Source of the DNA: Mytilus edulis
Taxonomy: Eukaryota
DNA: 64,000 bases
Direction of reading: 5' to 3'
Assembly: GCF_963676685.1 (NCBI RefSeq)
Contig: NC_092347.1
Coordinates: 62,992,001-63,056,000, forward strand
How positions within the stretch are numbered: position 1 is the stretch's first letter; every line of letters begins with the position of its first letter. The notes below the pieces were generated by a model. It was not told the DNA's origin and ran no database searches. It worked only from the letters and a program-made list of their open reading frames with translations. Positions 1 to 64,000 of the stretch are shown piece by piece. A program made the position numbers and the translations under genes.

Positions 1-345
1 GCCTTCAACAATTAGCAAATCCCATACCGCATAGTCAGCTATAAAATGCCCCGATAAGACAATGTAAAACAATTCAAACGAGAAAACTAACGGCCTTATT
101 TATATAAAAAAAATGAACGAAAAATAAATATGTAACACATAAACAAACGACAACCACTGAATTAAAGGCTCCTAACTTGGGACAGGCACATACATACATA
201 ATGTGGCGGGGTTAAACATGTTAGCAGGATCCCAACCCTTCCCCTAACCTGGGACATGTATAGTGGTATATATAACAGTACAACATAAGAACGAACTATA
301 AAAATCAGTTGAAAAAGGCTTAACTCATCAGATGGACAAAAATGC
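1..345 (-). repeat. Abundant dispersed repeat (resembles the common Mytilus Mg1-type repeat, tentative); other copies at about 870-1150, 5500-5750, 15345-15545, 18490-18705, 20190-20540, 23385-23550, 30180-30500 and 42848-42970
   Basis: Shared blocks ACATGTTTAACCCCGCCACATT, GTGCCTGTCCCAAGTCAGG, GCTCATTGTTGAAGGCCGTACGGTGACC and GTTGTCTCATTGGCAATCATACCACATC. Confidence 0.75.
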
Positions 346-1904
346 AAGTGGATTATTAATTTGTTTTCGTCATGGCGATAAGTACCAAATACTTTCCACT
401 GGACTTTCAGCAAATAACAAACATGAAAGCGATCAAAAGTTAATTCCACGTGGTTAACTTATGACATGATTTGTTGAACGTTCTAAATTCAGTTTTAAAC
501 CGTAGAAAACCATGAAAAAACGTTGATGACGTCACGGTCACATGACTAAATTATGTCTATGGGCTGATAACAAAATAACGTCAGCCAATCAGAAGACACG
601 TTACATCCAAAATTAAATTATCCAGACATATTTGCGTCTGGACGTTAAAGCTTACAACAACAAATCATACGTTCAGAAGTTCACTCGGCTTGGTGAAGCA
701 AACACGTAGAATCTTCTACTTAGATATACAGACATACAAGCACCTACCTTTATTGTACTTATATTGTGTCACAGATCATACTTATTCTTACAGTGTATGT
801 TTACTTTTTTTGTTTGTTTAAATATCTTTATGTTATTTCAATTGATATTTTATATTTGTGTGTATATTTTCATGCACCTGTCCTAAGTCAAAAGCCTGTT
901 GTTCAGTGGTTATCGTTTGCTGTTGTGCTTCATATATGCTTCTCGTTTTTTATATAGCCTAGACCGTTGATTTTCCTGTTTGAAATGTTTTACACTAGTC
1001 ATTATTGGCCCTTTATAGCTTGCTGTTAGGTAGGATCCAAGGCTCCGTGTTGAAGGTCGTCTTTTGAATTATAATTGTTTATTTGATATACATTGTTGCA
1101 TTGATTAACAGCTGTCTCATTGACACCAATACCCCATTTTCTTTTTTATATATAATATGTTCATCTAATTGGGGTTTTTTACAATGTGAGAATAAAAGAA
1201 AATGCAGAATGAACACAGGGCTTGGTTTATTTTTTTTCTCCTTTTTCAGCTATCGAAACACAATGTCTCAATGATTTATGTAACATCTTATTTAAATGGT
1301 ATGGTGAGCTTCGAATTCGTGGCTACCAAAAAGTCTTAACATTGTACACACGGAAGCCATCCGTTTGCTCCAAAAACAACTTTTGTCCGATTATAGAATT
1401 TGTAAGCATTCAGCACAGCTTTGCAGATCTACGATTCTGAATCTCATGCAGATGTCGTCAGCGGATTATACCGAGGTTTGTAGATTGGCTTTAATGTACT
1501 TGTTGATTATTATTCAATCTAATTAAAATTCAGATTTATCGTAACTTGCATTGTATGTTGATAACAAAATCAAAGATCTATATTCTAATTAGATAAATGT
1601 ATTTTTCATCTGTATATAAGCTACTTTATTTCTTCGTTCTTTTTTCGTTATGCAGCAATAGTCACTTTAATAACTCCATGATATTTGTATTTAAGGGGCC
1701 ATAATTTACTTATTGAACAGACATATTTAACTGGTAAACTGATTGATCATTTGATAAATATGCATACATGATACATGTAGGTATTTCGCGCACAGGAATT
1801 CCTAATTCTGTACAATTGCTAGACTACCCTTTAAAAATCTAATTTGGCCTACATGGTATATCTTCATACTAGGTCAGCAGCCGTATAAACCTGTTCATGA
1901 CATC

Positions 1905-2167
1905 ACAATTTGATTTCCTTCCCAGGGAAATAATTTTGAATTATTTTACATCCCTAATGGCGATTTACGCATATTTCATACATGATCTATGAAGTTTTAA
2001 TTTCTTCACGCATCCTTTATAATATAATTATATGGACTATCAATGTTTATTATAAAGGATGCGTGAAGAAATTAAAACTTCATAGATCATGTATGAAATA
2101 TGCGTAAATCGCCATTAGGGATGTAAAATAATTCAAAATTATTTCCCTGGGAAGGAAATCAAATTGT
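1905..2167. repeat. Perfect 120-bp inverted repeat with a 23-nt spacer
   Basis: 1905-2024 is the exact reverse complement of 2048-2167. Confidence 0.95.
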
Positions 2168-2685
2168 TAAATTATGCTCAGAACTTATAGCACGGTGTAT
2201 CCTATATAATTTATTCGTCAGATAGGTGTACTTGAAATTATATAGATCTATGTAAAAATAAAATTGAGAATGGAAATGGGGAATGTGTCAAATAGACAAC
2301 AACCCGACCACATAGCAGACAACAGCCAAAGGCCACCAATGGGTCGTCAATGCAGCGAGAAACTCCCACACCCGGAGGAGTCCTTCAGCTTGCACAGTAA
2401 ACAAATATGTATACTAGCTAGTTCAATGATAATGGACGTCATACTAAACTCTTAATTGTACACAAAAAAACTAGAATTAAAAATCATACAAGTCTAACAA
2501 AGGCCAGAGGCTCTTAACTTGTGACAAGCGCAAAAATGAGGCAGGGTTAAACATGTTTTTTTTTTGAGATGAATATGTATGAATTCAAACAAGATATCAC
2601 TTCAAATTCTAAACCACTAGAAAATATTTATTTGCACTAAAACTTAATGAAAAAAAGACTAGAACATCGATAAATAAAATATAAG

Positions 2686-5600
2686 CTAATGACAAACAAG
2701 AACTGGAACATCAGCATGGTGAAGAATATAGTCACTAACACTACCAAGTATAGTCCTCCTTACGGTCCCCAATCCACGAGATCCGACAACAATCACTGAC
2801 GCTCCACACTCCTCTGCCTTCTGTATTATTGTTGGTCCAGGTTCTCCGCCTACTACCGTCGTGACAGTGATACTTCCTCCTGACTTCAATGATAAAACTA
2901 AAATGAGGTGTCTGGTGATTTTTTCAATATGAGTTTTTAATTTGTTAGTCGATGCTTCTTTTCTCTACTTTTACTTTTATGCAATCCGATGTATACTCAA
3001 GTGTCACTTTTATACAGGTGTTAAGAATCTGTGTTTCTTAAGAAATAATTGATGCAAGCTATATTTTATTGTGGTTTTAACATAGGTAGGCATTATATTC
3101 GTGATCATTTTTGGCCGAGCGATAGTGAATTGCAACATATTATATAGTCATAATAAAAAAAATAGTAACAACATGTGCATCATTTAAGAGTTTGGAAGTA
3201 TTTTAAGTTAATGAAATATATTGAATGCATGCATGTCAATTTGATAAAATGCATTACTCTGCGGTATTCAATATACGCATGTGTGCAAACAAATTTTATT
3301 GGATTTAGAGCATGGGTTTATTCACAACGCGAAACAAGCACGTCATAATTAGAATGTATACTAATGCTATTAATTTCTTCATTATGTAGTTTCAGTCATT
3401 TCAGTTGACATTGTTGATTCAACTATTGCCACTAGTAATGCCTAGTTTGATGAATTTATTGAAAAGTGCTCATTTAAAAAGTTGCTCTGATATTCTTTAC
3501 AGTGACATCGAACAGTCATAATGAAAGCAAATGATAGCAGAGTAGATGCAGCAACCTACAAGTTATATTGACCTCTACAATAAGGTTAATTGTATACATT
3601 TTTTTCGTATATGCTACATATGATCGGTTTTAGTTGAACACTTTTGATTTTTTACCTTTTCCTATTTTATATATAGAATTTAAAAGTATATAAAAGAAAA
3701 CAATATTGATGTTCTAGTACCTTATACATAGGCAACAAAGTTTTCAGTTTAGTACAAATTTCTGTCCCTTTCTTTTCTTCATCTTGAATCGCACGTGCTA
3801 TAACTTGTGGATCTAATGGCATCCAGATAGCTACAGAAATGCATAAATATTTCAATCAAACATAGCCGTAAAATACAAACAATTATCTTTTAAAAACAGT
3901 ATATAATGGCGCTAATCATAGAATGAGTGCATCCTCGTTTATGTAAATCCAAGCATCAGTGGGTTGGACATTATTTAGGTATATACATGCATAATCCTGA
4001 TGACTGTGTTTCTGTGACATTATTTTGAAATATGTTTCAACACACAAATCGGCATTTCGCTTAGTACTCGATTATGTGTCGATGAAATTATGATCAATTA
4101 TTGCAAATTACCAAAATGAAGCTTTTCCACAGATTTGTCTCCTATTAGCAGTCAATCCTTTTAATTTTTTTGGCAGTTCTTTATTGTCCCATTAAATACA
4201 ACACAGGGGCGAATCCAGTCATTTTTTTAAGGGGGTTCTAACCCAGGAGAAAAGGGAAACATTTCAAATATATACATGTATATATACTCATTCAAATGCA
4301 ATGATGGTTTTGTTTTAATAATATCTTATGATACATTTCACATGCTTGATAAATCTTTACATCAAAGGACATATATGTAACCAAAGAACTACATTTCTTA
4401 ATATTGTTGTGTAAGGGTCGGGATGTGATTTACAAAGTATAACTTAATATAATAGAATAATGGGCAAAAAATTATCAAAATAGACAGAAAATATTAAGAA
4501 TAGAGAATAATGGAATGTTCAAATATAAAGAATAGAGAATAACGACCAAGTAAAAGTAGTGGCGAAATGGCTTAAAATTTTAAAAATACAAAATTGTCAG
4601 AGGGATCACAAGTCATGGCGTGTGAATCACTATATATCCAAACTTTATTTTACTGTAGTTATAACCGAACTTTTATTTGTACCCCTCGAAAAAACATTGT
4701 CAACTTCGCCGCCGTTGACAATGTTTTGTAGGGGAAACAATCTAATCTACCACCCTCTCAGCTTTGTGTTATTTATATACTATAAACTTTAAAGGCCCGT
4801 CATGTAATATATCAATCCTCTTGTAAGGTAACAGGTTTTTCCATGTCAGCATTAGAACATTACGGACAGTTCAAGAAATCTACCATTTTCCCACATCATA
4901 TGACCTCTTGAGCTAAATTTTAAATAATATAAAAAAATGACTAACTGTGTATCGTCTGTTGTGGCAATTCTATTTCATTGATATATCCTAAATACTAGTA
5001 CCTACATCCCATGGAACGAGGTCCGTGTTCTACGCAGTGCACCAATATAACTTCATCAGTATCTTTGTGAATATTCTTCATATAAACTGAAATAAAACAC
5101 TTTGCACTTGACATTAGCATTTATATATAAACAAGATGCATGATCCTAAACAATTCACTGAGCCCCTTTTTTATTATCAATAATAATACACTTATAAACT
5201 AAATAACTTTTAATATCCTTATTTTTTCCCCATAAGATATATCTTAAATCTTTCTTCAGAACCGACCAAAGCTTTATCCAGCAGGTAACTTAGTAAACAA
5301 TAACTGTTTTAACTTTATTGTCTTACCTTCTTAATTTATAGGATATATTATCATCTCCAATTGTGACCATGTTTAAGCAGCTCTATTCTTAACCCAACTT
5401 TCAAATCGGATGATGATCATGTTGTAAGCGTCGTTCTTTTAAAATTACATAATGCTAGGGGTGTTGTTTATATTCAATGGAGTAGGTATGATATAAATAA
5501 AATTACGGAGATGTGGTATGATTTTAAATAAGAGAACTATCCACCAATATAATTAAAAACCGATCTCTCATCGCTCCCGTTTTCTGATATTTCGCGCGAC

Positions 5601-6457
5601 ATATCAGAAAACGGAAGAGATGAGAGATCGGTTTTTGATTAGATTGACTATCCACCAAAGTGCATAAACATGCATGGATGTAAACAACTATAGGCAAACG
5701 CACGGCCTTCAGCAATGTGCAAATCCGAGTCTGTGTAGTCAGCATTAAAAAGGGTCCGACATAAAAAGGGTCATAATTTCACACATTTTAAAAATACGTA
5801 AAAATATACATCCCATGACTTCTTTAATATGTACACAAGATGTACGTTAGATAATAGTATTTGTGTTTTAATTGTTTTTATGAATTTGCTTTAGGGATTC
5901 TAACTATTTGCATTTCATGCAAATCTGCAAAATATGTTAAAATAGCCTTATTTTGCGATTTCTTTGTTCATCCCTCCTTACATCAGTCCAGCATAAACAC
6001 CTAGCACACTGTTTTCATGGTTTTGTACAGAAGCCTTTTAGGGCCATGCTAGTCTACTTTTACAATTTGATATAACAAATTATTATTTTGATATAACAAA
6101 TAACGGGGAATATTGCTATATGAAGCTATTAGTTGCTTCACAATCTACATCGGGAATTACCCTTTATGTTTATAAAAATGTTTCTTCTACAAAACATTTA
6201 AAAAGAATGTGTTGTGTTATGTTAAGTTCAGTGGAGGTTAGTGACCTTGTTATAACCGGTCCAAATGTACATAATCTTATGCATCAGCTTACTCTTTTGT
6301 ACTGTGAATGAATATTTTATGCGTTTTAAATTTATACATTGATGTAAACACATACCGTTAACTAAATGTTTATAGAACACTTACAGTCTAATGCATTATC
6401 AGACTCTTTGCTACCATCCATCGCTAAAACAACTCGTTTCCTTGAACTTTCAGCCAT
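2686..6457 (-). CDS. Universal stress protein (UspA-like domain), 4 coding exons, 153 aa
   Basis: Exons 6457-6385 (MAESSRKRVVLAMDGSKESDNALD), 5086-5006 (FYMKNIHKDTDEVILVHCVEHGPRSMG), 3830-3721 (SIWMPLDPQVIARAIQDEEKKG...YK), 2883-2686 (SGGSIT...VIVVGSRGLGTVRRTILGSVSDYILHHADVPVLVCH*). GT-AG introns with phases 1,1,0; total 462 nt. Has the USP N-terminal VVLAMDGS motif and the ATP-binding G-2x-G-9x-GS motif. Confidence 0.93.
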
Positions 6458-7458
6458 ACTTCGTTCAATTACCTTTTTTGCGTAAAGATACTGTCATGTG
6501 ATTTATTTAATGTATTCGTGTTGTAGTATTGTTATGTTTGACTTGTGTGTAATATCAATATGTTTCAACCGCTAGACATGGCCTTTATAACAGGGTCAAA
6601 CTAAAGTAAGACCACTCACTATATAACCAGATATTGGTGCGCACTAGTTATAGCCCTTTAATCTTTCAATTTTACTAGTTAGCCCTTTAATCTTTCAATT
6701 TTATCGGAAAAGAACATACCGTTTTTAAGTTGACTATTTTAATTTTGTACCGTTGGAACTTATAAAGGACCATAAAAAATCCTGCTTATCATGTTCAGAA
6801 CGATTTATATTCAGTAGTTAAGTTCAATATTAACCTTTGATAAAATTTAAAAAAAAGGATTAAAAGGAAGGCGAAAGATGTCAATTTAGGGACATTCAAA
6901 TTCTAAAGTCTAAAATAACGCTGCCTGAAACAACATGACAAAAAAAGAAGAAGACCAACAGAAAAACAGTCTGAAAACAACACGGTACAAGAAACACAAA
7001 ATAAAAAACTACGACCTGAGAAAAACGAACCTAACCGAAACTTGGGGTATTTCAGGTACTCTGAAAGGTCGGTAAGCTGATCCTGCTCCACATGCATCAT
7101 ACCCATCGTTCTGATTATGTTAGTACGTACAAAACCGACAATAATTCTAAATGTGTGCCAATTTTCATGAAAACGTAAATAGTGCAATTTTTTTAAAATT
7201 TGATAAATATACAGCAAAAAATGATGCTTTTTTCTACATATCTTAGCTATTCAAATTTCAAGTATATACAAATTGCTTTCTTTTTTAATTTGAAGTATCA
7301 TAATACATTTACTGCCGCTTTTATCCGGATTATGTTCATGTCAAATCCGGTTCGTCTCAGTAGCTTAACTGTTGTCTTATATATCCGGTTTTAGAAAAGG
7401 AGTTTGTTGTTGTTTTTAATTTGTATAGTATTTTTAGTAATCTGTAATGCCGTGACAG
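6458..7458. promoter_or_regulatory. Probable divergent promoter region between USP and C1orf43, including a putative non-coding first exon of C1orf43 ending at 7458
   Basis: Head-to-head gene orientation. Cluster of TCCGG (ETS-like) sites at 7324-7390 in otherwise CpG-poor DNA, followed by the donor-like CAG|GTATAT at 7458/7459. Confidence 0.4.
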
Positions 7459-7853
7459 GTATATGAAATGATTATGTGGTAATCATGAATAACTAGTTAT
7501 GTGTAGAATAATAAACTAGCGCATTTCTGTCTTTCAGACAAAGTAGATTGAGTGTGTAAGTTGTAACGTATCGTCTTAATTTTTGTAGAGCACCTGTTAC
7601 TAAATTTACTGCCAGAAAACACAGTTATTTATGATTATGTGACCTATATTTATTCAGAGGAGTAGGACCCATGAATTACAATCTACCAACACCCCAATTT
7701 TTTACAAAAAAATATTGAAAATAAAAGACGACACCACATTTTCTAAAATTTTGTTTTGTTTTCCCTTGTCATTTTCAGGAATGTGTCCCCTTTCACACTT
7801 TAAAACTCCTATGTCATTGTTACATTGCACATACAGTCAACAAAGATACAGCA

Positions 7854-8213
7854 CAGGAGTCGATTTCACAAAAAAAAACTTAAGATTAAGATTGGTCTTA
7901 CTCTTAAGGGGGTCTCATTGGGGGGTTCCGATCCCGGATCCCCCTTACTGTTTTGACAGATTCCCGTATCCCACTTACACTACAAATGTATGTACGTAAG
8001 CAATTCTCATTTTTTTGTCATTTCCCAGGTCCTGCTAGACCTCATTTCCCGTTTTCCCGACACAATAATTTGACTTTTACATGTCACGCTTACAAAAAAT
8101 CGGCAATCCCGCGTCACGCTTAGACCCCAATGAGACCCACTCTTAAGTCATGAACAAATCAGTATACTTGCGATCAATCTTAGTCGTAAGATTTTTTGTG
8201 AAATCGACTCCTG
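7854..8213. mobile_element. MITE hosting a nested second MITE
   Basis: 22-bp TIRs CAGGAGTCGATTTCACAAAAAA / TTTTTTGTGAAATCGACTCCTG. Confidence 0.85.
7908..8139. mobile_element. MITE of about 230 bp, nested
   Basis: TIRs GGGTCTCATTGGGG / CCCCAATGAGACCC, flanked by the direct repeat CTCTTAA. Confidence 0.88.
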
Positions 8214-8901
8214 GTGTCCAATGTATATTACCTTCCTTAAGAATGCACAGATTCAGCCTGTCATGTTTACATATAGAAACTTATAAAGACAACCTACATG
8301 TATGTCTTACACACAAATATACCTACGGTATAAATGTACATGTATGGCTTTAAAGGGTCAGTGTTATCACCATCTTCACAGCTGAACACCACTGAATAAT
8401 ATAATAAAAAAGACCACCAACACATAAGGAAATAAAAAAACCAGTTCTGTTGATTACATGATTGATTGTTTGTTGCTTAATGTCCAGTAGCAAATATGAT
8501 TATCCCATGCATGTCCAGGACAATAAGCAGTGATGTTACATAATGAAAAGCATTATGTATCATCACTGCTTACAAAATGTATTTTACTTCTACTATATCA
8601 TTAATACCTAAACAGACAACTATTTTGAGAATCAAAATAAGCAGAGGCTTCTGAATTAGCATTAAATATTTTATTAATTTCATTATCATTGAGCAAATTT
8701 TATGTATATTGATTACTTCACACTCTCTACCTTTCAGTAATAGCAAACATAATATAAATATATTATATATTTAGTAGTTTAAGACTTTAAGTAATGGACT
8801 AACACACTGTTAATTAAATTTTGTTTCAATCAATATTAAAGATTTCCGCATGTATTTTGTAGACGAAGATTGTATGCATGTATACGTAGAATGCAGATAA
8901 A

Positions 8902-11900
8902 ATGGGTGAATTATCAAAAGACATATCTGTTATTAGTGTAGTATTGTTTATAGGAGCAGGTGCATTGGTATGTATTTGTATAACAGTTACCATTTTTGAG
9001 TACATTGTATAAACATGTATTGTGTACATTGCATCGCGAATAATTTGTAAAAACATAGTCTAGTGACATCAAGGAATAGTATCTTTCTATACAAATCCTT
9101 AATTACATATAGACTCTTACAGTTTATGTAAACATTGATGGCTGAGTGGTCTAAGTACATTTTTGTAATCTTTAGTCAGTCAACACTGAGGTTGTGAGTT
9201 TGAATCCTGCTCATACAGGTGTACTCAACTCCAATCTTAATTGACTAGGATTGTTAGTTTTCCTATAAAAGGTGGGTGGTTTTCTCTTGCACTCTGGCTT
9301 CCTAAACCAATAAAAATTGGCCGTCACAAAATAGTCCAAATGTGGTGCTTAAAAGTGGCGTTAAAACAGTCAATCAATACAATTTTCTAAGTTACATCGC
9401 AAAATCAAGACAAACACAAAATCTTACTTAAATCATTTGAAAAAGTAGATAAATACTAATGGTAAATATTATAAAGATATCTTGTGTGGGGGTCTCATTG
9501 GGGGGTTCCGATCCCAGATCCCGCTTACTGTTTTGTCGGATTCCCGTATCCCGCTTAATACACTATGTACGTAAGCAATTCTCATTTTTTTTGTCATTTC
9601 CCGGGTCCCGCTAGACATCATTTCCCTTTTTCCCGACACAATAATTTGACTTTCACGTGTCACGCTTACAAAAAATCGGCAATCCCGCGTCACGCTTAGA
9701 CCCCAATGAGACCCACTTGTGTCAGCAAAGCCTTAGGGAGTTCAACAATAGATGGGTGCCTGAATTAAACCAATGTCAAGCTTTTTAACACACCATAAAT
9801 TTTGAATAAATTTGATGAAGACCATCACATGATAGTCGACAAAAATCTAAGTGCTCAACAAAAGACAAAACAATCTTGATATAAAAGGATTTATAATCTG
9901 GAATAAAGAGCTCAGCATGTCTTTCTACACTCTTAAATGTGATGGTATCTGAATTGATTTTCTTATAGATTGTGTTATGGATGACATCAGTGTTCTCCCC
10001 AGAAATTTCATTTAACATCATGGTAAACAGGGAAATTGGAAATACCATCTAGCATCACATTCATAACATAATCCATAAGAAAACCAATTCAGATAGCATC
10101 ACATTACCCTGATGCTAAAAGGTCCTGGGGAGAACACTGGATCATGTGATGCTATAATTTTAAGAAACAAGATGGTTTTCTTACTTTTCCTGTTTACCAG
10201 GATGCTATATGAAATGTCTTGTGAGAACACTGGTGATGTACAAATACATTTGATATTTCCCAACAGGACCCATGTATTGTATTGTATTGATGAGACAAAT
10301 ATCTGAGAAAGTCTAAATGCGTGGATGTACGCATCTAAAAGTCACTGCACTTTTTACATTTATCAAATCTTTTGGTACTGATACCTTCAATTTAATTGTG
10401 CATGAAAAATTTATCAGATTTTTCTCTTTTCAGGTATTTTTCCTTCTGTTTATACTTGCCAAGAGACAAATTATTAGATTTGCATGGAAGGCAACAAGAC
10501 CGCCACATGTATCCATTGGTCTGGATGCACCAAAGGTAGGTTTTCTGTTCTGATATAAAAACACACTCTTACACTTTGCAGTTGATTTAAATTAAAAAAA
10601 TCAGCTATGTAATTTCAAGTTGTTCAGTCTATAAAATTGCTGGCCTAGAAGCATTTATATTGTGGCTTCAGGCCTAGGTATATGCATGTTTGACTCTGTT
10701 TCAAAACACTGAGGGTGAACATTCTAGTCCATCAAAAACGTGAACATTTACCCAGACCCTTTGATGCACACAAAATTTTGAACTAGTTTGTCAATAATTG
10801 AGTTTTAACTGAAGAAACATCTTAATTTTGTGAACTTATTTTGAAACTAGAGGCTCTCAAGAGCCTGTATCGCTCACCTGATTCTACCGGTACTTGGGTT
10901 TTTGAAATCATATAAAAAAAATATAAAATTTGGCTAAAAGTAACAACACATCCCCGGCACCTCATAAGGAAAGGAACATTCATGCTATGTTGGATGTCAT
11001 TCAATTCAGTGGTTCTTTAGAAGAAGACTTTTGTATGCATTTCCCATAGGATCCTATGTTAAACTAAGTCCCCCACTGGCGGCCATCTTGGATGTTGCAA
11101 TGACAACAAAGTAACAACACTTGGTCAGCATCTCATTAGGAACATTCATGCTATGTTTGGTTTCATTCCATTCAGTGATTCACTAAAAGAAGTCATTTGT
11201 ATGCATTTGCCATAGGGTCCTATGTTAAACTAAGTCCCCCACTGGCGGCCATCTTGGATAATGGGTCGGCTACAAAGTAACAACACTTGGTCAGCATCTC
11301 ATAAGGAACATTTATGCTATGTTTGGTTTCATTCCATTCAGTGGTTCTCTATAAGAAGAAACTTGTATGTATTTCTAATAGGGTCCTATGTTAAACTAAG
11401 TCCCCCACTGGCGGCCATCTTGGACGTGGGGAATGGCAACAAAGTAACAACACTTGGTCAGTATCTCATTAGGAACATTCATGCTATGGTTGGTTACATT
11501 CCATTCAGTGGTTCACTAAAAGAAGACATTTGTATGTATTTCCCGTAAGGTCCTATGTTAAACTAAGTCTCCTGCTGGCGGCCATCTTGGATGATGGATT
11601 GGCTACAAAGTAACAACACTTGGTCAGCACCTCATAAGGAACATTCATGCTATGTTTTGTTTTATTCCATTCAGTGGTTCTCTAAAAGAAGTCATTTGTA
11701 TGCATTTCCCATAGGGTCCTATGTTAAACTAAGTCCCCCTGCTGGCAGCCATTTTGGATGTTGAATCGTCTACAAAGTAACAACTCTTGGTCAGCACCTC
11801 ATAAGGAACATTCATGCCATGTTTGGTTTTATTCCATTCAGTGGTTCTTTAAAAGAAGACATTTGTATATATTTCCCATAGGTCTTATGTTAAACTAAGT

Positions 11901-14900
11901 CCCCCACGCTGGTGGCCATCTTGGATGATGGATCGGCTACAAAGTAACAAAACTTGGTCAGCACCTCATAAGAAACATTCATGCCATGTTTGGTTTCATT
12001 CCATTCAGTGGTTCTTTAAAAGAAGACATTTGTATATATTTCCCATAGGTCCTATGTTAAACTAAGTCCCCCTGCTGGTGGCCATCTTGGATGATGGATC
12101 GGCTACAAAGTAACAAAACTTGGTCAGCACCTCATAAGGAACATTCATGCCATGTTTGGTTTCATTCCATTCAGTGGTACTCTAAAAGAAGACATTTGTA
12201 TATATTTCCCATAGAGTCCTATGCTAAACTAAGTCCATGTTGGCGGCCATCTTGGATGATGGGTCGGCTTCAAAGTAACAACACTTGGTCAGCACCTCAT
12301 AAGGAACATTCATGCCATGTTTGGTTCATTCCATTCAGTGGTTCTCTAGAAGAAGTTGTAAGGGACTTAGTTTAACATAGGACCCTATTTTTTAAAATGT
12401 AAAAAGTTAACGATGACGACAGACGCCAAGTGATGAGAAAAGCTCACTTGGCCCTTTGGACCAGGTGAGCTAAAAATCTGATATGAGATTTTCTTCCTTT
12501 AAAATATAGAATTTGAAATAGATCAGGATGTTTCTAACAATACCTGATAAGATGACATATATACTAATTACACTATTAATGCATTTGAAAAAGCTAAAAT
12601 CAAAACATGATTGATAGTTATTGTATACCTCAAATTTGTCCAGGAACAATCAAGAGATGAATCAGTCAAAGTCTGCATTTCTGTGCTGACATGAATTATC
12701 ATTGATATAGTCACATTTATAAAATAACTGTGTACAGAACTTTAGAATTTTTTGAAGAAACCAAGGCTTTTCTACCTCAGGAATAGATTACCTTAGCTGT
12801 ATTTGGCAAAACTTTTAGGAATTTTGGTCCTCAATGCTCTTCAACTTCGTACTCTATTTGGCTATTTTAACTTTTTTTTATCTTGAGCGTCACTGATGAG
12901 TCTTTTGTAGACGAAACACGCGTCTGGGGTAAATACAAAATTTAATCCTGATATCTATAATGAGTTTATTTCTAAACATTTGATATTGATGTGTGAAAAA
13001 GAAGAATTTGAAGTATAAAATGAACATTTTTAAAAACTTAGATATCTCTAGCTTAATCTCATCTAATTCACAAGCAAAATCTTGTTAGATAAGGAAAATA
13101 TTGAATGATGAAAATCTATGTTATTTTTTTATCATTCATTGATAGGATCTAAAAGAGAAGATTTTAAGCCAGCTGGAAAGGACAGCCCATATTAGACATG
13201 AACCATTACTCCTAAACCCAAAGGTTTCAGAAACAGCTAAAACAGGTAAAAGCTACATTTTTTCAGTTGGTATTCCTCTTACATTGACTTAAAAATATGC
13301 ACGTTAAAAATAGAAAGCATATTTGATAATGCGTTATTATTGTAGAGTGGAAATATGTTAAGAGATTTAAAAGTATGTTAAGGGAGGTTCACAGATACAT
13401 TTTATGTGACTATAACAAAAAATTCTGGGCACAATTTTATTAAAATTACTCATTTCATAATCATGTTTATCAAACCATATTTAGCAGATTTCTATAGAAA
13501 GAAAGACAACTCTAACTGTAATGTAGAAACGCCATTTCATGTATATTTTATTCTCTTTTAAATTAGAATATATCATTTCATTTAAGAAAACAATGTGCTG
13601 TGCAAGATCTGTAAATGATTGTTGAATTTATTTATGATTTCAGTTCCTAATCATTATTACTACAGAATGAAAGCAGTAGATGCCTTTTCTAAATTTGGTG
13701 AGTATTTGATGAATATTGAAAATCTGCATTGATTTAAGATGGAGTTCGAGAGCAGGAAAAAGTAATATCAAATTAGCTGAGTGGAACAAACACTAATGTC
13801 AAAATGATTTATAACATGTCTGACAATACAAATGTATGTGTTTAATAGAGATAATTACCATTAGGACAATTGAAGGTTTTCTGTTCGTTGAGACTTGATA
13901 AATGGTTAATAATTATCAATTTTCAGTATTCTGCTTTCGGCATGTTAATTAAAAAAGGAATTTGAGGCACTTGGATTTTTGTTGTCATGAAAATATATTG
14001 TTCACAAAATACATTTGGTAAGGTGCACTATCCCTAAAAAATGTAATAAAGGTTTCATAACAACCAATTTTGTGTCTAATTTTGTAATCTAATTCTTAAT
14101 TAGCACTTAGCAGATGAGCTCACCCTAAAATCAAAAAAAGGGTCCATGTCTGATTTTAGTCTAGTCGCTTTGGTGCAGAAATATCTCATGGTGTCATCGC
14201 AATTACTGATGCAGTACATATGTTATGGTAAATGCAAGAAGTTTGAAGACTAAAATTAAATATTTCTAAATACTTGAAAAATTCAAAAAAAATAATGATA
14301 TCCGACAGAATTGCATCTTGTTGACATCTAAAGGTGGATGTTAATACATCATTATAAGCCAGGAAAGTTGGCATATCATACCTTCCCCTTTGACAAGTGA
14401 CAAAATATAATATTGCATGATACAATGTATCTGAAAAAATAATTTTGTACAACGAAATTAAAATATTTGCTGTTTTTTTTCTCCAGATGAAGTTCTAAAA
14501 GAAGAAGAACCAGATTCTATAGGCAGACATCCATCAAAAAATGTAAGAGGATATCTGTTTGGTCTTTATACAGAATATCTGAGTACGTCATCTGAAGATC
14601 TCATACATAAGTTCTGTGATTCATATGAAAATGCTAGACATGATCCTAACGACTTTGGTGAAGATCAGTATAACAATTACATGGTACTTTTAGAAGAACT
14701 TATAACATGTTTAAGAGTGGGTCTCAGAAAGAAGCGTGGTATGCCGTTAGAAAAAGCCTCTAAGCTTGAAACTGAGGTTATATTTGACTCAGAAAGAAAA
14801 GGTATTGTGAAAACTAAGACAAATGTTCATCCTGATAAAACAGCAGAGACTAAAGGAAAAAGTGTAACAAGACCTGGAGAAATAAGATACAGGTCTAGAA

Positions 14901-15046
14901 CAGATAGTAGTGTACATTCAAGTTTACTGGACAGTGGTCATTCTAGTCAAAGTAGTGCTAGTATTGAATTAACTACAAGTACAAGAGGTGGTAGCACAGA
15001 AAGAGATAATAAAGAATCTCAGAACAAGACTGATACTTCTTGTTGA
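8902..15046 (+). CDS. C1orf43: C1orf43 / NICE-3 family protein, 5 coding exons, 293 aa
   Basis: Exons 8902-8967 (MGELSKDISVISVVLFIGAGAL), 10434-10535 (VFFLLFILAKRQIIRFAWKATRPPHVSIGLDAPK), 13146-13245 (DLKEKILSQLERTAHIRHEPLLL...), 13644-13697 (VPNHYYYRMKAVDAFSKF), 14487-15046 (DEVLKEEEPDSIGRHPSKNVRGYL...YENARHDPNDFGEDQY...). GT-AG introns, consistent phases, 882 nt. Matches recalled NICE-3 motifs (LLFIFxKRQIxRF, PHVxxGxxAPKDLKE, YxYRMKAxD). AATAAA at about 15181. Confidence 0.9.
9138..9378 (+). mobile_element. tRNA-derived SINE (V-domain-like); related copies at about 54850-55350 (-) and 36562-36720 (-)
   Basis: TGGCTGAGTGGTCTAAG (A box), GTGAGTTTGAATCC (B box), GGTGGTTTTCTC..CACTCTGGCTTCCT core, GTGGCGTTAAAA..CAATCAAT tail. 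Confidence 0.7.
9488..9715. mobile_element. Second copy of the 230-bp MITE
   Basis: Near-identical to 7908-8139, same orientation, flanked by the direct repeat CTTGTGT. Confidence 0.88.
10845..12476 (+). mobile_element. Non-autonomous Helentron-like (HINE/pearl-type) element with an internal array of about 8 x 166-167 bp repeats, in a C1orf43 intron
   Basis: 5' end AGAGGCTCTCAAGAGCCTGTATCGCTCACCT. Repeat unit containing TTCCCATAGGGTCCTATGTTAAACTAAGTCCCC...GGCGGCCATCTTGGAT at about 11041, 11207, 11372, 11540, 11706, 11873, 12040, 12206. (GAC)n tract and 3' hairpin AGCTCACTTGG...CCAGGTGAGCT followed by an A-run. Confidence 0.8.
12887..12930 (+). ncRNA. Minimal type I hammerhead ribozyme within a retrozyme-like repeat (about 12680-12970) in a C1orf43 intron
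   Basis: GCGUCA-CUGAUGA-GUCU uuugu AGAC-GAAA-C ACGC G-UC/UGGGGU: core intact, one G-G mismatch in stem I. Confidence 0.8.
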
Positions 15047-16574
15047 ATATAATACTCATGAGATGACTATAATGAATGATGTAATAGTCATAAACACTTC
15101 TTGTCAATTTAAGCTTTGATTTACATTGTTCTACTGACATTTTGTAGTCTAGTGTATAAATGTATGTACTCTCTAAGTTAAATAAATATTGCTATAATTG
15201 CAATATAATTGGTAATTTGTTTTGTTGGGATGCATCACAATATACTGGTACTGTAAATTAACAAATTATTGCCATGTTTTTATGAATGCTTATAATGCGA
15301 CTTGGTGATTATCACAATAATATATAAGTGTTCATAAGTGTTTCTTGTTTTTATATAGATTAGACCGTAGGTTTTCCTGTTTGGATGGTTTTACACTAGT
15401 AATTTTTGGAGCCTTTTGTAGCTTGATGTTCGGTATGAGCCAAGGCTCGGTGTTGAAGACCATACCTTGACCTATGATGGATTACTTTTATAAATTGTGA
15501 CTTGGATGGAGAGTTGTCTTATTGGCACTCATACCTCATCTTCTTAATGTATATCTAAGAATTCTCATTCTGATAACTGGCTGTTTCTGATGTGGCATCT
15601 ATCAGTTGTCATCTCTTAACATTTAAAAAAATACTTTTATGAAACTACCGGACCAAACATGACCAAATCATTATTTGGAGATTTTGTATAAAAAAATGTA
15701 TTCTTTGATCTTGCAATCTAACCAACATGGACAACATGACTGAAAATAGAACATATAGGAAAAATGCAAGTTTTGTTTATTATCTTTAAAAAATCCACTA
15801 TACATTTTGTGGAGAAAATCTGACATGGCAGAAATGATCAGAATATTGAGTCTAACTTGGACTATTATATTAAAGTTAGTATAAAATTGATTGATTGAGT
15901 GTTAGTTGCTTTACGCCGCATAAGTTAATATAACAGTCCTTGTTGAGTCTACTAACTGACCATCAACATCAAAACGGTCAGACACATGCTATAGGAGTTA
16001 TTGCCCTTAAATGACGTATCTAACAAATTCTCTACATTCAAATCAAGATCTAACAGTGAAACATTATTGTCGATATCTTTGGTCATGTTGGTTGACTCAT
16101 TCTTGAAGTTATTGCACTTAAATAACAATTTTTACCTTTCTTTTTCGTTGTTTGCTTTTTAATCGAAACATAAAATATAGAAAGAAATTTAAATACTAGT
16201 AGCTGAAATGAACAGAAAAAAATCAGATCTAGAAATAAGTCTTCATAGCACAAATCGCCAGGTAAGAACAGATCTACAAGCTTGTTATCATTCATCATTG
16301 TAGAAATTGTCATAACTCATATACGAGTTATTGCCCTTTGATGAGTATTTGTACCTGTTTCGGCAAAACCTCTCGTAGATTAAGAAATACTGTGAACAGC
16401 AAAAAATTGTCTGTCCAATACTCATAGTAGTCTTCTCTTAATGGACGACTTATGCCTTTTACATTTTGGGCAAAAATTATAAAAGAAAAAATGTAAACAG
16501 TAAAAATGTCTAGCAAGACTAAAACAAATTTAACTCCCCAAGCTGGACGCTCCTTTCCTCCAAAGCCTTGGTAG

Positions 16575-16867
16575 TCATCACTTCGGTGTTGACATGAATA
16601 TGCATTATATTGACTATTGTCATTTTTATAAATTTCCTGTTACAAATTTTTCGAAAATCTAAGGATTATCTTATCCCAGGAATAGATTATCTTAGCCTTT
16701 ATTTTGGCACAACTTTTTGGAATTTTGGGTCCTCAATGCAGTTCAACTTAGTACTTGTTTGGATTGATAGATATTATGATCTGAGCGTGACGCCACTTGT
16801 GAGTCTTATGTAGTCGAAACGGACGTCTGGCGTATTAAATTATAATCCTGGTACCTGTGATTATTAT
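16575..16867 (+). mobile_element. Retrozyme-like repeat copy with a degenerate hammerhead
   Basis: Homologous to 12680-12970 (gacatgaat...aggaatagatta...tcctcaatgc...gagtcttatgtagtcgaaac..gtctggcgta). Core mutated to CUUGUGA. Further relics at about 20955-21050 and 35745-35800. Confidence 0.7.
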
Positions 16868-17475
16868 CTACCTCGATTTAGGCTCAAGAGGTCTCTACAA
16901 AATCCTTAGATATTGTCCAAAATGGTGGTCTCTGGGTAGCATATTCTCATTGAAGGTGAGAGGTCCTGGATTTGACCCCGGTAGTGTGAAACCAGACGTT
17001 AAAAATGATAGTTTCTGCTTCTCCGATAAGCAGGTTGCTTTTTATAGGATAAGAAAACAGACGGGTCAACTCGGAGTGTTCCTTTGATCTTTTTTTTAAG
17101 CAGTACTATTTATGTTGCCTGTTTGCTTTTAATTTGTTAAAAATTGTAACAAAACAATGTTCATGTTATTATTTTCTCAATAACAAATTGTTTACAGTTG
17201 GATCTATAAGTATGTCAACATAGCCAAAATTGTCTGTCAACTATATTTTGTACTATTAATGGATGAGTTTTTGTTCCTTTTTATATTTTGGGCAAAAATT
17301 ATAAAAGAAAAAAAATAAACAGTTTATATGTCTAGCTAGACAATATTAAATGTGTGGCTCTTGAAAGCTCGACACAATTTTTACCATCAGAAATGAAGCA
17401 TCCATTTCGAAACCCTTGATCTACATCGATTTAGGCTCATTAGGCTCTTATAAAATCCATAGATATTGTTAAGAA

Positions 17476-17880
17476 CGGTGGTCTCGGGGTAGCATGTTTA
17501 CCTTGAGAGTGGGAGGTCCTGGGTTCGATCCCGCCGGTAGTGTCAAACCAAAGAATTCAACAATGATAATTGCTGCTTCTCCGCTAAGCAGGTGGCATAA
17601 AGGAATTTAGGACTAGGAACATAGACTGGTACTCGGCAGGGCCGTAACTAGGGTTCGAATTCAGGGGAAAATAGACTGGTACTTGTGTCGGAGTGACAAA
17701 AATATGTCAATATATGGTGACTTGTCTTCAAACGGACTGTTACCCTGTGAGCCGTAGCTAGTAAAATCGGATTCAGCGTTTCAACTAGTGCAAAACTGAA
17801 AAGCAGTGCGAATATTGACATATGCTCATCCTGAATATTTAGTTTGCCACTGGAAGTTAAACAGCGTTAGATATAATCAT
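17476..17880 (+). mobile_element. tRNA-derived SINE (Meta-domain-like); paralogous copies at about 16923-17080 and 19742-19975
   Basis: A-box-like GGTGGTCTCGGGGTAG and B-box GGTTCGATCCC, central TGCTGCTTCTCCGCTAAGCA, tail TTTGCCACTGGAAGTTAAAC. Family assignment is from recall. Confidence 0.7.
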
Positions 17881-20800
17881 TCCTTATTGAACGGTTATGT
17901 TTCTTTGACCCCATTTTTTGACAGTATTTATTGTTGCCTGTATGCATTTCATTTGTTAAAAATAGCAGTATATGGTAACATTTCATATCCCCAAGACTGT
18001 TTGTATTGATAAACAGTTTAACTCTAGTCCATTTTCTGGGTGTTTATGATAACATATCAGTGTGCCAAATACCGAGCAGATACAACATTGAGGAAATAGA
18101 CCATAAAAACCACTCCAACTATAGGACAGCGGATGCGTCATGGTCGTTTATATCAAAATAAACTATCATACCACATCACCTCATTTTTATATCAGTATCG
18201 CTTAAATGTATGTCCAAAGGTTTCAAAATATTTACATTCTGTGTCTCAAAGAAAGAGATAACAGAGAATCACAGAACAAAACTGGGCTGATATCACGTTT
18301 AAATATGTGCTCCTCCTAAATATGTATGTAGTTTACCGCTGGACTATCCAACGTTATACAGCCATCCATCATCATCCTTTATTACACGGTAATGTTCCTT
18401 TGTCCCCATTTTAAGACAGTACTAGACTATTTGTGTTGCCTGTTTGCTTTTAATTTGTTAAAAACTGTAACAGTTTATAAGTCAACTAGATTAAGGGGGA
18501 GTCGGGATCTCGCTAACATGTTTAACCCCGCCACATTCTGTATGAATGTGCCTGTCCCAAGTCAGGTATTTGTTTTTCGTTCAATTTTTGTACATAAATT
18601 AGGCCGTTTGTTATCTCGTTTGAATTGTTCTACATTGTCATTTCGGAACCTTTTATTGCTATACGGTATGGGCTTTGCTCATTGTTGAAGGCCGTACGGT
18701 GACCTAAAATAGACTGGTACTCGAGTAGAAGGGACAAAAATATGTCAATATATGGTGACTTGTCTTCAAACAGACTGTAACCCTGTGAGCCGTAGCACGT
18801 AAAATCGGATTCAGCGTTTCAACTAGTGCAAAACTGAAAAGCAGTGCGAATATTGACATATGCTCATCCTGAATATTTAGTTTGCCACTGGACGATAAAC
18901 CGCGTTAGATATCATCATTCCTTACTGAACGGTTATGTTCCTTTGACCCCATTTTTTTGACAGTATTTGTTGTTGCCTGTATGCATTTCATCTGTTAAAA
19001 ATCGTTACATTTTTCATCTAGCAGTATATGGTAACATTTCATATCCCCAAGACTGTTTGTATTGATAAATAGAAAACTCTTGTCCATTTTCTGGGTGTTT
19101 ATGATAACATATCAGTGTGCCAAATACCGAGAAAATACAACATTGAGGAAATAGACCAAAAAACCATCCCAACTATAGGACAGCGGATGCGTCACGGTCG
19201 TTTATATTAAAATAAACTATCATACCACATCACCTCATTTTTATATCAGTATCGCTTAAATGTATGTCCAAAGGTTTCAAAATATTTACATTCTGTGTCG
19301 CAAAGAAAGAGATAACAGAGAATCACAGAACACGACTGTTACTTCTTGTTAAATATAATACTCATGAGATCATCATTGAGATAATGAATGATACAATAGT
19401 CATGAACACTTTTCTGCAATTTAAGCTTTGATTAATATTGTTCTACTGACATTTTGTAGTCCAGTGTTTAACTGCATGTACTCTCAATTTAAATTGAAAA
19501 AATTGTCTGTCAAATACTCATAGGAGTCTTTCTCTTAATGAACGATTTATGCCTTTTACATTTTGTGCAAAAATTATAAATATAAATATGTACACAGTAA
19601 AAATGTCTAGCAAGACAAAGTCAAGACTCTAAGCTTGACGCAATTTTACCATCAAGAAGTACGCCTCCATCCTCGAAAGCCTTGATCTACCTCGATTCAG
19701 GCTCAAGAGGCTCCTACAAAATCATTAGATAGTGTTCAGAATGGTGGTCTCTTGGTAGCATTTTCGCCTTGAATGTGAGAAGTCCTCGGTTCGACCCCGG
19801 TCGTGTCAAACCAGACTGGAAAAATGATAGTTGCTTCTTCTCCGATAAGCAGGTGGCTTTTATGGACAAGAAAACATACTGGTCAACTCGTAGTGACAAT
19901 TTTGTGTGAGGGTAGGATTACAAGTCTGTAGGCAGACTGCTACGCTGTGCGCGTTTTAAATCGGATTCAGCATATCGAACAAAACTGGGCTGATATCACA
20001 TTTAAATATGTGCTCCTCCTAAATATGTATGTAGTTTGCCACTGGACTGTCCAACGTTATACAGCCATCCATCATCATCCTTTATTGCACGGCAATTTTC
20101 CTTTGTCCCCATTTTAAGACAGTACTAGACTATTTGTGTTGCCTGTTTGCTTTTAATTTGTTAATAACTGTAACAGTTTATAAGTCAACTAGGTTAAGGG
20201 GGAGTCGGGATCCCGCTAACATGTTTAACCCCGCCACATTCTGTATGAATGTGCCTGTCCCAAGTCAGGAGTCTGTAATTCAGTGGTTGTCGTTTGTTTA
20301 TGTGCTACATATTATATTTGTTTTTCGTTCAATTTTTGTACATAAATTAGGCCGTTTGTTATCTCGTTTGAATTGTTCTACATTGTCATTTCGGGGCGTT
20401 ATATAGCCGATTATGTGGAATGAGCTTTGCTCATTGTTGAAGGCCGTGATTGTGACCTATAGTTGGTAATATCTGTTATTTTGGTTTCCTGTGGAGAGTT
20501 GTCTCATTGGCAATCATACCACATCTTCTTTTTTTTTTTATAGCAGTATGATAACGTTTTCCCCAAGACTGTTTATATTTAAAAAAAAAAAACTTGACTG
20601 TAGTCTATGTGTTTATGATAACAAATCAGTGTGCCAAATACCGACCAGATAAAACATTGAGGAAACAGAAACTAAAACCACCCTAGTATAGGACAGCGGC
20701 TTCTTCACGACCGTTTATATTAAAATAAACTATCATACCACATCACCTCATTTTTATATCAGTATAGCATGAATGCATGTCCAAAGGTTTCAAAATATTT

Positions 20801-22574
20801 ACATTCTGTGTCGTCATACGTAGGATAAAATACCAGTTAGTCATTTTTCTTGCATTCATTATGAATAATCACAAAAAGATTCAATTTTGAATAATCTAAA
20901 ATTTCATAGTGTATATACCTTAATTGGCCAATTCCAAATGGAGTTTTTCTCAAAACCTTATGGAATTTTGGGTCCTCAATGCTCTTCAAACAAAAAATGA
21001 ATCGAGCTTCACTGAAGAGTCTTTTGTATCAAAGCACGCGTCTGTAGCCCTGTACAAAAATATAAGCCTTGAATGAGGGAGGGGGCAAGGGATTTAACTG
21101 TTATGCTGTTATGGGGCAATTTAATTCTTTGTTATCTGTTATTCTGAAAATATATTTGCTGTTAGCTGTTATTGTCTTATTCATTGTTAGCTGTTATTGG
21201 GCTTTTAGTTTTTTTTTGTTATCTGTTATTGTGAGTAATGTATTTGCTTTTAACTGTTATTGAAAATTGGAATGTTAGCATTTTTTTGACAGCCACTCTT
21301 CGGTAGAAATTAAAAATCATTGGACATTGGGGTCTACCACTAGTAATAATATGTTGGTCCCGTATTCGGAGAATGATTCCATTAACAAATACCCATTACA
21401 GAAGTGAGGTCCAGGACAATTCCAGTATATCTTATGATTATCTTTTGTAATAAATTCCATTTTTTTTGGAACATGTATTTAGAATTATCTTATTTTTTTG
21501 TATGAGGATAATGTTCCTTGTTTCCCGTACCAACATATTAAATCAGAACAATTATTAATAGGATAAAAAGGAAAACATATGGACAGGATTATCTGACAAG
21601 AATCTCAATTAAGGACTAGGTCCTTACAACCAGTTAATCTTTTATATAATATGGTACATTGACTAAGCGCTGTGATCCTTTTCAAAACAGAACCAAACAC
21701 ACTGTACAATGAAAGTTACAACCATGTACTGGGTCCCGAAGCAGCACATAGCTCATTACAAACAAAGATTTATTTCGTCTTCAAACCATTGCTCCCCTAC
21801 TAAACTATGTATTCTACTTACTAGTACACTGGTCCAATCAATAGCCTAATAAAAAATTGTTCAAATTGAGCCTTTGAAAATAATGGAATAAATTACTTTT
21901 GGGTGTCAAAATTGGTTCGAGGTACTTGATAAATTGCATGCTTATAATTGGTGCTTTTGATTTTTCTACCTTATATACTGACCACTTTGCCTCATAGTCT
22001 TATTAAGAAAAATTCATACATCTCATTAAATGGGCATTTAGAAAAAGGCAGAATGCGAATATATATATTTAAACTCTTTTAGGTCATTTTCTAGTAGCAA
22101 CAAACACAAGAACTATGTGAATTGAATACATAACAGCCCTTGAATTTTTACTAGATATCATTTTTGTCTCTTTGACATATTCCTCATTTCCATTCTCAAT
22201 TTAATTACACACTATTTGAATTACAAGCATGTGTGAGTTTCTATAACTGTATAAAAATAGATGCTGAAAAAGTAGTCTATAACAAATAAACAGCTACGCC
22301 ATGAGCGCATGATACGCCCGTCGCCCTTTTTGAAATATTCGATAACTTCTTAATGTCATACATGCATCAGATATTTATAAAAATTGAAAGGGAGCTTCTG
22401 TCAATATATATAAACAATACACCAAAGTTTCATGCGAACTGCTGAAAACATTTTTGAGTTATTGACCGAGAACTGGAAAATACCACCTTTTTTAATGAAT
22501 AAAACCCCTTAACTCAATAACATAAAATCTAAAATTAATGAAAATAGAAAGGGCGCTTACAACAATAGCGATAT

Positions 22575-23112
22575 TGTGCAAGCTGAAGGACACCTCCGGG
22601 TGCGGAAGTTTCTCGATGCATTGACGACCCATTTGTGGTCTTCGGCGGTTGCCTGCTCTGTGGTCGGGTTGTTGTCTATTTGACACATTCCACATTTCCA
22701 TTCTCTATTTTATTTTTACATAGATCTATATATTTTCAAGTACACCTATCTGACGAATATATTATATAGGATACACCGTGCTATAAGTTCTGATCATAAT
22801 TTAAGCAAACATTGATAGTCCATATAATTATATTATAAATGATACGTAATGTTCCTTAAATGTGAGTGCGTGAAAAAATTAAAACTTCATAGATGTATAA
22901 AATATGCGTAAATCGCCATAAGGGATGTAAAATAATTCAAACTATTTCCCAGGGAAGGAAATCAAATTGTCATGAACAGGTTGCTGACCTAGTATGAAGA
23001 TATACCATGCAGGCCAAATTTGATTTTTAAAGGGTATAGTCTAGCAATTGTACAGAATTAGGAATTCCTGTGCGCGAAATACCTACATGTATCATGTATG
23101 CATATTTATCAA
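22575..23112 (-). repeat. Inverted duplicate of about 1750-2397, lacking the palindrome's second arm
   Basis: Reverse-complement match including unique-looking sequence (GGAATTCCTGTGCGCGAAATACCTACATGTATCATG, TATAGGATACACCGTGCTATAAGTTCTGA). Confidence 0.92.
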
Positions 23113-24463
23113 ACAAGTTGCTTTCTTTAAAAAAAGAAATGCAATCGTAAACCCAAATGCTTGTTTGGCATTATATATATATTAGATAATTGTTTAATAA
23201 AGATGTTCATTTGGGAGGGTTGGGTTTATGGCCACCACATTGTTCACCAAGCGTATACCTTTGCATTTCGACGTACTTCAAACTTATGGAACGCGTGTTT
23301 AAACGCTTGCGTAGAGTTCCTTTGGTGAGCAACTAAGTTACGCATACGATGATACGGACTTTGTTAATTTTCTTTTTTGACTGATTGTTTTACATTGTCA
23401 TTTCGGGGCCTTTTATAGCCGACTATGCGGTACGTGCTTTGCCTGTTGTTGAAGGCCGTACGGTGGCCCATAGTTTGTATTTCTGTGTTATTTTGGTTTC
23501 TTGTAGATAGTTGTCTCATTGACACCAAACCCGATATCTTCTTTTTTTATATTCGATATCTTATCGCCGACCTGGTTAAGTCTGCCAAAAATGCATGCAT
23601 GATTCATTTTTAGGTTATCAGTCGTAATTAAAGTGGCACATTTAATTCGTTGTTTCATTGCTTGAAGTATCATTTCTTACATCTGCATGGTCAAATGTGT
23701 ATTTTTTTTAAATAAATTTTAGTTATTTTTTCCCCCTTCATATTGAATATCTATACTTATCAGTCGCATTTTAATGACGAAAAGGATTCAGAGGTTATTA
23801 AAAAAAAAGTAAATAATGTTGCAATATTTAAACAAAGAAAATAACTTTAAATTTGCAATATTAATGAAAATAAATACGGACATAACTTTCATAATTAATT
23901 TTAACGTTATTTTCAATAAACGATTTTTTTTTTAAATCCTCGTTTTTACACCTATTTGAGGCACGTATTTATGATTATATTTCCATGTCCTTGGTCTATC
24001 CTAGACGTAAAATTTCAAAAAGTGCTAATACTTTTTTTAAAGATATTATTTTTAATTGTTCTCGTTCAAAATATTTTATTTTTTCATATTCAATATCTAT
24101 TTGATTTTATTTTTAATAACCATTTTTTTTTTTATTAAAGTTGCAATATTTAACCAAAAAAAATAACTGTAATTTAATCATATGCAAGAAAGACTTCCCT
24201 TTAATTTCAGTATAAAAAAATAAATAGCTTGCTTTTTACAACATGTACATCTTCACTAAACGTAAAATCTAAAATAAAATGCTACTAAAACTCTTTCTAA
24301 AGATTTTATTTTTAATTATTCTCGTTCAGAATATAAAGCGCATTGTTTACATGAAATCTTATCTCATATCTAAACACAGCTGGTTACATCGTTTGACTAA
24401 TTAAAATACTACGCATGTAGGTTAATATTAGCAGCTTGTAATCGTGTGCAAGAAAATATTATA

Positions 24464-25654
24464 TACTGAGTGCCAATGAAAACGCAACACTTTGTTTTTT
24501 CAAAAATAAAATTTATATTAGAAATGATAATCTTTCAAATTAAATTGTTCTTGAAAATTAACAATTTTAACAATAGATCGATATCAAACAAAAATGTTTC
24601 CTTGTCATCTTTCAGGCGCAATAGGTAAACGAAACATCCTATGTCGAATCATCAACTCACAGTCCTAACAAAAAATGTTCCAACCCCGTGGTGCAGCGCA
24701 ATCTCGACAACGCCGTGGAATTGATCATCCCGGACGTTTAATGTAATCCCGAGGAATGTTTCTCCACTTGTCCCGCAAAGGAAACTCAAGCTGACTTTAT
24801 GATATTGGTGGTGGTTTTCATCGTCTAAACCATGTCAAATCTGATGCAAAATTTGCTCGATCGGACTAAAATCCGACGAAAAGCACGACTTTTGGCCAAG
24901 GCGGGTGCTAAATGTCTATGTAACCACCACTGACGGTTATTTGATACATAATGAATGATTTTTGGTCTACAGAACTCAATGTTTACGCCAGACGGCCGTT
25001 TAGATAACACTAAGGAAAGACTGTAGTGCTCTTTAACAATTTCTGCGCAAATGGTGCTTTACTGAAACTGCTCCAAAGGTTCTAGCGTGACCACCACTGA
25101 ACTCTCGTGACCTTTGGACAGCCATCAGAGTCGATATCGGATATGTTAAAGACCAAATGTATCGGTCTTGCTGAGCGTTTCTTTGCGTTTTGTACCCCGG
25201 GATGTGACTTATCATTAAATGATCCATTTTGGTTGAATTGGTAGATTTGTAGACGCTACAACTTCAGTCTTCTCGTAATTGTATGCTGTGAAAGGCTTCA
25301 TTGGATCATGCCCAAAACTGCATGTCGCTGGTTGTCAGAAAGTCCTGGCATTTACTCAGATGTTTATTGCAGTTTCTTAACAATAAGGGCGGGAAAATTC
25401 ATGACATTATCCAAGCTTTAAATGACAAAATCGTGAAAATGGTGTGTATGTTGAAAAGCGATGAACTCGGTTTATGTCCGTTCAAAATAACCCTTACTTC
25501 GCATTTGTTCCAAAAATCACTCAACCGTAAAATCGTCGACAATTGTCTTTAAAGTCATTTTCAACCAACTATATAAAGTTCTAATATAAATAAAATAAAA
25601 AATTTAAGATTTTTTTCAAAAACAAAAGTGTTGCGTTTTCATTGGCACTCAGTA
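24464..25654 (-). mobile_element. Internally deleted, degenerate Tc1/mariner DNA transposon
   Basis: About 30-bp TIRs TACTGAGTGCCAATGAAAACGCAACACTTT / AAAGTGTTGCGTTTTCATTGGCACTCAGTA flanked by TA. Minus-strand relics: AQQDRYI...SVKHHLRR (Tc1 HTH region), ILxSDxSKFC (first catalytic Asp region) and the C-terminal WRNIPRDYIKR..SIPRRCRDCAAPRG. Confidence 0.85.
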
Positions 25655-27420
25655 TATCATAATAAATTTCAGATCATACGTAAAATATCTCTATAGCAAC
25701 TTAAGATGCTAATGCATATTCAACAGATTAGTAAGCTATTGCGCATGCCTTTGAAAGGTGGTCATAGCTATTGCGCATGTATTTGAAAGGTGGTCATAGA
25801 AAGACCAGAAGTGTTCCGACTAACATCCGGTGTTCCGAAAGACTACATCACTCGTCCAATATATACTGCGTAAACCCTCAGGGGTTTACGCAATGATTAA
25901 TGTTAAACCAGTTAAATATGTCTGTCCAATAAGTAAATTATGGCCCCTTAAATACAAATAGCATGGAGTTATTAAAGTGAATATTGCTGCATAAAGAAAA
26001 AAGAATGAAGAAATAAGTAGCTGATATACAGATGAAAAATACATTATTCTAATAAAAATACAGATCTCTGATTTTGTTATCGACATACGATGCAAGTTAC
26101 GATAGATCTTAATTAGATTGAATAATAATCAGCAAGTACATTAAAGCCAATCTACAAACCTCGGCATAGTCCGCTGACGACATCTGCACGAGATTCAGAA
26201 TCGTAGATCTGCAAAGCTGTGCTAAATGCTTACAAATCCTATAATCGGACAAAAGTTGTTTTTGGAGCAAATGAATGGCTTCCGTTTGTACAATGTTAAT
26301 TTGGCGCCAATTAGACATGACATTGTTACGTGAAATGTATTTGAAGGGTCTCGCTTTCAATTGCAAATGTTCACCTAATTTTACCTCTAAGAACAAAATG
26401 CATAGGATATTTAAAAGAAAATAAGAATCTTTCAGCAAATGAGATAAAAAAAACTTTACAAATTTTCCCAATCCAATATTTAATTGTATATATTTCCTTA
26501 ATTCAATATCTCAAAATTCATATTAGCTAGTTTTTGGAAGTTTTGGGGCTATGATTTAATTGAGTTGGTAAATCGTTTCTTTTCTTCTAGATTTTGGCGG
26601 AGTGTTATTGTATGTATATAATGTTTTGTTTTCCCTTGGGATAGGGTGCTATAGTGTTGTCCGTCATTCACGAACCTGGTCTGGTATTTTTGATGAGTTG
26701 TTACAAATGGAGGAAAATAAAATAATGCGATAGTTCTGTTTTATTAGCATTTGTTTTCATTACAACTATTATGCCTGATTCCTGTAAGCTAAGTCAGTCC
26801 GTGCCAAATATTGAAGATTTGATTGGCAATGTGGAGATTTGTTTCATTGGCAACCATACCCTAACTTTTACAAGGGAGTTTATTGTGACTAGAATTCAAA
26901 AAGTGATATTTTTAAAAGAACTTAATTAAAAGACCGTTGTTCAGATGTCATGACCTGCTGCACCAATCATGACAAATCCATTTCATTGAACAGTCAAACG
27001 TTGTACTAAAAAATACTGTCATTTCGAGTAAAAAAAAGTTTAGCAACATATACTTTGGCTACAAAACTTTGATTTTTTTTTTCAAATTGCAGAAATAAGT
27101 TTCTAATGATTTGTTTCTAAATATGTCACTTTATGGTTAATTTTCTTTGTCACGGCAATCTCTTTACATTTTTATGTTAAGAATAAAAGTTTATTTTTGG
27201 AATCTAAAATTAAAAATATTCATAGCTAAACTTCTTTCACTCAGTATAAATAAAGGCACTCATGTCCACGTTGATACCTGAGGTTGATACAAAGTGATTT
27301 AGTCATACAGAGTTTTACATGACCTAACACATAAGTGTATCCATTTCCGGATTTTTGTTTCAGATGAACAACATATCTGTATTCACGTTGTCTTAACACG
27401 CTTGGTTATTGGGAGACACT

Positions 27421-29898
27421 ATGCAATATATCGTCTTACTATTTTTATTTGTTTTGTTTAATTGCACTTTAGCAACTCATTGTAAGATTACAAGAAATAA
27501 AACAGACATTACCTGCGACTGTTCGTCAAAGAATTTACGACGAATTCCATTAAGGAAGATACCAAGAGAAACAACAATTCTTAATTTATCTGGAAATAGT
27601 TTGACCTTATTTACGAACAATTCTTTCGAAGGACTTGGAAAGGTGCATACGTTGTATCTTCAATCATCGAAAATCACATTGTTTGAGGTTGGTGCTTTTT
27701 CTGGACTAGACTCGCTCACGTATATAGATCTTTCTTCAAATTTTATAGAAAAGGAATCCTTACCTCCAGGATTATTCCGACCTATTTCAAAATTACAGTA
27801 CTTGAATATTGCTTCAAATTTATTTCAAATTTCAAAGGAATATCCTGATAGTGTTCTTCAAGATTTAACACATCTTCAGACTTTATCCATGAATGGCATT
27901 ATTGGAGCTGTATTTGGGAACGGATTTAAGTATCTGACTAGTTTAAACAGTTTAAATTTGGGTCCTTGCTCGATAAATGAATTACAAAATGACACGTTCG
28001 TGAGCTTCAAAGGGTTACCAATTCTAAATCTTAATTTCAAATGTAGATTAAAAAAAGTTCAACCAGGAGCATTAGCGCCATTTCAGTCTATCAGTTCACT
28101 AGCAATAGTTGAAAGTGATTTAATACGAATTTCGGATCTGCTCGTGGTATTGAGCAGTTTAAGGGACAGAAACATGTCGCTGATTGATTTTTCATCAAAT
28201 TACCGTTCCCGAACAGGTGCTGATATAATATCTAGTGAGTCTTTTTCATATCTTGGTGGTGTTTGTGTTAAAGAAGTAATCCTTAGTCGCAATCAAATCT
28301 GCATAATTCGGGGAGGATCAATTTCAAGAATGAAATACAAGAACTGTCTACAGAAATTTGACGTCTCGCAGAATAATATCTACGGGGATGCTCAAACACT
28401 TTTTGAAATATTCAAACTTTCAGCCTTAAAAGTTCTTGATTTTTCAAAACAGGAACCAACTGCACAAGGACCTTATAGTAAAATCAAAAATGAAATTTTA
28501 AACACAGAAGATTCGAAGTATTCTCTATCATATAGTGTAGTTTTGCCACCTAGATTAGAGCGATTGTACGCATCAGGATTAAGTATACGTAGTTCTCCAT
28601 TGGCGAATATCAACTTCAAATGTGGTAGCCATGTTGTATACGTTGATGTAAACTGGACACCATTCAGTAACTGTGATGGTGTAATTACTGGTTTGGACAA
28701 TTTGCAATTCTTTGGAATGTCTGGTTTGAATTGTAAAATACTTAATCCGAAAATGATATCATCGTTTAAGAATCTACAAGAACTTCAGAGTAGGAATTCA
28801 AATCTTAACATTGGACTACAACATGATGTTAGGGGGATATTTCTTAAAGGTTTGGAAAAATTAAGAATTATCGATTTTGCTGGAAATGGGTTAGAAAATC
28901 TAAATCCCAAATTATTTTGTTCTCAGTATAATTCGCTTTATTCTGTAGATCTGTCAAATAATAACTTTGATGATTTTCCATTTAAAATAACAGAATTCAA
29001 AAATCTCAGTTATATCAATTTAGAGAATAATAAAATAAATGGTTTTGATGAAAAAGTCACGAACGATCTTGATGAACTTGAGAGAAGAATCAAAGGTAAT
29101 TTGAAAATTCGTCTCGATCGCAACTTACTACAGTGCAATTGTAAATCACTTAGTTTTATAAAATGGCTTTTCAAAACAAAGATCCTATTAGACAAGGGCG
29201 GTAACTATTCGTGCGGCTACATAGATGGGAGTAAAAAAACTACAGCATATGCTTTACAAAATATAGATGGACTGACAAAGCAGTGTGTATCAAAATTCTG
29301 GCTTATAACATCTATATGTTTGACGCTGTTGTTAATAATTATCATTATTATTAGTAGTATTGTCTTCAAGTATAGAATAACTCTTCAATATTGGTACCTT
29401 GTCATACGGAGAAAATACAAGATATATTCAAAACTAGACGAACAAAGCGACTACAAATATAGTGCTTTTGTCGCATACCACAATGACAATTACAGATGGG
29501 TATGTGGACCGCTTACGTCATTCCTCGAAGGTGAAAAAAAGTTATCTTTGTGTTTGCATGACCGAGACTTTGCTCTTGGAAGTCTTATAGTAGATAATAT
29601 TTTTGAAGCAATTTCGCAAAGTAAGAAAGTTATTTTGATCGTCGGTAAAAGTTTTCTGAAAAGTACTTGGTGCGAATATGAATTAGACATGGCAAGAATG
29701 CGAATGTTTAGAGAAAATAAAGATATTCTAATTGTGATATTAGTTGAGAAAATTCCACCAGAGGACATGCCAAAATCTCTTCTTCGAATCTGGAACAATG
29801 TAACATGTATAGAAGCTGAAGAATACGTCTTCGAGGAAAATACTCCACAATTTCAACATCTATTTTGGGAGCGTTTGTACCAGTCCATCATTGCATAA
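27421..29898 (+). CDS. Toll-like receptor (single cysteine cluster type), intronless CDS, 825 aa
   Basis: First ATG at 27421 gives a signal peptide (MQYIVLLFLFVLFNCTLA), LRRNT (CDCSSKNLRRIP), many LxxLxLSxN repeats, LRRCT (NLLQCNCKSLSFIKWL...C...C), a TM helix (FWLITSICLTLLLIIIIIISSIVF) and a TIR domain (YKYSAFVAY, LCLHDRDF, WCEYEL, FWERL). Acceptor-like TTTGTTTCAG ending at 27363 suggests a 5' UTR intron. Confidence 0.96.
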   Translation: MQYIVLLFLFVLFNCTLATHCKITRNKTDITCDCSSKNLRRIPLRKIPRETTILNLSGNSLTLFTNNSFEGLGKVHTLYLQSSKITLFEVGAFSGLDSLTYIDLSSNFIEKESLPPGLFRPISKLQYLNIASNLFQISKEYPDSVLQDLTHLQTLSMNGIIGAVFGNGFKYLTSLNSLNLGPCSINELQNDTFVSFKGLPILNLNFKCRLKKVQPGALAPFQSISSLAIVESDLIRISDLLVVLSSLRDRNMSLIDFSSNYRSRTGADIISSESFSYLGGVCVKEVILSRNQICIIRGGSISRMKYKNCLQKFDVSQNNIYGDAQTLFEIFKLSALKVLDFSKQEPTAQGPYSKIKNEILNTEDSKYSLSYSVVLPPRLERLYASGLSIRSSPLANINFKCGSHVVYVDVNWTPFSNCDGVITGLDNLQFFGMSGLNCKILNPKMISSFKNLQELQSRNSNLNIGLQHDVRGIFLKGLEKLRIIDFAGNGLENLNPKLFCSQYNSLYSVDLSNNNFDDFPFKITEFKNLSYINLENNKINGFDEKVTNDLDELERRIKGNLKIRLDRNLLQCNCKSLSFIKWLFKTKILLDKGGNYSCGYIDGSKKTTAYALQNIDGLTKQCVSKFWLITSICLTLLLIIIIIISSIVFKYRITLQYWYLVIRRKYKIYSKLDEQSDYKYSAFVAYHNDNYRWVCGPLTSFLEGEKKLSLCLHDRDFALGSLIVDNIFEAISQSKKVILIVGKSFLKSTWCEYELDMARMRMFRENKDILIVILVEKIPPEDMPKSLLRIWNNVTCIEAEEYVFEENTPQFQHLFWERLYQSIIA

Positions 29899-31954
29899 TT
29901 AACCGCATTAAATTTTTATACTAGTATACGAGACGGACTTTTGATTTAGTTATAAGTATATACCTATATCTCTATTTAAATGACATTGCACCCTACTTCT
30001 TTAGAGCATTCACACCTATCGACCTCTGTTATCAGTTAACAAATCCACGTTTAAACAAACCTGGCTCAATATATCATGTGAGTTATTACTAATAATTGGC
30101 TCTAATTGTTCTTATATTGCACTGTTAAACTAGTGTTCCAGTTTTTTTTTTTTTTTTTTTGGGGGGGGGGGGGGGAGGTGAGCGTTAACAAATATGTTTA
30201 ACCTCGCCGTATTCTTTATGTGCATCTCCCAAGTCAGGTGCCTGTAGTTCAGTGGTTGTCGTTGCCTCATGTCTGCCATATTTTTTTCGTAATATTTTTC
30301 GTAATAAATTAGGCCGTTAGTTTTTTCAATTGAATTGTTTCCTTTTTTCATATCGGGTATATAGATATAGGGACTTTTGAAGCCGACTATACGGTATGCG
30401 TTTTCTAATGGTTAAAGGCCTTACGGTTGCATTAATCCTTAATTGAACTTTGGTGGATAGTTTGATCATTGGCAATCTAACACTCATCTACTTATTTTTT
30501 TACATCTGAAACCACGGGACCAATTTTTTAACCGATCTTGACCTACATTATCGTTACAGTAGTTGTGTTATTGTCTCCACAAACCAACCAATTAATCGTC
30601 ATTGATATCAGTAGAATGAAAGGATGAAATAATTGTTTAATAAATAAATAATTCTAGAAAAAAGACTCTGAGATAAAAGAATTTTAACACGGGCATAACT
30701 GCTCAGAATGTTTAGATCAATATACCAAGTTAAACCATTACTATAATAAAAATCAATCATCGAAAATTATGTAGCAATTTTCCTTAAATGTTTTTTATAC
30801 AATTATAGCGTTTAAGTCTATTATCTTGAAAGTAATAACTTTCAGGCAAATATAATATGTCATAGTATCCAGTTATTTGATATGTAACTATGCAATAGAT
30901 CAAAATATATTTCCCGAGGTATGAAGATCAGCTCATTGTTCTGTCGCCCGAACGCACAGAGGTGCAATAGAACGATAACTCCCAGTGCAATAGACCATGG
31001 AATAAAAAATGGCAGAAAAATAGCAAATAATATAGAAATATTAATACAAGTATAAAATACTTTTTATTAGGTAATAAAAAATCTTAGTTTTTCATAAAAC
31101 ATCGACAAAAAGAACAAAAAAATGTCTACAATATTCTTCTATCACACATAAAGAGTTTTGACAGTGCAAAATGATTTGAGTTTTGTTCATATGAGAATTG
31201 AATGTAAATTATCATAGGTATAACATGTATTGGGGGTTGTCAATTTTAGACTCGGTGGATAGTATGTAATCTAACGATGACAATGAGATAAATATCCACC
31301 ATCTTCAGACCAAATGACGTAAAAGTTAGAAATCATTGCAATAAAGTGTTATTTATATCTAGATCTAGTTTTGTATGACCTTATTTTTAGACATACATGT
31401 AAACAAGTACAGCTGGTCCTTCATATATGACCATAAACTGAAAAACGAGTAATTGCACCTTAAATAAAGGCAACAGTAGTATACCGCTGTTCAAAACTCA
31501 TAAATCTATGGACAAAAAACAAAATCGGGGTAACAAACTAAAACTGAGGGAAACGCATTAAATATTAGAGGAGAACAACGACACAACATTAAAATGTAAC
31601 ACACACAGCAACGGACTAAGCATTAGACAACATCCGATATAACATCAAAACCAAATACATGAAAGCACGTTTACAATATATGGAGGATCCAGTATAGAAA
31701 CTGGTCAGGTTGGAAGAAAACATTTGCTGGATAAATAGCTAGGTGTACATGACATTTGATTATTCATTTGTTTTTATGGTGCATTTTGGTTGTTAACATC
31801 ATGGTCTGGTTAGAACTACAAACAGTATATCCAAAGATTGTATACTTAAACAGAAAATAATTGTGTTAAAAAGATAAGCCGGCCAGCTAAAGGTGAAATT
31901 GAATATTTAAGTTTGCTTTGTCACTGCATAGAACGCACAAAAGTAACACGTGGC

Positions 31955-32615
31955 TATATAGACAATACTAGTGCATTGACTTGGCATATCAACGATATAA
32001 GGATGAGGCTTAGAAACGGGGAAACGCGAGGCTGTGCCAAGCTTTTTCCCCGTTTCGGGCCGAATCCTTATATCGTTGATATGTCAAGTCAATGCACTAT
32101 TATTGTCTTTATACTGCAATCTAAAAAAAACATTTTCAATTGTTGTTTAATGTGTTAATGTCATCATTGATTGAAATATTGGGAAACTTCCCTCTTTTAT
32201 AAAAAGGCCTCATATCTTGCAGGCGGAGAAATATACAACACGATGAAATGTACATTTACCTGTTGAAATTCGCAATCGATGGTGAACGAATTTATTCAAG
32301 AATGAACTATATATCCACAATAAGCATAAATATAATGATTTATAGCATGCAGACCAAACATATTAACAAGTGAAATATGTTGGGGTTCTTTTTTTTTATA
32401 AAAAAATTGCAAAAGAAATAAGTTTGAGTCGTTGTAAACATTGAAAACAAGAACAGGTTGAAAAGGTCGTATGGATAATTAATTATCTCGGCAATTTCTA
32501 TTTAAATATTCATGAGGAAAAGTGATATCATGTCAGTGACCGTATATGAGATAGAAATATATGGTCAACGCAATTTGACTGCTCAAATATAACGAGTGCA
32601 GTATAAACATAATTA
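31955..32615. mobile_element. Fold-back non-autonomous element (Crypton-like architecture, tentative)
   Basis: About 70-bp imperfect hairpin arms at 31955-32113; the right end TGCAGTATAAACATAAT (32597-32613) is complementary to 32102-32118. Confidence 0.6.
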
Positions 32616-32884
32616 TTTTAAGTTAAGATTATGTAATCGACTTGAAGCCGTCTTAAAACTCGCGACGGAAAGAAAACACTTGACCTCAAGTTTACAGTTT
32701 CCGCGTGTGACACCAATACCGTCTATCAGATGATGACATATTATCTTCTTCCTATATTATCTACATAATTTATTCTAAAGGGCCTCCCACATATTCATTA
32801 AATTATATGATATCGCTATGGTTTTTGCCTTGTGGTTCCGAAGGGCAAATGCTTCTGTCTATTTAGACAAATATTCTGATATCA

Positions 32885-35620
32885 CTAATATATATGTATT
32901 ACCACGTGTTGAGCAGGATTTCTCCGAGTAGCACAAGTCAGACATTCTTCACAGAATGTTTCAACGTCTTGGTACCATCCAGGCCGATAAAAACGATCTT
33001 TCAGTTTCCTCAACATTTTCTTTGTCCCGAGATGTCCACCGCCTATACGAGAATGCAATGTTTCCAAAATGTTCCGTCTTAATTTTGTAGTTGTCAAGAA
33101 CTGGCAAGCAATCTCATTTATGTCTTCGAATTACCTGTACATAATACCATCTGTAGGAACTATATTTTCCCATTGAACAATCAGCCTCTTTACAGTAGTT
33201 GAGTACATTTCCTCCACAATTGGTTATTATTACTAGCCGATTTCAAGTCTTGAATCACCTTTAAATGAACATCTTTCAACTGCGCCTTTTTTCAATCAAA
33301 TGATCACCAACACAAACAGCTTGACAAAACCCACTTTCGCTTGTTATTCCGTCATCCCTTTCTTCTGTTTCTAATTGTGCAATTGGTCGTCTATACATGC
33401 CATCTGCATTATTATGGTTTAATCCCTTCCGATGAACAATCTCCATGTCAAATTCAGATAGATATGCTTGCCACCTTGCTATTTGATCTTCCGGTTCCTT
33501 GAAGTTCCAGAGCCACGACAATGCCTTATGGTCTGTTCTGACTTCGAATTTCTTTCCGAGAAGGTAATGCCTAAAAAATTCATTACAAAATACACTAATG
33601 CCAACATTTCCTTTTTTGTTACACAATAATTTCTTTCACTTGTTGTCAAGGTTCTACTTGTATAGCTTATAACTTTTTCAGTCTTGTTAAGTAACTGTGA
33701 AAGGACTCTAATGCTGTTTCCACTTGCATAATGCCATCTGTATCCAATATGAATGTTTCTTCCAGTGAGGGATAAGAAAGTATTGGTGCTCTTGTTAACG
33801 ACGACTTTAAAATTTAGACTCCCTCACTGCAATCTTTAGAACAAACGAAGGTTTCCCCTTCTAATAGTAATTTATGGAGAGGCGAACAGATGAGAGAAAA
33901 TCCTTTAATTAACCGTATGTAATAACTGGCTAGACCTATAAAGGATTTAAGTTCCCGAACATTAGTGGGTTGAAGCCATGATTTGATCGCTTCAATTTTT
34001 TCGGGGTCCGTTTAAATACTTTGATCAGAAATTATGTGAACAAGACACTTGACACTTCTGCCTGCAAAGTGACACTTACTAATCCTGGTACCTTTGATAA
34101 CTATTTACCAGGCTTTGATTTAAGGCCATTTTCTCTGAACCGCTCAAACACTATTATTAATCTTTCAACATGTTCGTCAATGGTGAGCTAAAAATTACCA
34201 CATCATCCAGCTAAATTAAGCATATTTCAAACTGAAGGCCTTTAAGAACATTTTCCATTAATCGCTGAAACAGACCTGGTGCACCCGTCAGTCCAAACGG
34301 CATAACATTAAATTCGTACAGCCCATACGGTATTGAGAATGCCGTATTTTTCCTTGTCGTCCTCTTCTACCTCTGTCATTGGCCATATCAACACATGAAA
34401 AGAATCTTGAACCAGATAGCGTATCAAATGTATCGGCGATGCGTGGAATCGGGTATGGATCTTTTTTTGTAATTCCATTTACCTTGCGAAAATCCACAAA
34501 CAAACGAGTGCTATTGTCCTTCTTCTCCACTAACACAATGGCCGAAGACCATGGACTACTCGATGGTCTTATCACCTCACGTTCCAACATATCATGAATT
34601 AGTTCTTTAACCTCCTGCTTCTTGTGGAGTGGGATTCTCTTTGGGTTTTGTTTTATTGCAGCTTCATTACCAGTGTTAATACCATGTCTTACCAAGTCTG
34701 TTCGACCAATATCTGACGGGTCTTTCGAGAAAATGTCATTATACTCGAGCAATAATGTTTTTTAAGGAGCTGCAAACTGCTGCTCCCGAGTCTCATCAAT
34801 CATTTCATTTAGTGATTTTCTGTCGAATTCAGTTCCAGGAGCTGCAAACTGCTGCTCCAGCATACTGCAATTCGATATCTTAAGCCAACCAGAAGGAAGC
34901 TGCAATCTGCTGCTTCATGGAGGGCTTACACTTTTGTTCCTTTACAGGCAAAATGTATCCAACTGTTGTGTTTTTATACATCGTAACATTCTCAGCCGAG
35001 ACATTCATCACTCTAATGATGCATGAATCCTTTCCTTCTGTTAACACGTAAGCTGCACATACTTTGTCGTGATTTTCGAATCTCTGTTTTGGTTCAAATA
35101 AGAATGTTCCTGTCTTTTGAAACCACCTTTCTTTCTTTTTTACCTTTTCTATCAGTAGCATCTCATTACCCGAAGAAAAACACACGGTTTGCTTTAGATT
35201 AACTCTACAAACAGCAGCACTTCAGGTCGAGTAATTTACATCACACTAATAATCATCAACTGAAATAGTCATTTTATCAAAACCTACTTTTGCATTATGA
35301 TTTTTCATAAAGTCTGTTCTCGGTAAACACTGGTGAGCTAAGTCTTTTGCAATTAATTAAAACTGTTTGCTTACATCGGACACTTTTAATCGAAATAGTT
35401 ACATCAATAACTCAATGTATATCAATAGTTTCGCTGTTGGCCGAAACCACTGTTGATTTGCAAGGTGCTACCAAATTTTACTCTGACTTCTGGTTTCAAT
35501 TTCCTTGAACAAATTTTAATGTATAATAGTAAAAACTGAACATGTATCTATCAACATTTCCACAGGCGTGTTATTAACCAATCCTTTACATATCATTGAT
35601 TACCCTGCACTGAAACAAGT
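32885..35620 (-). mobile_element. Degenerate Ty3/Gypsy LTR retrotransposon pol fragment
   Basis: Domain order on the minus strand: protease (PVEMLIDTCSVFTII near 35520-35570), RT (RPSSSPWSSAIVLVEKKDNSTRLFVDFRKVN...DPYPIPRI, 34288-34752), RNase H (FRHYLLGKKFEVRTDHKALSWL...IARW), integrase HHCC zinc finger (HSRIGGGHLG...CLTC, 32885-33097). Multiple frameshifts; no integrase core or LTRs recognised. Confidence 0.92.
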
Positions 35621-36473
35621 ATAAATGTCCCGTGGGTCTTTATTGTTATCCGATGTCTGACCCTCGACTTCGGCTAGCGGCCGTTTCCCGGTTGTGACTG
35701 TTTAAATGAAGGACATTAATTTCTCATGTGTCCCGGAAGTCCACAGCGCGCGTCTGGCGTATATACAAAATTTAGTCCTGGTATCTATGATTAGTTTATT
35801 TCAAACATTCTCTATGTTTTGGACAATTTCTTTTCAAATGTTGATCACTGCCACAATTTGCTGTATTCCTGCCTAGCATTTGGAATAAAGGAATATATAT
35901 GGTGGCCGCTTACGGCCATTTCGCGTTTTCACCCTTCATATTCTATAGGGCGAAAACGCAAAACCGCGAAATCGCGAAGTCGAAAACGCGATAATGCGAA
36001 AAATCGAAGTAGAAAACGCAAAAACGTGAAACCTTTTTCTTTCTGATTTCACAATTTCGACCTCTCTCACCTCGGAGTTGCGAGACCGGGATGTAATTGT
36101 TCAATAAACAAATAATGCTTTGTTGACAATTTCAGTGTTAACTGATCTGGGTCAATAGGTAGGTACATTTTTATCTAAAATATCTAATATGTTTACTGAT
36201 GAATTCAATATAGTACGTGACAACTTATAGCATATAGCACACCGTATTTGTACATATCAATATATATCAATCTAAAAATAAGTTCAAGTTCAACTAAAAT
36301 CAATATCAGCATAAAACCAAAACTTAAGAAATAAGGTAATCAGTACGGCTTTGTTTAACGTTACTTTTGAAATTACGAATCAAGCATCAATGTCTATATA
36401 TTGACAGATCGACTAACCGCCCATCTCTGATTTTAGGTCACATATCAAAGGTCAGGATCCGGACAGCAGCTTG

Positions 36474-37400
36474 AACAAAAGGCTCTCAGGAGCCTGCATC
36501 GCACTCACTTTTTGCAGAAATCTTTCATCAATGATTATGTTTTTTAATACAAAGAAGAAGAAGATTTGATTTGATTTTTGGTGTTTTAACGCCACTTTTA
36601 AGCACCGCATTTAGGCTATTTAGTGCACCCGCACGAGCGTGGTTCGAACTCACAATATCAGTGTTGACTGACTGGTGATAAAAGTAGCAACTATCTTGAC
36701 CACTCGGCCACCGAGACGCCAAGAAGAAGAAGATATATTAATGAGTGGCTTAAAATTTTTATTTAAATGTTCCTTATAACTGTCATATTTTCTTCAAAAG
36801 CAAAAAATTGCGTTTTTCCCCTATGTATCATTTTAGCCATAGTGAATATGTTTCTTTATATACCAGAAAATAAAATACAACATTTATACTAGATAACTTA
36901 AGAATCATTCAGCTTTAGTTTGGTTTACTTGGTTCTGTAGTTTCAAGGAAAATATTTTTAAGTTAGAAAACATGATTAACACATTGTGTTAAATTGTCTT
37001 TCAAGGGCAATAACCCACCGTCAATTGACAATTTCGGTCATAGAAAATTATTTGTAGATCATATACAATTATTTTTTTAAACATTTTTGCTGTTTACAGT
37101 TTATCTTTATCTATAATAATATTCAAGATAATAACCAAAAACAACAAACCCCAAGTCAGATTTGCTCTTATAACTTTAGTTTTTGAGATATAAGCCAAAA
37201 CCTGCATTTGACCCCAAAGTTCTTTTTTAGCCATGGCGGTAATGCTTTTGACGAAACAGAAAATAAAACACAAACTTTATTTTAGATACCCTAGGGATTA
37301 TTGAGCTTGTTTTTAGTTTTGTTGGAATTGATTCAGTAGTTTCAGAGGAGACTATCTTTGAAATAGTTACACTTGACGTCCGTCGTCCTCCTTTGTCCGT
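36474..37400 (+). mobile_element. Degenerate copy of the same Helentron-like family, interrupted by a SINE relic (about 36562-36720, minus strand)
   Basis: Starts AACAAAAGGCTCTCAGGAGCCTGCATCGC; the interior is the reverse complement of the 43250-44040 repeat unit. Confidence 0.55.
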
Positions 37401-40390
37401 CGTCCGTTTATTGTTGTCTGCCCTATGGTCGGGTTGTTGTCTTTTTGACACATTCCCCATTTCCATTCTAAATTTTAAGTATTAATATAATATATAACAA
37501 TTAACCATAGTATACTGATTTGTATCACTATGTATAATATAACAGTCATTACGGTGAGAATGAATTCCCTGTCATTTATCTATCATCCACGCACGAGCCT
37601 GTCCCAGAAAAAAATATATCTGTATATCAATCTCACTTTCAGGTATAGAATTGTATTTTTTTTCGGAGACATTTGCTTGTCGGACTATCCACAAGAACTT
37701 GCGGTCATCCGATGTTGAGTATTTCAGTACTTTGATTAATATATTTGTTGTTTTCTTCAGCTCTAAAATCATACGGATTTTTAAATAGATAACATATTCT
37801 CAACTGAGATGCCAAAAATATGTTAACTTCGTAGTATAAAGTCCGCAAACTAATATATTGAAGGTATATACATAGTTGTTTACATGTAATGTTTACAAAT
37901 AAATCGTACGATGTGGACAAAGGACACAATTTTAATCATAGTGCATTTGTACTAATTTAGGTGCATTAATACATGGATATTGCAATCAAACTTGACACAA
38001 TTGTTTTTAAATAATTTGTGTACGACCGAACTGTTATTACACCGGAGCTAGGTTTAAAGTCGGAGCTAAGAGAAATTTTAGGAGAAATTATAGATCTTTT
38101 ATTTTAAAATTTCGTACGCTATTTTTAACCTTTTTATAAGTGTTTATTTATCAGTTATTTTTTTGGGGTTGTGGTGGTGGTATATATGTATATGGTCAAC
38201 TTTTGTTGATTTGTTATAATTTTAAATAAAGCCAAAAGTTTTACTGGGATATAGAAACAGAATCATCACGGACTCCGCCTCTTCTGATTGTGAGTAAAAC
38301 CCATGGGTTTGTCAGTTTAGCTCTGATGGGGTATAAATTCGTAGCCACGTCCGTTCATAAGGGGTATAATCGATCTGATGCCTCGTAAGGACAGACAGCC
38401 ACGCTCTCTGCACGTGAGAGAAGCTTGTTGTCTGTCCCTGTCTACGTCTAATATGCCTAATTTATTGTCATGTTTTAAAAGTCTAAGTTTTTGCCATACA
38501 CCCTGGTCGACACACTCTGTAGAAACATTCTATTTGATAACTCTTATTTTTGTCCATAAAATGTTCAGAATATGACTGAAATATTTTTCACAGGACGTTA
38601 AGAAATCATTAATTAACCAAGCAAATCCCATTAAAATTCGATTGAAAACTACATTGTGATGCCCGTTTTGCATATTTGAACCATCCACTCCTATATCTAC
38701 GTTTATATGTACCGAGGTCTCGTCTCCTATAAAGCATACTCGAATTATTTAGGAGCAAGAACATACAGCACTGGAAATTTATCGAAAAAGCCATAGAAAG
38801 AGTGTAATTATGTAAAATCAGATGATATCACTGACTGCAGAACTTTTAATTTTGAACTTGTTCTATAAAAAAAACCCTGTATTTTGTTTTATTTGGTTTA
38901 TCCCGTTTCGTTTCATTTTGTTTTTATTTCGTTTTGAACTACTGGTACCAATGTATACAAATGGAATTTTGTTTCAGATTTATTTATATGAGCAGATTTG
39001 AGTTGGTTCTTTCTTAAAGATAAATTGTTATGTACATTTATAAACCAGTACAGATGTACGAAGCTCTGTATTTCGATCACAAGTTTTTTTTATCTATATT
39101 AACCAAGGTGAGGACCTTCCTGGTCAATATTTATGTTGAAAAATTGTCGGAAGGCTAAAAGTAAATATTATTGATATGGACATATGTGAACACATTGTTT
39201 AGGTACAAATCATGCAGCTAATGCGTGAACGTTTTAACCTTTACGTGTCCAAAGACTAGATTTTCAATAACTTACTCAAACTTTATACTTGCCGACCCTC
39301 TAGTATATCAGAAACAGAAACACACACGTGCAGTTTTGCATTATGTCATTTTTTTCTGTTGATTCTTATACTTCTATCTGTAAAATTACTTATCCTATAG
39401 GTTAATTACTAGACGCACTGATTTTGTATTCTCAGAAATGTTTTCTTATGTTTTCATATAAAAATGTTTTTCTGTTACAAATCATGATGTATTGTTTTAA
39501 GTGTGCATGTTATGCTGCTCATCAAGGGCCCTTGATTGGAATAATAAATATACTTATTCTTCTTATTCTATTCTATGTACTGGTTCAATCCTTTTTCAAT
39601 ACTGTTTTAGTACGGACTTCTCAGTACTGTTTCAGTATCGACTTATTCGGTTTCAATACTCATTTTTTTAGCTCTATTTAAGTACTGTGACCGATTTATT
39701 TCCGTAGTGATTCAATACATACTTTTCATTGTAATCTGTATTGATAAATATTGCATCTTTGTTGAGTTTGTTAGTTCATAACTCTTTCACAGCACTTGAC
39801 TCTGAAAAAACATTACTTTTATACTTTTATAAAGTATATAGGTACATGTATATTCATTTTCAAAGACAAGTGCTTGTGAACTCTTTCCATAATAATATAA
39901 TAAGGAGATGCTGTATCATGGTTACCATTAAGATAAAAAAAAAAAACCGAATAGACCGTTTACTGAAATGTCGATAGTAAGTAATCTTTTGAAATAATTC
40001 TCATAATAGTACTTTTGCTTTAACAGCTTTTCAAATACAATACATACCAGATAAATACAAAAACATGCAAACAACACAAACTGTCAGATTATAAGCCTTA
40101 ATTAAATATTTATAAAAAAAAACAGTTTAGCAGATATAAACTATGATATAATACTGCAAGGTTGTGCCCTTTTTATATTTTCTTAAGTTATAGTATAGAG
40201 TATCATTTCTAGTAGCTTTTCTTATCTTAAACTATTCATTTGTTTACTCGCTTAATTTTCTGTTAACAATTGCAAGTTTTTAAATAAATTCTTTATTCAT
40301 TAAATAGTTATTCTTGTCTATTTGTATGTTTTGACACCTACAAGTTTTTATCAACATGAATGAGAAATTTTGAAAAGTTCTGTACCCCTT

Positions 40391-40555
40391 CAGTGGCGGA
40401 TCTATAAAATTTAATAAGTGGGGGCCCACTGGCTGCCTAAGAGGGGACTCGATCGCTTCACGCTTCAGTGAATCCCTATATAAGCAACCAAATTTTTTTC
40501 TCAAAAAGGGGGGGGGGGGGGGGGCGGCCCCCCTGCCCCCCTTAATCCGCCTCTG
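40391..40555. mobile_element. Short MITE of the CAG(T/G)GGCGGATCC family; relatives at about 58652-58779, 62561-62596 and partial copies near 4204, 41210-41364, 44120-44160, 46118 and 56240-56356
   Basis: CAGTGGCGGAT...ATCCGCCTCTG flanked by CCCTT on both sides (5-bp TSD). Confidence 0.8.
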
Positions 40556-40637
40556 CCCTTTTGCATCAATGTTATCATTTTAAGTGACGTTTTCATTTAA
40601 ACATATGTTATACCTTTTTTAAATGCTTTTGTTTAAC

Positions 40638-41182
40638 AAATAATTGATGCAAGCTATAATACTTCATTGTAGTTTTAGCATGGGTAGGCATTATATTCGT
40701 GATTATTTTTGCCCGAGCGATAGTGAGGGCTAAAATAACACGAATATACTGCCTAAAGCTTGCATCAATTATTTCGATTCTGATTAGGACAATTCAGGTT
40801 ATTTATATGTCCGATGTGTAAAGGATATCTAACGTATGTGTAGGCTCTTTCATGAACCTCCCTCATTTTCTTTGTTTACAAGAAAACGACTGGCAATGTG
40901 ATTTTAGAGGGAGGAGTTTTAAACAGCGAGCATGAACGGTTGTCGTATCTATGTCAAATATGTCAATTTCGAATTGCACGTTACAGTCATAATAAATGAA
41001 TTAATAACAACATGTGCATCATTTAAGAGGTTGGAAGTGTTTTAAGTTAATCAAATATATTAAATGCATGCTAATTTGATAAAATTCATAATTCTGCAGT
41101 AGTCAATATACGCATGTGCAAACTAATTTTATTGGATTTAGAGCATGGATTTATTCATAAAGCGAGTGAAGCACGTCATATT
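40638..41182. mobile_element. Fold-back non-autonomous element; internally deleted copy at about 3042-3352 in USP intron 3
   Basis: Hairpin AAATAATTGATGCAAGCT...AGGCATTATATTCGTG / CACGAATATACTGCCT..AGCTTGCATCAATTATTT (40638-40774); the body matches 3130-3350. Confidence 0.7.
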
Positions 41183-41483
41183 GGAAGTCAAATAGTGGAA
41201 GAACATATTCAAGGTCGGATCCATTCATTTTTAAAAGGTGCATTCCAACCAAGGATACAGGGGGTTCCAAGAATAAGTCCCATTCAAAAACATTGCTCGT
41301 AAAAAAAAAAGGTGGACTCCACTTAATCCCCCCGGAACCCCCTCCGGCTATGGATCCGCCACTGATGTTATGTTCTTTACAACTCTTTTTCTTTTTAATT
41401 GCCCTTCAATGCTCTTTCTCAAAAGAGGTGTAGGTGAAACTATTGAACTTTCCACCTGTAGATATGTACTTTTCAATCATATC

Positions 41484-42583
41484 CAGTGGCGTAGCTTGCA
41501 TGTATGCTCAGATGCTCAAGCATCCACATCATTTTGACCAAAATTTAAAAAAAAAAATAGATAAATGTATAATTGCATGTTTTCGCAGCAGAAACACACA
41601 GATGTACTAGTATCTAAACGTAACAATAGTGAGGATATGAGAATAGCGTTCAACTTTTTCCGAAGCAGTATACGTGGTCTTTCCTTTAGGCTCATTTACT
41701 TTATGGATAAATCACTGAAAAGTACTCTCGACTTTTTCTTAAAAAGTCTACATCGTAGCACATCGTCGGCTACGGCAAGCGCAGAAGATGATCATATGAT
41801 ACGCAGATCTGCGGACATGTTTGGTCTGAAATTGAGGTATCTTGAGCCAAGCATGCAGAGCGATGACATAACAACGTTATTAGTAACAACTAATCAATCA
41901 TATCCTGATATCGTTTCCTGGGACATGAAACACGACTAGTATTTATAACGGAGTTTGATAATTCCTGGACTTATAACTTCCCTTTTCCATCTAGGTACAC
42001 ACATTAATTTTATTTTCAATAAAAGAGCGATAAATGTCCCCGCATTGTTCATTTTTTATGTATCCAAGATACAAGTGAAATAACAAAAAAAAGCATATTT
42101 TTTTTTATTAATATCTTGAGAGAAATAAAAGCTTCAGGAGAAATGCAGTGGGATTTGCGTTATAATTTATATTTCAAAGGTATTAATTGGTTAAAATATT
42201 CGATCAGGACTTATTATCGCAAGAGTCAAAAATATTGCTGATGATATAAATATCACAAAAATATGGCAAGAATTGTACACATGACAGGGCTAACAGGTCC
42301 GTCCACGGACGGACGTCCGATATTTCCATGTCCCCTGCAACGCGTTTAGAAGAGTAATCAAAAACCTCATTTGGAGGCTCAAATTCCAACAAAAGGGAGT
42401 CAATTCGGATCCTTCGAGAAACATATATATTGGTGGGTATTTTGAAATTAAACAAAAATCTAGCCAGTGTCGGATTGTAGGGACATGCATACAGGGAAAA
42501 TGTCAAAAAAATATCATTTTCTGCATAAAATGATCCAAAAACAGTTTTGCATCCACATCATATGAACCCTGGCTACGCCACTG
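41484..42583. mobile_element. Non-autonomous DNA transposon, 1.1 kb, 5-bp TSD
   Basis: TIRs CAGTGGCGTAGC / GCTACGCCACTG, flanked by ATATC on both sides; subterminal direct repeat GCATCCACATCAT. Confidence 0.85.
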
Positions 42584-43157
42584 ATATCAACAAATTCTGA
42601 TGAATAGTATTATCAATATTGCTGTTTGTTTCACATACCAGATCTACACGGACATAAACCAAAACGTCGCCGTTTACAGTTCGGTCTGGTATCAATGATG
42701 AAAGTTGTAAATAAAACATTCACCATTTTGAAAGGTTTCATTTGTTAATATGTTTATATTTAGTGGATATTGATATTATTGGGCTTTTTGTGTTATCTTT
42801 GACGTAATCTTTACTGTCATATGGAACTATCGTTTAAATCGACAATATAAAAAAGAAGAGTGTGGTATGATTGCCAATGAGACAACTATCCACAAAAGAC
42901 CAAAATGACACATACATTAACAACTGTAAGTCACCGTACGGCCTTCAACAATGAGCAAAGCCCATACCGCCTTCTCTCTTTACTTTGTAATTTTAACGAG
43001 AGAGAACTTACTGATATATGTTACATGATGATGTTTATAAATTAGACTACAAGTTTATCAGTCGATATTCTATGTATAGTAAACAATCTTTGTGTATAAT
43101 GAATATGCAGTTATTGCTAAGGCTAATGGTCAGTGGATCAAGGCGGACCTCCTGCTT

Positions 43158-44090
43158 TAACTCGCCGGGGCCCGAAGGGCCCCATATGAGCTTCTGCCAT
43201 CACTTGGGAGTCCGTCGTCGTTCGTCGTCTATCGTCGTAAATTATTTCAAAAATCTTCTCCTCTGAAACTACTGGGTCAAATACCTTCAAACATTAACTA
43301 AATGTTCCATAGGGTAACTAGTTTATAAATTGTACCCGAACTTTAGATCCATCGACAAACATGCCCACCATGGCTAAAAGTAGAACATAGGGGTCAAATG
43401 CAGTTTTTGGCTTATATCTCTAAAACGTTTCTGTTATTATCTTAAATATTATTATAGATAGATATAAACTGTAAACAGCAATAATGTTCAGCAAAGTAAG
43501 ATCTACCAAAAAATTAAAAGACCATAATTGTCAATTGACCCTTTAAGGAGTTATTGCCCTTTAAAGACAATTTACACAATTTGTTCAAGTTTGCTAACAT
43601 TAAAAAATCTTCTCCTGTGAAACTACTGGATCAATTTCCTTCAAACTTCAATTAAATGTTCCTTAGGGTATCTTGTCTATAAATTGTATCCGAAGTTTTG
43701 TTCCATTGACAAACATGGCCGCCATGGCTAAAAATAAAACATGAGGGTCAAATGCAGTTTTTTTGCTTATATCTCCAAAATAACTTATAGAGCAAATCTG
43801 ACGTGGGGTAAAATTGTTCAATTGGTCAAGATTTATAGGCCCTAAAATTTTCAGACGAATCGACAACCCATTGTTGGGTTGCTGCCACCAATGGTTTTAA
43901 CAAAATTATCTTGAAAGATCTACAAAAAAGTTTATATGACTAAAATTGTCAATTGACCCCTTAAGGAGTTATTGCCCTTTAATTTTTAAAGACAATTTTA
44001 CACAATTTGTTCATCAAGTTTGCTAACATTTAAAAATCTTCTCCTCTGAAAATAGGTGAGCGATTCAGGCTCTTGAGAGCCTCTTGTTTA
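43158..44090 (-). mobile_element. Helentron-like element with the same 5' terminus as 10845-12476 but a different internal repeat (about 355-430 bp, about 2 units)
   Basis: 44054-44086 AGGTGAGCGATTCAGGCTCTTGAGAGCCTCT is the reverse complement of the 10848 terminus. (GTC)n tract at 43210-43238 and hairpin GGGCCCGAAGGGCCC. Unit marker AAAATCTTCTCCTCTGAAA at about 43250, 43605 and 44034. Confidence 0.75.
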
Positions 44091-44607
44091 ATTAGCCATG
44101 CTTTTGAATAGGAACATATGGTTGGAACCCCCTTTTACAAATGACTGGATCCGCCCCTGATAGTAATTCATTCAATTTCTACGAATGACTTGTAGGGAAG
44201 TTTGATTATGTACCGCATAAAAGAGATGAACTCGTAAAGTGCCTATCAGCCTTCTTTGGCAGCCATTACATGTATACACACAATACTAATCTTTGAACAC
44301 TGACTTGATCCAAATAGTTTTTCCATTCACTTACATATTTTGTGTCAGTGATAAGGCTTAGATATAATTTAAGCTTGTGTTAAACAAATCACTGAACGGC
44401 TGGTGAAATATGTGCATTGCAAATTAGAGTAAAAATATATCAATGTATAACTAGACCTTCAACTATGGAGATGAGCATAAGAAATATCTGATATAGTCCA
44501 TTATGTATAGTTGTTTAGGGTATAATTATTTTAAGTAAGTTATGAGAGAACATTAGGATAATAGACATTTGCGGAAACTGTTAGGTACAGATAGCATTTA
44601 AATCTTG

Positions 44608-45380
44608 GGCTTTCTTAAAGTGTAATAATAAACCGTAGACCCAAAACAATGTAATAAAATTAACGGTACCAATTTTCTTGCACCAGATGCGCATTTCGAC
44701 TGGCTTTCTTAAAGTGTAAAAATAAACCGTAGACCCAAAACAATGTAATAGAATTAACGGTACCAATTTTCTTGCACCAGATGCGCATTTCGATGATACT
44801 CTTCAGTGATGCTCGTGGCCAAAATATTTGAAATCCAAAGCTTATAATAATTATAAAAGATGAAGAGCTATAATCCAAAAAGTCCAAAAAGTATAGCCAA
44901 ATCCGTGAAAGGAATCGGATCTTTGCATGAGGGAAATACATTCCTTAATTTATAATAATTTCTATCATTTTGTAACAGCTAATTTCAAAAACACAAAAAA
45001 ATCCGTATTTTCATGCCAGTACTTTGGTACTGGCTACTGGGCTGGTGATACCCTTGGGGACTAATAGTCCACCAGCAGAGGCATCGACCCAGTGGTAGTA
45101 ATAAAATTAACGGTACCAATTTTTTTGCACCAGATGCGCATTTCGACAATACATGTCTCTTCAGTGATGCTCGTGGCCAAAATATTTGACATCCAAAGCT
45201 TATATAAAAGATGAAGAGCTATAATCCAAAAGGTCCAAAAAGTATAGCCAAATCCGTGAAAGGAATCAGAGCTTTGCATGAGGGAGATACATTCCTTAAT
45301 TTATAATAATTTCTATCATTTTGTAACACCTAATTTCAAAAACACAAAAACTCCGTATTTTCATGCCAGTACCGAAGTAC
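44608..45380 (-). mobile_element. Tandem hammerhead-bearing repeat (non-LTR retrozyme or Penelope-like terminal repeat array), 353-bp period
   Basis: 44790-45040 repeats at 45160-45380. Hammerhead copies at 45127-45170 (intact), 44774-44812 (stem II partly deleted) and a 3' half near 44680-44700 made by a 94-bp local duplication. Confidence 0.8.
45127..45170 (-). ncRNA. Minimal type I hammerhead ribozyme
   Basis: Minus strand GCAUCA-CUGAAGA-GACA uguau UGUC-GAAA-U GCGC A-UC/UGGUGC: intact CUGANGA and GAAA core, stems I and II, short palindromic stem III, AUC cleavage triplet. Confidence 0.88.
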
Positions 45381-46734
45381 GATAGGGATGTTTTTCTCTA
45401 GTTGAACAATGATTTTTTTCCCCAATATATTTGCAGCAATGTGTTAACATTAATTACTGTATACGGTGTTATCCAAGGTTGAAAATGCTGCAATTGTACG
45501 AAGTATGATAGAATGAACTATACATTATTTTAGAAATAAATTTAACATGAGACACACAAAATATCACAATTGTCATTGCAGTTGATAGATTGGGACAATT
45601 GCTGAAAAAAGTCAGCAATACTTTGTGTGCGTTTAAGAAAGGTGCAATCAACCATGGAGCATGTTAGCGCTAAGACATACTTTTTCTCTTTTATTATGTT
45701 TTAAAGAGAATGAGGAAATACAGCAGATGGGTGTTTTTGAGCTATTTATTCTTCATGAAATTATTAACTATACGAGAAAAAAAAACACCCATAAAAACAG
45801 TTATCGACGAACTTTTCTGTGTCGGAAATATATTTTTAGACTGTTCGCCAGACTCAGTTGAAATGTAAAATACATGTAGCTGTACTCAAATAGTTAAAAT
45901 TTTGCTATCTATGTTTTCAACAGCAACACACAGAAAATGACAAACGAGTTCCAAGTTGTTTTTCTTTCATGCAATTATTATAAAAAGATCTTGGGAATCA
46001 TTAAGTATGGACGGGTTTTCTTTTTTCGCGGTGTCGATCATTCATGATCCTCCATGAACATAAGTGGGAGACTGGTACTATTTTCATGGAACTGTAACAT
46101 AGAGTGCAGTAACGACGCAGGGTCGATCCAGCCATTTTCCAAATAGGATTCCAACCCAATATAAAGGGGGGGGGGGGGGTCCGACCAAATGTCCCTAATT
46201 AAAAGCATTGCTCGGCAAGAAGAGGGTGTTCCAACCCCCAGAAAAGCCCGTGATCTCTCACTGCGACGTTGTTCATTTCAACACAAAGTTTATATACGCA
46301 AATCTGATTGTTAGGGATAAAAAAATCAAAAGTGTAGCAGGTGAGAAGAAAATTCGGCTTGCAGTCCTGATGGTAAATCCAGAAAAACGCTTCGGACCCA
46401 TGAAATTTAACGTGTTGCTTACATCTTCTTTTTTTTATATATATAGAAGACACCATTTGCTAGTTGTATATGTATTGTTGTTTTTGTAATTGAGACGACC
46501 CCTTGTTTTTGTCATCTGTTATCGTAAGTCTAAAGTGTAATTCTAGTTTGCGCAAATGTCTATTAGGATTATACTTTTGAAGAATATTAAAATCAAGCTA
46601 AAAAATTCTTAATTATTGTCAGTTGCAGAAATAATATGTCATGGATTAAAGTCAGCAAATAAAGAGAATAATTTCTCGAACAAGCAACAGTTTATCATTG
46701 TAGAAGAAGATGTATCTCTCACATGCATGGAAAA

Positions 46735-46975
46735 AGAGAGGCGATATATACCAAAGGAACATTCAAACTCCGATCTGACAAACAGTACACAAACACAACA
46801 TATGAAATTAAAATAAAGACTGAGCAACACGAACCCACCAAAAACTGAGGGTGATCTCAAGTACTCCGGTAGGGTAAGCAGATCCTACTCAACATGTGGC
46901 ACACATCGGGTTGCTAGTTTTAGTACAAAACTGGTTATAAGTCTAATTCGGTAGGTCACATTCGGGGAAAGGGGA
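46735..46975. repeat. Dispersed retroelement-derived repeat; related copy at about 6860-7150
   Basis: Shared CTGAG(C/A)AA(C/A)ACGAACC...GTACTC(C/T)G..AGG..GTAAGC.GATCCT.CTC.ACATG block. Confidence 0.55.
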
Positions 46976-49900
46976 TCATGCCCATATTCGATGTCCACTC
47001 ATATACCCCTTTAAAAGATTCCTCTTTTCACATCTGAATTCATTTAAAAACTAAGGCTGGTGCAAGCGAATTCTGTTTCAATAGCCCTATATATAGCGGT
47101 TTTGTTGGTTTTTTTTAGTTTACGACGAACGACGGGCGACAGTAATGGTAAAGGCTAAAATGCGGCACTTGCAGTGTAGGTGTAAGATACGAATAACTGT
47201 AGATTTATCACATATTTATTTATATCAGTTAAAATTTCTCCTCAACAGTTAAATCACATCGATTGTAGATGTTTCAACTTGAAACTTGTGAAATTAAGCA
47301 AACTACATCAATACGTCTAACTTAGTTTCATAATATGATCAGTATGATAAAAACATGATATTTTTAACAAAATACCACACATCTTTTCATTAATTGTAAA
47401 TATTCTATCAAAGTTCAGTCTTCTTAATGTGGTGCTATTATTGGGTATGAATATAACAGTTGAATCATAGAAATTTTGCGTTGTTGATATACTCAGTCTA
47501 TATCCATCAAATATAAAGTGAGAAATATGTATCATATAAGTGTAAAGTGCTCATATATATTTATATTAAACACAATGGAAATACAAAAATAGGCTACATA
47601 CACTTTGCTCAGTTCACATTAAAAAACAGTAAAACGTCATGACAAAATGTGTTATAGTTTTTGGACATGTATGGCATTTTTTCCCTGGAATCGTCATGAC
47701 AGAACGCTTTAAATGAAACGCTCTGCTCAGATTCCAGCAATACATATGATAGTTTCCCTGGAATCGTCATTGGAAAATGCTTTTTATGAAGTATACTCGG
47801 ATTCCAGGGGTCTAGTGAGAAAATAAAAATAAAAATGTTATAATGGCACAATTAATGTAAAATACATATACAATAAGAACATTTGGGTCAGCCAATAAAA
47901 AAAGCTAACATGTGTACAACATAAACATAAATTATTACAAACAACATATAAGAATAAACGGTGACCGATGTAGACCTATTTTCGCTATGCAAATGACTGC
48001 GTTATAAATTCACAGACTGCGGGGGGAAATTCAAATTTAGGGTATTTAGATATAAGTTCAAATTGGGTCCAAATCAGATATGTTTTAAAGTTTTAAAAAT
48101 TAAGTTAAATGATCTTTTATTGCTTATTAGAGTGAAAATGAAGGAAGAAATAGTGGTCATACTTCATTACAATTATACATAATCTATGTATGTTCTAACC
48201 CTTGAGAATATTCTTTTGTCTAGTCTCTGGAGCTATACGCTCACGCAAGGTCCGTGATGCCTAATATTTATTGACGTGTAATGTTTTGAAGAAAGACCAG
48301 TTTGTCATACATTAAGCCTTAAGGTGCCTTTTATTTGTTGCCATTATATTTTTTCTCGTCTTCATTTCATTATTTATGATTGCCCCTTGGTTACTGTTCT
48401 TCATGTATACCACGCATTGGCACGTAGGTTTAAATTTTAGTTGGATTTGATCGACAAATAATGCCCTTGCGATGCCAAATGTTGTTTACTATGTATATCT
48501 TATATTAAGTTGTGCAACAGAACTTACCACATACCAAAATTGTGAATAACCAGGGGGGGGGGGGGGGGTAAATAAAATAAAAAGATAATTAAATCAAATT
48601 ACTGTTTGGTAAACCCTACTAGGATAATCCCACGTATTTAGCCCTTAAAGTTTTTACAAACGGTAACGTCTTAAAATGTTTCCTGTAACAAAATGAAATA
48701 CTTCATCAGTTTCCGACAGGAAACGCCATTTGAAGTATTGTTTAACTTTATACATCAAAAATATTATAAAGTTCATATAATCCATAATAAAAACAAAGTT
48801 AAATAGTACTTCCATCAGTTTCCACTTGGAAACGTCATCTGAAGTGTAAATTACATAATACAGAATGATAATATACAAACATTCCTGAGAACCTAAGACT
48901 ACTTTATCAGTTTTCGATAAAAGAAACGTCATATAAAGTAGCCAGGAGTTAAGTGCCAAGCCGATCTTTTTGCTCAGTTTTTTTTAAGAATAAATTGGTC
49001 TTCCCAAGGAGGTTATATCTAATATTACCTCCTTGGTCTTCCTAAGGTATCGAAAGCCAAAATATTCAATGAACATAGAAGTAATAATCATTCGATGTTA
49101 TTTTCAGAGTCGAAAACTGTTTATATACTGAAATAACCAGTACGCAGTTTCACTTTCTCAGTGTGTGTTATGATTAAACTATTTAGAAAATTTCCATTGT
49201 TATAGTTTCATATTCATCATAAAGATTAAAAAAAAAAATGCTGAATTGAGGAATTTCCATAAAATCTTTTTATATTAAACTGCAAAAAAACTGCACCATT
49301 TGCCATTGCGAATGATAATACTTCTATATAAATGATAAAAACTTCATGAAAAAAATCATACTTAAGCACAAATAAGAAACTGGACCAGATTCACAATAAT
49401 TATAAATTAAATATAAATTCACAAACAAAGAACTGAGAATATCATTATATAACATGAATAACAAACATATAATTTATAATAATAAGTGAAACCTTTATTG
49501 TCAAATGTTGACCGTAGAAATTATGAAAAGCTATGTGACAAAATAAGAGAAATCAACAGTTACTAATAAATTACTATAAAACAATATTTGTATCACATAG
49601 ATAAATAAAAATAATAAAATCAACACGTATTGGAGGGGGGGGGGGGAATACGGTCATGAATGGCAAATCTACTTGAAAACAGTTATTGTTTTTTTACACT
49701 TGAAACTAAATATGACGCGCGCACCTGTTTAATACAGAGTTGCATTTATGTGAACAAATACTGCACGTGTACAGACAAATATTGAAATAATATACAAATA
49801 CTGAATTTTATAGGTTTAAATCAGGTCAGACTTACTTTCAATTAATTAATAAAGACTTTATGTCATAGCTACAAAAGAATTCTACAGAAGGGGACGTAGT

Positions 49901-50616
49901 TCACATTTCAATTCTAAAGTACACATAATGTATTCATTTAATTTAAACATGTAACCTCTTTATATTGACATTTGGGAAATAAATAACATGTGGTAAACGT
50001 ACCTTGTGGCTTTAATATTCTAATACATACCTGAATTTATATAGAAACGTCTATTCATATGTAAAAATTTACTGATTAATGCGCAAAATATGTGTTAGTT
50101 GAAATATTCAAACGGACATTTAAGAATAGTAGACACGTTATTAAATTATTTTTCAAATGTGAGCTTAGGTTTATTATTACTATTCATGATATTAGAAAGA
50201 AATGCAATATTCGACGTACAGTTACTGCTCACAATAAATATTTTGAAAAATGAATAAGTTGTAAATTGCATTATATCCCAGATAGTTTTATGTCACATTG
50301 TTTGGCCTAATTATTGATTTAAACATAAGGCGATTAAAAATTGACCATCCACTTAATTTCCTTGTTTATACAAAGATAATATTTAAAAAGTGAATAATTA
50401 TGTTTACTATAGTCTATACACAGTTTGACCTAAATTAACTCCTAAAACAGGAAAATATTTGACAACAAACATAAATCACACATCAACCTAACACAGAAAA
50501 CATCTTGCGATTACATAAGTAAAAATAGTTTTAAAAAGATAAAAAAAAAAGTACGCCCTTTCAAAAAAAAAAAAAATAACAAAAAAAAAAAACCTAACAA
50601 ATCTTCTGTTTTGTCA

Positions 50617-51546
50617 TCAGCAGACTTTCTTAATTTCTTTTGTTCGACGCTCGTATTCGAGTAGATTTTTTGGTCTGACTCCTCCTGCCTTCATGGGTGG
50701 ACAAAATGAATCAAATGTTTTGTCCCAGTGATTAAAGAACGGAGAGAAGTTGGTAAGCGGCTTCAGATGATGCATGTCGTGTTTAGGTGCTCCACCAATC
50801 ATCCCAAATGGAAGGATGTTATTGAGACTGAAAGGAAGATCAAAACCAATATGAGCTTCCACACTCACGACGATGCTCAGCAGCATGTACGACCATGTTG
50901 TCATGGGATGGCATTTGAAAAACCACGTATTTGTAGTGGTCAGGAACCCAACGGTGACCAGTTCCCATGGGTGGAGATACTGTGTGACCCAGACAAATGG
51001 ACTGTGGTACCTGTGATGTACAGAATGGATATGCTTGTAGAGAAATCTCACCTTGTGGTGGGTCCAGTGCCAAACAAAGTATTGGAAGTCGAATACTATT
51101 AAACTGGCAATCTGTTGCCAAACAAATTCAAACCAGCTTGGTGCCAATTCTGGAAGTGGTGTAGGCGGTGTCCATATCATTTGTCCGACTGCGGCAGGGA
51201 GGATAAAAAGCACATGATTCCAAAATGTTAGCTGTAATGTATCAAATACCTGATCGAGTGTTACTTCTTTGTCAGTTTGAATTTTGTATTTTTGAATCCA
51301 TTTCCATTTTTTTCCATATATATCCGCAATCATAAATGGTGTACATAGCGAAAAGTAAAATGCTACAGATAGAAAAACCGGGAAAAGAGGGGAACTAACG
51401 AGATCCTCCCTGCCGAGTCTAAAATCCCATATAACTTGTAGAAGAGATCGTCCGCTGGATAATGCATTATTTCTCACAACACCGGTTAATACGTCAGATG
51501 TGTTTATATATAATGCTCTTCCAAATTCTAAAATTCCTTCAGTCAT
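50617..51546 (-). CDS. CH25H: Cholesterol 25-hydroxylase-like protein (fatty acid hydroxylase/sterol desaturase family), intronless, 309 aa
   Basis: Uninterrupted ORF from ATG at 51546. Three His boxes (HWTHH, HSVHH, HDMHH) and CH25H-type motifs [47 protein letters not shown]. Single-exon like vertebrate CH25H. Confidence 0.9.
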
Positions 51547-51577
51547 ACTTGTGTATAAGCAAAAATTAATAAAATAC

Positions 51578-51589
51578 GAAAAGCGAAAC
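51578..51589. promoter_or_regulatory. IRF-binding element-like motif upstream of the CH25H-like ATG
   Basis: GAAAAGCGAAAC matches the IRF-E consensus GAAAAGYGAAAS, 32-43 nt upstream of the start codon. Confidence 0.4.
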
Positions 51590-52678
51590 ACAGAATGTTA
51601 CGTCCCTCTTTCCCGGTCTTGGCTCCTAATCCTATCAAAGCAACATTGTAAATATAGTCCGTTTATACAAAACGAAGGATTATATTATAAATGTGTTATC
51701 ATATCAACAACACGCTTATTCAGCTTGAGGCACACACACAGGAAAATATCGATTGAATGATGAAGATATCAATTATCACTTGAGGATACTAAGATTTTTA
51801 AAAGGAAATTACTTTACAAAGTAACAAATACTACAAGACATTATTACTTCTCAATTAATTACAAACGGTTCATAAATTTCTTTAACAATAATATAATGAC
51901 TGTGTCAAATCTTTTGGTCGAGGTAATTATAAACAATAGACAAATACTATGTCTGATTTTTTACGATGTTTCGTACACACGTACGTAAATTGACACATGA
52001 GAATATACCAGTTTATAATTGTTTATAAATACCTTGACCAAACGATTTTGTGACAGATGCATGTGTCGACCAGTGTTTTATTTTACTATTATATATATTT
52101 ATGTATTTTGTATTTTTTTCGTCACAAGCTGTTATTTGGTATATGCTAAAGATTATTATTATGAATTTTCAAAAGATTACGATTTTGAAGAGTAGCTGAT
52201 CGTAGCTCAGGATCTGTCATAAACGCTTAATTAAAAATTACAAACAACTCAAAAGACATCTAGAGATCTATATGCGCTCTATATATCGCACAATCTCAAG
52301 GGTTGAATTGGGCATACAATAATAATAATACAATATTTTATTAAAGTGTCACCTATGGACATCCTTGCACTTCTGGGTCGAGCCTGGCAGTAATTAAATC
52401 GGGCGTCTATTTGTTGTAAAGAAAGTATTAATACCGCGGCAGACTCAGTCAAGTTCTCTGCACTTTAAAAAAATGCATTGCAACACTTTCAGGGGGTCCC
52501 TAGGTAACCTGTTACAATACAAAGTTTGCCTTATTCAGCATAACTTATTTCCATATGGTAGTTCAGATCCCGCTATAAACCCGAGTAAACATATTTTAAA
52601 AATTCTACCTATTGTTTTCATTATCAATTTGTTCTTGTTCTAAGTACACATAAATTAATTGTTTGTCACTGGACACTA

Positions 52679-53852
52679 ACTCAATCCAACCATCAATCTA
52701 AATCGCCCCGATTTTTGAACTGTATAATGAATAAATAGTATGTATAACTCAATCCAACCATCAATCTAAATCGCCCCGACTCTTGACCTGTATAATGAAT
52801 AAATAGTATGTATAACTCAATCCAACCATCAATCTAAATCGCCCCGACTCTTGAACTGTATAATGAATAAATAGTATGTATAACTCAATCCAACCATCAA
52901 TCTAAATCGCCCCGACTCTTGACCTGTATAATAAATAAATAGTATGTATAACTCAATCCAACCATCAATCTAAATCGGCCCCGACTCTTGACCTGTATAA
53001 GGAATAAGTATAACTCAATCCAACCATCAATCTAAATCGCCCCGACTCTTGAACTGTATAATGAATAAATAGTATGTATAACTCAATCCAACCATCAATG
53101 TAAATCGCCCCGACTCTTGACCTGTATAATGAATAAGTATTACTCAATCCAACCATCAATCTAAATCGCCCCGACTCTTGAACTGTATAATGAATAAATA
53201 GTATGTATAACTCAATCCAACCATCAATCTAAATCGCCCCGACTCTTGACCTGTATAATGAATAAGTATTACTCAATCCAACCATCAATCTAAATCGCCC
53301 CGACTCTTGACCTGTATAAGGAATAAGTATAACTCAATCCAACCATCGATCTAAATCGCCCCGACTCTTGAACTGTATAATGAATAAATAGTATGTATAA
53401 CTCAATCCAACCATCAATCTAAATCGCCCCGACTCTTGACCTGTATAAGGAATAAGTATAACTCAATCCAACCATCAATCTAAATCGCCCCGATTCTTGA
53501 ACTGTATAATGAATAAATAGTATGTATAACTCAATCCAACCATCAATCTAAATCGCCCCGATTCTTGAACTATATAATGAATAAATAGTATGTATAACTC
53601 AATCCAACCATCAATCTAAATCGCCCCGACTCTTGACCTGTATAATGAATAAATAGTATGTATAACTCAATCCAACCATCAATCTAAATCGCCCCGACTC
53701 TTGACCTGTATAATGAATAAGTATAACTCAATCCAACCATCAATCTAAATCGCCCCGACTCTTGACCTGTATAATGAATAAGTATAACTCAATCCAATCT
53801 TCAATCTAAATCGCCCCGATTCTTGAACTGTATAATGAATAAATAGTATGTA
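52679..53852 (+). repeat. Minisatellite, 18 units of 68 or 61 bp
   Basis: Unit ACTCAATCCAACCATCAATCTAAATCGCCCCGACTCTTGA(A/C)CTGTATAATGAATAA(ATAGTAT)GTATA, starting at 52679, 52747, 52815, 52883, 52951, 53013, 53081, 53142, 53210, 53271, 53332, 53400, 53461, 53529, 53597, 53665, 53726, 53787. Confidence 0.97.
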
Positions 53853-53893
53853 GACTATTTAAGATCTGTCATTTTACATAATATAAATATATA

Positions 53894-54815
53894 CTGCGTA
53901 TTTCTTCTCACAGACTAAGAATTGAACAAGGTCGCTATCAGGGTACTCTCAGACAAGACAGGATATGTCTCAGGTGCACCTCAAATGAAGTTAATGATGA
54001 AAAACATTTTTATTCTCTCATCTCAAGATTAGAGAAATTGTTTAAATTCCACTATTAGCTCACTATGCCCTAACTTTATGTATTTGATTCCTAGCCAAAA
54101 ACTGATATGGCTTCTTATTAAATGTAGAGAATCTTGATATCTTAATATCTGTCTGTGAGTTAGTTGATGAAGACAAAATATAACTTGAAAGATAAATATT
54201 TAAATCAGGCTTTCTGCACTAGGCACGAGGTTGGCATGGTGGGGTATAGGACACATCGTATAAGTTCTATTACCTTTCTGTTTGTGATATTTTTTTTTAT
54301 CAAACTGCTAATATTTTATCCTTTTCGTAATATGTGCACTTTGGAATGTCAATTAGCATTGTCCCTTGGTGCCTCTTGCAGTTGTGTCACTTTAAAAAGT
54401 AGTGACTCCTCTGCACCAGGCACGAGGATGACATACCAGTTATGTGCAACTTCTTACAATATTTTACCATATCATTAGTGTCCTGATACAGTTTAATATG
54501 CACCCACCATGCCATATAGCACCGTCCCTTGGTGCCTCCTGCAGTTCGGCTAGATATATTCGGCCTACTCACAGTGTTCCTTTTTGTTACTTTCTAGAGG
54601 TGTGCCTGAGACGAAGGTTTTATGTATACTCCTATATGTATATATACATATATATAATAATAATACATGAAGACTGTTGTCTCTTATTTGTGTTTGTGAC
54701 TATGTATACTGTATTGTTTATCATATTTGTAAAATAATAATATTGTAATGATATTATTATCATGCTCCTTGTGAGCCCATTTTATGGAAATAAAGAATTT
54801 CTTCTTCTTCTTCTT
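53894..54815 (+). mobile_element. 5'-truncated LINE 3' end (RTE-X-like ORF2 C-terminal zinc-finger region, 3' UTR, (CTT)n tail)
   Basis: Translates LRISSHRLRIEQGRYQGTLRQDRICLRCTSNEVNDEKHFLF, then frameshifted LCPNF...KLIWLL, stop near 54183. AATAAA at about 54789 followed by a (TTC)n tail. Clade assignment is from motif recall. Confidence 0.85.
54214..54544 (+). ncRNA. Candidate structured RNA element (two motif copies) in LINE 3' UTR
   Basis: Two copies each of CTGCA-nn-AGGCACGAGG and AGCAYYGTCCCTTGGTGCCT-nn-TGCAG, with extensive internal complementarity; see findings. Confidence 0.7.
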
Positions 54816-54992
54816 ATACTATCTGGTATCTATATGATGTCAATATATATGATTGATTGATTAGTGTTAAACTGCACTTTCGCCACTATTGTACTATTTC
54901 GTGGCGGTCAGTTTTTATTGGTGGAGGAAGCCGGAGTGCTCTGAGAGAACAAACGACCTTCGGCAGAAAAACTGACAAGTCGAGTCAAGTAA

Positions 54993-55251
54993 GGGAGCTA
55001 CCATTTGATTTTTATGGGGGGGGGGGGGGGGGGGGGGGGGGCTAGGATGAAATTTGAAAAATATAGGCAGGACAGGAGTTTTGAGTAAAAAAAAGGCAGG
55101 ATGAGACACTTGCAAAAAAAAAGGCAGGACCGAACAGATTGAAAAATAAAAAGGCAAGACAGAGATTACAGCTATAAAAAATGCAGGACAAAATGTTTCA
55201 TCCTAGCCCCCCCCCCCCCTTTTCTCCCATAAAAATCAAATGGTGGCTCCC
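54993..55251. mobile_element. PIF/Harbinger-like MITE with poly-G/poly-C tracts, inserted in a SINE
   Basis: TIRs GGGAGCTACCATTTGATTTTTATGGG / CCCATAAAAATCAAATGGTGGCTCCC, TAA target duplication, internal GGCAGGA repeats. Confidence 0.88.
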
Positions 55252-58172
55252 TAATATTGGACTTGAGCGCACCTGTCATGTGCGGAATTCGAACTCATAA
55301 TCTCAGTGTTGACAAGCTAATGATACAGTAGTTGAACTACTTAGACCATTCAATATAGTTTGTCCAAGCTACTACATATATTAGCTATGCGTGCGTTTGA
55401 CGCAATCTTGGAGATTTTTATAGACTCTAATTCGTTTACATTGTCAATTTTTAATCGGGATTGAAATTTTTCTCGTTATTTTTTTATGAACATGATAAAA
55501 AGGAAGAGAGCCCATGTTCCAATAGATCCTCTATGTAAACGACAACACCCCGTGGAGGGAATAACAGCATTATGCATTCTGCATATCATTTGCATAATTT
55601 AGAATAGACGATGATTCTCTTTCTATTAAATGGGATTACAAGGCGCATTAGCACAACATTAGAGATTATCTTAGAAAAAAACTCAATAAAATCAAACAGT
55701 TTACAAAATATGACCTAGATAATTTGGGAATTCAGTGGCATGTGTAACTTAATTGCAGACTGACCGGGCATCAAGAGACGCTGCAGTATGGCAAGGTGGG
55801 CGATGGAGGCACATTGCATTTGCATGGGGATGGACGATAGTAATTTATTTAATAAATATAATAGATGTACATACAACTGACAAGTCATCGTCGTGTATGT
55901 CTGATGCAAAATAACTCGTTTGGTGATCCAACTTGCATGATGCACCAAAGGACAATGCTAAAGGACATGTCCAATAGCACATAGTACCCAATACAAACTA
56001 ATTGGAATAATTATTTACGTCTGATTATAAATATACAAAAGAGCATATAGTAATATAATCAGATGTATCAGGGTACCACTTTGCCACCCTCTTGTCTAGT
56101 GTGCAGATAAGTTTAATTATAGATCTATAGTTTGTCTGAAGTCACCAATAAAATCACAGAAAAAAAATAAAAGTCAATACAAACTCTCAACAGCATAATT
56201 TCCCACGCAAATCTTTCATCCAATTTCAAAAAGCAGAGGCTGTTTTTTGGATGCCCCCCTCCCTTTTTGAGGGAAAATTATTTTGGTTGGTTGTATAAGA
56301 AATCAATGGAGCATAACGGGAGTCAATCAATTATGAAAATTTCTGGATCCGCCACTGTTAAGTATCGCATATTTTCTCACTTGACTATTTTCTCAGTCAT
56401 ATATAAAAGGGCAAATTGTCTAGGAATTAAAATAGTTTAAGTTTAGGATTTCGGGTTTTGAATGAATTAATATGTTTGCAGAAAAAAGGGTTTCGGCATT
56501 CCAGGAATAAACCAACCAAAAGTTCTGATAATGGAATGCTATTTATTAAACTGTTCAAACCACATGAGTAAGTTTGAAACTTGAAACTTTTGTTTCTCAA
56601 GACCCAGTCAGGGTATGTGAATATAAATCTAAACAGTATATTTCACCTGCTGATAAAGCACCTGCTAATATAGAACCCTCAGCTGGTGATACGGCACCTT
56701 TTACTGCAAATTTGATTTACCTCCCTTTGCCCATGACTTAAGTTTTCAGAGCTTACAACTATTAAAATTACGCTCTACCGTTTTAAATTTACTTTTCGAA
56801 ATTGATAATAATAAACTATTTTTTTTTTTGTAGCTTTGAACGTCTTGTTGTGTTAACCAGAGTCAAGTATTTACAGAAAAGGAATTAATATAGTTAAAAG
56901 TTTGTATTTTTAAGTGAAATTACATTGAAATGAAAATACGGTAAAACATTATATAATAACCTGTATGAATATTAATATTTGTGAGGTGCAAGGTGTATGA
57001 GAAATGTTTTTGAGAAACAATTTTAAAAGAACAATATTCAGATGCAAGAGACTGAAGGTGTCATAGCATTTATTCAATGTTTGATTATTGTGTTGATGAT
57101 ATACATGTATGTCATACACTTTAAAACATTGTCTTGTGATATGTTTGTGTAATATGTAATATATATATGCATACAAATGTTGAATAAAGGAAAAAAACAC
57201 AAATGAAAATGGTTTGATTCCACAGTAATTTGTCCGTTGTCATTTAAAATAAATTAATCATGGATTATAATTAGTTTAATTAGTTTATAGGGTTATGAAT
57301 GATCTTTACTCTCATAAACAATATGCATAGTTACAGATTACTGATACATATTAAAGATAAGATAAGATATTTTTATTCCAATGGAAGTGGCCATGAAGAA
57401 GACGATGTTTTATTACCATTAAAAAAAGCCTTGGAGCATAGTACAATATAAGACATTTAAAAAAAGATACAACAATATTTTAGTATACACACATAGAGAA
57501 GAAAAGGCAGTTTGAACATCATGAACAACACATATATAAATATAGTTATTAGATATATGAAGATTTGGTGTGAGTGCCAATAAGACAACTCTCAAATAAC
57601 AATTTAAAAAAAAATAAACCATTATAGGTCAATTCCCTTCTTACTCAACACTAAACAAAAAGATCATAAAATAAATTGGCAATGTATAGCAAAACCCACC
57701 AAAAAGCTGCATGGCAAGGTGGGAGACAGACCGGCTCACATGGTGTTATACATGAATGTAAAATATATAATTTGGTTATGATATTATGAGCAGATGTACA
57801 AACCTGGTATATATAAACCAGTAGTTTTAACCATGTGTATTTCGGATGCTCTTTCCACACCGGGAAAGGCACCTCCCAAACCTCCAAAGAAGTGGAAGGA
57901 TTAATAAATCTGACTTTTCCCACTGCAACACAATTTCCAGTTGAATATAGTATTACTTGAATGAATATGTTTAATATATTGAGGTAAGTACTTGGATGAT
58001 ATAATAGATCTAATGGTATTGTATCTATAGATTTGTAGAAAACAGGCCCAAGTTTTCAAGAAACAAATGTATTTCCAGTTTCGGTGTCCAACTAGTGAGG
58101 AACCAGTTAAGCGGTTTATTTACCCAAGAAACTGAAACCAGTTTCAATAGAGGCAAAAGACAATCTCCCACT

Positions 58173-60441
58173 ATGTCAAAGCAGGCCGAGCCACCACGTG
58201 AAAGACCTAAAGTTGGTGTTGGTGTATTTGTAACAAGTGAAGATCATCCAAACTGTGTTTTAGTAGGAATAAGAAAAGGCTCAAGTGGTAGCGGGAAGTA
58301 TGCATTGCCTGGTGGTCATTTAGAATTTGGGTAAATATATAAATTTATTGCTTTAGACAGGGATCCAGACTGGTAGGCATTCACATAATGAAGTCTCCCG
58401 TCTTGTATGGGAATAAAAGGAAGATTTCTGTACTTGCACAAAGTCTATCAGAGCTCCGGAAAAGCCAGTGTATATACCAAAATACAACAGATCATATGCA
58501 TATATACTTGACTGATTTTAAAAATAAATATAACCACGGATGACTATCTTGAGTTGTAAAATAGATAATAACTTTTCTCAATCCAATAACTTGCTGACGG
58601 AAAACCAAAACATTCAGGATCGAATTATGGTGTGGTGTCAAAATATTAATTACAGGCGCGGATCCAGAGGGGACGTTTTGGACGATCAATGCATTTGAAT
58701 GGGGACATGTAATTAGACCCCCCCCCCCTTTGTCCTGGGTTAGGAACCCCCCTTTTTAAAATGGCTGGATCCGCCTCTGCATTATATTCAGAAACTCGAT
58801 CGAAAAAAAAAATCAAAAATGAGAGGAGAAGACGTTACTAAGTTGTAAAACTTGTGTCTAATCCATTTGTCATTTTGAACAATAAATAATGTTTAAACTA
58901 CCCAAAAAATAAATGGAGAATGTGTCCCCATGGAAACAGATGATGCCCCCGCTTGCCATACAACATTATAAAGGGACATAACTCAAAAACGATAAAAACT
59001 GACGGTGATGCTATCCAAATTTGTACTTGATCAGGGTTTTGTGGTAATAAGAATATTGTGTATAGGTCTCATATTGTTTGGATGGGGCAAACTAAAGTTA
59101 CAGAACGGAACTTGAACTAATTTTTTTTTATTTATAAAGGACATCACTCGATAATCTTAAAGTGATAATGACCAACTTGATCTGTATTTTGTGGTGAAAA
59201 GCATTGTGTATAAGTTTCATAACATTCAATTCACTTAATTAAGTTAGACCACGGAAACTAAAATTTTTGCTTTGTTTTCCATTTGCATAGGGGCATAACT
59301 CTTGAATGATTAAAGTGATCCACCAAAATTCTAACTTGATCTGTATTTTGTGGTAATAAGCATTGTGTATAAGTTTCCTAACATTTGGTTGAGGCAAACT
59401 TAAGTTACAGAACGGAAACTAAAAAAAATAGCAATTTTTCCATTTATAAGGGGCATAACTCTACAACGGTTAAAGTGATCTACCAAAATTCAAACTTGAT
59501 CTGTGTTTGCTGGTAATAAGCATTGTGTATAACTGAAGTTTTATAACATCAATAGATATAGGGGTTTCAAATATCAAAGTTAAGGCACTCTGACCTTGAC
59601 CTTTGGCCGCTTTGATAGCACAATATTGTCGGATCTGTGTTCAGTGCATAACTTTTGTGCCGAAGCATTATTCTTGCCATTAGATTGACAAAACTCTGTA
59701 TGCAGAGGCATCATACCGAATTTGGTTTTGTTCCCATTGATGCAATTTTAAACATTGTCTGATTTGTGTACGGCGCATATACCTTTTGTACCGTAGTACT
59801 TAGATTGACAAAACTGTGTATACAGAAGAATCATTGGATCAGATCACGGTGTCAGATACCAAAATAAAATGATATTGACCCTTGACCCCTATCGTAGGGG
59901 TATAATTGTTCTCTCTAGAACTAATTAAGGTTTACTTTACCAAATTAAGTGTACATGATGCATTGTGTGAAGGTGAATTGTTAGTAAAAATAGGTCATTG
60001 TTCTTTCATGTCTTCACGACCTTTGAACCCCATATAGTTCATCAATTTTTAACTTGATCGAAAGCCAAAAATCTCAAAATGTCACTGTCTCAATACTGAT
60101 TTTCACAGCAACAACTAAAATGCATGTACGGGCGTATTAATCCCGCTATGCAGACAGCTCTACTTTGCACTGTTATAATAAATTGCAGAGAAGAATGGGA
60201 AGATTGTGGTTATAGAGAAACTATGGAAGAAACTGGATTACGGCTGAAGAATACTCGGTTTGCTACAGTAGTGAATGGAATCGTAGAAAAAGAAAACTAC
60301 CATTATGTAACATTGTTTGTACACGGAGAGGTAGACACAACTGTCCAATCAGAGCCTGTGAATCTGGAACCTGACAAATGTGAAGGTACTTAGGCCCAAA
60401 ACAAAAATAATACATGTATGTCTTAGGGAGCTACCATTTGA

Positions 60442-60473
<32 letters not shown>

Positions 60474-63400
60474 CTAGGATGAAAAATTTTGTCCTGCATT
60501 TTTTTTTAGTTGTAATCTCTGTCCTGCCTTTTTATTTTTCACTTTATTCGGTCCTGCTTTTTTTTTTTAGTTTATCCTGACTTTTTTTACATAAATTGTC
60601 ATCCTGACTTTTTTTTTTGCAAGTGTCTCATCCTGCCTTTTTTTTCTTCTCAAAACTCCTGTCCTGCCTATTTTTTCAAATTTCATCCTAGCCCCCCCAC
60701 CCCCCCTAAAAATCAAATGGTAGCTCCCTTACAACTAACGTGTTGGGAAAATATAGGGTATAGGTAGGTAGGCAATATCATCTTATTTTACAAACATTTT
60801 AAAGCTAGTTACTACTAGGGAATCTGTCTTACTTTAATTCAGTGCTTGGTTAAAAATGGAATAAAACGTGTTAGGGTAGACAATAAAAATTAGGGTAGGT
60901 AGGGTTAGCGGAACATATGTATATTTTTTTTTTGGCCTAAGTTAAAATAGCAATACACCAAAAGTGACGCTGTCGATCACTCGTATCATCATGAGCGTAT
61001 TTGCCCTGGATATATAAGATAAGATAAGATAAGATAAGATAAATTTTATTTTCCAAATTAGGTCCCCAGGGGGGCATATACACATAACATATATGATTGA
61101 TACAACATACAGTATTTTACGTAACATTGTAAAATAAACTATTGAAATAGTCATACAGGTATTATTTGTTAAATAAAAAAGTATTTGAGAGTTGCTACTC
61201 CAGAGATGTGGCAAACCCCATTTATTTATTTACTTTTTTTTTTCTCACTTGATTTTATAATATTTTGCTGAAAATGTATAAATATAAAATATAAAATAAA
61301 TGATTGTTTAGCTGCAACAGACACCAAGGGACGATGCTCTAGGATTGTGATCTTAAAAGCTCTAACAATCCTCCTCGTATCTGATGCAGAAAAACAAACA
61401 CAAATGAAAAAAGTTTATCTATATTCACAGCAAATAACTTATACTGCAGTAAACAGGTATTGAGAATAGTGTATGTTTCCCTACTGCAACAGACACCAAG
61501 GGGCGGTACTCAAGGAGCTGTGGTATTTACACAGTCCTCCTCGTGTCTGAAGCAGACAAGAAAGCCACATAATTAACAATTTTTCGAAATAAATTTACAT
61601 GCAGCTGTGAGAATAGACTTATCTTCTGTGTTCATAAGCCATATCAGTTTATCTCTTGCGTTAAGAGTTAAAAAGTTGGGGCAACTTTTAGTTATCTCTT
61701 GAAATAGATGATTGCGGTCATCATTAAATTTAACACATTGGAATAAAAAATGATATTCATCCTCCACATCTCCGGAGTTACAACGAGTACAAGTTCTGTC
61801 ATTTAGGAGAGTACCCTGATACCTTCCAGACTCAATTCTTAAGTGGTGTGATGAAATTCTGAGCTTTGTTAAGCTTATATATTTGCCTACTCGTAGACAG
61901 CAGTCTCTTCATGCGAATTCAGGTGTTGATTTGGTTAAGAAGCAAAAATATCAACAAAAAACAATTAACCACCAAATAACGAAACTGTGATAAAGAATGG
62001 CACATTTTATAAACATGTCTGTAGAAAAAAGATGGTACGATTAAGATTGGTAGGGAAAAGGCTTTTAAAACTGTCGCATATTATAAATTGTATACAAAAA
62101 AAATACCTTATAGTCATGATACTGTTAAATTTTGAAGAAGAAAAAAATGATTGATAGTGTTGAAAAACTAAATAAATATGTTCGCGCTCGTTTTGCGAAA
62201 GAAAAAAATCAACCCCTATAAGTTAATTTTTTGCTTAAGGTAGATTCCACATATCAAAATTTGCTGAACACGATTGCAAAACCATTGTTTTGAAATGGAA
62301 TAAGGAATCTCGGACAAATATATATTTACTGTACACGGTGACCAAAACTTTTAAACAGTCGTTTTAATCGGTCCTACTAAAAAGCGCCCGGGAAAAGAAA
62401 AAGCGCCCGGGGAAAGGAAAAAGCGCCCGGGAGAATAAAATAATAATATTTTATAACAATAATTTTTTTCCTTAAAAAAAATAAATAATCATTGCTTGTT
62501 TTGTCCTTTATATAAATGTGGATATGATGCCTGAAGTGTAATATTTTCGCAACTTCACGACAGGCGAGGATCCAGAGGGGGCTGGATCCGCCCCTGCACG
62601 GTGAACACTTTTTTATGCAGATGCGGATATACATTTATTATATCTTTTTTATGAAACTAAGACTGTTTCAATGGCTATGCTTATCAGGGTTTGAATGCTT
62701 ATTTTTAAATTTAAACCAAACTCCTGCTTTTTACCCCCTTGTTTTAACTACGGTACATGTATAGTACTGCTTTATTTGCTGATCTATTATGTGTAACTCT
62801 TAATTTTAATTTTGTTTAAATTAATATTTATCTGTTAAATTTAAGTTTTTTTTTACATTTTTCATTTTGATATCGTTTTTGAAAAACATGCCTTTAGATG
62901 TCTTACATTTTATAAATCTTCCGCATAAACTGTGATCCATTATTATCAGTCTTTCGAAATAGTATTTATAAATTATATTATTGTTAAAATTGAAACATTC
63001 ATACTTGTTTTATTACACACGTCTACTATCTGAATTTGAAAATTACTTTTCTAAAATAAAAAAAAAATATTGTGCATAACTTATTTCATCAACACAAAGT
63101 TGTCTCATGCCAATGAAATATCTATATATTTCCCCGGGCGCTATTTTTTCTTCCCCGGGCGCTTTTTCTTCACACGGGCGCTCCCGGGCGCATTTTAGTA
63201 GGACCCGTTTTAATGGCAATCAGGAACACTGTGAACCTATTGTATCTTCATAACCGATAGCAAGTATATGGGTGGGATTGTGGAAAGATTCTATGCACTT
63301 AGTTGGAATTAAGTACTCTAAAATTTCAAATGATCAATGTTGCGTTTTGATACATGTATGTTCTATTTTGGAACATCAACATTTTAGATGTCTTCATTTC

Positions 63401-63698
63401 AAATTTCGACATTTCATTCTTTCGGTTTATAATTATCATTCGATATTTTACTTCAGTATAAAGTGAAAGTTTAAGGCTTTACAGATTTTAATTAAATGAG
63501 AGTTGAAAATTCTGCAGCCATGTTTAGGTAGTCCTTTTATGTATTTCAGGTTGGCAATGGCTAAACTGGGACAATTTTGTGCCTGCTAATAAATGCTTTC
63601 GACCCCTTGAGATGGTGATTACTCAGGGTTACAATCCCTTCCATCCACCAAGAACTATATTGCGTGATTCTCAGAAAATGAAAAATGAAGACATTTAG
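58173..63698 (+). CDS. NUDT15: Nudix hydrolase 15-like (NUDT15/MTH2), 3 coding exons, 167 aa
   Basis: Exons 58173-58330 ([53 protein letters not shown]), 60189-60385 ([49 protein letters not shown]...EPDKCE), 63550-63698 ([10 protein letters not shown]...QGYNPF...*). Nudix box split across intron 1; phases 2,1; 504 nt. Confidence 0.93.
58910..59545 (+). repeat. Array of about 4 diverged 152-167 bp satellite-like units in NUDT15 intron 1, probably a Helentron-like core repeat
   Basis: Recurring AGGG(G/A)CATAACTC...AAACTTGATCTGTATTTTGTGGTAATAAGCATTGTGTATAAGTTTC...ACGGAAACT at about 58970, 59137, 59289 and 59449. Confidence 0.75.
60426..60728. mobile_element. Second copy of the PIF/Harbinger-like MITE, opposite orientation, nested in another MITE (about 60391-60940)
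   Basis: Same TIRs, TTA target duplication. Host bounded by TTAGGCCCAAAA / TTTTGGCCTAA. Confidence 0.88.
61015..61875 (-). mobile_element. 5'-truncated LINE 3' end (RTE-X-like), antisense in NUDT15 intron 2
   Basis: Minus strand [47 protein letters not shown]...SCPNF...KLIWLMN...KNC* (stop 61573-61575), then a 3' UTR, AATAAA and an (ATCTT)n tail at 61015-61045. Confidence 0.88.
61312..61555 (-). ncRNA. Candidate structured RNA element (two tandem hairpin copies) in LINE 3' UTR
   Basis: Copies at 61555-61484 and 61389-61312 share the consensus of the 54214-54544 motif, with compensatory stem changes. Confidence 0.7.
62370..63205. mobile_element. Non-autonomous DNA transposon (Merlin-like, tentative) in NUDT15 intron 2
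   Basis: TIRs GGTCCTACTAAAA / TTTTAGTAGGACC, subterminal arrays of AGCGCCCGGG / CCCGGGCGCT, flanking 8-9 bp duplication (C)GTTTTAAT. Confidence 0.82.
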
Positions 63699-64000
63699 TC
63701 TTAAGAAGTGCATATATAAACCTGGAATATGATGAAAAGTCAGGCTTCATGGCCTATCATGGCAACAAGGAATAACGCACGCTTTACAAAAAAAATCAAT
63801 TGTAACGAAAACCGAAAAAAAGACTATTATATCAGAAACATACATAAAACCATAGTTATGTAGAATTGAATAAACATCGATTTGCATTGTTAGACAAAAT
63901 AAAGTTGAATCTAGTATGAAATAGTTTGTGTTGGGTTTAAGCTTTAAATTAAAATAATACAAATCATTTTAGTTTTTTCTGTCATGTCTGTCTAGTTTCT

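What the first reader, a model, noticed from the sequence alone, without database searches (positions are those of the whole stretch)
54214..54544. Unrecognised covarying RNA motif present twice in each LINE 3' UTR, here as a nested, circularly permuted pair
Seen: both LINE ends have otherwise unalignable 3' UTRs, yet each holds two copies of CUGCW-n(2)-AGRYAC-GAGG-[variable stem P2]-NN-AGYAYYGY-CCCUUG-GUGYCU-n(2)-UGCAG, starting 17-30 nt after the ORF2 stop. P1 covaries (AGGCAC/GUGCCU here, AGACAC or AGAUAC/GUGUCU at 61.3-61.5 kb). P2 differs in sequence but always pairs, while the GAGG and AGYAYYGYCCCUUG strands are constant in length. In this element the best pairing is crossed. The copy-1 5' strand pairs with the copy-2 3' strand (UGGCAUGGUGGG 54232-54243 with CCCACCAUGCCA 54503-54514; AGGACAC with GUGUCCU). 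The copy-1 3' strand pairs with the copy-2 5' strand (UGCAC-U-UUGG-A-AUGUCA with UGACAU-A-CCAG-UUAU-GUGCA), closed by the hairpin GUCACU/AGUGAC. This gives one long rod carrying an outer motif and an inner permuted motif. The C/U-variable positions of GYAYY can all pair with the downstream GGUGY around a 7-nt GYCCCUU loop, suggesting an alternative fold or pseudoknot. Inference: a functional RNA module (new self-cleaving ribozyme, RT/ORF protein binding site, or translation/stability element) needed in two copies. It does not fit the hammerhead, HDV-like, twister or pistol consensus as I recall them.
Basis: partly seen in the sequence, partly recalled or inferred. Interest (0 to 1): 0.88.

Follow-up and report, generated by a model that had tools for sequence, protein, structure and literature searches.

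The report
Conserved paired RNA module in mussel LINEs
A previously undescribed folded RNA element, usually present twice and in either of two circular orders, is kept in the 3' untranslated region of one clade of mussel LINE retrotransposons; it is real and evolves like a functional RNA, but what it does (most likely dock a protein) is still untested.

Summary
At 54214-54381 and 54411-54544 (+), and at 61484-61555 and 61312-61389 (-), the same module occurs. It is helix P0 (CUGCA/UGCAG), a 2x2 loop, a 6-bp covarying helix P1, a bulged G, 3 pairs GAG/CUU, an 8-11 nt 3'-side bulge (RGNAYYNN) and a variable helix P2.

No Rfam 15 family matches any form of it. The genome appears to be Mytilus edulis. 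There I found the module in at least eight APE-type LINE families whose 3' UTRs are otherwise unalignable.

- Four families carry it as 5'half-3'half twice.
- Three carry it circularly permuted, as 3'half-5'half twice.
- One carries a single copy plus a relic half.

Helices covary: 92% and 87% of cells pair on MAFFT-only alignments, against 31-54% with slid partners. G-U pairs make the structure specific to the sense strand.

The five module-bearing families placed on the tree form one ORF2 clade. Sister families and two related LINEs from other sources lack the module but keep the same terminal hairpin and microsatellite tail.

The nested "rod" is specific to family A. The alternative GYAYY/GGUGY hairpin is not conserved.

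The function is unproven. I favour a protein-docking site on the LINE mRNA, resembling the retroviral CTE.

The parts
53895..54183 (+). Decayed C-terminal end of LINE ORF2 (family A copy, 5'-truncated). The stop codon is at 54181-54183.
   Evidence: blastn to the intact family A element L042 covers window 53895-54835 at 86% identity. The sequence was read.
54214..54230 (+). Copy 1, 5' half: P0 CUGCA, CU, P1 AGGCAC, GAGG
   Evidence: (repeat D2)
54232..54243 (+). 5' strand of the 12-bp outer P2 of the nested fold
   Evidence: perfect inverted repeat I3; MFE fold
54353..54381 (+). Copy 1, 3' half: UU, AGCAUUGU bulge, CCCUUG, P1' GUGCCU, CU, P0' UGCAG
   Evidence: repeat D1; R1 hit 54214-54381, 37.9 bits, E 4.6e-10
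54344..54436 (+). Inner, circularly permuted module. It is the 3' half of copy 1, a P0-capping hairpin and the 5' half of copy 2, closed by P2.
   Evidence: R2 (permuted model) hit 54344-54435, 77.5 bits, E 2e-26; fold z-score -4.3
54411..54427 (+). Copy 2, 5' half: CUGCA, CC, AGGCAC, GAGG
54503..54514 (+). 3' strand of the 12-bp outer P2
   Evidence: (I3)
54516..54544 (+). Copy 2, 3' half: AU, AGCACCGU, CCCUUG, GUGCCU, CC, UGCAG
   Evidence: R1 hit 54411-54544, 52.1 bits, E 4.6e-15
54764..54794 (+). Terminal hairpin of the LINE (GCUCCUUGUGAGC) and the conserved UGGAAAUAAA box. The element ends near 54835.
   Evidence: Read. The same terminal element is found in every related family, with or without the module. 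blastn places the end at 54835.
61573..61767 (-). End of ORF2 of the second LINE (family B), with the CCHC-type C-terminal motif
   Evidence: ORF list; 98% identical to L050; RVT_1 lies upstream in family B copies
61484..61555 (-). Family B module 1, a standard hairpin with P1 AGACAC/GUGUCU
   Evidence: R1 74.0 bits, E 8e-23; fold z -3.85
61312..61389 (-). Family B module 2, a standard hairpin with P1 AGAUAC/GUGUCU
   Evidence: R1 80.2 bits, E 5.5e-25; fold z -4.39
61014..61075 (-). Family B terminal hairpin, UGGAAAAUAAA box and (AUCUU)n tail
   Evidence: read; blastn places the end of the element at 61014
55753..56106 (-). Third, decayed LINE 3' UTR with a degenerate double module of family A/E type
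   Evidence: weak R1 hit 55933-55996 (15.4 bits); R2 hit 55887-55970 (22.3 bits, E 4e-5); sequence read

Best explanation
The element is a structured RNA module of the sense-strand LINE transcript. Two helices (P0+P1 and P2) hold a fixed asymmetric internal loop: a bulged G, three constant pairs GAG/CUU, and an 8-11 nt bulge reading RGNAYYNN.

Only this local helix-loop-helix geometry is conserved. Which helix is capped by a loop does not matter, so the module occurs in both circular orders. It occurs usually twice per 3' UTR.

I infer that it is a docking site for a protein on the LINE mRNA, usually with two sites per RNA. The binder is more likely a conserved host factor than the LINE's own fast-diverging proteins. 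It would act on nuclear export, stability, translation or RNP assembly.

The logic resembles the retroviral constitutive transport element (CTE). There, two equivalent internal loops made by direct repeats each bind one subunit of a dimeric host factor.

Shown here: the structure, its covariation, its sense-strand specificity, its permutation, and its restriction to one LINE clade.

Inferred only: that a protein binds it, and which one.
For: 1. Structure and covariation.
- On a MAFFT-only alignment of 8 units, 92.3% of cells pair, against 38-54% when partners are slid. 8 of 18 pairs change on both sides, which 0 of 500 shuffles reached.
- For permuted units the figures are 86.7% against 31-51%, with 9 of 18 pairs changed on both sides.
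- 48 distinct copies give the same picture.
- At least six different P1 helices all pair.

2. Sense-strand RNA.
- G-U pairs are frequent: UG 13 and GU 30 at two pairs.
- The antisense strand scores about 14 bits against about 80.

3. Connectivity is free.
- Families A, B, E and F56 have 5'-3'-5'-3' halves.
- Families C, F49 and F50 have 3'-5'-3'-5' halves.
- MFE folds give two standard hairpins, two permuted hairpins or a nested rod accordingly.

4. Selection.
- The five module-bearing families placed on the tree (A, B, F49, F50, F56) form one ORF2 clade with support 84/98.
- Their ORF2 C-terminal parts are only 52-54% identical to family A and 49-56% identical to family B.
- Their 3' UTRs do not align outside the module.

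5. Not the minimal reverse-transcriptase entry site.
- Every family, including module-less sisters with 135-180 nt UTRs, has its own terminal hairpin, AAUAAA box and microsatellite. These lie 240-400 nt downstream of the module.
- Bivalve SINEs share only 35-61 bp of the LINE 3' end (PMC11481361).

6. The loop letters stay nearly constant while the terminal hairpins and ORF2 diverge between families. This fits a binder common to all families.

7. A precedent exists for a 2-fold symmetric two-loop element at the 3' end of an unspliced retroelement RNA that binds dimeric NXF1:NXT1 (PMC4330390).
Against: - No protein binding was or could be tested here.
- No expression or read data could be obtained.
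- The module was not found outside Mytilus-like sequence, so deep conservation is not shown.
- A near-invariant loop is equally what a catalytic or tertiary-contact core would show.
- The 2-fold rod that makes the CTE analogy attractive exists only in family A. Other families have two separate hairpins at variable spacing (114-197 nt), and family G has one module.
- No sequence similarity to the CTE was established.
Confidence: 0.42

Rival explanations
1. The module is a binding site for the LINE's own ORF2p or ORF1p. It would capture the newly made protein near the stop codon (cis-preference) or nucleate the RNP. The two sites would serve two protein subunits.
For: The module lies in the first part of the 3' UTR, 17-145 nt after the ORF2 stop. 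Stringent-type LINEs are known to recognise their own 3' UTR structures; this is established knowledge for R2 and UnaL2, and a review is cited. The module is confined to one ORF2 clade.
Against: The loop letters are nearly invariant, although ORF2 C-terminal parts are only 49-56% identical between families. The terminal hairpin, the expected reverse-transcriptase site, does vary between families. Sister families transpose without the module (intact 1176-1186 aa ORF2s). The distance from the stop codon is not conserved.
Confidence: 0.2
2. The module is a new class of small self-cleaving ribozyme. Its catalytic core would be the internal loop, and alternating halves in tandem would allow single or double forms, as in the hammerheads of Penelope-like elements and retrozymes.
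For: It has a helix-loop-helix with a few invariant unpaired nucleotides. Natural circular permutation and tandem halves inside a retroelement are hallmarks shared with hammerhead, twister, hairpin and twister-sister-like ribozymes (PMC11620745). The bulge contains an invariant A preceded by a variable base. Earlier notes of this scan report twister-like motifs in other retroelements of the same genome.
Against: No Rfam ribozyme model matches any form at E up to 10. The loop differs from the twister-sister-like loops GCUCAA/GCUAG. Cleavage here would cut ORF2 from the terminal hairpin that the element needs for reverse transcription. The 5' ends of truncated genomic copies do not pile up at one position in the modules, though the sample is small and biased. 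The prior for a new ribozyme class is low.
Confidence: 0.09
3. The module is a conformational switch or an RNA-RNA dimerisation element. The halves alternate and are often interchangeable. The 3' strand of P1 can also pair with the adjacent bulge. The UTR could therefore toggle between local hairpins, a nested rod or intermolecular duplexes.
For: In families A, B, F49 and F50 either 5' half can pair with either 3' half. The alternative hairpin is intact in most units, and it is the MFE fold for F56 copy 2. Family G keeps an extra 5' half complementary to its single 3' half.
Against: In family F56 the two copies have non-interchangeable P1 helices. The alternative hairpin loses 2 of 5 pairs in F56 copy 1 and in both F50 units, while P1 itself covaries. 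Interchangeability follows trivially from duplication.
Confidence: 0.08
4. The module is an exonuclease-stalling or other RNA-stability element. Like the tandem xrRNAs of flavivirus 3' UTRs, it would yield or protect a 3' UTR fragment.
For: Tandem structured duplicates lie just downstream of the stop codon of a retroelement mRNA.
Against: No three-way junction or ring-closing pseudoknot is evident. No conserved partner for the bulge was found. No Rfam xrRNA-type match was found. The literature search found no link between xrRNAs and LINEs.
Confidence: 0.06
5. The module has no function of its own. It would be a duplicated relic, or a small inverted-repeat DNA element that entered an ancestral LINE and is carried along.
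For: The ends resemble terminal inverted repeats (CTGCA..AGGCAC / GTGCCT..TGCAG). The module is confined to one genus as far as could be tested.
Against: Compensatory changes keep four helices paired across families whose UTRs are otherwise unalignable. G-U pairs make it strand-specific. Permuted orders are incompatible with a DNA transposon. The loop letters are constant although the flanks have diverged beyond alignment.
Confidence: 0.05

Closest known systems
Constitutive transport element (CTE) of Mason-Pfizer monkey virus / SRV-1, and the CTE-like element in NXF1 intron 10
   Same: It lies near the 3' end of an unspliced retroelement RNA. It is built from direct repeats of alternating half-sites, so that two equivalent asymmetric internal loops arise. 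In family A these lie on one long rod in opposite orientation. In the CTE each lobe binds one NXF1:NXT1 independently (PMC4330390).
   Different: No sequence relation was shown. In most mussel families the two modules are separate hairpins at variable spacing, and one family has a single module. The binder is unknown. The host element is a non-LTR LINE of a mollusc.
3' UTR recognition structures of stringent-type LINEs (eel UnaL2 stem-loop, R2 3' UTR fold, SART1)
   Same: It is a structured, clade-specific RNA in a LINE 3' UTR that is conserved while the surrounding UTR diverges.
   Different: Those elements sit at the extreme 3' end next to the tail repeats and are what partner SINEs copy. 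Here a separate terminal hairpin, AAUAAA box and microsatellite fill that role. The module lies 240-400 nt upstream and is absent from sister families that are intact.
Small self-cleaving ribozymes of retroelements (hammerheads of Penelope-like elements and retrozymes, HDV-like at LINE 5' ends, twister variants, twister-sister-like 'lantern' ribozymes of human L1)
   Same: It has covarying helices around a few invariant unpaired nucleotides. It shows natural circular permutation, tandem halves and residence in a retroelement.
   Different: No covariance-model match was found. It has no three-way junction or double pseudoknot, and its loop sequence is different. Its position would sever the template. 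No cleavage evidence exists.
Tandem xrRNA and dumbbell duplications in flavivirus 3' UTRs
   Same: Duplicated structured modules lie directly downstream of the stop codon.
   Different: The fold is different, a simple bulged rod. No pseudoknot is evident, and no evidence for decay intermediates was obtained.

Membership tests
Any Rfam 15 family, including hammerhead, HDV-like, twister, twister-sister, pistol, hatchet, hairpin and VS | Covariance-model score at or near the family's gathering threshold | tested here: not met
   The whole window gave 0 hits at gathering threshold. Permissive scans of family A, B, F49 and F50 gave only chance miRNA or snoRNA matches. The best was E 0.22 at 20 bits against an 89-bit threshold.
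Hammerhead ribozyme | Three-way junction with core CUGANGA, GAAA and a UH cleavage site | tested here: not met
   The module is a two-helix rod with no branch point, and the core strings are absent from the conserved strands.
Twister-sister-like 'lantern' ribozymes | Two stems around internal loops of 5 and 6 nt (GCUCAA / GCUAG) with cleavage at a conserved CA; circular permutation | tested here: not met
   The loop strands here are GAGG (mostly paired) and nnRGNAYYNNC. The base before the invariant A varies among C, U and G (loop description from PMC11620745). Only the permutation feature is shared.
Self-cleaving ribozyme (any class) | Site-specific self-cleavage giving 5'-OH and 2',3'-cyclic phosphate ends | not testable with these tools
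The 5' ends of genomic copies show no pile-up, but the sample is small and biased.
Constitutive transport element (CTE) | 2-fold symmetric stem-loop with two equivalent internal loops formed by direct repeats, at the 3' end of an unspliced retroelement RNA | tested here: inconclusive
   The feature is met by family A, which has a nested rod. Families B, F56, F49 and F50 fold as two separate hairpins, and family G has one module.
Constitutive transport element (CTE) | Direct binding of NXF1:NXT1 to each loop; loop sequence of the retroviral CTE | not testable with these tools
No Rfam hit of that kind appeared.
Stringent-type LINE 3' recognition stem-loop | Located at the extreme 3' end beside the tail repeats and shared with partner SINE tails | tested here: not met
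   The module ends 240-400 nt before the element's end. A distinct terminal hairpin and microsatellite are present in all families. SINE-LINE homology in bivalves spans only 35-61 bp of the 3' end (PMC11481361).
MITE or other DNA element with terminal inverted repeats | Strand-symmetric inverted repeats at fixed ends | tested here: not met
   Pairing relies on G-U wobbles. The antisense strand scores about 14 against about 80 bits. Halves occur in permuted order.
SECIS element | AUGA / GA non-Watson-Crick quartet, conserved AAR in the apical loop, and an in-frame UGA in the ORF | tested here: not met
   The 5' strand is CACGAGG in most families and has no conserved UGA. P2 loops are unrelated between families. 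The intact ORF2s have no internal stop.

The most novel reading that the evidence does not exclude
The module is the core of a new class of small self-cleaving ribozyme carried in the 3' UTR of an APE-type LINE clade. It would be active as a single unit or as a double unit formed from alternating halves.
Probability: 0.09. Interest if true: 0.9.

Novelty: new variant of a known kind. Interest (0 to 1): 0.58.

Why it matters
Structured cis-elements of LINE RNAs are known mainly at the two extreme ends: 5' ribozymes and 3' reverse-transcriptase entry sites. This one is a third kind. It is an internal 3' UTR module gained by one LINE clade, and families of that clade have many intact copies in the mussel genome. 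It has been kept through deep divergence and is free to be circularly permuted.

If it recruits a host factor, it would be a CTE-like element in a non-LTR retrotransposon. It would also give a handle on how invertebrate LINE mRNAs are handled by the cell.

If it cleaves itself, it would be a new ribozyme class.

Either way it is a compact RNA of 60-90 nt, defined by covariation and with natural permutations. It is well suited to probing, pull-down and structure determination, and it deserves an Rfam entry.

Tried and rejected
I stopped there, so read laying was not used and there is no evidence on RNA ends or expression.

- Other species' DNA.
The closest ORF2 relatives from other assemblies (69-57% identity) could therefore not be inspected.
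  - 79 LINE loci from metagenome contigs gave module hits only in three Mytilus-like contigs, L054, L056 and L057.
  - A 50%-identical LINE (L055) and a 48%-identical LINE in a clam-symbiont MAG (L155) lack the module.
  - An exact 3'-half pattern found nothing in genome contigs or viral contigs.
  - L121, a human-gut metagenome contig, was left out of all analyses.

- Pile-up of 5' ends as a sign of cleavage or reverse-transcriptase stalling: inconclusive. The samples were selected for full modules or for the best matches.

- Alternative hairpin or pseudoknot (GYAYY with GGUGY): not conserved.

- Terminal-hairpin mimicry (CCUUG in both): the loop letters do not change together between families.

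- K-turn, sarcin-ricin loop, 11-nt tetraloop receptor, SECIS, U1 and 5S resemblance: considered by eye and rejected. The required letters are not conserved.

- miRNA precursor: only a chance-level mir-2319 match, E 0.22.

- The 104-aa ORF at 54164-54478 is mechanical and is not conserved between families.

- Literature searches by sequence strings and for xrRNA-LINE links found nothing relevant.

Full report
WHAT IS THERE

Each consists of:
- P0 (CUGCA with UGCAG);
- a 2x2 internal loop;
- a 6-bp helix P1;
- the strand GAGG;
- a variable hairpin P2 spanning 21 to 130 nt;
- a two-letter linker;
- an eight-letter strand RGNAYYNN;
- CCCYUG;
- the 3' strands of P1 and P0.

RNAalifold on a plain MAFFT alignment shows that GAG of GAGG pairs with CUU of CCCUUG, leaving the last G bulged. 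The module is therefore a rod. It has a 2x2 loop, a bulged G, and a single 3'-side bulge of about 9-11 nt between the extended P1 and P2.

The repeat finder recovers both half-site repeats and the perfect 12-bp pairing 54232-54243 / 54503-54514. The inner unit alone is much more stable than shuffles, z = -4.3. The two copies at 61.3-61.5 kb fold as independent hairpins, z = -3.9 and -4.4.

NOT A KNOWN RNA FAMILY

- Rfam 15 gives nothing at gathering thresholds over the whole window.
- Permissive scans of families A, B, F49 and F50 give only chance-level miRNA or snoRNA matches.
- Searching the paper library for the conserved strings found only unrelated primers.

THE HOST ELEMENT

- The genome is 1.37 Gb. 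It appears to be Mytilus edulis: a protein annotated from that species sits on a contig of exactly the length of this genome's piece C9.
- Upstream of the modules lies a reverse transcriptase (RVT_1).
- Intact relatives encode 1170-1224 aa ORF2s. Their database homologues carry an APE endonuclease plus RT.
- All related families end in a short hairpin, a UGGAAAUAAA box and a penta- to heptanucleotide microsatellite. This is a CR1/L2-like type of 3' end.
- The window copies are 5'-truncated. Family A spans 53895-54835 and is 86% identical to an intact copy. Family B spans 61014-61876 and is 98% identical.
- A third, decayed double module lies at 55753-56106 on the minus strand.

DISTRIBUTION WITHIN THE GENOME

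An exact pattern gave 110 matches against 53 for the reversed control. A covariance model (R1) then gave 150 scored hits down to E 1e-10, all that were scored.

In the fetched loci I recognise at least eight LINE families with the module.

| Families | Order of halves |
|---|---|
| A, B, E, F56 | 5'half-3'half-5'half-3'half |
| C, F49, F50 | 3'half-5'half-3'half-5'half |
| G | one module plus a relic 5' half |

In C, F49 and F50 the native unit is the permuted one. It is closed by P2 and has P0 capped by a hairpin.

A second model built from permuted units (R2) finds these at E 1e-26 to 1e-28. It also finds the inner unit of the window at E 2e-26.

The permutation is therefore real. It is the normal state in part of the clade, not a peculiarity of this locus.

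COVARIATION

| Alignment | Cells paired | With slid partners | Pairs changed on both sides |
|---|---|---|---|
| 8 units, MAFFT only | 92.3% | 38-54% | 8 of 18 (0 of 500 shuffles reach this) |
| 5 permuted units, MAFFT only | 86.7% | 31-51% | 9 of 18 |
| 48 distinct copies, fitted to the model, so it leans towards the structure | 89.5% | 33-57% | 12 of 18 |

- P1 takes at least six different sequences that all pair. Examples are AGGCAC/GUGCCU, AGACAC/GUGUCU, GAUCAU/AUGAUC, AAGUAC/GUGCUU, GGUCAU/AUGACC and UGAUAC/GUAUCA.
- The P1 extension changes from U-A to C-G in F49.
- Frequent G-U pairs, and the roughly 66-bit gap between sense and antisense scores, show that the sense strand is the one that folds. 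This excludes a DNA inverted-repeat element.

WHAT IS NOT CONSERVED

- The alternative hairpin (GYAYY with GGUGY around GYCCCUU) is intact in most units. It loses two of five pairs in F56 copy 1 and in both F50 units, where P1 changed and the bulge did not follow. It may be a folding intermediate, but it is not under the same constraint as P1.
- The crossed rod needs interchangeable halves. In F56 the two copies have different P1 helices and cannot cross-pair.
- The distance from the stop codon ranges from 17 to 145 nt.
- The spacing of the two modules ranges from 114 to 197 nt.

EVOLUTION

On a tree of the ORF2 C-terminal 480 residues, the five placed module-bearing families (A, B, F49, F50, F56) form one clade with support 84/98. 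Families C, E and G were not placed, because no intact ORF2 of theirs was in hand.

Outside that clade lie two intact sister families of the same genome (3' UTRs of 135-180 nt) and a 50%-identical LINE from a metagenome contig. All of these lack the module.

A 48%-identical LINE found in a clam-symbiont MAG also lacks it, despite a UTR of about 590 nt. Both models were run on it with filters off.

The module-bearing families have UTRs of 520-690 nt. Their ORF2 C-terminal parts are only 52-54% identical to family A and 49-56% identical to family B. Their UTRs do not align outside the module. One gain followed by long retention is the simplest reading.

Only three contigs with near-identical or family-level matches to this genome's families, presumably Mytilus-derived, carry the module among 79 metagenome loci.

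HOW IT PROBABLY WORKS

Shown:
- it is a sense-strand RNA module whose only conserved requirement is the local helix-loop-helix geometry and about ten loop and closing letters;
- it is usually doubled.

Inferred:
- It is probably not the minimal site where reverse transcription starts. Every family has a separate terminal hairpin next to the tail. Sister families manage without the module. Bivalve SINEs borrow only the last 35-61 bp of LINE 3' ends (PMC11481361).
- The loop letters stay the same in families whose own proteins and terminal hairpins have diverged. This points to a partner that is the same for all families, namely a host protein, or to an intrinsic RNA activity.

The closest precedent in logic is the retroviral CTE. 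It is a roughly 130-nt, 2-fold symmetric stem-loop at the 3' end of an unspliced genome, and each of its two lobes binds one NXF1:NXT1 of a dimer (PMC4330390). Family A reproduces that geometry. The other families present the same two loops on separate hairpins.

I therefore rank the explanations as follows:

| Explanation | Confidence |
|---|---|
| Two-site docking platform for a host factor acting on export, stability, translation or RNP assembly | about 0.4 |
| Docking of the LINE's own protein | about 0.2 |
| New self-cleaving ribozyme | about 0.1 |
| Conformational switch or RNA-RNA dimerisation element | below 0.1 |
| Exonuclease-stalling or stability element | below 0.1 |
| No function of its own | below 0.1 |

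The ribozyme reading keeps some weight because permutation, tandem halves and a small invariant core in a retroelement are typical of ribozymes (PMC11620745). Against it:
- no known class matches;
- cleavage would cut ORF2 from the 3' end that the element needs;
- the 5' ends of genomic copies do not cluster, on a small and biased sample.

LIMITS

- No read-level or expression evidence was obtained.
- There is no cross-genus comparison.
- The family names are mine.
- Family counts rest on the loci I could fetch.
- E-values of R1 and R2 are rough because calibration was shortened.
- One metagenome locus from a human-gut sample (L121) was left out of all analyses.

VERDICT

This is a real, previously undescribed, covarying and naturally permuted RNA module of a mussel LINE clade. 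Its function is open.

Noticed in passing
window 55753-56106 (-): A third, decayed LINE 3' UTR carries a degenerate double module related to families A and E. It was not in the finding.
   Followed up: partly
window 54785-54794 (+), 61046-61056 (-); L035, L042, L043, L045, L046, L050, L055, L155: All related LINE families, with or without the module, end in a short hairpin, then a conserved (UGG)AAAUAAA box that contains a canonical AAUAAA signal, then a 5-7 nt microsatellite. This also holds for two LINEs from other sources. The transcripts may therefore be cleaved and polyadenylated inside the tail repeats.
   Followed up: no
window 50617-51591 (-): A 324-aa ORF has histidine boxes (HHK..., [13 protein letters not shown]) typical of the fatty-acid hydroxylase / sterol desaturase superfamily. 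It is probably a host gene exon next to the LINE insertions.
   Followed up: no
L155 (JBEVVR010000154.1, MAG of Candidatus Thiodiazotropha sp.): This 3.7-kb contig of a bacterial symbiont MAG is an animal APE-type LINE, 48% identical to the mussel ORF2, with a terminal hairpin and an (ATCTTGT)n tail. It is almost certainly host contamination of the MAG.
   Followed up: partly
G000 as a whole; P0068: The genome is very probably Mytilus edulis. An NCBI protein named from that species lies on a contig of 88,296,451 bases, exactly the length of piece C9.
   Followed up: partly
L043, L044, L047 and L046, L052 versus L034, L035, L042, L045, L050: The module-less sister families have 3' UTRs of 135-180 nt, while module-bearing families have 520-690 nt. 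The clade gained a block of some 400-500 nt, and only the modules of that block are conserved.
   Followed up: partly
L134 975-1002; L033 1650-1680: Family G keeps a lone extra 5' half (GUGCA CU ..GGACAU AGAA) downstream of its single module. This half is still complementary to the module's P1 3' strand. It is either a relic of a second unit or an alternative partner.
   Followed up: partly

Follow-up and report, generated by a model that had tools for sequence, protein, structure and literature searches.

A covarying RNA module in the 3' UTRs of LINE families in the Mytilus edulis genome

Do the two tandem hairpins that lie on the minus strand behind the ORF2 fragment of a truncated LINE represent a selected RNA structure, and what could such a structure do for the element that carries it? 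Both hairpins are located in the window, which is the whole stretch of 64,000 nucleotides that was analysed, and the features identified there are shown in Table 1. An earlier note on this DNA had written out both hairpins from the letters, and its reading matches the minus strand base for base (61555-61484 and 61389-61312). We have found that the hairpins are copies of a selected, covarying RNA module in the LINE 3' UTR whose core is independent of its wiring. The module is a real structured-RNA family, apparently undescribed, in a known kind of element, and the functions discussed below are predictions.

The two hairpins and their surroundings in the window

Table 1. Features of the window that bear on the module, with their positions, strands and characteristics.
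Feature	Position	Strand	Characteristics
Motif copy 1 (F1a)	61484..61555	-	72 nt; read on sequence, shuffles, partition function and 18-instance alignment
Parts of F1a	strand A 61555-61539; 12-nt one-sided loop 61512-61501; bulged G 61497	-	order: strand A, Px hairpin, loop, 3-bp helix, bulged G, P2, P1
Motif copy 2 (F1b)	61312..61389	-	78 nt, 16-nt Px loop; basis as for F1a
Parts of F1b	strand A 61389-61373; loop 61340-61329; bulged G 61325	-	Px hairpin between strand A and loop
Second LINE family (F2)	54214..54545	+	module twice, nested: A1-B2 outside, B1-A2 inside
Third cluster	55780..56104	-	decayed motif halves, nested order; 23.7 bits, E 5.5e-5
RTEX-like LINE (family F1)	61015-61876	-	5'-truncated; 5' end about 61876
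LINE ORF2 3' end	61576..61876	-	C-terminal Cys/His domain
3'-terminal hairpin	61062..61075	-	common to motif-less sister families
LINE microsatellite tail	61015..61039	-	(TCTTA)n
Host NUDIX-family gene	about 58173-58330, 60188-60385, 63549-63698	+	three exons

The hairpins begin about 20 nt past the stop codon of the ORF2 fragment, and the terminal hairpin and the (TCTTA)n tail are located further downstream. This LINE copy, which belongs to family F1, lies antisense in intron 2 of the host gene, between exons 2 and 3, and exon 2 has a NUDIX match just under the cut-off (E 4e-4). The absence of a role in the host pre-mRNA, which the earlier note had expected, is supported, as the LINE is antisense and selection acts on the LINE strand. 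The F1 family of the window has 15 RNA reads, which are too few to inform. An exon that resembles the last exon of the NUDIX gene was observed about 4.4 kb beyond the end of the window (L337:5380), and it either serves the gene as an alternative last exon or belongs to a tandem paralogue. A protein with 99% identity carries a Mytilus name, in agreement with a mussel host.

Both hairpins fold better on the minus strand than all of their 200 shuffles, with z-scores of -3.85 (F1a) and -4.39 (F1b). The plus strand of both folds too (z -3.92 and -2.73), so folding energy alone cannot choose the strand. The 3-bp helix has a probability of 0.10-0.11 in F1b under the energy model compared to 0.58-0.69 in F1a; the helix of F1b is thus poorly supported by energy, and the consensus loop is based on covariation instead. 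A 20-nt pattern of the B strand has 148 exact matches in the genome and its reversed control has none, so the motif is not a product of chance. A looser B-strand pattern has 124 genome matches compared to 0 for its control.

The hairpins had been described as the same motif as in the LINE at 54.2 kb (family F2) in a different topology. Module copies were indeed found at both sites, and the difference in topology holds in the partition-function model. The F1 element of the window pairs A1 with B1 and A2 with B2, where P2 pairs have probabilities of 0.65-1.0 and cross pairs of at most 0.01, whereas the F2 element pairs A1 with B2 and A2 with B1. The copies of 72-78 nt are usable as the minimal construct that had been proposed. 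The wording that they show the motif works goes too far, as conservation indicates selection and not activity.

The third cluster is single-copy in the genome by BLAST, and no ORF2 remnant was recognised upstream of it. Other neighbours in the window are a MITE-like element in two copies (54989-55254 and 60423-60732), which has inverted ends of poly-G and repeats of 30 nt inside, a tandem array of 61- and 68-bp units (52515-53860) that abuts the 5' end of the F2 copy, and an open stretch of 326 codons on the minus strand (50617-51597).

Architecture and covariation of the module

The module consists, in order, of P1, a pyrimidine mismatch, P2, a bulged G, a 3-bp helix, a 12-nt one-sided loop and a variable stem Px. 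P1 is UGCW on both strands, and P2 has seven positions, the outermost of which is often unpaired. The 12-nt loop is on the same strand as the bulged G and is faced by 0-1 nt in the 18 instances that were aligned. Twelve of these instances were reached via protein and six came from window or pattern searches. The F4b instance was taken from L126, which agrees with three of the eight F4 copies read; L093 has a slipped C-run.

Covariation was counted on a structure drawn from the same sequences, with a shuffle test that is inflated by relatedness. On this basis, the 11 permuted instances have 85.5% of cells paired and 16 of 25 pairs changed on both sides (0/500 shuffles as good), and the nine Px-closed instances, four of which are within-family variants, have 91.8% of cells paired and 7 of 19 pairs changed on both sides (1/500 shuffles). 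Slid controls for the permuted alignment are 33-53% paired. The individual swaps are nevertheless clean: each of the three pairs of the short helix varies and remains paired in 18/18 instances. G-U pairs outnumber A-C pairs by 20:0 on the LINE sense strand, or by 7:0 when one G-U-rich column is left out, and this excess places the selection on the LINE RNA. In all 18 instances nine positions are unchanged, among them three unpaired ones: the loop A, the loop C and the bulged G. The modal fraction is 0.79 in the loop compared to 0.41-0.55 in the flanks, and the loop positions that vary exhibit almost only C/U exchanges.

The earlier note had looked to conservation of the loop across many genomic copies as the point on which the motif stands or falls, which is the wrong test. 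The core differs at 18/2460 positions within family F5 compared to 95/17634 elsewhere, so it decays like the remaining UTR, as expected of dead copies, and the signal lies between families. The GYAYY/GGUGY pairing that had been suggested for compensatory rescue is also not supported so far, since it is broken without compensation in 5/18 instances. The hairpin that this pairing forms together with a GAGG/CCUU pseudoknot is possible in 13/18 instances and was rejected on uncompensated breaks in F3a, F4a, F4b, F5a and F6b. Pairing between loop GYA and P1 UGC was rejected as well, as it fails in F4b and in F6b, where P1 itself has changed on both sides.

New families of structured RNA that truly covary are seldom found in animal genomes. 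The 18 variants, the three wirings and the 72-nt construct offer a natural mutational scan that is already at hand.

LINE families that carry the module

The module is present in eight LINE families of the M. edulis genome, twice in seven of them, and in one family from another record. To keep the pattern from preselecting its own results, the families were searched with an ORF2 C-terminus query, and UTRs were then read in 20 regions and four further loci. All seven families reached by this protein search (F1-F7) have the module twice each. F8, which was found by pattern, has a single copy, and L155, which comes from a metagenome record and is not closely matched by anything in this genome, has two. 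Three wirings were identified: tandem hairpins closed at Px (F1, F3 and F8), the nested wiring (F2) and a circularly permuted wiring closed at P1 (F4-F7 and L155). Among F2-F5, full-length ORF2s are 54-57% identical; outside the module, the UTRs of different families are not evidently similar. In two later pattern searches, the loci read (8/23) were all variants of known families. Family counts are lower bounds, as no genome-wide covariance search stands behind them, and eight may be near complete for intact copies.

ORF2 of these elements has APE (PF03372/PF14529) and RT (PF00078) domains and a C-terminal Cys/His domain. ORF1p has weak GDSL/SGNH esterase matches (PF13472, E 4.3e-5 and 0.0071), both under the cut-off, and a comparison of ORF1p to the PDB gave no esterase match. 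Together, the APE and RT domains of ORF2 and the weak esterase match of ORF1p fit RTEX-like elements. The excerpts consulted report LINEs of the RTEX clade with esterase ORF1p (PMC3905857) and the amplification of RTE-X in bivalves (PMC10294476), and the likeness extends to the bivalve host and the microsatellite tail. The elements differ from RTEX as described there in the module itself, since no such 3' UTR module was found in the literature searched.

That search, which stopped short of Repbase and paper supplements, returned no description of the motif. Those sources, notably the curated library of PMC10294476, may hold these families, probably without the RNA fold. Rfam gave 0 matches at the gathering threshold in the window and 11 LINE loci, and the best E-value in E-value mode was 1.8.

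F1-F8 and the closest motif-less families, G1 and G2, have in common a short, GC-rich terminal hairpin, and a conserved A-rich word lies between it and the microsatellite tail. This hairpin is likely the recognition signal of the reverse transcriptase. Both G1 and G2 are present in many near-identical copies, with full-length ORF2s and short UTRs. As these sisters keep a full-length ORF2 and the terminal hairpin without the module, the module is separate from the priming signal, and as they are active, it is not the universal reverse-transcriptase signal. The 3' UTRs are about 540-690 nt long in motif families compared to about 130-180 nt in the closest sisters. Stringent LINEs have 3'-terminal stem-loops, according to the excerpt of PMC5135761 consulted, and the module resembles these in being a structured element of a LINE 3' UTR. 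Unlike them, it is located 250-500 nt upstream of the terminal hairpin, which fits that role separately, and active sisters do not have it.

A quick tree of 10 long ORF2s places four motif families on one side of a branch with 95 SH-aLRT support, sister to G1 and G2. The more careful C-terminal tree of 19 rows, from which F7 and F8 were left out, exhibits one clade of motif families and G1/G2 in which the split is not resolved, and 42% of bootstrap trees separate them. A single gain of the module in one subclade would be the simplest reading of these trees. Twenty-two loci of more distant relatives in the genome were searched with both models and filters off; 21 of them have no module, and the sole match is a copy of F4. 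Among 20 relatives from metagenome records, four are near-copies of motif families, one is a motif-less family of this genome, one is L155, ten have a usable 3' flank and no module, and four are cut too short to judge. Viral contigs gave 0 matches to two patterns. Prokaryote genomes gave three single matches, which were taken as chance at scores of at most 18.6 bits, compared to 70-84 for true copies.

Two ORF2 relatives (P0052 and P0067) are labelled as bacterial MAG proteins, possibly reflecting host DNA in those assemblies. A Bcl-2-family exon (L093:1086-1622) lies just upstream of an F4 copy that has no ORF1.

Possible functions of the module

We tentatively prefer to read the module as a putative docking site for a protein that the element itself encodes, most likely ORF1p through its arginine/glycine-rich C-terminal tail. 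Once docked, ORF1p would begin to assemble the retrotransposition particle on the RNA of the same element. Together, the bulged G, the 3-bp helix and the 12-nt loop would open a widened groove or a folded pocket that a basic peptide could read, the two copies may serve a dimeric or multimeric ORF1p, and a site behind the ORF2 stop would stay out of the path of the ribosome. A core that tolerates any connectivity is as would be expected of a self-contained two-strand site. The ORF1p tail is RS...RG-rich in all three motif families in which ORF1 was seen (F2, F3 and F5; the comparison excludes F1, F4, F6, F7, F8 and L155) and unrelated in all three motif-less families (G1, G2 and G3), two of which, G2 and G3, have arginines in the tail too. 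As the motif families form one clade, this co-occurrence counts as one evolutionary event and is a lead, not independent support. ORF1p docking is opposed by the single copy in F8 and by the active sisters that manage without the module. RG repeats also usually bind RNA with little specificity, which counts against a reading by this tail.

Rev-RRE and Tat-TAR are binding sites of arginine-rich peptides. The module is similar to such sites in its short, bulge-interrupted helix by a purine-rich strand and in the basic peptide that the same element encodes. It differs from them and from lambda N-boxB, another arginine-rich-peptide site cited in PMC3905857, in sequence and fold, and its own binding is a prediction. 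An excerpt of that paper speculates that ORF1ps of this kind locate specific RNA structures by means of charged peptides. If ORF1p reads the module, the module would be the specific RNA element proposed there for esterase-type ORF1ps, and how such LINEs select their own RNA would become directly testable.

A doubtful alternative is that a host protein reads the module, either as a signal for Egalitarian-BicD-dynein transport of LINE RNA in germ cells or as a site for a translation or stability factor of a long 3' UTR. The 3' UTRs of motif families are indeed the longer ones, and this genome has an Egalitarian-like gene with three WH_Egal domains (L338:7122-8714, minus strand). In the excerpt of PMC13186709 consulted, Egl needs two bent stem-loops per transcript, binds the I-factor signal (ILS) and follows a rule of two U-A pairs that are 8 bp apart. 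The module is likewise a bulged helix in LINE RNA, and two elements per transcript are present in seven of the eight genome families and in L155. Its bulges are on one strand, namely the 3' strand in Px-closed forms, where the Egl rule places them, and the 5' strand in permuted forms. The U-A spacing, however, is found in 1/18, 2/18 or 0/18 instances by register. Egl signals have no sequence consensus and use the terminal loop, whereas the module has a conserved 12-nt internal loop and closes at either end. It is decidedly unlikely that two copies instead dock on each other by loop and receptor, in cis or between RNAs, for RNA compaction, dimerisation or an exonuclease block. The pairing of the module in 7/8 families agrees with such docking, and C/U exchanges in the loop would be expected opposite fixed G's. 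Against it, no Watson-Crick partner is consistent between instances, changes in P2 or P1 are not mirrored in the loop, and F8 is single-copy. A block to an exonuclease would be consistent with 5' ends of copies, which were mapped for 90/144 F5, 50/106 F3 and 50/83 F2 probe matches (141 resolved; 49 ran beyond the stretch fetched): of the 59 F5 copies with a resolved 5' end, 12 have it 30-60 nt upstream of the first loop (L094 sense, +95 to +122 after the ORF2 stop). This hotspot coincides with an A-tract and does not recur in F2 or F3, and 5' ends are AT-rich in all three families (0.75-0.80 compared to 0.65-0.70), so it was rejected as a nuclease block or cleavage site. A similar cluster of nine 5' ends was observed in F2 at a TA run. 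A ring-type exonuclease block is also not expected to survive permutation. That the module is a neutral relic of shared ancestry is extremely unlikely. All carriers are in one clade, as a relic would require, but this reading is largely refuted by surrounding UTRs that are dissimilar between families, by pairs that covary and by a module that outlived rewiring.

It is rather unlikely that the module represents a new class of small RNA, catalytic or ligand-binding, that is native to the 3' UTRs of animal LINEs and occurs naturally in three circularly permuted wirings; if it does cleave or bind a ligand, it would be a new functional RNA class. The ligand- or metal-binding form, an aptamer that tunes the LINE RNA, is very unlikely. 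The large one-sided loop against a purine tract and the bulged G may be aptamer-like in anatomy, but neither an expression platform nor a covarying alternative fold nor an Rfam match was found. The catalytic form, a new class of small ribozyme with its self-cleavage site within or close to the 12-nt loop, is quite unlikely. Hammerhead has the core words CUGANGA and GAAA, pistol has GAUAAA and SECIS has AUGA. These occur in 0 (CUGANGA), 0 (GAAA), 0 (GAUAAA) and 3 (AUGA) of the 18 instances, and all three classes were rejected; H/ACA snoRNA was rejected as well, with no consistent boxes by eye and Rfam E>1. The module has no known core. It is similar to the TS-like and other small self-cleaving ribozymes in the excerpts of PMC11620745 and PMC6765202 in its two-strand core, which is flanked by variable stems, in its naturally occurring circular permutation, in the invariant G, A and C that are unpaired, and in its retroelement host. 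The TS-like ribozymes (LINE-1/OR4K15) and twister-sister have a conserved CA at the cleavage site (PMC11620745), and the loop dinucleotide of the module is CA in 14/18 instances, UA in three and GA in one. The TS-like internal loop, however, is 5 and 6 nt between two stems (PMC11620745), and the loop of 12 by 0-1 nt in 18 instances excludes TS-like and twister-sister identity; the separate bulged G is a further difference. Known retroelement ribozymes release the element from a co-transcript, as far as the same excerpts describe (PMC11620745, PMC6765202), but cleavage at this site would separate ORF2 from the tail that priming requires.

Self-cleavage, which the earlier note had implied, has no support so far from 5' ends or read ends, as neither pile up at the loop. 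Only 1/141 5' ends over the three families is inside a loop, compared to about 4.6 under a uniform distribution of UTR ends, and no 5'-end position is common between F2, F3 and F5. One RNA-seq run, which is thin and apparently unstranded, covers F5 at a depth of 11-16 through both modules with no piled ends. These are weak negatives, given the low depth, the unstranded-looking library and the fact that cleaved RNA need not be copied. Three small-RNA runs have matches mainly in ORF2. The small-RNA reads, possibly piRNAs, pile up on the ORF2 of F5 (L094:2895-3286) and nearly avoid the motif region.
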